From Negaprion brevirostris (taxonomy: Eukaryota): DNA of 64,000 nucleotides. A program made the position numbers and the translations under genes. Positions 1 through 64,000 of this stretch are shown in pieces; within the stretch, counting starts at the first letter, position 1, and each line of letters opens with the position of its first letter. The stretch spans positions 95,988,751-96,052,750 of the forward strand of contig JARDVH010000193.1 of assembly GCA_030324005.1 (NCBI GenBank). The letters run 5' to 3'. The notes beneath the pieces were generated by a model. It made no database searches and was not told the DNA's origin. It saw nothing but the letters and a program-made list of their open reading frames with translations.

Positions 1-12894: not shown

Positions 12895-13100
12895 ATCCAT
12901 GGGTACAAAAGGAATGTCTTCAAGAACAATAGTTCTCTGGTGCATCCGCCCTGGCAATCAAAGTCAACTTGACAACTGATCAGCACCCTTTCTCTTGTAG
13001 TATAAATTGTTGCTCCCTTTCAAACCTGGCATTCTTCTATCTGTCCTGATGAGTACTGGATGAATAGCTTCAACAGCATATCTTTTTTTCAACAAAACTC
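12895..13100 (+). mobile_element. Putative Penelope-like terminus with a degenerate type I hammerhead
   Basis: ctgtc-CTGATGA-gtactggat-GAAT-agctt-c-aacag at 13041-13076. Confidence 0.5.
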
Positions 13101-14249
13101 TAGCAGAGCTTCAGTGTAAATAAAGAACCAGTGGATCATTTATCCATGTGTAAATCAGATATAAAGAGCCATATTTGGCTTGGCGATATGTATATAAAGA
13201 AGTGTACAAAGAAACATGAAAATGTAATGCTTTATGCAAACAAATTAAAAACAAATTAAGTTATAAGCCCCAAGTAGTTTACAGTAATTTTATTTTAGAA
13301 GCCCTGCTGTTCATTCCTGAAGGGAAGGAGGTACTTGGGTATCTTTAATTGGATGCTGATTGTCCTGACATACTTCACTGAAGTGGCAATCGTTATTTAT
13401 ATAGCTGAATGGTGAGTTAAAGAGTTTCTCACTTGTTGGTCATTTTTGTGGCTTAATTTGTACATCTGGAAATTTGGAAACTGCACAAAAGTGAACTTTT
13501 GAATATTTTTGAGGTTAATTTTATTTATTTATGGAAATCTAAATTTACTAGAGATAGTGATAACTGCCAAGCTCCCACAGGGTTGTTCTGCAATTTCAGC
13601 TTCTATGCTCCGGGCAAAGGGCAGGATGCACATCAGGAAATTACTTTTTCCCAGCTTTGAACTTCCATCCATTAGCTGTAAGAAGCAAAAAAAAAGTTAT
13701 GTTTAAGTGCTGTAAGGTGAGAAAGTAAAGGCAATGGGGGAAGTGGCAGTTGGGTTACTTGAGCATGCAATAAGGATCTACGGGCTCGTTCACAGGAGGA
13801 AGTTAATTATTAGGCCGAATTGGGGAGGTGGAGGTCTGTCACTGATTTGACTTCCGTTCCCATGGTCCCAACCTTTCTGAATTCCAGATACCATAATGCT
13901 TTTTCAGAATTTAACCTGCATTCCCAATCCTTTATAATCCCAGAAGCCCTGAAAACCTTGAACTTGTTGATTGCTCGAGAGATCTCAAGGATCCCTGTCT
14001 CATTGATCTGAGATGCCAGCACTTGCCTGACTATACCTCTGTCTTCAGTGTTTCTGGGATGCTGACAGTCCCTCCCAAGTCCTCAGATCCCATCCAAAAT
14101 TTTGCTAGACCCTGAAACTCCCATCACAGCAATTGTAAGCCCCTGCTCCTCCTTCCCACCTCCACTCCCTTTGTTAATAAATTAAAGCTACAGGAGTAAA
14201 ATCCATCGTTTGTGCATAACTTCTGATTCCCCATGAAAAATAAAGCTGG

Positions 14250-14822
14250 AATTAAGAAAGCTCACCAATGCCTCTACTTTCTCAGAAGACTAAGGAAATT
14301 TGTCATGTCTGCTTCAGCTCTCACCAATTTTTACAGACGCACCATGTAAAGCATCCTTTCCGGATATATCACAGCTTGGTATGGCTCCTACTCTGGCCAA
14401 GACTGCAAGAAATGACAAAAGGTTGTGAACATAGCCCAGTCCATAGAGTAAACCAGCCTCCCATCCATTGACTCCATCTACACTTCCCGCTGCCTCGGAA
14501 AAGCAGCCAGCACAATCAAGGAACCCGCACACCTTGGACATACTCTCTTTCACCCTGTCAGGAAAAATATACAAAAAAATCACATGTCAACGACTCAAGA
14601 GTAGCTTCTTCCCTGCTGCCATCAGACTTTTGAATAGATCTGTATCGTAAGCTGATCTTTATCTACACCCTAGCTATGATTGTAACATGGTATTCTGTAT
14701 TCCCTCTTTCTCCCCTATGTACTCTATAAACATTATGCTTTGTCTCAATAGCTCACAAGAAACAATACTTTTTACTGTATCCCAATACATGTGACAAAAA
14801 TAAATCAAATCATATCAAATGA
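14250..14822 (+). mobile_element. Rex1/Babar-type LINE 3' end
   Basis: Translates KKAHQCLYFLRRLRKF...LTNFYR...SILSGYITAWYG (DUF1891-like C-terminus), then SSFFPAAIRLLN; tail aataaatcaaatc. Confidence 0.85.
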
Positions 14823-15358
14823 AATTGGATATTAGATATCATGTAAGGTATAAACATAATATATTGATTTCACAAATGTTAGAAATAGTTTGAAACAAAT
14901 GTTAGTGCAAATATGAATGATGATTATATACAAATGAAAGAGTGGCAACTGGTACGTGCCTGTCTGTCTATTTGCCACAGTTTCTCTCAACATTTTTTTC
15001 TTGCACTCAGTACAAGAATTGACATGCAGAATCTGATTTGACTATATTGTGACCTGAAGCCTGCATCTTTATACATGTCATACATGAGGTAGCATCTTCA
15101 ATCTGCTACTTGACCCTCTCGTTTGGTGTATATTTCATTGGTGATCAGGTGTGATGTCAAACACGTTCTTTTGAAAGGCTGTCATACTATGGATCACAAC
15201 TTTTAGTGAGATTAATTTGCAGATGAATTAATACATAGAAGGCCGAAAAATATAGCAAGATATTGAATCAGCACAATATCTATAAACCAAAATTGGAATT
15301 AGTCCACAAAGATAACATTTTTTGAGCTTCTTTAAGACAGAGTCTGTTCGAACAAATG

Positions 15359-15473
15359 GGGCGGGATTTTACAGCCTGGCTCAACCTGAGACCGGAAAAT
15401 CCCGCCTGAGGTCAGCGGGCATTCCCATTATCCACCCCTCACCCACTCTGATTTCTCGGTAGAATTCTGGCGC
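15359..15473 (+). mobile_element. Harbinger-like MITE, family 1
   Basis: TIR gggcgggattttac, internal gaaaatcccgcc-gaggtca, decayed right end; homologous to 63774-63895 in the opposite orientation. Confidence 0.7.
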
Positions 15474-15704
15474 TCAAGGAGTTTTCGATGAACCAGGCAA
15501 GTTTGTCCCAAGCAAATCTTCCAGATATAATGGGGGAAGAAATGAACTTGCAGCTGAAGCTCGTGGCCAGTCAATAAAGCAATTGCTTCTCATGCCAGTC
15601 TGTGCCTGCCTGAGGCATTAACGAAGTTAAGTAACAAGCCTGATTTGAATGAAAGGAGATGAGTGGCAAGCAGGCATTCTGCTGAAGTTGTCTAGGATCT
15701 AAAA

Positions 15705-15925
15705 TTGTCTAGAATCCACTCCCTAAGCCTCTCCAACTCTCTACCTTTCTTTCCTTCTTTACGATGCACCTTAAAACAAACCTACATCTGACCAAGCTTT
15801 TGACCATCTATCCTAATATCATTCCATATGTCTTGATGCCCAATTTTGTTTCAAAACACTCCTGCGATGTGCCTTGGAGCACTTTATTATGCTTAATGTG
15901 CTATATATAAATTCAAGTTATTGTA
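15705..15925 (+). mobile_element. L2-like LINE 3' end
   Basis: ctccctaagcctctc...cttaaaac...tgaccaagctttt...gccttgg...gctatatataaattcaagttattgt; homologous to 45575-45780. Confidence 0.65.
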
Positions 15926-16189
15926 AATATTTATGACATCAAGTTGAATTTCTCCCCCATTGTTTAATTCAGACGGTGCCAATTTCATTTTTCTCCAGGG
16001 TTTGGGTATCCTGTCTGAACCAAGGACCTTGGCAGAGCTTCCCCAGGATGAATGGAGCACAGAGTTGTCATTCCCCATTTAAAGNNNNNNNNNNCACATT
16101 AGTGTTTAAGTTCGAAATGCCTGCTAGTGCCTTGACCAAATTTTGTTTACATTTAGAGGAAAGTTCCATTAATTCAACCAATATAGACT

Positions 16190-16280
16190 TGCCCTTTCCT
16201 GTATCACAGCACTGACAACAATTCAAATTATTTAATTGACTGTAAAGCGCTTTGGGATGTCCTGAGATTTTCAAGGTCCA
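16190..16280 (+). mobile_element. Deu-SINE 3' tail fragment
   Basis: attgactgtaaagcgctttgggatgtcctgag; a second copy lies at about 36085-36190. Confidence 0.65.
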
Positions 16281-18616
16281 ATTTTAATTTTTGGAACATT
16301 CCTGGCCAACGTTTTGAAAATCTGTGAACAAAGTCTATTTCCATCTTTAACTCTGGACACTTAAAACTGTGTCAAATTAAATGCAGAAAACTCCTTATTT
16401 ACTATGTCAACCACAAAGTAAACTTAAGAAGCTTGGTGTCTTCTCAAGGGCAATTAGCGATTGGCCATAAATGCCGGGTTGTTCAGTGAAGCTCAGATCC
16501 AATGAACAAATAAAAAAGTCATAAAGAAGCAGCATTCACAGTATCTTGTGCAAAATATCTTTCTAACTGATGTCCAATATTTCATCTTGCAGAGAGCACT
16601 TGGTTGTCATGGTAGAAATGCAAAGAATTTTCATGTCAAAAACTAAACTAATAAAAATGTCCACCATGGAGTTTAAAAATTCAAATATTTTGATAAACAA
16701 GTCCTGCACGGCTCTGTAAAAGGGTATAACATTTTACATTTCTTGACTTAGCAATGTTAAGCTCAACAGTGCGACAGGCCTGTGCAGTCATACACAAATT
16801 AGACGGTGATGGATAAATTTTTAATTTCATACTGAAATATGTTGACTCTGTAGGTCTTTGCTCTTTTTCGTTGCAATAATTAGCAGTCCTGAACAAATCG
16901 ATTTCCAGTCAACATTTTGGCAGAAAGATTTCCTCACTAATGTGCAAGGGCTGTGATCCCATTTAAAATTCATTTGGATTAATAAGCTGTTTTAAGATGT
17001 CTGATTCTTGTTGCGTTTGAACTTTCGGAGTCACGATTATGAATTCAGATCCCTACAAAAAAAAATCATCTAATTTGGTTTGTTAAAAAAGCAACATTAT
17101 AAGTAATCTTCTTGTCAGCTTTTATACCAGACTGGCAGGTCAGCAGCAAATGAAATGGTGAGTAATGGGCCAAGTATTACTGTGCGATTTGTTTTTTTTA
17201 AGTCATAATATTCTTGATTCTGATTGTAGCTTTAGTCATGCTGATGAAATCTGAGTGATAAATGAATAACTGGGCACATTTAAATTTATCAGATTCCCAG
17301 AACAATTTTAATAAGTTTGCCAGTCATTTCTGATAAATTAACTTAAAGATATAATCGTTTGAATTAATATTGGCCAAATGATTGTTCTAAGTTTTAGAAC
17401 TCGTAGCCTAGCAACACTTTCTAGTATTTCAAAGTCACAGCATTTATTTTCTTGCTGATTATGGCAAAGCTTGAAGCTTTCAGCAGGAAAGGAAATCTGT
17501 ACAACATTCAAAAACGTTAAGTGTTGAAGGTTATGTTGTACATTGAAATATTTATTAGCACATTATATTGTCATAAGCTTATATTTATTGTGGATTAAAG
17601 CTTGTAGTTAGCAAAAGATAACATATTGACATTATTAAAATGCATACAGTAAATCACTCACACAGCTAACTGTCAGTGCCTCAAGCCAAAAGGAGAAAAT
17701 TCCATTTTTAAACCCTTTGAGGATGTCACTGGAGCAAAACTTTTGCACCAATATCAGGTTTTCCATTTATTCAGGTGCTTACAAACAAAGGTGTGCTCTT
17801 GGCCATTTTCATTGTGTAGTAAGATCTGGTAACATATTATTTCCAAAAGCTGTGCAGCATCTAGAAAGCTTGAGACAATGCAGCCAATGTAAATTCTCTC
17901 ATTTTGTGTCCTTCTTTGTCAGATCTATGAAATCCAATGAAGCAGTTGTGGCTCCAATATGTATCGTCCTAATGTAACCATCTTCCCCAGTGCTTAGTTT
18001 TAACTGGAACCCATCCAGTGTTACTGCAATGTGCTACTCACCATTATGGGTGCTTGATGTGACCTATAAAATGTGTTAAAGTGTTGACATTGTGTCTTTT
18101 CACTTCCGCAGGCAAGCAGCACAGTAATAAATCAGATATGAATTAAAAAATAGCCTCATCCCAAGCAAGAGAGAGACCAACAGCTATTTACAAGTGACTA
18201 ATATTAGCTGAAACCTGACATAGTTTAGTAATTTTGAAATGCAATAACTCATTGCACCATCTTGAAGCTCACAGCTAAACCAGGAGGCTAAGACAGATGA
18301 TATTGCTGAAGGTTTGGCATCGTTGGAAGATAATTATTGTCAGAAGGAGGAAAACTGTGGAGGAGAGATAAAAACATGCTGGAAGTACACATTTCCTAAC
18401 TGACTATCCAGATTTTAGTCAACTAAAACCACAGTGGTTTCACTCGTGACATCTAAACAACTGCTGTACTCGCTGAAAGTCTCTGCATGTCTAAGACCAT
18501 AAAATGTTCCCTTTGTGGTCAAGGAGAGGAAAAGGTGTGATATATATATTTATTGCTGTATCTATTTATCCCTTTAAGTACTGAATGATTGTAGACGTTT
18601 AGCTGACAATTTTGAC

Positions 18617-19355
18617 TTTAAATGATGCCCAATATTCAAGGGCCATCAAGAGTATAGAAACACAGAGGGACGTAGGTGTGCAAGTCCACAAATCCCTGAA
18701 GGTGGCAGCACAGGTGGAGAAGGTGGTGAAGAAGGCATATAGCATGCTTGCCTTTATAGGACTGGGTATGGAGTATAAAAGCTGGTGTCTGATGTTGCAG
18801 CTGTATGGAATGCCGGTTTGACCACATTTGGAGTACTGCGTCCAGTTCTGGTCGCCGCACTACCAGAAGAATGTGGAGGCTNNNNNNNNNNNNNNNNNNN
18901 NNNNNNNNNNNNNNNNNNNNNNNNNNNNNNNNNNNNNNNNNNNNNNNNNNNNNNNNNNNNNNNNNNNNNNNNNNNNNNNNNNNNNNNNNNNNNNNNNNNN
19001 NAATAGAGGTACAAAATTATGAAGGATATAGATAGGGTGAATAGTGGAAAGCTTTTTCCCAGGTCGGAGGTGACGATAACGAGGGCTCACAGGCTCAAGG
19101 TGAGAGGGGGGAGGTTTAACTCCAATATCAGAGGGACGTTTTTTACGCAGAGGGTGGTGGGGGCTTGCAATGCACTGCCAAGTAGGAGGGTGGAGGTAGA
19201 CACGCTGGCATCGTTTAAGAATTACCTGGATAGTCACATAAGCAGCCTGGGAATGGAGGGATACAAATGAATGGTCTAGTTGGACCAGTGAGCAGCGCAG
19301 ACTTGGCGGGCTGAAGGGCCTGTTTCCTGTGCTGTCCTGTTCTTTGTTCTTTGTA
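18617..19355 (+). mobile_element. CR1 LINE 3' fragment spanning an assembly gap
   Basis: QRDVGVQVHKSLKVAAQVEKVVKKAY, EYCVQFWSPHY, FFTQRVVGACNALP; tail gggctgaagggcctgtttcctgtgctg..ttctttgttctt. Confidence 0.92.
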
Positions 19356-19382
19356 TTAATTCAGCTATCTGTGAATATCAAA

Positions 19383-19900
19383 TAAACATATGAAGCAGGA
19401 GCAAAAGTAGGCTCCTCAAGCCTGCTCTGCTATTTGATAAGAACATGTTTGATTTGTTTGTGTTTCACGTTCTACACTCCCCTTCTACGTCCAATCACTT
19501 GAGATTCCCATGTCAAACAAGAATTTATCTGCTTTAAAACCATTCAATGGCCAAGCCTCCACCGCCTTCTGAGGCAGAGTTCCAAAGTCACACAAACCTA
19601 AGAGCAAAAAAATCCTCCTTATCTCTGTCCTAATAGGGTGACCCCTAATTTTAAAACAGTGCCCCCTAGTTCTGGACTCCCCCACAGGACGAAATATTCT
19701 TTCTCGTCCACCTTATCAAGACCATTCAGGATCTTATGTACTTCAATGAAGTCATCCATTACTATTCTAAACTCCAGTGGAGACAAACCCAGTGTGTTCA
19801 GCCAACCCTCATAAGACAACTGCACATTCCAGGTGTCAATCTAATAAGCCTCTTCTGAACTGCCTTCAGTATATTTGCATCCTTCCTTAAATAAGGAAAT
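19383..19900 (-). mobile_element. CR1 LINE 3' fragment, tail-to-tail with the preceding copy
   Basis: Minus ORFs LSYEGWLNTLGLSPLEFR and GESRTRGHCFKIRG. Confidence 0.85.
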
Positions 19901-22537
19901 GTAACCTGCATAGTCGCTGACTGTGAGGGTCCAATGCAAAATGAGATTTCCTATCTTCCTAGTAAGTGCGAGCCAACAATACAGGAGTTGGTTTTAGAGT
20001 TAATATTAAAGTAACTAAAAAATAAAGTAAACTAATAATCTGACCGAGCGGCGGCAATGGGGATTGGTGTTGGAGGAGGAAATATTTACTCTGGAGCAGT
20101 GTGGATTTATTGAGTATTGGTGAGATCAGCAGAGAGTTAGAATTGCACTGCATATGGATATACAATAACTGACCAAGGGCACACTAACTGCATGCAAAAT
20201 TACCATTTTCTTGTCACGTTACTTCTCCAACATAGTTCAACATTTTGTGCTTTTTAATTACGCATGGTGTTTTCAATTCTGCAGACCACTAAACTGGGCT
20301 GATGCCTGGCTTACTTAGGGAAAGAAAGATTTTAAAAATAACAGATGGTAGGGAGATGAATTACGAAGGCATATGTAATCTCTTGGGGCCACGTGCACCT
20401 TTGTATTGCATTCCCAACCATCTGTTATTCAATATTTTGTACCTTGACAATATTACATGTAAAAGTCTTGTGTTATTACATAGGCCAGAGAGACCAAACA
20501 TCCCAGGTGGTGTCCAAGTGTCTTGTCACTCTCCAAGGGTTTAATCCATTGAGCAGTGATAGATCTATTCAAGTTTCAAAATGCTCGATTCATTTATTTA
20601 ACGTCGGCAAGGATTTTTACACGTAAATTTTCTCAGCCTTTGTTGTAATAAATGTTTCAACATAGTTTGGTGCAGAACCAAACTGCATGAATTTATTCTT
20701 AGAATATTGTGAAGAGATGGAAACATTACAATTTATGACTTGGAGACTGAAATACCACAGCCCTCAAAGGATTTAGAGATTCTCATGACTTCACAGTTGG
20801 TTAAGTGAACTGACAGATAAAACAAATGGCTGTCTCTGATCTGCAGAAGCTTTACACTCGCAAAACGCTGAGCTGTAAAGGGTAAATCAGACAGCAGGCA
20901 TTTGATGCACTACTTTTGGTCCAATAACATAGGACTTAAGAAATTGTGCCTTGTTAAATATTCACCAGAAAGGAAAATAATCGACTATGGCCTTAAAATG
21001 TGTGTCTTCGTTTCAAACGAGATTCCGATAGATGTTTTGCACTAGATTTTGCTCTTCCCTTTTTTTTGTCTGCTTGCTCCACCCCTCATGATTCTACTGT
21101 GTCAATGCAGCTTCCTCCAGCTGAGACCTGCTCAATCCATGTTGCAGATGTTTCTGAGAGGCAGGGTTACCAAATATGGCTGGAGACATTCCTTTAGGCT
21201 TGAGCGCATGACTTTCCATTTCCATATCCAGTATATTTTAGAAGTAATAAATCAAAATGTTATATAAAAATTGACAAAACTCTTCCCTAAAAATGTCCCT
21301 GTGACTGTTCTCAGAGGTTGCTCACACCGCAGTGTCTTAGGAGAATAATATTCGACTTCTGGAGATTCCAGGCGTATCATGGAGAATGATATGAGCTCTT
21401 ACCAGTGAGTTTGAATAATGGTTCTAAAGTACTTACTTCACTTTACCCTTCCTGGACTGCGCTGCCACAAGTATCAACAGAGCCTGAATGGCTTCAACAT
21501 AAAAATGTTGAATCACAAATACCACTTTGCCTTTGGCCTCCTACTACTAGGTTAATGGGTCGCTTTATTTCAGCTGCAAGATGAGCCATATTTAAATTTA
21601 GTGTTTATCTCAAAACTGGACTGTGTTTTTTGAGGAAGCCATTTATAAAAATGGAGGTGTTAGTTTAAGGAGTTTTGTTACAGGCTGCTTAAATGCTTAC
21701 GATTATAAGCTTGATAGCCACTGTTAATGTGTAAATATCTTTAAATTCCTATGTACACAAATGCAGCCCAGCCCAAAGTAAATAGATAGCAGATCCATCC
21801 CATATGACAGATTAGGTGAAATATTCATTGGCATCAGTGCCACTCCGAAGTGCACTACACCAGACTTGCTTTGCTTCCCAGTAGATGGGCAGGCAGTGCT
21901 ACACACCATTGTATACATTGTGTTTATCAGTGATCTGAGCACGCACACTCACACACCCACACCCATGCACAGTGAAAAGAAGCACAAAGCAACAAGGTAG
22001 GCCTTGGAGGACTGGGAACATTGATTGAAGCATCGTTATATTAATGGAATATTTTCTGCTGGTAGGTGCTGGTAAGTTTTTGGAGGCATTTTGGCGCATT
22101 TGCCAGAGAGTGTTTCTGCATTCCGAGGTCGGTTGGCAGAGGAGTAGGTGGCCTGTCCAGCAACAGGTATGGAAGCAGCAGGTGTAGTATACCTGGCTCT
22201 GCAACATGTTAGGAAGANNNNNNNNNNNNNNNNNNNNNNNNNNNNNNNNNNNNNNNNNNNNNNNNNNNNNNNNNNNNNNNNNNNNNNNNNNNNNNNNNNN
22301 NNNNNNNNNNNNNNNNNNNNNNNNNNNNNNNNNNNNNNNNNNNNNNNNNNNNNNNNNNNNNNNNNNNNNNNNNNNNNNNNNNNNNNNNNNNNNNNNNNNN
22401 NNNNNNNNNNNNNNNNNNNNNNNNNNNNNNNNNNNNNNNNNNNNNNNNNNNNNNNNNNNNNNNNNNNNNNNNNNNNNNNNNNNNNNNNNNNNNNNNNNNN
22501 NNNNNNNNNNNNNNNNNNNNNNNNNNNNNNNNNNNNA

Positions 22538-22635
22538 ATCAGGAGATTGAATTCGATGATCAGCCATGATCATAATGACTGATGGAGCAGGAGCAAAGGG
22601 CCGAATGGCCTACTCCCGCTTGTAGTTTCTATGTT
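22538..22635 (+). mobile_element. CR1 3' tail after a gap
   Basis: gatcagccatgatcataatg...gggccgaatggcctactcc..ttctatgt. Confidence 0.75.
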
Positions 22636-22639
22636 GAGG

Positions 22640-23410
22640 TGATTGGAAATCCAAACCTCCCCCCCAGCAAGTAGTAGCATCTTTGTGAGAGAATGTGTGT
22701 GGGGTGACAAGCAAGAAGTCCAAGCTCACAGAATGAGCAGCTTGCTCATCATACGAGATAGCAGGATGAGGGCATCTTGGGAATCAAGAAGGAACACAAG
22801 GCAAGGAGGTATCGTCTTCCTCAATGTTCTTAGCTGTGGACCCTGTCACAGCCAGTTCCATGATGCAGAAAACCATCTCTGCCATACTGCTCAGTTGATG
22901 CAGGTGTCTTGCTCCCCACTGGTTCAGCTTTGGATAACACAATATGTCACTTTGTCCTGCAAGAAAGAGGGAAGAATGCCTGTGTTGTGTTGTACTGTAC
23001 TTGGATGATGTGCCTGCCATAGCTGGAGGTATATGGAGTAGTGGGAGATGGGTGTGGTGCAGACAGCATTGGCACGCATGTGAGACTGAAGTGGCACATC
23101 TGAATGTTAGGTGTGAATCTTGAGTGCCAGGGAGTGCTGATGGGTGAGTGATAGAGGTCTGGTGCATTGAACAGNNNNNNNNNNNNNNNNNNNNNNNNNN
23201 NNNNNATGTGTTCTGAAGATGTATTCAGTCTGGCATTAACCACCCATATGAGATCATTAGAATTCTTGTGGCACTGCTGCCAGGTTCTCAGGTTCAGATA
23301 ATGGGGACTTGACCTTCCCAGCTTTCTGCTCCCATTCCCTTCTGAGGGTGGAGCGCAAAGATTTTCTAGTCCGTGCTCTGGAGCCATGGTAACTCTCCTC
23401 TTGCCCACCT
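22640..23410 (-). pseudogene. Decayed Myb/SANT-like (trihelix) ORF of a PIF/Harbinger transposon
   Basis: Minus-strand RTWQQCHKNSNDL at about 23251-23288 resembles the RTxxQCRKKxNDL helix. It is followed by an intron-like stretch ending ttcttccctctttcttgcag (22957-22976). Confidence 0.45.
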
Positions 23411-23524
23411 ATACCAGCATTGTCTCTGGTGTTGTATCTGTTACTCTGTGTGCCCTGGTGCTATTTTCTTGGGGGACAGGGTGGGAACCTGACATACCAT
23501 ATCCTCGGTCTTGATGATCGACCA

Positions 23525-23745
23525 GAAAGACAAAGCACTGGAAATGCTCAGCAGGTCTGGCAGCGTCCGGGGACAGAAAAATGGAGTCAGTGTTTCAGCT
23601 TGATGACTTTTCATTAGAAATGTTGATTAGTCTGGAATATCAATTCTGGTGTTTCTGTCCACAGATGCTGTCAGATCCATTGAGTATTTACAGCATCTTC
23701 TGTGGCCCTTTCAGATTCCCAACATCCACAGAATATTGCTTTTGA
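23525..23745. mobile_element. Penelope-like inverted terminal repeat with a degenerate hammerhead on the minus strand
   Basis: Arm ctggaaatgctcagcaggtctggcagcgtccggggacagaaa pairs with tttctgtccacagatgctgtcagatccattgagtatttacag. The minus strand reads ctaatga-aaagtcatcaagct-gaaa-cact. Confidence 0.6.
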
Positions 23746-24305
23746 TAATTGGATTTGTGAGTTAGAAGCAAGCAGATTGGGACAAAAGTATGTCTAACTC
23801 AGTGGGCATGAAGGGAACCATGACACCACCTGTCTTATTATGTCAGATGCAGCAGCTCGACACTCATCATTATAATGGAAAATCACGACTTTGTCCACAC
23901 TACAATGTTTGCCAAATCTCACCCACAGATAACAACATACTTTAGAAGTCTAATCACTTTTATGTACAATGTGCTTTTGTAGCAGTTGTCTTTGTTTTTT
24001 TGCTTACATTGAATTATTGAATTAATGATTAAATAGACTTCAGTGGAAAGCAAATAAAATGACCTTTTGCATCACTTTAATCCATGGCCAACATTTTTCT
24101 GCAAGCAGCTGGGTATCAGAATTTAGCAGTGTAATATTAAGTAAATGAATTTAAATATTATAAAATAATTCATGAACTTTTGTTGAGATTACATGTTGTT
24201 TTGGAGGTTAGACAAGTCACAATCCTTGCAGCACTCATTCAAAAAAATCAAAACCCCAAACAAATCATGAACATAAGTTAGTGTTTAGGACTTTAAAAAA
24301 AAAAT

Positions 24306-24333
24306 CACCCTGCATTGTACACCCTGCATTGTA
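24306..24333. repeat. Exact 14-bp tandem duplication (caccctgcattgta x2)
   Basis: Read directly from the sequence. Confidence 0.9.
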
Positions 24334-24516
24334 CACACTCACCCAAGTACCTGCCCAAGTGGATGATTTGTTAAATGTTGGAACAAAAATCAAAGGTTTA
24401 TCTTAAATTTTCGGATACTGAAAGACTGTAGGAGCTAACATAATATGCTACCAATTGGTTTTCCTTTCCAAGGTGGGTGAGCAGTTAGTTTAGCAAACGA
24501 TCATACAAGAAACTTA

Positions 24517-24652
24517 GGCCGGAATCTTATTACCGTTCACGCTGGCAGGATTTTCCCATCCCACTGCAGTGAATGGAGATTAGGCTGTCCGCCAAATTTT
24601 CCAACTTTGTTGCAGCAGGACTGTGGCGTGAGCAGCCAGTAAGAGCGTGCTC
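24517..24652 (+). mobile_element. Harbinger-like MITE, family 2
   Basis: ggccggaatctta...taagagcgtgctc with TTA on both flanks; core ctgcagtgaatggagatt shared with the 32692 and 51612 copies. Confidence 0.7.
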
Positions 24653-25692
24653 TTAATTTGGCCATTTGAAAACATTGAATACATATTTAAGATCAAATGT
24701 CTTGATAGGCTGCAAGTGCACATTGCACTAACACCCATAGAGTAAAGAATGGATAATGTTTCCACCTCTGATGAAAAACTTAAACCAAGAATATTATTAA
24801 CCTGTCTTTTCCATTTAAAGTTGTTAATGGACTTATTTCCAACATTTCATATAGTTTTTGCATTTAACCTCTGCCCATAAATAAAAATAAANNNNNNNNN
24901 NNNNNNNNNNNNNNNNNNNNNNNNNNNNNNNNNNNNNNNNNNNNNNNNNNNNNNNNNNNNNNNNNNNNNNNNNNNNNNNNNNNNNNNNNNNNNNNNNNNN
25001 NNNNNNNNNNNNNNNNNNNNNNNNNNNNNNNNNNNNNNNNNNNNNNNNNNNNNNNNNNNNNNNNNNNNNNNNNNNNNNNNNNNNNNNNNNNNNNNNNNNN
25101 NNNNNNNNNNNNNNNNNNNNNNNNNNNNNNNNNNNNNNNNNNNNNNNNNNNNNNNNNNNNNNNNNNNNNNNNNNNNNNNNNNNNNNNNNNNNNNNNNNNN
25201 NNNNNNNNNNNNNNNNNNNNNNNNNNNNNNNNNNNNNNNNNNNNNNNNNNNNNNNNNNNNNNNNNNNNNNNNNNNNNNNNNNNNNNNNNNNNNNNNNNNN
25301 NNNNNNNNNNNNNNNNNNNNNNNNNNNNNNNNNNNNNNNNNNNNNNNNNNNNNNNNNNNNNNNNNNNNNNNNNNNNNNNNNNNNNNNNNNNNNNNNNNNN
25401 NNNNNNNNNNNNNNNNNNNNNNNNNNNNNNNNNNNNNNNNNNNNNNNNNNNNNNNNNNNNNNNNNNNNNNNNNNNNNNNNNNNNNNNNNNNNNNNNNNNN
25501 NNNNNNNNNNNNNNNNNNNNNNNNNNNNNNNNNNNNNNNNNNNNNNNNNNNNNNNNNNNNNNNNNNNNNNNNNNNNNNNNNNNNNNNNNNNNNNNNNNNN
25601 NNNNNNNNNNNNNNNNNNNNNNNNNNNNNNNNNNNNNNNNNNNNNNNNNNNNNNNNNNNNNNNNNNNNNNNNNNNNNNNNNNNNNNNNNNNN

Positions 25693-25845
25693 CACTGCCA
25701 CCCTCAATTCCACTCACGGGGTAGGATTCTCCGACTGTACTCACCCCAAAACCAAAGAATCCCGCCCGAGTTCAATGAACCTTTGCAGGGTTTGCCCTCC
25801 ACCTGCTATAATTCCAGTGGCAGGCAGGACGGGAGAATTCCATCC
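25693..25845 (+). mobile_element. Harbinger-like MITE, family 1 (next to a gap)
   Basis: aatcccgcccgagttcaatg core; right TIR gggagaattccatcc. Confidence 0.65.
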
Positions 25846-26785
25846 ATGATGTCTACTATTCTTCAAAGCTGTTCACTATTATTTTGTTGTGAATATTGGA
25901 CTTAGAAGGCTATTTGTAAGCAGAGATTACCAGTAATTATTAGTCACACACCGCACTCTTCCTTGTTAATCCTTCCAAGTGCATCCTGATGATCATTAAG
26001 ACGATATTATGAAACAGGTGAACTGTTACTCTATTGAAGTATTTCCCCGTGTATTTGTATACAGCCTTCACAGGTTTATCTTCAACGGACACGTTGGGGG
26101 AAGAGAGGATGGTGAATCTATTCTACTTCTTTTATGTCCAAAGTAGAATTTATTCCCTTGAAATCACATCTTCAATTTTGTGACTTCAACAGAAACTTTT
26201 CATCTCATTAATTTTATTTTGAAAAATCTCATAAATTACTTTTATTTCTCCCCTCCCCACACAGCTCTGGGATGATTGAGTAAATGGTCGCGGGCACCAT
26301 CATTGCGAGTCTTTACTTAACGTAGCAGTGTGGAATGATCCTCCTTTTCTAGTGGAATAATTTTACCCCACCCCTGAAAATCAGAATAAAAATGCTGGAA
26401 CTATCTTTTGAGACAGATGGATATAAATGTCTGCGAAGACATGCATTTTGACTTGTCTTTTCTAATTGGAAATAGAATACTTTAGGCTGAACCTATATTA
26501 TACATCATCCAAGCACTTAGCAGGTAGATTGTTGGTCTGGTTCAATGAATTATACCATGGCTTTTTTGCACTGATGTGCAGATAAACTTCAACACATCAA
26601 CTTAAAACTGTTAGAATATAGTGCTTTAGCTTTACAGCTTTCAGATAGCATTTTATTATTAACTCTTGAGTAGATGACACTAATCAATTACAGGTATAAT
26701 GTATTTTAACAATCTTCCACACTACAATAGACAAAATCACTGTCTTTCAAATAGTGACATGTTATTTTCATCATTTGTTTGTTAG

Positions 26786-26917
26786 GTTTAACTGCTGCAG
26801 CAATGGCTGAAGCGATGAAGTTACAAAAACTGAAACTTGCGACGATGAATAATCTCCATGGTAACGGTAGTCAAAATGGCACTGAGTCTGAGAATGAAGA
26901 ACTGAATTCTAACACAG
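26786..26917 (+). CDS. DACH2: Internal coding exon of Dachshund homolog 2 (region C-terminal to the DD1/SKI-SNO box)
   Basis: Acceptor ttttcatcatttgtttgttAG at 26784-85 and donor CAG|GTGAGT at 26917/26918; 132 nt, phase 1-1. Translates (G)LTAAAMAEAMKLQKLKLATMNNLHGNGSQNGTESENEELNSNT(G). This closely matches recalled vertebrate DACH2 (TAAAMAEAMKLQKMKLMAMNTLQGNGSQNGTESEPDDLNSNTG) and lacks the poly-Ala expansion of the equivalent DACH1 exon. Confidence 0.93.
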
Positions 26918-27739
26918 GTGAGTTCCCAGTCCGTAAGTATAAGCTACTCAAAGACAAAAGTTATTTGGAGTTAGTTTGCCATGAATAGTTATCGTCGTAT
27001 CTTTAACACAATGTGTCTATCACAGTGCCATCATGGCAGCTGTATCCTGCCAAAAATCTACTACTTTGCAAAATCTCACTCTCAAAGTCCGCCCAGAATC
27101 TGCTGCAAAAGCAAACATAAGTTTGTGGCACTTGATGTTATGAGTGTATTAAAAAGCAACCCAGAAATTTGCAGCAAGGCAGAGGTACAAGATGAATTGC
27201 CAGAATGCAGTTCCATCCTTGATCTCACAAAAACTTGGACCTTGCAGTCAACCTCCCCATGAATCTTATGAAATTGTTGGACTTGGGCAAGTATGAATCA
27301 AACTCAGTAGTTAGAGCTGCTATTTCATCATACAAGACCAAGGTTAAGAGGATAATTTATGATCGGCCCAGAAAGAGAACAGTCAAAACTGAGGAGTGTC
27401 ACTCTTGCAGGTAATAAACTGTTCATAGAGATTTCTTTAAATGTTGGCTTCTAGAGATGTATTTCTTCTTTTTGGTCTCTTTTTCTATCTCTTAATCCAA
27501 ACTTTATTTCTCCTTTTATTTCTTTTGCTGTCTTATTGGATTCTATTTCTTCCTCTTTCATTTCCTCTTTTTTTTTCTCTTCATCCTTAAAATCATTGGC
27601 TAAGGAGATAGACTTTTGGTAACATCATTCATTAAGATTCTAGACGTTCTGCTTTCTCGACTTTACCATTACTATTCGCAATTTGCAGAACAAAAATTAT
27701 TGAGGAAAAAGTTCCAACTCATTCTCACAGACAAATTTT

Positions 27740-27890
27740 GGGCCAAAATCTTTTCAACATCTATAGCTGGGATTTTCCAGCCACGCTCGGCCCGAAAGCA
27801 GAAAATCCCGCCCAAGGTCAACAGATCTTTCCCTGGTTCATCCTTTGCCCACGACGATTCCTGTGGCGGGTGGAACAGAAAATTTCACCC
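27740..27890 (+). mobile_element. Harbinger-like MITE, family 1
   Basis: gctgggattttcc...gaaaatcccgcccaaggtcaa...gaaaatttcaccc. Confidence 0.75.
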
Positions 27891-28329
27891 TCATGTGTTG
27901 TAATGCTTCCAAACATTAAAAAAATTAGGACAGGCAGTCTGATTACAGAATACAGATTGCATCTCACTATCTGATAAAGCAGGTTGTTCTTGAAATTCTT
28001 CCAGCAGTCGTGTCTCCATCAGGAAATATTGAGTAACAAAGACAATCTATTGGATTGATCACAAACTATTGGATTAACTGAACTGATGAACTGCCAACTT
28101 TCTAAAAGGTCCACAGTTTTCCATGGTGTGCATAAATCTTTAGGCACAGAAAGATATGTAAAAGATGCAGGTCAAAGTGAATACATAAAAACATTAATCG
28201 ATAGTTCAAAATCCTTTTCACCAAATTCATGTTTTTTTGGCATTTTCACTAACCAGGCTTAATTGTCAGAGCATAAAGAATCAAATGAACAGTTAACATT
28301 AATATTGATAAATTCGTAAATTTTATACA

Positions 28330-28585
28330 GTACCAGCGACTCGGGTTTGATTCCAGCCTTGGATGAATGTGCGGAGTTTACACATTTTCCCCGTGTCGTG
28401 TGGGTTTCCTCCCACAGTCCAAAAATGTGCAGATTAGGTTGATTGGCCTTGCTAAATTGCCCCTTACTGCCAGGGGAACTAGCAGGGGAAATGCATGGGG
28501 TTACGGAGATAGGGTCTGGGTGAGATTGTGGTTGGTGCACACTTGATCGGCCAAATGGCCTCCTTCTGTACTGTTGGGATTCTAG
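28330..28585 (+). mobile_element. HE1/V-SINE-like SINE, 5'-truncated, CR1-type tail (type A)
   Basis: V-domain gtgggtttcctcccacagtccaaaaatgtg; tail ggccaaatggcctccttctgtactg. Confidence 0.85.
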
Positions 28586-29766
28586 GATCTTGAACGCAAT
28601 ATATGCTTAAAGAACAGTGTTCTAAGAAATAAAATGGCATGACATTTAAATGTCTTGGGATTCAAGAAGGTTTGTCGAAAAGCAAATTGCCAAATGAAAT
28701 CATTGCAATAAAACTCAGGACCCAGCTATACAGAACACTAGGGGCTGGAAGTTGAACCTTTATAGTGGAGCAGACGCCAGAAATTCTCACCCAAACTCAG
28801 TAGACCATTTGCTGGTTTATCAAATTTTCCATCCCACCACAACAATTACTGCAGTGGATGGGACTGAAAACTCCACCCTAGATTCCTGAGAAAATCAGGG
28901 GATAAAGTTTCAAAAGAAGACAGGAAAGCAAGAAGCAGAGGATGTGGAAATAGTTGAGAACATAAAGTGAAGATANNNNNNNNNNNNNNNNNNNNNNNNN
29001 NNNNNNNNNNNNNNNNNNNNNNNNNNNNNNNNNNNNNNNNNNNNNNNNNNNNNNNNNNNNNNNNNNNNNNNNNNNGTAGAAATTGAGGAAATAGGTGAGA
29101 GACCATGCAGTCTCTGAGAGTGGATTGTGGAGCAGACTAAAGACAGCATAGATTGTAAAGGGAATAAAACAAGTGAAAAATGGAGACTATGGGTAGACAG
29201 AGATAGGTACCGGAGACAGATACTGGAGAATCAGGGGAAAACAGTACACACTCAAATGAGAACCAGGTTGAGAGAGGAGAATAGACATTGGAATAAACTG
29301 CAAAGGGGAGAGATGTGGATATTGAGGAGATTTGGAATGAATGAAAGTGAGATATCATTGCATATTTTAATTGTGAAGATCAGATTAAATTTAAAAACAA
29401 ATGATAACATCTCAACGACAGTACAAATATTGATACATCATTTGTGTCATTTCATCATTGACTCGAACAAAGTAAAGTACTGCTGCATTTGGGAATTAGT
29501 AAGTAGTTTATAGCAAGGTTTTTCATGGGACTAAACCAGATAGAACACAAACCACTACTTCTGGCTTCACTCACATCTCATTAAAATTATCTATTTAAGT
29601 AAACTATTGTACAGTTATGTGCAAGGCACATTCTCATTAGCTGCTATTGATTTTAGAGTTTAACTATTTCCAGGTTGATGGACAGAGAAAAATGTCTGCC
29701 GCTGCATCAGCCGGCTACATCCCCCTGCTGCCTTGTAGTTTTCTGTTGACTATCTTTGCTACTACT

Positions 29767-29980
29767 GGGGGTCAGTTAGCTGAATTGGCTGGATGGCAGG
29801 TTCTTGGCAAAGCCAACAGCAGGGTTTCAATTCCCCTACTGGCTAAGGTTATCCAAGAATGCCCCACCTTCACAACCTTGCCCTTCATCTAAGGTTTGGC
29901 GATCCTCAGATTAAATCACCAACAGTCACCTCTCTCAAAGGAGAGAGCAGTCTATGGTCCTTTGGGACTGTGGCATCTTT
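29767..29980 (+). mobile_element. tRNA-derived SINE of a third family
   Basis: A box tagctgaattgg and B box gggtttcaattcc with tRNA-like spacing; ends ctatggtcctttgggactgtggcatcttt. Confidence 0.6.
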
Positions 29981-30310
29981 TTGTTTTGCTATGCTACTGC
30001 GTAGAAATTGGCTGAAGAAAGCTGTTGTCCTCAAAAGTATTTTCACCTGAAAACTGTTACAGTACTACTCCACTGATAAAATAATGCAAATGGAATTGTA
30101 GTAAGAAGTAGTTCTGTAAAAGCTGTGTGTAAAGTGTGCAATAATATAGATTAAAAAAATTTAAGTTCTGGGGAGAAAAAATTGAAAAAAAGAAAAAAAA
30201 TGTTCACAAGTACACCTTAAGTACTTGTGTGCACACACTGGTCTTATTTGGCTTAATTTCTTAATTATATCCCTTTGCATCGAAGTGTGTAACAGAACAA
30301 AGTACTGTGC

Positions 30311-30870
30311 TTTGATTTGATTTGATTTATTATTGCCACTTGCATTTGCATTTGGTGAAAAGTATAGTTCCTCGTGTGCTACACAAAGCATACCATTCAT
30401 AAAGAAGGAAATGAGAGAGTGCAGAAGGTAGTGTTAAAGCCATAGCTAGCCATAGTAGAGAAAGATCAACTTAATGCAAGGTAGGTCCATTCAAACACCT
30501 GACAGCAGTAGGGAAGAAGCTTGTCTTGAGTAGGTTGGTATGTGACCTCAGACTTTTGTATCTTCTTCCCAATGGAAAATGGTGATGGAGAGAATGTCTG
30601 GGGTGTGTGAGGCCCTTAATTATGCTGGCTACTTTGCCGAGGTAGCGGGAAGTGTAGACAGAGTCAATGGATGGAGGCTGGTTTGCCTGATGGATTGGGC
30701 TACATTAACAATCTTTTGTCATTTCTTGCGGTCTTGGGCAGTACAGGAGCCATACCAAACTGTGACACAACCAGAAAGAATGCTTTCTGTGGTACATCTG
30801 TAAAAGTTGGTGAGAGTCGTAGCTGAGATGCCAAATTTCCTTAGACTTCTGAGAAAGTAGAGCATTTGCT
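30311..30870 (-). mobile_element. Rex1/Babar-type LINE 3' end
   Basis: Reverse complement of 14250-14822, including the (tttga)n tail. Confidence 0.85.
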
Positions 30871-32691
30871 GGAATGTAAGCCAGCCATAGGGGAGGTTTA
30901 AGGGATGAATGGCAGCAGCAGCTGATTTTCCAGTCCCATCCTCTCCAAGAACAGTATATTTTAGAATTATTACAAGTGGAACTTGCCTTTCTGATTGCTG
31001 AACACAACTGCGTCAGAGTCAGATGGTAGAATGCGAGTGATTCCAATGTATCATGGTCAAGCAAATGATGGATTTGGTAGGATTAGAATTAATTCTCAGT
31101 TGCCACATTAAACAAGGTGCAAGTTTATTTTGAACTGGCTTTTGCATTGAGTGACACTGAATTAAGGTTGAATTCAATGTAACAATATAGTAGCATAATG
31201 CGAATGGTTTTGATTATTGGAAACGTGTATTAAAATTATCTTCCCATGCACAAGATGTACAAAATCTCCAAATCCTTATTTGTACTGAATGGAAATCTTC
31301 CTGGTTTCAGCTTTTGACTTCACGGAACAGCCAGGTTAATGGATTATAGCATCAGTAAAATTGTCAATAATTTATTATCAACTTATATACTCTGAGCCCC
31401 AAGTATGAAATATTCCAAAAGTTCTCAAACCTACTATTTTGATTAATTGCCTTATCAGTTACAGATCATCTTCCTTTGTGTTAAATAGCACAGTTCATTG
31501 AACAGTATCTGTTTGAGCGTTCACTGGAGTGGCTAGGAAGCTCAGCCTTGAGTAGTTTTTACTTCGACTATCGTAGTCTTGGTCTTTATTTAATGGTTTC
31601 TGCATGATTCTGCATTGCCATTCCCCGATGACTAACAACCTGTTACAATTCTGCGATACTCCAAATTCAAAATACCATGCTTTATTGTTTTAGTAAATTG
31701 CTTTCAATTTATTGCTGCCTGTGCTTTGTAATCCATAAAACATTAAGACTGGTGTGCACGGTTACATAAAAATATTTCATTGATTGGTCCTGCTACCTGC
31801 CATAAGAACAGAGTTAGGTGTAAGGTTCCATACTTTATTGTTACCCTAACAGTGTTCCTGTAGGAGTTTGGTTGGAAACAAATTGCATAAGCAATCCCAA
31901 CCTATTTTCATAAGCACACAATGGGGGATTTGTTTTTCTGTTTGCAAGAGGAGCAAAGCACCTCCAGTGATATAATTTTATTTCATCTTATTTGCCTTTA
32001 TTGCAATAAAACAAAAGCCTCCAGTTAGGTGCAGTGGTTATCATAGGGACTGTCAAGTATGGCTTTAGACAATCTTACCCTTTGATAATAAGTTTATTTA
32101 AAGTAAAAAATGAAGCTGAATGAACGGGTAAATAGTAGGAGCACATTTTGTCATCTGTAATAAGTTAACCAGGTTGCAAGTCTATGATTGTTTCATTTTA
32201 TGCTTACTGGTTAGCATCAAACAATGAAGAGCATTTTGGAGGCGCCAGATCAATATAAATTCACTGGTTGCCACAGGGCACCAGCCGAGCCCAAGAATGA
32301 GCAGCGTATGTGGGTCAGGTGGTAAATCTGCAACCAGATTAACCTATTAGGATCACAATTGCATTGCTCCCTGAAGGAGAAAGGTTTTTGTTATTCGACC
32401 TCTGATCATAACGAACAAATAAAAATGAATGCACATCATATCAATTACAGTTAGTGATACCAAGGAATTGTTCAATGAGGATCCACACTTTAATGACCAT
32501 GTCGACAGGGACTTCTCGTAAAATATTTTAAAAATAATTTTGGCATTTCTCTCCTAACTGGTTTTCTTCCAGCTGACTTGGGTCTTCTGAACTTTCTAGA
32601 AAGAATGAGAGGGTCTTAATAAAGACCGTTTGGATTGGTTTGTGTCCAGCTACTCCACTAGAAATAAACATTGCAGATCCTCCATCCTACT

Positions 32692-32827
32692 GGGCCGGAT
32701 TCTGCGACCTCACTGGCGGTTGTGATTTTCCCATCTCGCTGCAGTGAACGGAGATTGGGCCGGGCGCCAATTTCTTTGACTTTGCTGCAGCGGGAGCATG
32801 GCGTGCACAGCTAGTAAGATCTCGCCC
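32692..32827 (+). mobile_element. Harbinger-like MITE, family 2, with ACT TSD
   Basis: act|gggccggattct...agatctcgccc|act. Confidence 0.8.
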
Positions 32828-33451
32828 ACTGTCTTTTCACAACATTATCACTTCTGAACTGTCACCCATATTTTGCCTCAGTGTTAACAAAGGAAATGGA
32901 TATTGGGATTGAATGATCACCGAATATGGGTGTAGATTTGCTATTAGGGATCATTATTCCAAAAAGAAATAAATGAGACTAAAAGATTATTCAGATTTTA
33001 AGGTGGAAATGCCATAGGGACCTGGCCGACCTGCGGATACTGAAAAAGGTCGTGCAGAAGTGACAGAGGCTCTGATTGTGGAATCATCGCCCAGCTAGTC
33101 TCCTAAGAGAGTCTGTGATACAGGATGACAGTCAGCCATGAGGCAGTCAAGGGGTGGAGAAAAGTGCTTCAGAGGATGGACTGAGTATCAAATGCTTATA
33201 TAGAAGCTGGTCTCAAGGATGCTGCTACTAAGGAACGGCATGTAAATGAGATAAAAGACAGGACCAAGGATCGATCCTTGTGGGGCTGTGGAGCTCAAGA
33301 CGTTAAGAAAGTAGGGGAGCCATTGCTGGAGATGCACTGGTGCACACAGGAAACGTGGTTGAGGATTACAGAGTCAACTATACTGAACTGTTCAGAGTAG
33401 GGAGGAGGGTGAGGAAGAACAGGCATCATCAACATAATAATCAAACATGTC

Positions 33452-34265
33452 TGGCGTGATTTTCCTGGCCTGCTGTTCTGGTTTAGTAGTGGGCAATTTC
33501 AGTGGGACACAAAAAAAAATGGGATTTGTGCCCAGCAGGTCTCGATCTTCCCAGGCCATTTTTTATGACAAGATCAGCCTCGCACCCGAGAAAGGTGTGA
33601 AGCTGATTTAAATATTTTTAGGTCATTTACATCTGTTTAGCAAACCCCGGATGCTATTGCCTGGGTTCACTTAGGTTTCTGACCTCGCCAGTGAAAGTTC
33701 CCACCAGTGAGGATCACAGCTGGTCCCCAGAAACAGGGGTCAGACATGATGGCCCCACCAGTGAAAATGGAGGCCCCTGAGACCCCTCCGGGAGGTCAGT
33801 AGCAGGGGAGGCAGTGCCAGACTGGCACTGCCAGCCTGGCACCGTGGCACTGCCCACCAGGCAGTATCAAGGGGGCCAGGGCCCAAGGGTGGGAAGTGAG
33901 ACAGAGGGGACTTCTGCATCTGGAGGGGGGTGTGGGGGGGGGGGGGTAGGGGGAGAGGGGGCTCGTGGNNNNNNNNNNNNNNNNNNNNNNNNNNNNNNNN
34001 NNNNNNNNNNNNNNNNNNNNNNNNNNNNNNNNNNNNNNNNNNNNNNNNNNNNNNNNNNNNNNNNNNNNGGGGGGTAGGGGGAGAGGGGGCTAGTGGTGGA
34101 AGGGGCATTGACTGATCTCCCATATAATGTACAGACTTGCACACAGTGGGTGGAATTTTCCCAGAAACATTCTAAGGCAGTGATCTTACCCTTCATCCTG
34201 CTGTCCGATGAGTGGGGCGAGCTGGTAAGATCGTGAGAGAGTCGAGAGATCAGATTCACGCCCAT
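33452..34265 (+). mobile_element. Composite of Harbinger-like non-autonomous elements with G-rich tracts around a gap
   Basis: TIR-like starts ggcgtgattttcc (33453) and gggtggaattttccc (34148); interior homologous to 9173-9660. Confidence 0.5.
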
Positions 34266-34949
34266 CATTTGTGTCTTCAATTAGGAACATTTTGGAGCTT
34301 CAATGGAGACGTGGGGAGGTAGGGATAAAGTTGGAATTAAATATTTTCTTAAAGGTCAAAGAGCTAAACCTCAAGCCTAAAGAATGACATTGAGACAGTG
34401 GTAACAGTCATTCTGAATACCAAAGTAACAAGGGTCTAGCCACTCTTTAATTCAATGTATAACCTAAACTTGCCTCCTATGTATTTATAAAGCCAATAAG
34501 CAAGTGTAGAGACAGGCAATGATAGGAAAGCCAAGAATGGGTTTTATTTTTGTGGACAGAGGCTATCTTACAATGATTCCTAATGGTCTTGACAAATAAA
34601 GCAAAGGAACAGCTCTAACAAAATGTCCAATATGCAGCGCAACCTGTCTGTCAGTCAGTGACTCTGCATCATGCATGTGGGCTGTTTTCTAATGATTGGA
34701 GTGTGCAGACACGTTTCAAAATGTGTCCGTGGCAAGACTGTCAATATAAGTTGTTTCTTGACTGTGTAACGTGTTGGAACATGAATATGCATGAGAGACA
34801 ATGAAAGAAAATTTCAAGATTATGTGAGGCTGGGGCATGAGCCAGCAGAAAAGTTGCAGCCATGTTTGTGACAGGTTGATGGTAATATTTTGGAGTGAGC
34901 ATGCTTGAGCATTGATCAAATGAACAATATAGCTGGGCACAGTTACCTT

Positions 34950-35400
34950 GGCATCTTCCTCCACATCCTTGCCCAGATTATATGAGCAGCGTAAACAGAA
35001 GTTTGCACCGGTGGCACCTCCTAGTAGGCATGCTGCATTGCTGCCTTTTAGGAACTGTATCCTGGATGGCCAATTGGAACAACTTTTCTCTCATCCTATG
35101 TCTATTCTGCAGAATCTTCACCTTGTCAATCATTGGAACAGATGATTTGAATCTGTGCCACTCTATCCCTTTCCCATCAGTTCGGTTTGCTGTTTCTATA
35201 TCTGTTGGATCATTCTTTAATTTTTGGCCAGTTGCTATTTTTGCTTGAAGCCTTTGGGGAAGCTTCATTGCCTGAGTTTGCTTACCTTAGCAATGACTAC
35301 ATTGCTTTCAGTGTTGGCTGCAGCTTTGGTACGGCTGATGGCAGATGCAATTATAATATCTCACGCCAAGGAACCTGGACTTGGGGCTCATTGGGAGTAC
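34950..35400 (-). mobile_element. Possible decayed RTE-clade LINE ORF C-terminus
   Basis: Minus ORF KLPQRLQAKIATGQK...RRCHRCKLLF resembles the RLPKxxLxGELxxGKR...CxxC end of RTE ORFs. Weak match. Confidence 0.35.
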
Positions 35401-37583
35401 TTAAGAGGTGCTAACCTCAGGAGACAGCTGTCTAATACAGTAATCTCGGCATTCCATTCCCAGCACCTTCACGCCAGGATGGAAAAATCTACACTGATAT
35501 TCTTTTTTACAAAACAGTGCAAGGCAAGCCCAGTTCCTGGAATGTTAAGTTCAATTCCTGTCCTCCCATTAGTTTGAAACGCAAAATGGCTAAAACAATT
35601 TCCACTTCCATCATGACTGTTAATCTCCACAGAATCTGAAAATAGCCCCTAGTTTCAAGGAGAAAAATATTCATTTACTCCTGGTGTAAAAATTTGCATT
35701 GCGTTCACTCAATTTAATGTTACTTTTAAAAGATCTCATGCTAACAAATACAAAGGGGAGTTGCAGTGACTGTTGATAGCTTGCATGCTGCCAATTAGAT
35801 CCTGATTACAATGTAAAAATACTGTACAGGATTGATTGAAAAACAGGGAGTTCAGATAAAGTTTGAAAATAGGGAGTTCCTACGGAAGTCACTGCATTAA
35901 GCTGTTTTTTTACATCACAAGCCGATGGCTTTTTCTCCCACAGTATAATCATCCTTGATCATGTGATAATTTTAACCTCTTGCCCTCTACAATCCAACCA
36001 TAGACACAAAATACGATAATCTATGAATATTTATGTGCCTCTGTCAAAACATACAATCTTTTTTTGATTTAAGAAAGTAGCACAAACTTCCCATATTACA
36101 GAAGTGATGACCTTTCCAAAGTACTTCATTGACTATAAAATGCCCTGGGAGGTATTGCGATGGTGAAAGGTGATATATAAATGGAAGTTTTCTCAAATCT
36201 TGTAAATATATCGCTGAGGTTTAGTTATATAGCTCCAATAGGTACTTTTGCAATTACGATGCACTTGTTTAAGAGAATTGCTTGTAGCATGGTTTGTCCA
36301 CTCAGTTTGCCAGACAAGGCACTGGCAGCAGTCAGTAAGGCAGCAGTTCACAAGATCCATGAAAATTAGACCTCCACTGCCACTGCAACATGCAGAGTGA
36401 GGAGATTTATATTTCTAAGTGCAGCTGATGACAGAAGAACTACATATTGACAGCTCAATCTGCCACTAAAGTAAAAAGTATTTTACCATGTAATCTTAGC
36501 CCCCAGGAAATGGAGAATACAGCTCGGGCATCGCAGAAAGACAGCAGCTGAAGATGAAAAAAACTCACTAGCCTCTGATCTACAGGTTTACTTGCTGGGC
36601 AGTCAATTGTAATGGAATCTTGTCAGGGAAAATCAACATCACAAAGGCTACTGCAGTGGGGTTGGGACTAAAGGTTGACATTTTAAAAGAGAATCACATG
36701 TATTATTTAACAAACCACGAACCATGATTGCAGAGCCAGCAAAGAAAAGGTGATGCAGATTAGGCCAGTGATAATGCCTAGGTTGCAATTCATAGCAGAA
36801 CCTTTTTAGCTGTGCACCTGAAATGAATCACTTATTAGCTTCTGACACAGCCACATTTTCCTCATTTTAATTGCACAATAAATGAAGCTTTATAATCCTT
36901 GCACCCGTTTCACACAACTGCCTCTTGCCATGCTTGTCACAAAAACTCAAAATAATTTCCTTCTAAATATTATAACCATTTTAGCTTTGGATAACCTTTC
37001 TAAATTGGCTCTGAATTGAATATTTTGCAAAAGTTGCCAGCACAGAACATTAGGAAAGGAATAGTGTAACTTCAACCTACTCCTATTATCATTATGACTA
37101 ATTTAATAACTTTCATAGCTTTTCTATTTTTGAAGTGGTAGACTTCACAGACTATGTTGGGTAGAAATAGATATACTCTTAGTTAAGTCTGTTTACTTTT
37201 ATTGTATCACCATCATCATCATCCTAAAAATAAATGATCGTCATGATTTATGCATGAATTTCTCAAACTCTGAATTCTGTCATCTCCAAAAAGAATATTC
37301 AAAAATGAATTCCTGCTGGAGGGGCAAGATTTTATTTTGATATAATCAGCATTGCAGTGAAGATAACAGTCTAACAATGGTGCTGTGTGAAGATTAACAT
37401 ACAAGTGTTCGACATGTTGGCTTCGCATTAAATATTTGCATGTTGATCTTCGTATAGTATAATTTCAAGGTCAAAAAGTCAAATTGGAAGATATTGATAG
37501 CACACGATCATTTAGAGCAGACCAAAGTTTTTTCTTAAAAGTTTCTTCCTTAATGTAGTGTTTAACCCAATCTTGTATTCCAT

Positions 37584-37710
37584 GGGTGGAATTTTCCCAT
37601 CTCGCTCGCCACGGGAATAGTAGTAGGCGGGACACAGACCATGCAAAGCACCATTGACCTCGGGTGGGATTTTCTGGACATGGGGTGAGCGTACCCAGAA
37701 AATCCCGTCC
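37584..37710 (-). mobile_element. Harbinger-like MITE, family 1, with CAT TSD
   Basis: cat|gggtggaattttc...ttgacctcgggtgggattttc...gaaaatcccgtcc|cat. Confidence 0.8.
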
Positions 37711-38151
37711 CATGTGTTTCTTAGCCTAAGGTGTAACTGGTGGACTATTGAACTAATTTTGGAGGGAATTTTCTATAAAAATGGTTGCCTCACCACCAGT
37801 CAGATTTTATACTGTATATTCAACAAAACTGTTAACAGTGTGAACATCCTTGCCTTTACCTTATTTCAAAGCTCAGAGTTAAGCCTGTACAAGATCAAAA
37901 AGGTCAAGGAGGAAATGCTGCAATAGAAAGGAAAGAAAATCAAGTGCAGGTTCATGGCTGAAGCTCTGTGATTTTAGTCTCCATTTCCAGTCTTGCTGAT
38001 GCAAATGTATTTTGTTTAATGACCCTGAAATCCTGGTTGTAATTAGATGTGGGAATTGTTCATACTTACAACAGATGATGCTCTTATAATAAAATGAGTG
38101 GTGTTAAGATGGAGCCTGTAAACAGGAGTCAGATTTATATAATCTCATTTT

Positions 38152-38165
38152 GCTGCCATGGCAAC
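38152..38165. promoter_or_regulatory. RFX X-box-like palindrome
   Basis: GCTGCCATGGCAAC matches GTTGCCATGGCAAC at 13 of 14 positions and sits in a repeat-free block. Motif match only. Confidence 0.3.
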
Positions 38166-40762
38166 AAACTTAAGAACTGCAATAGAAATAAACATACAAA
38201 GTTTCAGTGCTGAGAGTATAGAAATGAAAATAAATGAATCAAGATAGATTTGATTTTCCATCACCTGATGTGACACAGTTATAGCTTATTGGTATCCTGC
38301 CAAGTCAGCACATATTGTTAGCATCGCTTATTAAAATGCCCAAAAGGATTTTGAATTTGCCCCATAAAATCCTGGTATTAAATCCTATATGATGTAATAA
38401 CATTTGTAATCTTTGGCCTTTCTTGGCACACCATTTATAACAATAAAACAGATATAACTTTACAGGGAATGCAATAAAATGTTTTAGTGAGATGCATACA
38501 GCCATCTTTTACAATTTTGATAATACTTATCCCATGGAAGTTTATAAAGATACAATACCCATAATAAATAGGGTTCCATAGAGTCTTCTCAAATTTCCAA
38601 CAACATTTTGCAAAATGATCTAAGACTATTGGTTATAGAATTTCTCCTCACTGAACAACAAGAGATTTTATAACTTGTGCTGAGAATGGTGAAAAGAGTT
38701 GAAACCCAGCAGTAACGATGGACTGAAGGGTCAGTCCTACTGGTTTTTGCAAGCCACACAGGTTGGTCTGGTTAGCATTAGGAATGCTGATATTTGTTTT
38801 AATGTGTGTGGCCTTTTGTTTCGTAGTACACAGCAACACAAAAAGAACCTTTGAACATTGCTTCATTGAGGGTAGGTTTCCAATTCTATTTTGTGATCGT
38901 GAGGTATATTGGGAATTTATTGCAGACGGATGGCTTATGAGTACCTTGGAGTGTATCAATGAACACGGGATTTAATTGAACTTATTAAAGGCCCATTGAG
39001 GCCTATTACTGAAGGCCAACTGGGATTTTCCACAGCCTCCAGATCCACATAGGTAGCAGGGGATAGACTTGTTGCCTAGGGTGACAGACTGGGGGGGTTG
39101 GGGCGGCAGGTAAGCTTAGAGGCACGTATAACCCCACTCCCCACCTCCAGCTTTAGCAACAGCCACAGACTGCCCTGGACAGAGGTTACCCATCCCCCTC
39201 CCCACATTGCATACAATGGGGCCCAGACTACTGATAAAATTGGGGAGTGGACGCCTCCATTTTGATTGACCTCTATCATACATCAGCATTCTGCTGCTTA
39301 TAAGCTGGAGAACCTCCTATGGGGTCTTTAGTGTTGAGAGTCTCTCCACTGCTCTTAGTTGAATGGTGAGCCCACCTTTTGCTCAATAATTGCATAATTT
39401 GTGGAAGATAACAGGGTCGAATAGCTGCTTCTCAAAGTGAAGCTGGATTTTCATTCTTGGAGTAAGTAGCGGGAGCAGGGAAAATTCCCAGTTCAGCCTG
39501 CCCACCTCAGGAGAAAGTGCCTGCAAGGAAGGGATGTTCATTATCCTTGCGGGTGCCAGCTGACCCAGGAAAAGTTCGGCAGTAGCTACAGGGGATGTCA
39601 GATGTGGAGACAACCTCTTTAAAAGACATTAAAGGATTTCTGTGCTCTCAGCCAAGCATTCATGATGAAGCTTGACTGAGAGCCTAAAAATCCATTCACT
39701 TGTTGAAACAGCAGGACCCTGGAAAAAATATTGCTTGATTGACGGCTCTGGCTCTCTGATCCATGCTGTCAATTTCACAATGTTTATTTGCTCACTCAGG
39801 ATAGAGAAGTTTCACATACTTGCAGTTTGAACTATTGATACAATATAGGGTCTGAATGATTGCCATTTTAAGTGTTTTTTTAAAGTCAGTCGAAAATTAT
39901 CAATTCATTATTTTTTAAAAGATTTTTCTTTACACACTTTACTGTCACTACAGGGTTCATTGGTCCTATACAGAGTACAGTGGTGTCAGTGAGTGGCATA
40001 CCTTGGTATGGGTGGGTGAATATAGGAGGACCTTTATCTTTCAAATGTTCCTTCATGCAAACCATGTTCATTACATCTTTGAGATGCCGTGAGCCACAAT
40101 GCCTTGAAACACTGGTCTAATTCCAGGAAAATTACAGAGGTCAAGTACATGCCTAGTCCACAATGGAGCCAGTTGTGTCCAGAGTGCAGGGTGCAGGCTC
40201 ATGACTGGAACCAGCTCTCATCCTTAACAGGCGTTCCTGAAAATTAGAAGGCCTGGGAATGGGTTCGGGAATCATGGAATTGGACCCAGCCACCATTTCT
40301 CTTTAGAGAAAGCCCAGCTGATAGCGTGGGCTTCTGACCCCATCTGATCCTGACAATGGGGATCAGAAAATTGCAGAACAAACCCTGCCCCAGGTGCACT
40401 TTCTCTGAGCCCTCAACTCCCTAACTACGTCAATAGATAGAGGAAAAATATCAGAAAGCAGGTTTGATTCTGGCTCGTGGTGTGAGGAAGTTCAGAGTTT
40501 CATTTTGTTTTAGGTGAAATGACAAGCCCTGATTAAGTTTGGAATTATCTGAGAGTGAATTGGAGATCATTTCGATCGGACCTCTGTACCTCCAAGTTAC
40601 TATCATTAAGGTGAAGCATTGAGCTGGTCAAATGCTGATAGCTTTTTCACTGGATCCAGAACTTTGTAAACAACAGAAGCGGTGTGTGATGGGGATAATC
40701 ATCTCCTCGAGAAGTCCGCTATGAAGTGTTCTGGAAAATATTGCACTGACAGGGAAATTAGT

Positions 40763-41100
40763 GGGTGGAATTTTCCCGGAATTTGGCAAAGGCTAATAAT
40801 GGGCAGGAAAAGCAACATCAACAGTGCAGTGCTGGATGTAGGAGCATCAAAGGGAGCGTCCCATGATGTAATGCTGGTGGGGTGGCCTCTGATTCACCCA
40901 CCCTGCCTGCAATGAGGTCCCCCAAAGATTCGGGTGCCATTTTTAAAAGTCGCTCAGTGCAAATCAGTTCACCTGGATCCCCCTGCACAACCCCTTGGCA
41001 TTGTCCCTTGGCAGTGGTTGGATGTTTTCTCCCCTGAACGCTGCACTCGTGAGCTTTCCAAGTGTCTGCCTTGGGAGACCAGTTGTGATTCAGGCTGTTC
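40763..41100 (+). mobile_element. Left part of a Harbinger-like element
   Basis: Starts gggtggaattttccc, the same TIR as the MITEs, followed by a GC-richer interior. Confidence 0.5.
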
Positions 41101-43019
41101 TACCCTCATGCCAACATGGATGGATTATCTGATAGGGGTGGGGGACTGATTCAAGCTTACAATGGACCTGATAATGTATTCATATGATATTCCGGATGTT
41201 GAACATCGGGAAAGGCACTGCGTCACTGACGGGGAGAGGGCACAAACACGTAAGAAGTTTACATCGGAGCAAAATGTGATGTGGGAGCCCTTGCAAGATT
41301 CTCCATTCCTGTTGTCGAACCTACCTGNNNNNNNNNNNNNNNNNNNNNNNNNNNNNNNNNNNNNNNNNNNNNNNNNNNNNNNNNNNNNNNNNNNNNNNNN
41401 NNNNNNNNNNNNNNNNNNNNNNNNNNNNNNNNNNNNNNNNNNNNNNNNNNNNNNNNNNNNNNNNNNNNNNNNNNNNNNNNNNNNNNNNNNNNNNNNNNNN
41501 NNNNNNNNNNNNNNNNNNNNNNNNNNNNNNNNNNNNNNNNNNNNNNNNNNNNNNNNNNNNNNNNNNNNNNNNNNNNNNNNNNNNNNNNNNNNNNNNNNNN
41601 NNNNNNNNNNNNNNNNNNNNNNNNNNNNNNNNNNNNNNNNNNNNNNNNNNNNNNNNNNNNNNNNNNNNNNNNNNNNNNNNNNNNNNNNNNNNNNNNNNNN
41701 NNNNNNNNNNNNNNNNNNNNNNNNNNNNNNNNNNNNNNNNNNNNNNNNNNNNNNNNNNNNNNNNNNNNNNNNNNNNNNNNNNNNNNNNNNNNNNNNNNNN
41801 NNNNNNNNNNNNNNNNNNNNNNNNNNNNNNNNNNNNNNNNNNNNNNNNNNNNNNNNNNNNNNNNNNNNNNNNNNNNNNNNNNNNNNNNNNNNNNNNNNNN
41901 NNNNNNNNNNNNNNNNNNNNNNNNNNNNNNNNNNNNNNNNNNNNNNNNNNNNNNNNNNNNNNNNNNNNNNNNNNNNNNNNNNNNNNNNNNNNNNNNNNNN
42001 NNNNNNNNNNNNNNNNNNNNNNNNNNNNNNNNNNNNNNNNNNNNNNNNNNNNNNNNNNNNNNNNNNNNNNNNNNNNNNNNNNNNNNNNNNNNNNNNNNNN
42101 NNNNNNNNNNNNNNNNNNNNNNNNNNNNNNNNNNNNNNNNNNNNNNNNNNNNNNNNNNNNNNNNNNNNNNNNNNNNNNNNNNNNNNNNNNNNNNNNNNNN
42201 NNNNNNNNNNNNNNNNNNNNNNNNNNNNNNNNNNNNNNNNNNNNNNNNNNNNNNNNNNNNNNNNNNNNNNNNNNNNNNNNNNNNNNNNNNNNNNNNNNNN
42301 NNNNNNNNNNNNNNGACTCAAAAGGATAAGGTAAAGGGTTGCATTTGGGAACAGTCAAGCCATGATGTTTCTTTACCAACTGACAACTGCCTTTCACTCT
42401 TCAAAGCAGTAAAGAAGAAGCTTCTGATTTGAACGTATTTCCCTCAGGGAGCATCCCATTGACCCACCTTCATTGTTGATAGCAGAGCATCCATTTGCTA
42501 GGAATACGCTCTTGGAATGCTTTTGCTTCCATCAAAAATGGAGAGAAGTTTACAAACTAATTAAGGCAGTGAGAGAGGAAAAGGAACTAAAACAAGAGCA
42601 ATTGAAAAGGAGAAGATGGGTAGCTTGATTAAAATGGAAACAGGAAAGGCAACCCAATCTGTAATTCCCACCCACCATTTTAAAGGTTGAAATATCTCAG
42701 AGTGAACATACAGAAGCTCTTCACAGAGAATCAAAACAGAAAATCCTGGCCAGAACTGTACCAGTAATCAGAAAAAGAGAGCAAACAAACACCAGACCAA
42801 GGATGCCAGCTTTCCCCACTGATAGTGTGTTCAGCTAAAAGTCCTGATCTCAAATGCCAATCACCCTCTCCTCACTTCAGACACAACAGATATATACAAT
42901 ATAACCAGGACCCCAGCTATGGCTAGGAACTTAAATATTCCAATTGCTGTTCAGACCCAAGTTAGGCTTGGGAAGAAATCTTCCATGACCTGGCTGGTGG
43001 GTTTAATGGTGGGTTTAAT

Positions 43020-43064
<45 letters not shown>
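43020..43064. repeat. (GT)n microsatellite preceded by ggtgggtttaat x2
   Basis: Read directly from the sequence. Confidence 0.95.
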
Positions 43065-43067
<3 letters not shown>

Positions 43068-45107
43068 GTGAGGGGGGGGGGGACAGTATTTGATGGGAGT
43101 CCAAAAACTGATATTACGCTGACGTGAACTTCCACCTGGGTCTTCCGCTGGCGTCTGCTATGTCGGTTTAGGAAACCGACTCCAGGCCGGTGTGAAACTG
43201 ATTTCCATCCCGCTAATGGGATGCAGGTGAAAGCCCAACCAGAATCCTCCATCCATTCCCAATTCTCCATGATGTTGGTGGGAAAACATACTGGTCCAGA
43301 ACCTGTCAGGAGCAACATAGGGTGCCAAAGTCAGGACTTGCCTGAACCTATGCCAGGGGCTGTATCTGGAGTTTGGGATGGAGGCTGCCAGCAACCCAGG
43401 ACCCCAGAACACCATGGATGAGGTGAGTATCCATTTCAGTGTCATCGAGACGGTCCACCTTCCAGCCTGGAGATCCATCTTCTTTTGTAAGAGGTCCCTC
43501 TTCTTCCTTCAACAGTGGGTCTGTGAGATTGGAAGCCTTTCAGTATGCCACCCAGATCTGGTGGCTGGACTCAGACCCTCATGCCCACCTCACAACAGAG
43601 TCTGGTGCTAAGCCCCCGGTGCATAATTAGTGAATTGGTGCCAGAAATATAATGGCGTGGTTTGCCTCCAGCCTCAGCAATGGGACTGAGTCCCAGGTGG
43701 GATTATTCTGGCCATAATGTTCCAGCAGTCTTTGTCGATAGTTGCTGGATCACTGCAGAAATTAAACAGGGAGATGGGAGTGTGGGGGAAGAATGGAAAT
43801 TGGGGAAAAAAATTACAACAAGAAGTTCCGGGCTGCCCTTGTTGATAGAACTCGAAAACAGAGATGAGAAGGAAAAGTATAGCTGGCATTGGGGGCCATA
43901 TTATTAGCGATACATAACAAAGGTATCTTTCAATGCGTCAAAAATTAAGTCTGGTAAAAACAAATTATAAATCACAGCTACCTGCTATTTCAACAGTGAA
44001 TACAATACCTCAGGCTGCCCACATAGATTGTGAAAATTGGCTTGCAACCCAGAAATTCCCCACACTAAATAGCCTGTAGAGAGAGAGCATCAAAACAGTG
44101 CTGGCTGTTTTTAACAAGCTGTCCAATTTGTACATTTACTTGGTTTGTGTTGTTTTGCATTAGCCAGAGAATAGAACAAAAAGCGTTAACCATATCTTCG
44201 GAGTGGTATCCTGTACCTCTGAGTGTCTGTGTATCCAATTTGTTTAACTGCAAAAGTAACAGTATAATTGCCAGTACATTGGTTCCCTTTATTTGATCAT
44301 GAAACTGTATATCGGGCTGTAATGGCTGCTGTATGTTGTGCATATTTCAACCCCTCATAAATTTCAAATTGATTAACAACACAAGGAAACATAGTTTGAC
44401 CTGGTTCTTTGATCACACATGCAGAAAATATCCATAAACATTCTGTATCAAAGGGAAATGAGCCTTTTTTTCCAAGGTTGTTTTTGTGTATGCGTGATCA
44501 AAGTGGCTCCAGTAATTATTATAAAGAACAAGCCTCTTTACTGTAGAATTTCATTTTTGCACTGTACTTAGAATTTAATAGCTTCTTTTTTTCCATGTAT
44601 ACTCTGGTGGCTGATTGTAAACCTATTGTTCCTCAACAGACTTTTCCAAAGAGTTAAAATGATTCCTGTTGACCGGTCGCACAGCAACAAACTTTTCTCC
44701 TATAGTCCTCAGAGAAACAGTCAGGATTATTCCTTTTGATTGCATTTTCATGCAAAAACTCTTTTCAGTCTGTTTAGTACTAAACTACATCCAACTTGGG
44801 TCACATTGTAACCAATATATTCTGAGAATCCTAAGTGTGGAACCATTTAGATACACAAGCTTTAAAAAACTTGTGGCAAGCACCTAATATCTCTAAAGAC
44901 GATACATTACCGTAGGAGCTCTGGGTTAGGTTTACGGTTGGTGCCATTTTCTGGGTTTCTGGGGCTCTTTTACCAACTATGCCAAAGATGAATTGGCAAA
45001 CTCTTATGGATATTCAGCCTTACCCTCTTCACCCAAACACTTTGTAAGACCTGAATTTCCAATTCTTTCAATGCAAACGCTCAATTTCTTCAAAGAGCCC
45101 ATTTTCA

Positions 45108-45230
45108 TGGCTGGAATTTTCCAGCTCTGCCACCAGTGGGATCGTCCAGGTGCCACCAAAAATCCATGGATTTTCGTTTGGCTTGCCACGGGCCCAGCCT
45201 CGGCATGTTCACCCGGCAGTAAGGATACTT
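45108..45230 (+). mobile_element. Decayed Harbinger-like MITE
   Basis: ggctggaattttcc TIR; a related partial element with the same TIR type lies at 49269-49355. Confidence 0.5.
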
Positions 45231-45574
45231 AATTTGCCAGCAAGAAAAGAACTAACTTCACAAAGTAAATCAAAGAGAAAAGTTTAATAAAGAAACTTCA
45301 TTGCACTAACTGTCAGACCATGCAAGCTCACCGCAATGCCCACCTGCATCGGCTGACCGCCACATCATCTTGCCATTGGTTACATTATTTCCCAGGCCAG
45401 ATGACCTTCACGGCATGTTAACACTGGAATCTGATATAATGTAACCAATGTTAACACTGGTTACATTATAACATATTATGGCTTCTGTCTTGCCCTCCCC
45501 AACGTCCTACGCGTCTCTTCCTTCCTTTACCAACCATTTGTGAGCATAACTTGAGTCACTGAGACCCCCATGAT

Positions 45575-45780
45575 CTGCAATTCCCACTCTAAACCTTTGT
45601 CACCTAAGCATCCCCTTTCTATCTTTAAGGGTCTGATTAAATCCCACCACTTTGACCCAGTCCTTCTGATATCCCCTTTTCTGGCTTGATGTCTGCTTAT
45701 TTCTGATTCTCTTTAAAGTGCCTTGCCGTGTTTTGCTGTGCTAACGTTGTTGTGTAGATGTAAGCTATTATTGTTGTTAT
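45575..45780 (+). mobile_element. L2-like LINE 3' end
   Basis: Homologous to 15705-15925; ends in a (tgt/tat)n tail. Confidence 0.55.
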
Positions 45781-46371
45781 TGTTTTTAAGGTCTAGTACA
45801 TTGTTCTGCAGTACCTGGTGAGAATGTTTTGTTCTAGTGTCACTTGTGAGCGACCTAGATTAATGAATGGGCATTATGTGTGGAAACTAATCCATAAGCA
45901 TCCTAAACTCCTCGTGATTATTTTCTATGTGAAAGAATAGTCAAGCAGGCAAGAAGATTAACAATCATGGCTATTAAACAAACTGGGCCATTCTCCTGGA
46001 AAGCTATTCTGTGTGAGGGAGAACTGAGAGCAGACAGGGACAAGTAACAAAAAGTAACATATCATAATGTTTATATCATAATGAACAGAGTGTTCTTGTA
46101 AAGAACTGGGAATTGAAAACAATTAACATTAAGAAATAACAAGATCATTTTCTAATAGATGAGGACATTTTCTAGTAAATGGGCTTTAGCACTGACTGAG
46201 ATTAGTTGTTGTTTCTGCTGCAGGTATTTTATAGTTCTGACAGTAAGGGATTTATTTTATTGAAAAATTATTTTGGTGCGTTTCAGGACTAGGGATGTTA
46301 CTGTGGTTTGAGCACTGGTTTTGGGGGTCAGGTGCTCCCAGGTGCAAAATATATTTCCATCTACATCTGTC

Positions 46372-46607
46372 AAACATAAGAACATAAGAAATAGGAGCAG
46401 GAGTAGGCCATCTAGCCCTTCGAGCCTGCCCTGCCATTCGATAAGATCATGGCTGATCTGAAGTGGCTCAGTTCCATTTTCCCGCTTTCTCCCCATAACC
46501 CTTAATTCCCCTGTCTATCAGAAACCTACCTACCCGTGACTTAAACATATTCAGCGAGGTAGCCTCCACCACTTCAACGGCCAAAGAATTCCAGAGATTC
46601 ACCACCC
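46372..46607 (-). mobile_element. Young CR1 3' end
   Basis: RVVNLWNSL...FKSRVGRFL; tail (cataagaa)n; near-identical to 56182-56260 in reverse. Confidence 0.9.
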
Positions 46608-47482
46608 TTTTTAAAACGCTTTTAAAATGCCGCTGATTCATACTGTACCTCAACTGAAAAAAACCGCATGGTCTCCTTTATCAGAATATGTCTCTTCTTT
46701 ATATCCCACTCATCAGCTAACAGGGGTCAGTTCTGTGCAACCTCTTTGCTCTCTTTGTTTCCGAGTAGTTTAAATGTATTTTTAAATATAGAATTGTGCA
46801 GGCTAGAACAAACACCATTGTGCCTGCGTCGTCTCTTTGAGGAAGTTTTCTAATTAGTTCCAGATGCACACCCTACAACCCCCCACTAGCCCTCCCTCCC
46901 CCCTCTAGCGAGGCTAATGTTTCCCTCTCAAGTACACATCCAATTCTCTTTTGGAACTCACAACTGAAACTGTTTCAGGTAATACATTCATAACGCATCA
47001 AAAAAAAAATTTCCTCCAGTATCACTGTTTTTCTTCCGATTACTTAAATCTGTGTCCTCTTACCAGTGGAAACAATTTCTCCTTATCCACTCTACTAAAA
47101 GCCCTTACGATTTTGAACCTCTCTATTATGTCTCCCCATAACCTTCTTTGCTCAAACCTTTAACATGTGGATAACTGAGTGGCTGCAAAAGGGTTTGTTT
47201 TTCTCATGAGAAGTACGCTAGGTTCCTATACAGAGTGGAGGTTAAGCACTTTGTTATCTGGAGAGAAGGATTGTCTGGAGACAAGTCAGTCTAAATATGT
47301 GCATGTTGGCTCCCTGGAGTGCAATCCAGTCAGTCCCATGCCCCTGACCCTACAACTTTATTTCCCTCAAGTACATATCAAATTTACTTTTCAGATCATT
47401 CACTGTCTCTGTTTCCACCACCCTCTTAGGTAGCAAGTTCCAGTTCATTGTCATTCATTGTGTAAAAATAGTTCTTGCATGT

Positions 47483-47795
47483 GGGTGGCACGGTGGCACA
47501 GTGGTTAGCACTCACACCGCCAAGGATCTGGGTTCAATTCTGGCTTTGGGTCACTGTCTGTGTAGAGTTTGCACATTCTCCCCGTGTCTGTGTGAGTTTC
47601 CTCCGGGTGCTCCGGTTTTCTCCCACAGTCCAAAAATGTGCGGGTTAGATGGATTGGTCATCTTAAATTTATCCTAGTGTCGGGAGGATTAGCAGGGTAT
47701 ATATGTGGGGTTGCAGGAATAGAGGCTGCATGGCATTGTGGTCGGTGCAGACTTGATGGGCCGAATAGCCTCCTTCTGTACTATTATGATTCTAT
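47483..47795 (+). mobile_element. Full-length HE1/V-SINE-like SINE, tail type A
   Basis: ggcacggtggcacagtggttagcac (A box), gggttcaattc (B box), V-domain, tail gatgggccgaatagcctccttctg; followed by a CR1 tail at about 47800-47905. Confidence 0.9.
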
Positions 47796-48483
47796 ATGGG
47801 GGGAAGGCGGGATCAGTCCATTGAGCTGGATGATTAGCCTTGATCATAATGAAAGGTGAAGCAAGCTTGAAGGGCTGAATGGCCTACTCCTGCTCCTATT
47901 TTCTATAAACATCTTTCTTCACTCTTCCTTGGGCTTATTGAGATTCCACCTGCAAACAGTCTCCTACATGTCCTATACTTTTGCAGGTGATGGATTGTTC
48001 CCTGTTACACCGACTACTGGATCCCCCTGAACGTTTGCTCCTTTTGGCCACATTTCCACATCAGCCTCAGAGAATTTAGTTACTTGTCCTTTCGATCCAC
48101 CAGTTCAGCTGTCATCAACAAGCCTGCTCAATGCTTTAAATGTACGCAGCCCATTCCTTTCCTGAAATGTTCTGGCTTCTCTGACATGTCTGGTCCACTG
48201 CCCATCGGCCTTTCACACTTGGCCAGTCCGCCATTATCTAAATTAACCGACTACAGGATGTCTGATGAAGATTGATAGGCCTCCACCAATTTTGGTGGGT
48301 ACAAACCGCTCCAACTCACACATCTGGGAGCCTGAATTTTTAGATTGACAGCTGGCAAAGCCAATATAATGTTCCTCTCCTTTTAGCCAAGTGACAGAAA
48401 CTCTGTGTTGAGCTATCAGATTGGCTGAATGAGAAGGCTGGAAGGACCAAATGGCTGATTCCAACTGCTATTTTCTATGATTT

Positions 48484-48697
48484 CTTATTTATTAGTGTCA
48501 CAAAAAGGCTTACATTAACACTGCAATGAAGTTACTGTGAAAATCCCCCAGTCACCACACTGTTCGGGTGCACTGAAGGAGAATTTAGCATGGCCAATGT
48601 ACCTAACCAGCACGTCTTTCGGACCATGGGAGGAAACTGGAGCACTTGGAGGAAACCCATGCAGACACAAGGAGAACGCACAGACAGTGACCCAAGC
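48484..48697 (-). mobile_element. HE1/V-SINE-like SINE, tail type B
   Basis: Reverse complement of the 8561 copy (tgtcaca...ggcttacattaacactgcaatgaagttactgtgaaaatcccc). Confidence 0.85.
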
Positions 48698-49523
48698 TNN
48701 NNNNNNNNNNNNNNNNNNNNNNNNNNNNNNNNNNNNNNNNNNNNNNNNNNNNNNNNNNNNNNNNNNNNNNNNNNNNNNNNNNNNNNNNNNNNNNNNNNAA
48801 GGCCTTGCTCAGTGCCCTGGGACTTTGTCCCAGTTACAATAAAATCAGTAAGACAAGAAACAGCTGTTTAGCTCTTAGCCCCACACTCTCCCCGTGTCAC
48901 ATCATGCATCTACCCACCCATACGTATGGTCCGTCATATCCTCCATACTAAGCTATGCCCCTCCACTCACCCCCGTGGACCCTTAAGCCCTTCATGCCAA
49001 GCTATGAAATTCACCCACTATACCCTTGGTGCAGAGCTAATGAACCTTATAGTATCAATACAGTGTGTATAAANNNNNNNNNNTTCTTATTTAAGCTGAT
49101 TTCTCTGCATCCCTATAATCCAGACATAGCAATAGCAGAAACTGCAGGTACTTGGCACCTTTTTATCTTGTGTGAATCAACATTGTGTAATTGACAGAAT
49201 AGATCACTGAGCAAGAGCTGTCAATCAAGCAGTGTTTTTCCCTGGGCCGCAGCTGTTTCAACAGGCTATGGGCAGGATTTTCACACCTCCTCACAGTACG
49301 TCCTCCAGTGGCAGAGGTAGCTCGCCATTGGCTACCAGTGGGATTTTCTGGCTGATTACCTATAAAATAGAATNNNNNNNNNNNNNNNNNNNNNNNNNNN
49401 NNNNNNNNNNNNNNNNNNNNNNNNNNNNNNNNNNNNNNNNNNNNNNNNNNNNNNNNNNNNNNNNNNNNNNNNNNNNNNNNNNNNNNNNNNNNNNNNNNNN
49501 NNNNNNNNNNNNNNNNNNNNNNN

Positions 49524-49816
49524 CTCACAGAGCCAGGGACCTGCTCGATTCCCCGCTTGTGCCAATGTTTGTGTGGCGTTTGCACATTCTCCCTGTGTCT
49601 GTGTGGGTTTCCTCCAGGTGCTCTGGTTTCCTCCCACAGTCCAAAAATGTGTGGGTTAGGTGGATTGGCTATGCTAAATTCCTCTTAGTGCAGGGGAGGG
49701 ATTAGCTGGGACAAATTCATGAGGTGATGGGGTTAAGGTCTGGGTGGTATTGTGGTCGGCGCAGGTTCGATGGGCCGAATGGCCTCCCTTTGCAGTGTAG
49801 GATTCTATGATTCTAT
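49524..49816 (+). mobile_element. HE1/V-SINE-like SINE, tail type A
   Basis: V-domain plus gatgggccgaatggcctcc...gattctatgattcta. Confidence 0.9.
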
Positions 49817-50569
49817 TGCATCTTACCCAATACTATGAATTTACCGTCACTGTGTCCATATGTAGCAATTTGCAGAACATGTTAATGAGGGCTGAGGCAG
49901 TCAACAAAATTTGCACAGTGTTATAAATAACTAACGGGATATTTTCCTGTCAAAATAACAATATTACATGTTGCTTTTAAAATAAAATTTGTAGTTTCTG
50001 GCTTGGTTAATAGTCATGGTGGAGTCACTTATAGGGCACTCAAACTAACACTGCATTATATCGTTGCTGCTCTTAATATTAATAACCCATACTGCATGTA
50101 TATTGGATGATATTTGTAACAAGATGCCAACAATCGGCATTTCATTTGACTAGAACCTGATGAATTGATTCATGAATCTTGAAAGGGGGGAAAAAATACC
50201 ATGCATGATTTCGGGAGAGGTTAAACTGGCCAGGGTGGGTGTGGAAGGAATAAGAGGTCAGGAAACAAGAGAAATATCAGGGCTTATGACTTTGCTCCCT
50301 AGCACCAATCTGCTGCCCTCGTCCTTCTGTGTGATAGAGGTCATCAGTTTGGAAGATGCTGTCAAAGGAGCCTCGGTGAGTTACTGCAGTGCGTCTTGTA
50401 GATGATACACACTGCTGTCACACTGCACGCACGATAGAGAGATTGAATGGTTGTGATCTTTCCTCCTCATCCATTTAAAATACATTCCCTGCTCAGCCGT
50501 TAGCCTTATACGATTCTCCCGTCCACCCTAGGATTTACAAAGCAGGGTCTGGACTTCTCAGTGGCGACG

Positions 50570-50872
50570 TAGAATCCCTACAGTGCAGAAAGTGGCCTTT
50601 GGACAATTGGGTCTGCACCAACCACAATTCCACCCAGGCCCTTTCCCCATAACTCCACTTATTTACCCTGCTGACACTAAGGGGCAAATTAGCATGGCCA
50701 GTCAACTTAACCTGCCTATCTTTGGACTGTGGGAGGAAACTGGAGCACCTGGAGAAAACCCATGCAGACACGGGGAGAATGTGCGAACTCCATTCAGACA
50801 ACTGCCCGAGGCCAAAATTGAACCCAGGTCCCTGGCGCTGTGAGGCAGCAGCATTAACTACTGTGCCACCCT
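50570..50872 (-). mobile_element. HE1/V-SINE-like SINE, tail type A
   Basis: Reverse complement of the 47483 and 49524 copies. Confidence 0.9.
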
Positions 50873-51611
50873 TGGCAGTTGTGGTTTCATATCCAATGTA
50901 ACAATAATATAATGACCACATGGGCAGAGTACAGATGTGCCACAACACAAGTCTTTGGCCCCACTCCCTTCCAATACAATCTCCCTACTTTCTCTCAAGT
51001 GCTAGAAAACCCCTCAGTCCCCAGCACCTGGTTTCTCCTCCCTTTCTTTGTACTCTGGAAATGTGGGAGGTGATTGGAAGAAAGAAACGTAAGATGTGAC
51101 TTATGAACAGAGAACGGAAAAAAGAAAGAATGGAGAGACACACTAGAGTACAGACAGGAAGAGGAAACATATAAAGAGGGAAGAAAGAAGAGGGAGGATT
51201 AGAACTGGAATCAAATAAAGAGATACAGAGATGACAAGAGAAAGTTTAACAGCTAAAGATGGTGTGGTGATTGCCCTTTAAGGGCAGCACAGCAGAGACT
51301 GCATCTTTAGAGTGGGTGAAAAAAAATACACTGGAAGACCACAGAATAAGAGGCTAACAAAAAATTAGACAAAGTTACATGAAGAAAGAGATAATTTTCT
51401 TCTGTTTCCTCCCCGATGAACAACAAATTTTACTTAAGATCAAGAAAAGCTCTTTATTTAAACCGCAAGAGAATTATTAATCCTTTTTTCATTTTCCTTG
51501 AGAAAAGAAAGTCTAGTACAGTATTACACAATGTATTCTAGGTAGAGTGCGCATGTGCTGAACATCACTCAGAATATCACACTGCTTCATCCTCATGATA
51601 TCAAGGTGTAT

Positions 51612-51739
51612 GGCGGAAATTTTCCGGCCATTCATGCCGGTGGGATTCTGTGGTCCTGCTGCAGTGAATGGAGAGGGGCAAATTCTCTGTCCTTGGTTGC
51701 AGGGGCAGCGGGGTGTGAATGACCAGAAAATTTTGGCCA
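51612..51739 (+). mobile_element. Harbinger-like MITE, family 2
   Basis: ggcggaaattttc...gaaaattttggcca with TAT on both flanks; core gctgcagtgaatggaga. Confidence 0.7.
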
Positions 51740-52613
51740 TATTGTATGAAAAACCCTGATACACAAATAACTACAGTGGGGTATTGTGGATATCTTGTTA
51801 CCAGCCAGGATGCTTCCATTTATGCTGTATTAAAAAGGACGAGGAGACATCAATTAGGGTTCCCATTGTATTAAAAAATACACCAACAAATCACACTGTA
51901 TTAAAAGTACCAATAAATCACTCAAGGGGAACATTTTTAGTTTCATGCATATCAACTAATTTCATAACACTGGTACAGCTCAGAAAGAAGATTTTCAACA
52001 TTGACTCAGTCAATCTCCATTTTCACTTAATAACAACAGTGAATTCTCCATGACACTAAAAGTTCTACCATCCCTTAAGAACAGAGATTGCCTAACTCGG
52101 GATTCCTGTACATTCACCTCTTGTTGCAATATTTTGATTGACACCTTGGAATGCTTTCCCTAAACTCCTCCACTTTGATACTTCTCTTACTTGCTTCTGA
52201 ACTCTTCCCTTTTGAACGTCAGAAATTCTCCTCCCTTATTCTTTGGTATCCAGTTCCACCACAGCACAGTGTTTCAGGGCATTTTCTTACATTTCAATAT
52301 ATTATAAAAATCTGCGCTGTCGCGGTTGTGAAAAAAGTATGAAAACTCCAGAAAAAAGTTTGTTGGAATTAAAACATAAACATGCAAGAAAAGGATGGCT
52401 ATGTTTGCGTTACCTTCTATTTCAGTGTAAATATATGCTTCCATATCTAATGTTTCCCTGTAATTAGCCTGAGTGGGGATCAGATAATTTAGAGAAATCA
52501 TCAAATATGTCATTTGGATCCCATAAGTTTGAAATAATTACATATTTAGACTTAAAATACAGGGGCTACATTATTTCTTTCAGCGATCGATGTGGCTTGT
52601 GGACAGACACATT

Positions 52614-53343
52614 GGGCCCAATTTTTACCATGATTTTTGGGCATGAAAACTTGGTAAAGTCGGGCATGAGGCAAGTAGTGCGATCATTGTCCACCTTCGC
52701 GCTGGTTCCCCCTTTACCAAGGTCCGAAAATGACCACGATCGGGACTGCGCCCGTTTCCATTGCATGCACTTAAATTGACTTAATGGGCTGCACGCCTAA
52801 CTTTACCAGCAGTTTCCCCCTTTACCACCACATTCGCCCATCCAGAATCGGTAGAAGACAGATACGCTCCCCAAAAATCCAATTCAGACACTCCAGTTAA
52901 TGAGGAGGTAAGTACACCTCTGTTGGGGATGGGGGATGGAGGGGGGGTGGTCTGCTGCCACTCTGCCTGGGATCAGTGAGGGAGAAAGGAGGTCCGCTGC
53001 TACTCTGGCTGAGATCAGTGAAGGGGAAGGNNNNNNNNNNNNNNNNNNNNNNNNNNNNNNNNNNNNNNNNNNNNNNNNNNNNNNNNNNNNNNNNNNNNNN
53101 NNNNNNNNNNNNNNNNNNNNNNNNNNNNNNNNNNNNNNNNNNNNNNNNNNNNNNNNNNNNNNNNNNNNNNNNNNNNNNNNNNNNNNNNNNNNNNNNNNNN
53201 NNNNNNNNNNNNNNNNNNNNNNNNNNNNNNNNNNNNNNNNNNNNNNNNNNNNNNNNNNNNNNNNNNNNNNNNNNNNNNNNNNNNNNNNNNNNNNNNNNNN
53301 NNNNNNNNNNNNNNNNNNNNNACCCAGTGGTAAAGTAGGGCCC
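52614..53343 (+). mobile_element. Harbinger-like non-autonomous element inserted in the Gypsy 3' LTR, ATT TSD
   Basis: att|gggcccaatttttacca...tggtaaagtagggccc|att; contains an about 40-bp G-rich tandem repeat (52940-53030) running into a gap. Confidence 0.8.
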
Positions 53344-53357
53344 ATTGTTACTGTAGG

Positions 53358-53740
53358 GGGGGTGATGGCCTAATGGTATTATTGCTAGACAATTAATCCA
53401 GAAACTTGGCTAATGTTCTAGGGACCCGAGTTTGAATCCCGCCACAGCAGCTGGTGGAATTTGAATTCAGTGAAAAATATCTGGAATTAAGAACCTACTG
53501 ATGACCATGAAGTCGATTGTCGGAAAAATCCGTCGGCTTCACTAATGTCCTTTAGGGAAGGAAATCTGCCATCTTTACCTGGTCTGGCCTACATGTGGCT
53601 CCAGGGCCTCAGCAACGTGGTTGACTCTCAACTGCCCTTTGAATTGACCTAGCAAGCCACTCAGTTTCAAGGGCAACAAGGGATGGACAATATATGCTGG
53701 GCAGCCAGTGGCACCCATGTCTCACAAATTAATAAATAAA
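53358..53740 (+). mobile_element. Full-length tRNA-derived SINE with a CR1-group LINE tail
   Basis: A box tggcctaatgg, B box gagtttgaatcc; 3' end tcaagggcaac..gggat..caa...tgctgg.cagccagtg matches the LINE end at about 62530-62605. Confidence 0.85.
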
Positions 53741-54109
53741 CTTGGCATCTAACTGCAGTGCAGCAGCAAATATAGCACCCTGGAAAACCATTTACAGAAC
53801 AATTAGTTTATATTATTAGTTTATAACAATGCCTCTTCCTTTAAACATAAAATGCCTCTATAGATCAATTTAACTATTCCAGTCATTAACTTTTTCTTTG
53901 AAATATCTGAAGATTAACAATTGACTTTTAGAATTAAATTAAGCACAATAGAGTCTGTTAAATAGTATATTAGTTAAATGTAATAATTTCAACAATTTTA
54001 TGCTAATATGTATGTTATCACAGATAGTAATGCAATATTCCGTGATTCAGTTCTCTTACACAGTTAGCACATGTTAACCCGCTCTGGCTGGACTCCACCT
54101 TCACCTGGC

Positions 54110-56560
54110 AGTAACATGGTATTGCTTAGATGACAGGAGGTTGTGCCTCCATTTTGTAGGATTTCGTTTGTTGCTGTTAGTGGTGAGTTGACATGAATGA
54201 TATGTGTGTTTCTTCTGGTGTTGTAGGACTCTTGCTTGATGTTGCTCATGCAGTATCAGTTGTTGGTGATATTGTTGATATTGCACTACTTGGTGATGCT
54301 GTTAATGTTGTCTCACTAGTTTTGAGAAGTTGCTGGCATTGTTCATGATCGTTTCTACTTCTGCAGCTCTGGTGTGGTTCAAATAGGAATTCTTGTTTCT
54401 TCTTGTTTGCTTATTGGTTTCCTTCTTACTAATGTATGACCTTAGAGTCTTAGCTTCCCCAGAAGGATGGGCGATGGGTTCCAGCTTTTCCAGCCGCCTG
54501 TTGATGGGCTCAGGAAGAGATTTTCCATGTTTGTTGAAGTGTTGACTTCCTCCTTTCTATTATCGGTTTTCTTTCTCCTGCTCACTTAGAGGATGTATAT
54601 TGAATGGCAGAGTCATCTTTTACTTTCCCCCATTCAACTGCTCTGCAGGTGATTTCATGTCAACATTGAAAAGTGTGGATCAGTTGACAATAAAGGTGAG
54701 GTTAGGGTCTTCCTTTGTTTCTGGCATGTCTTGAGGTTCTCTTAACCTTTCATCTCATCTTTCTACAAACCCATGCCTTCTTGGAGATAAGGTGGCGATG
54801 TTGAACTCAGCAAAATCCTTATTCTCTGGAAATGAATTGGGTTCAATTGTCACATATTACTGCTTCAGAAATCCCTTGCTCAGCAAACAGAAGATGATTG
54901 TTGTACCTCTCAAGTCTTTCATCTTTTGGATACAAAGGAATTTTCAGGAGGCGCCTTCAAATATGAGATACCATTCTTGACCTTGTGTGCACAAGTTTGA
55001 CTCCCACAGTGTGCCATCACCTAAGGGGTACTTCAGTAGGTACTACTTCCTCTTTCTGTTGTGTCTCTTTGTATTTCTGGCATACAGTGCATGTAGACAC
55101 AGATCATTGGATGTCTTTGTCAATGACTGTCCAATACACAGCTGATCTGGCTCTCAGATCTTCTCCATTTTCCTGTGGCCTTCCTGCATCTTCTGGAGAA
55201 GTACTTGCTGCATCAGTTTTGAATATGATTACTCTGGATCTGGCTTGCTGAACAGCATATTGTAGTGAAATGTCACCTCTGATAGATCAGTGCTGTCACA
55301 TTGCTGATTGCGTTTGCTGTATCTTATCAGGCTCTCCCTGGATCACTTTGAGAAAGCATTCATTTTTGCTGGTCTTATTATTTTTGCCTCAATTTTAGTG
55401 GAGTTACATTCACCAGATGATGGTTCTTTACACCTAGATTTTCTATGTCATGCTCCTCATATATTGACAATTGAGATGTGGCATCTACTGGCATCATTTT
55501 TCTTCCTAGTTTGTATTTCAATGTAAAATTCTAATTCTGAAGTTTGAAGACTAGCTTCTGCAGTCTTGGCGACGTTCCACACAGATTTTTCTTGTAGAGC
55601 TGCTCTAATGGATGATGATTAATTTCTACAATGAACTTCTTCCCATGGAGATTTGTATGAAATTTCTCACAACTATGTTGGCCATTTTGGACTTAAGGGA
55701 CTTAGATGATGTTAGAGCTTTGGATGAAAATGTGATTGATTTTCACTCTTGCACTACGGCTGTTCCCAGTTCCTTTGTACCAACATTTACTCGCAGAGCA
55801 ATAGGTTTCTCTCCGTTATAGTCTCCCAGACTTGTCTCTACCAGGCTGTTTTCTCAAAGTCTTTAATGTGACGCTGACTACTGTTACTCAGCGTCTTTTC
55901 ATATCAACTCTCGTAGGTTTGCTGTGTTTTCTGACATGAGGAGTAAGAAAGAACTCATTACTGGATCAAACTTACTCTTTAGAAGGTTCACTAGGCTGAT
56001 ACCAGAGATGAGGGGGCTAGCCTATGAGGAGAGATTGAATAGACTGGGTCTGTACTCATTGGAGTTTAGAAGGCTGAGGGGNNNNNNNNNNNNNNNNNNN
56101 NNNNNNNNNNNNNNNNNNNNNNNNNNNNNNNNNNNNNNNNNNNNNNNNNNNNNNNNNNNNNNNNNNNNNNNNNNNNNNNNNGATCTTATTGAATGGCGGG
56201 GCAGGCTCGAAGGGCTAGATGGCCTACTCCTGCTCCTATGTCTTATGTTCTTATGTTCTTTATGGCCTCAATCTCGAAAACGACAATGACTTTCAGGATA
56301 GGACTTGACTCCATCAGGTGTGCACTACATTCTGCAGAACTGGCATCTCCACAATGCCTTTGTCTGTGTTTAGCTTGATCCCAGATTTTCTGGTTGTCAT
56401 CAACTACGCTGACTGCTTCTTTACATCCTTAGTATGTCTTGATAATATTCTGCTGGAACTCTAAGATCAAAAGATAGATGCAGGAATTTGTATTGTTCAA
56501 ATGGTGTGTTGAACACTGTCCTCATCAAGCTTCATGTTCCAGTAGCCACTGTGCATTCAT
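54110..56560 (-). pseudogene. Decayed Gypsy pol: RT, RNase H, integrase
   Basis: RT: SGYWNMKLDEDS, VFNTPFEQYKFL, AVSVVDD, IKLNTDK. RNase H: ITFSSKALT, CEKFHTNLHGKKFIVEINHHPLE. Integrase: EGH...LRARSAVYW...CTVCQKY, FAEQGISEAVICDN, LSPRRHGFVER. Many stops and frameshifts; RT-RH-IN order is Gypsy-type. Confidence 0.9.
55980..56260 (+). mobile_element. Young CR1 3' fragment inserted antisense into the Gypsy pol
   Basis: RRFTRLIPEMRGLAYEERLNRLGLYSLEFRRLR; tail (cttatgtt)n. Confidence 0.9.
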
Positions 56561-57038
56561 TGCAACCATTTTCTTTTTGCAGGACTTCTCAGTATTTCTC
56601 TGGCAGTAATCTGGGTTGATTTTTTTTTAACCAATCCAATTCAAATCTATTTAAAATATTTGAGTCTTACTTATGGACATCTGGTGCCATCATGTTGCGC
56701 CTTCTAATTCCCATAAGTTTGAAATAATCACACTATTAAACTCAAAACGCTTCATCAAGTGTTTTTCTTACAGCTTTCCACATGGTTGATGGACTGGTGC
56801 ATTATAGCTCCTGATTGCAGTGCAGCAGTGGGATACACATGTGCACATATGTGTGATTTCTACACAAATAATACGATGTAATTTAGAAATGGTGGTATTA
56901 ATAATCCAAGGATATCCCCTGCTAAGAAAACCTATAGAATTTTTCAAGGAGATACTGGGAGCTGTATAGACCTCTAGAACATCTCAATGCTGGTCCACGT
57001 TCTTGTTCTGTGCAGTTCCTATGTTGTAGTCAATTAAT

Positions 57039-57246
57039 GGGGGCAATTCCCCGGCCGTTTGCGTATGAGGGATTCTCCAGTCCTGCTGGCAGTGCGCCCC
57101 TGCCCACAGGTTTCACAGCAGCGTGACGTGACATCAATGGGAAATCCCACTGATTGCGTAGGGTCCAGAGAATCCTGTCATGCTAGTGAACAGCATGCCA
57201 TCTCACAACAGCGAGAAACACACAGCTGGAAGGCCAGAGAATGGCT
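57039..57246. mobile_element. Palindromic Harbinger-like MITE
   Basis: gggggcaattccccggcc...ggccagagaatggc, with internal inverted ggattctc/gagaatcc and caatggga/tcccactg. Confidence 0.6.
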
Positions 57247-58352
57247 TTAAAGATTTTTACTAGAATTCAAGTGACAAGGAAAGGAAGTGGAGGCTGTGGA
57301 GGAGAGGTTTAGCTGGCGCACACCTCTTGAACAATGACTTCTTAAAGAATGGACCAAGAAGTAAAAGTAATTCAATGATGTTACTGACTTTCAATAGTGT
57401 TATGGGTACAGTAGATGAAGGGGTGGAAGAGTAAGGGAGAATCAATAGTGATACGAAGGGATGGCCGATTAATTGGGCAATAAAGATAAACTGATTCCAC
57501 AGCAACATGTTATATCATTGCATTAAAACCTGTGTCCAGCCATACCCACTAGCTTTGTCAAACCTCAAATTAACTAACATTGCAAAAGAAAGAAAATGTG
57601 AATATTAAAAAGATTAAATTTTATAAGCAAAAAGGCATCTCAAAAAGAAACTACTTTCAAATAATCAGTGCAAGAGAAAGCTACTCAGTGAACACTGAAA
57701 TGGGAGACTTTGTGCATTTAAAAACAACATCTTTGCAGTTTAAAGACAATAAAGTCTATTTCCTTTTGGGTGTATGCTGGTTGTAAAAAGGCCTGGGGAG
57801 CCAATCCAAGAACACAGCTGTAAAGGCTGGTGAACTAATTGCTTTTCCTTCCGCTGCCTCATTCATCTTCATTCTTCACCAGTTACAGAAAATTATCAAT
57901 ATTCTCAGTTGTATTTCATCCGTAATCCCTTTTTTGTGCAGCATTAGGCACTGCCAGATGATTCCTTGGCAGGAGTCAGGGTGAAGAGCCATGAAATGCC
58001 ACTCATGGCAGATGGCACTGTTCAGAAGAAATATGACAAACACATGCAATTTGTTAGCGAACTCTGGTATTACTAGTCATGTGAGCTGTCATAATCACCC
58101 GAGTGGCTTTATGCTACGCGAACACGGAAAGCCAGGCTCTCCAGTAAGAATAGTTTATCACGAAAACACTGATTAAAATAGTCCCACCTATTCAGATATT
58201 TGTTGCCGATTGCACCATTTATTGCAAGATGCGGACTCTTTTCTTTACGACCCCATTCATCGGTGAAGAATTGTATTGTTTATCCACCTTCAATCTATCT
58301 CCCGTGCCCCATGAGAAAAAGATGCCCTTGTGACAGAACAGCCACATTACTT

Positions 58353-59210
58353 TTTTTTAAAAATTCTTCCTTGGGATGTGGTGAGACCAGTATTGATTGC
58401 CATTCGTTAATTGCCTTTGAGAAGGTGGTGGTGAGCTGCCATCATAAACCGCTGTTGTCCGTAGGTGTGTAAGTAGGTACACCCACAGTGCTATCAGCAA
58501 GGGAGTTCCAGGATTTTGACCCAGTGAAGGAATGGGGATATAGTTCCAATTTAGCATGGTGTGTAGCATGGAGCGGAACTTGCAGTTGGGTTGTTTCCCT
58601 AAATCTGCTGCCCTTGTCCTTCTAGGGGGGCAAGGGTTGCTGATTCAGAAAGTGCTGTCTGTTGAAGGAAACTTGGCGGGTTGCTGTAATGCATCTTGTA
58701 CATGGTAGACATTGCTGCCAATATGCATTGGTGGTGGAAAGAGTGAATATCTGTGGATGGAGTGTCAATCAAGTGGATTGTTTTGTTCTGGATGATGTCG
58801 AGCTTCTTGAGTATTAGAACTGCATTCATCCAGGCAAATGGCAAGTATTTTTTCACAATCCTGAGTTATGCCTTATAAGTGGTGGACAGGCTTTGGGGAG
58901 TCATGAGGTGAATCACTCAGCTGAATTCTCGGCTTCTGACCTGCGCTTGTAGCCACAATATTTATATGTTTGGTCCTATGGTAACTCCTTCAAGGTCTTG
59001 TAATGGGGGAATTAAGTGATGGAAATTCCATTGAATGTCAAGGTGATGGTTAGATTTTTTTTGTTGGAAATGGTCATTGCCTGGCAGTTGTGTGGTATGA
59101 ATGAAATCTACCGTTTAATCAACCCAAGCATAAATATTGTCCAGGTTTTGCTGCATATGGATAAGAACTACTTCAGTACCTGAGGAATTACGAAATGCTG
59201 AAAATTGTCA
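58353..59210 (-). mobile_element. CR1-group LINE 3' portion
   Basis: Minus ORF KYLPFAWMNA...LKKLDIIQNK; reverse complement of 61805-62605. Confidence 0.85.
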
Positions 59211-60827
59211 AATGCAGTCAGTGCATAAGGAGGTGTTTATCAGACTCTGAGTGTGTTACCATGCTAATTGCTTTTGCACAGTTGTTTGGTGAATCTTTGG
59301 AAGTAGTCTTGCGAAGGATATTTTCACAGGTTTGATAATGACTAAAAGGTAATCGTTCAGCATACCTACCGGCTGTGTGGACAAAGCAGTTACAGAGCGA
59401 GTAGCAGAGAGGTCCACAAAAGGGAAAGATTTCTCATGTAATATTGGAGAAGCATTTTCCTTTTTAAACAATAGGCTACAATATCAGTGAATGTCAGCAC
59501 CAGACTTTTAATGGGTTTTTTCTGTGAGAAGGAAGTTACACATTAATCAGACTTTAAGGTGTACGCCAGTAAAAATCTGACAATTTCTTAGCACAGTGCA
59601 CATCGCTGACTGAGAGTAATTCCATGGGTTCCGTACAATTTCCTCAGGAGAACATAACTTTCCATTTAATAAACTGCACATAATACAGGTACGTTTCAAT
59701 TCCATTGCATTATACCATGCATCACACAATAGTTGAGAAAGATGTGTACTGACAATGGGCACCATCACAGGAACACCAGGCTGCCGCTTGTAAATGATGA
59801 GTTGCTGAAGGGAAATGACAATAATTGCATTTGATTACCTTGGCACGCAGTAAGGTTATGTTACTGAACTCAATAACATAAGCCCTTGCCTCGGCAGCAA
59901 TTTATATCTGACCAATATTTCGATATCGAGCACTTGGTCACATAAGCCAATGGAGTGTTGCGGTGTCGGTTCAGCTTGATGCAAATGCTTTCATTGCAAG
60001 TGAGTTGGAGCCCGTGAGAGTAAGAGTTACACCTGAAGCCCTCCGGGCAGGAACGGATTTGTTTGGATTTCCAAAAGTGTACATGCACACCAGGCAAAAT
60101 GGGAGACCACATTCTTGCCTGGGAGGAAGGGCAGCTTTGTTTGCAAGATGAACAGCTACAATTCACTTTCTATGTTTATATGTCCCAAGGAAACTACATG
60201 TTTATGTTGTGAGATCCATAAAACTTACCATTTTTATAAAGACATATGCTGAGATTTATGGGACAGGCCCAATATAAACACTTAAATCCTATTTTGTACC
60301 CATAAAATGTTATTAAAAGCAATAAAAAAGGCATCTTNNNNNNNNNNNNNNNNNNNNNNNNNNNNNNNNNNNNNNNNNNNNNNNNNNNNNNNNNNNNNNN
60401 NNNNNNNNNNNNNNNNNNNNNNNNNNNNNNNNNNNNNNNNNNNNNNNNNNNNTCAATGTAATACATTTAATATTTGCCTTGAATTATATAATTCCCACAA
60501 ATTTCTCCATAAAACACACCGTTGCTTAGTGAACATGATGTTCGGCACAACAAGCTTAGCTCAAACTATGATGCTACATCATTGGGGTAGGTTTGACAGT
60601 AGATGTAAAGCTAACAGCACTAACTGTTACTCATCGGAGTTTAGAATGAGAGGAGACCTTATTGAGACATATAGGATTCTGAGGGGGCTTAACAGGGTAG
60701 ATGCTGAGAGGCTGTTTCCACTTGTGGGAGAGTCTAGCACCAGAGGGCATAATTTCAGGGTAAGGAGTTGCCCATTTAAGATGAAAAGGAATTTTTTCTC
60801 TCAAAGCATGGTGAATCTGTAGAATTC

Positions 60828-60987
60828 GTTAGTGGTTTGTGAAAAGAAATCCCACTCACCTGACGAAGGAGCAGCGCTCCGAAAGCTAGTGGTGTTTGCT
60901 ACCAAATAAACCTACTGGAGTTTAACCTGATATTGTAAGACTTCTTACTGTGTTTAACCCAGTCCAATGCTGGCATGTCCACATCAT
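60828..60987 (+). mobile_element. 160-bp Penelope-like terminal fragment flanked by a GAATTC TSD
   Basis: GAATTC at 60822-27 and 60988-93; the body matches the inverted-repeat arms at 5089-5218. Confidence 0.8.
60857..60892 (+). ncRNA. Minimal type I hammerhead ribozyme motif
   Basis: CAC (stem I) - CTGACGA - A - GGAGC agc GCTCC (stem II) - GAAA - GCTA (palindromic AGCT stem III, CUA site) - GTG (stem I'). Confidence 0.75.
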
Positions 60988-61804
60988 GAATTCTTGACCG
61001 CACAGAGGACAGTAGAGGCTGCGTTATTAAGCATGTTCAAGGCTGAGATGGACAGATTTTTAAGTAGTAAGGGAATCGGGGTTTTTTGGGGATACATTGG
61101 GAAAATGGAGTTGAGGATTATCAAATCGGATCTCACTGAATGGCAGAGCAGATTTGTTGGGCCTTACGGCCTATTCCTGCTCCTATATCTAATGATCTGT
61201 TATCTATTAGAAAAAAAACATACAATAACTTCCACTGAATGCATTATTAAACATGGAAATCTGAAAGTTACTGTTGGAGATGAACTGCTTCTTCAGATAC
61301 CAGTACCTCACCCAGACAATCATTACTGAAATGCATTGACTGGTGTGAATTTGATATACATACCTGATATACACTAAACCTGATGAAGGAGATGATGGTT
61401 TGTATCTTGGGCATGACTGAGCACACTCACGATGATGATACGTTCCTGCTTTGTGGCCCTTTTAAACTTAAAGATTACCCTCGTCTTGCTAAGGCATGAA
61501 TGGCAAGCTGCTGCTGACATGAACCTCTTGCTTCGTGTCTCCAACCCCCTTCCCTCACACCAACCTTCCCTTCCTAAGTTCCTGCTTTCAGACCAACCAA
61601 GAACTGCTGTCTGCCAAGCTCCAGGAGGAGGAGAGCGCAACGGCATAGCATTGATAAAGGGATCCTGTCACCAGATCCACCGCTTGCAGCTCAGATACTG
61701 GCACTGCATATACCCTGGAGGCCATCAGCATGTTGTGAGGCACCGGACACGGTTGACCTGCAGCCAGGCCAGAAATAAAAGATAGTTTGTTTTTGAGCTC
61801 ACTG

Positions 61805-62605
61805 GAAGCCGACCAGACAAGTGGCAAGTAACATTCAAGCCACACAAATGTCAGGCAATGACCATCACCAACAAAGGGACAATCTAACCACCACCCTTTG
61901 ACATTCAGTAGTGTTACTATCACTGAATCACTGTCAACAGCTTTGGGGTTACCATTGACTAGAACTGGATTTGCCACATAAACACAATGGCTACAAGTGC
62001 ATGTCAAAGGCTAGGAATACTGTGGCGACTAAATCATTTCCTGAATCCCCAAAGCTTAACCATCATCTACAAGGCACAAGTCAGGAGTGTGATGGAGTAC
62101 TCTCCACTTGCCTGGATGGATGCAGCTCCAACAACACAAGAAATTTGACACCATACAGGAAAAAGCAGCCTGCTTGATTGGCACCACATTCCCAAACATC
62201 CACTCCCTCCACCATCGAAGCTCAGTAGCAGCAGTGGAGTTGCGGGTTATCATATCGACAAGATGCACTGCACAAATTAACCAGCGATCCTCAGACAGCA
62301 TCTTCTAAACCCATGACCACTTTCAAAGAAGGACGAGGGCAGTAGATACATGGGAACCCCACCACCTGAAAGTTCTCCTCCAGCCACTCACTGTCCTGAT
62401 AAGAAATATATGATCGTTCCTCCATGGTCACTGGGTCAAAATCCTGGAATTTCCTTCCTCATAGCATTGTGGGTCAACGTACAGCACATGGATTGCAGTG
62501 ATTCAAGAAGGCAGCTCACCACCACCACCACCTCAAGGGCAACTGGGGATAGGCAAGAATTGCTGGCCAGCCAGTGAAGCCAATGTCCCACGAATGAATA
62601 AGAAA
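61805..62605 (+). mobile_element. CR1-group LINE 3' portion
   Basis: DKWQVTFKPHKCQAMTI, IYKAQVRSVMEYSPLAWM, DTIQEKAACLI; A-rich end. Confidence 0.88.
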
Positions 62606-63773
62606 AATCAAGTAGTGCTGAAAAGGACTCTGATGATGAGCATAGAGGATGGCAGTGAGTGTGCACACCAAGATATTGGCTGGCTTGTCAGTCAGCCCAC
62701 TGGCCAGGAGCATGGAGGGGCATAGCACAAAGCTTTCCCACTTCGATTGCCCTTCTTCATTTACCTGTTGTTTTGCGAATACAGAGTCACAGGTACTGCC
62801 TCTCCCTATCCGTTGCACCCTGTGTGTGGACAGGTCCTCCAGCATCCTTGGGAAGAGGCAGTAACACTCTGGTACCAAAACACCTCCAAAAACACTCCCA
62901 ACTATTTTAAAATGTTTTCTAATTGAAAATGTTCCACAAATTTAACTCATCAGCAACCAAGGTGCTTGGTCCTACTGCAGGGCCCATCTTTCTGCTCCAT
63001 GTTCCTTTTAAGGACTGGACAATGCAGGCATTGCCAGGACCTCTGTTCGCTAAATTTGGAATCTTGGCATTAGATTAGCTGGTCGGGCAGTCTAACATCA
63101 GGGTAGTGCCAATTCAATATGTTCATGCAAGGCACCCAGCTACACACGACCATCTCATTGAAGAATTCCACATGGGTAACACAGCTAGTGGCCCGTGGCG
63201 CTGCCTACTCACTTGGAAGCAAGGTAAGCCTACATCATTTTGTGACACCATGCCAATGAACTTTGTATGTGCCATCTTTTAATCGTTACTGCATTGCTTC
63301 AGCTTTGTGAACTAGAACAGGATCCTTCCAGTAAAATAACTAAAAAATACATTTTCATTACTTTCAGGTTACCTTGACCTCAGGTTGTGGTCAATTTTTT
63401 TTTGGGAAACTGTAAAATTGAAGAATTTTTCAAATGAATAGCATACTTTAGAAATTCATACAGGTTATGTTAATATGGTTTGCATTTTCTACTGCTGTAC
63501 TCATCAGTGAGTTAATTGTTTTTTGTCTGTTCATTTTTAAATGGGTGAATTGAAATGGAAATTCTTCAGTCTTTCTTGCTTAGCTTTACCCAGCAGGAAA
63601 TACGCTTTGGACCAGATTTTGTTGTAGCAAAAATCTAATGGCTGATTAATCTAATATCTAATGGTGTCTGTCTTGAGTTAAGTCTGTGCCTGCACCCTTC
63701 ATCCCGAAGGATGCACTTGCCCACACTGCAATTGTGAACTGTTAACATTGTAGTGAGGGAAACCAGACATCTG

Positions 63774-63895
63774 GGGCGGAATCTTCCCGTCCCACTCACC
63801 ATAGGAATCGTAGCAGGCGGAGGCGGACCGCGCAGAAGTCCATTGACTTCGGGTGGGGATTTCCAGCTTTGGGCGGCCGTGGGAAAATCCCACCC
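63774..63895 (-). mobile_element. Harbinger-like MITE, family 1, with CTG TSD
   Basis: ctg|gggcggaatcttccc...gggaaaatcccaccc|ctg. Confidence 0.85.
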
Positions 63896-64000
63896 CTGGA
63901 ATCTGAGTGAACAGGGCCACCTAAAATGGTGTGTCCTTAACCAGTCAGATTTAAGCAAAAGGAAATAAAGAAAGGATTTCAGTAGGAGAGCAAATTAAGG

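Follow-up and report, generated by a model that had tools for sequence, protein, structure and literature searches.

A 5′-truncated Penelope-like element with a minimal hammerhead motif, probably inactive, in a DACH2 intron of the shark Negaprion brevirostris

The DNA analysed here, a window of 64,000 nucleotides from Negaprion brevirostris (contig JARDVH010000193.1), holds an exon of DACH2 (dachshund a) and, downstream of it, part of a host intron of about 50 kb (Table 1). The exon was located by tblastn with database proteins, DACH motifs of 4-5 residues having missed it, and the gene's best homologues, from sharks and rays, carry the names dachshund a or dachshund homolog 2. On the + strand, 270 kb upstream, is the DHD exon; the exon after the one in the window is found 16 kb past the insert described below, at C193:96065571. 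With the upstream DACH2 exon on the + strand and the next exon past the insert, the hammerhead motif carried by the insert is in sense orientation within the intron, as a sequence-only reading of this DNA had claimed. The window contains 3419 N, including a run at 60339-60452.

Table 1. Features of the locus in window coordinates
Feature	Position	Strand	Basis or remark
DACH2 (dachshund a) exon upstream of host intron	26786..26917	+	tblastn, 89% to P0031 aa 182-235; AG/GT flanks
Older LINE 3′ fragment split by insert	60630..61200 (limits approximate)	+	80-88% to best relatives
Left TSD copy, GAATTC, 6 bp	60822..60827		empty-site relatives with single copy, 8/14
7 nt not collinear with PLE family	60828..60834		family homology begins at 60835
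5′-truncated PLE 3′ end (end of pLTR plus tail)	60835..60989	+	87-92% to best full-length matches
Minimal type-I hammerhead	60856..60892	+	sequence, descriptor match
Hammerhead stem I	60856-59/60889-92		CAC/GUG plus U-G wobble
Hammerhead core CUGACGA	60860-60866
Unpaired A	60867		between A9 and G10.1
Stem II, GGAGC/GCUCC	60868-72/60876-80		5 bp, 3-nt loop
GAAA	60881-84
Palindromic AGCU	60884-87
Predicted cut site	60888/60889		after A60888
Optional tail, ~37 nt	60950..60987 (5′ limit approximate)	+	bimodal 3′ ends
ATG opening element ORF in tandem copies	60986..60988	+	overlaps right TSD by microhomology
Right TSD copy	60988..60993		sequence and empty-site relatives

The insert is 160 bp long (60828-60987) and lies between two copies of GAATTC. 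Fourteen close relatives of the flanking repeat were compared, of which eight join the flanks with an overlap of exactly 6 nt, the remaining six being deleted, interrupted or without a right-flank match; because those eight carry a single copy of the site, the target-site duplication (TSD) is genuine and the host LINE older than the insert, both as previously claimed. The claim that an older element was split by the insert stands as far as a LINE is concerned, since one host-repeat relative (L129) carries RVT_1 above the cut-off, and the host-repeat peptide matched only proteins without names. The narrower name CR1 is provisional, and the host may be called CR1-like. The right-hand GA of the duplication is also found in the element's own tail (GA comes next in 11 of 20 other copies), so the junction carries a 2-nt microhomology. 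A search for duplications at 54 loci found them, 8-15 bp long and at both boundaries, in six others, with gaps or unclear boundaries in most. Among the contigs of a related organism (C) none bridged a junction of the insert.

Within the insert, an intact hammerhead core spans 60860-60888, and the complete CUGACGA and GAAA, the 5-bp stem II, the short stem I and the palindromic AGCU are all seen, as the sequence-only reading had described them; absent from that description is the unpaired A60867, which sits between positions 9 and 10.1, the pair G10.1-C11.1 being G60868-C60880. The CUGANGA and GAAA core with an NUH site that marks the minimal hammerheads of Penelope-like elements (PLEs) is present, and the palindromic 15.2-16.2 stretch, through which helix III would form only in a dimer, is AGCU, G-C in 54 of 60 rows of the helix alignment. 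Type I topology, an unpaired nucleotide between 9 and 10.1, G10.1-C11.1, palindromic 15.2-16.2, no loop 3 and a short helix I are likewise described for metazoan PLE minimal hammerheads, which mostly occur singly, on PLEs that are truncated (Cervera and De la Pena 2014, PMC4209133); the Schistosoma motifs differ in having a helix II of 7-8 bp, as against 5 bp here (PMC4209133). No shark is named in the abstract, results or discussion of that paper, whose supplementary alignments could include a shark motif. Every sequence feature that could be checked agrees with the Penelope-type minimal type-I hammerhead that had been proposed, and by these features the motif is one.

The relatives of the insert identify its source. 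A genome search with the insert yielded 3059 candidates (40 scored, the best other copy being 91% identical from 60835 onwards, and 30 loci fetched), one with the endonuclease end of locus L022 alone yielded 6140 (40 scored), and one with the tail only yielded 125 matches, of which 25 were fetched. Insert sequence occurs at most about 250 nt downstream of the endonuclease end in 22 of the 29 new loci selected by that end, 10 of the 25 tail-selected loci continue into one common reading frame from the ATG where the window copy ends, and one locus (L106) unites pLTR, hammerhead, tail, ATG and RT-coding sequence. The assembled layout runs from the pLTR (hammerhead, tail, ATG) through RT, a CX4CxxC linker and the GIY-YIG endonuclease (EN), with the next hammerhead about 200 nt beyond; it was pieced together from overlapping loci, no single full-length pLTR-ORF-pLTR copy having been recovered, and the terminal repeats after EN (22/29 loci) and before RT (L106) are found on different copies. 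Pfam matches to RVT_1 and GIY-YIG on genomic fragments fall below the cut-off; identity to homologues from several sharks is 60-70%, and one of these homologues (P0005) has RVT_1 above the cut-off. The linker that joins RT to EN reads C-x4-C-x2-C in L034 and P0005. Judged by these sequences, the source of the insert is an autonomous-type, EN-bearing shark PLE that is Neptune-like: Neptune-type EN+ elements share the C-terminal GIY-YIG, a CX2-5CxxC linker, 5′ truncation, an inverted upstream copy, a 30-40-bp tail and a hammerhead in the pLTR (Craig et al. 2021, PMC8557442). The Cys linker marks Neptune or Nematis and is described as absent in Poseidon (PMC8557442), and it is by this linker that the shark family is placed. 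L106 has about 700 nt of ORF-start region before the part matched by database proteins. L022 shows, in order, a duplication, an inverted pLTR, the endonuclease end, a pLTR, a tail and a 15-bp duplication, and at L022:1497-1505 the pLTR has lost roughly 135 nt internally between two short stretches that resemble each other, apparently through microhomology.

The window copy has no ORF and retains only the last ~155 nt of the element. Collinear family sequence upstream of C3 measures 8-1065 nt among the 30 loci fetched and 25 nt in the window copy, and 28 of the 29 closest other copies extend further upstream than it does, only L003 ending nearby; 12 of the 30 fetched loci halt at gaps or contig ends. 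In contigs from three public runs, loose ends at 60835 occur in 119-160 contigs and continue upstream in pLTR sequence. Of the 25 tail-selected direct copies 24 could be measured; they span 37-374 nt, none of them begins at the hammerhead cut site, and the lengths form a continuum in which a shared 5′ boundary and unit length were not found. The upstream continuation, the linkage to EN/RT ORFs and the continuum of lengths lead us to read the insert as a 5′-truncated PLE end and not as a member of a discrete short family; the short non-autonomous element that had been proposed is therefore not supported, and the sampled copies suggest no peak of 5′ ends at the position where the window copy begins. 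At the 3′ side, 55 copies not selected for full length end at query 125-136 (34/55) or 164-171 (16/55), with five earlier and none between the two peaks, which lie ~37 nt apart, in agreement with a tail of 30-40 bp. The first 7 nt of the insert are matched by none of the other scored hits (40 of 3059). In 17 of the 29 EN-selected copies the pLTR contains their reverse complement, a match of 7 nt being weak evidence; these bases may be a stub left by an inverted pLTR copy. Upstream inverted family copies occur at 19 of the 30 loci, and assembly gaps are frequent at the 5′ junction of inverted insertions (12/30 loci). Five of the 24 tail-selected direct copies (L097-L121) start at query 90-97, downstream of the cut site, which could be a preferred point of inversion or truncation.

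Selection on the motif was examined in 49 copies not chosen for likeness to the insert. At non-CpG positions the core departs from the family majority at 10/441, compared with 331/2840 elsewhere, a contrast whose significance is overstated because the copies are related, and 25/98 cells at the CpG core sites G8 and G12 carry mutations. Rare (private) variants make up 10/441 (2.3%) in the core and 96/2840 (3.4%) elsewhere (p=0.25), in a test of modest power that leans towards core protection. Preferential conservation of core nucleotides, whose absence the sequence-only reading had named, together with a lack of cleavage, as refuting, thus holds across the family and is not detected after insertion, a pattern that fits constraint in the source elements followed by neutral decay. 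An alignment of 61 related rows (the window and 60 of 78 copies, after exclusion of the 18 whose spans were irregular or truncated) pairs in 92.3% of its helix cells; two-sided changes occupy 17 cells, against 7.3 ± 2.2 in shuffles (0/500), but fall in only four pairs (251/500), in rows that are related. Of 78 sampled copies, 37 retain an intact core and 14 the whole motif, and the 35-nt motif with two C/T positions free has at least 329 exact matches in the genome, with 0 for the control. Over the 37-nt ribozyme the window copy agrees with the family majority at every position and keeps all three CpGs; over 153 nt it departs from the majority 12 times. Only one of 70 other copies is equally perfect over the ribozyme; this perfection is mildly unusual and tells against a purely neutral reading, though ascertainment (the copy having been picked as intact) is its likely cause.

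Folding predictions bear on what such a motif would do in the intron. Stem I has a predicted pairing probability of 0.004-0.006 in native contexts of 172 and 372 nt, against 0.76-0.80 in a 51-nt isolate; stem II is predicted to be stable (0.81-0.99), and the AGCU duplex is predicted at -2.5 kcal/mol. Single minimal hammerheads are described as not cleaving in vitro, and dimers as cleaved weakly (PMC4209133; PMC6765202). For a dimer, the closest partner on the sense strand lies 82 kb downstream and several introns away; it is the only other descriptor match in 361 kb covering the gene (26 kb N); the two matches are both sense with none antisense, too few to read a bias. We judge low monomer activity, suggested earlier, to be likely, stem I being predicted to be outcompeted by its native flanks, and the solo window copy would likely cut little or nothing. 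The partner, in a late DACH2 intron at L095:9159 (G000:C193:96131909), belongs to a sister subfamily with a shorter stem II and a retained AGCU.

Several other explanations must be weighed. That the motif resembles a hammerhead by chance alone, with no past as a ribozyme, is extremely improbable. A scan of 58000-64000 with Rfam gave no hammerhead model matching at E<=5, and pairs with two-sided change are no more numerous than in shuffles, which would suit such a reading; a loose 13-nt pattern, with 9 matches where 4.9 are expected, is uninformative. Our own minimal type-I descriptor, used alike for window, gene and shuffles, nevertheless matched once in the window and never in 200 dinucleotide-type shuffles (12.1 Mb), and coincidence is at odds with the core constraint across the family, the extent of pairing, the excess of two-sided cells and a pLTR position that is as published. 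Could the 160-bp unit instead be a short non-autonomous family of its own, SINE- or retrozyme-like and mobilised in trans by the PLE? The clean TSD around so short a unit, the nearly identical 5′ end of L003 and the derivation of animal retrozymes from pLTRs (bioRxiv 10.64898/2026.07.22.740005) speak for it, yet among 29 other top copies just one has its 5′ end no more than 5 nt from that of the window copy, tail-selected copies have no common length, the first 7 nt are matched by none of the other scored hits and the locus has a single hammerhead unit with no adjoining head-to-tail second one. We hold this to be very unlikely.

The window copy might also be active and possibly retained, cutting DACH2 pre-mRNA as a ribozyme with the aid of a PLE protein or of a hammerhead in trans. 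Its perfect motif set against the differences in the rest of the copy, its sense orientation, the second sense copy in the same gene and the protein assistance described for the PLE hammerhead of Anolis (PMC11167929) would all be expected of such a ribozyme; against it stand the 329 equally perfect motifs genome-wide, the predicted weakness of stem I in context and of the AGCU duplex, the distance of the partner, and the report that even the Anolis element showed no read ends at the cut site (PMC11167929), so that we consider it very unlikely. A broader version, that hundreds of intact solo hammerheads in shark introns, the DACH2 copy included, are latent cutters that stay silent alone, appears decidedly unlikely; under it, Penelope protein or abundant pLTR RNA would switch solo copies on and sever host pre-mRNAs.

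We favour with considerable confidence the reading in which the insert is a 5′-truncated copy of a shark PLE and its hammerhead a passenger that probably has little or no activity in the DACH2 intron. The element's endonuclease would have nicked GAATTC in the old LINE, reverse transcription would have been primed at the tail/ORF-start site through the 2-nt GA microhomology, passed an uncleaved hammerhead and halted 25 nt beyond it, and repair would have produced the 6-bp duplication. In the source elements the motif likely acts as an AGCU dimer or with an element protein, processing tandem transcripts, and the solo intronic copy would be without a nearby partner. In Poseidon PAc of Anolis (Frangieh et al. 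2024, PMC11167929) the endonuclease favours ATT, reverse transcription is initiated within the RNA at two sites bracketing the tail, RNA left uncleaved serves as the main template, and cutting by the hammerhead requires the protein. The window copy fits this scheme: its target contains AATT, it terminates 3′ at the far tail site, and it retains sequence to either side of the cut. Both families have two 3′ end points that bracket a tail, ATT in the target and a template apparently uncleaved at the hammerhead. They differ in that PAc is cut 26 nt inside its ORF, whereas the cut predicted here lies 98 nt upstream of the ATG, in that PAc reverse transcription starts ~111-118 nt into the ORF (PMC11167929), whereas shark copies end at or before the ATG, and in that Poseidon lacks the Cys linker of the shark family. 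Inverted partner copies and bimodal 3′ ends are described hallmarks of PLEs (PMC8557442, PMC11167929); inverted pLTRs, tails and 8-10-bp TSDs have also been described (PMC3846280), and most PLE insertions are reported to be 5′-truncated with one terminal repeat (bioRxiv 10.64898/2026.07.22.740005).

Non-LTR retrozymes resemble the insert in being short and pLTR-related, with type-I hammerheads and TSDs of more than 4 bp, and differ in forming head-to-tail repeats of a defined unit with mostly canonical hammerheads, the insert being a solo truncated pLTR end (PMC7229834; bioRxiv 10.64898/2026.07.22.740005). Retrozyme identity, which needs tandem units (PMC7229834), was rejected for this single-unit locus. 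Retrozymes have been reported in one chondrichthyan (bioRxiv 10.64898/2026.07.22.740005).

The insert is ordinary retroelement debris bearing a real motif of an already known minimal kind and, as found, of little consequence, one more truncated PLE end with a known hammerhead. Our literature search found no paper devoted to this shark PLE family, which may well be catalogued in Repbase or Dfam, resources outside that search, and nothing on hammerhead ribozymes in introns of cartilaginous fish. The family offers a handy test set for asking whether minimal hammerheads depend on dimerisation or on a protein, and whether introns are purged of intact sense copies; should solo copies cut host pre-mRNA when the element protein is at hand, this would be a new route of retroelement harm to, or regulation of, host genes. 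Elsewhere in the window, at 5089-5218, a hairpin whose junction lacks the CUGANGA half of the hammerhead is formed by two head-to-head, tail-less, 5′-truncated copies of the same pLTR.
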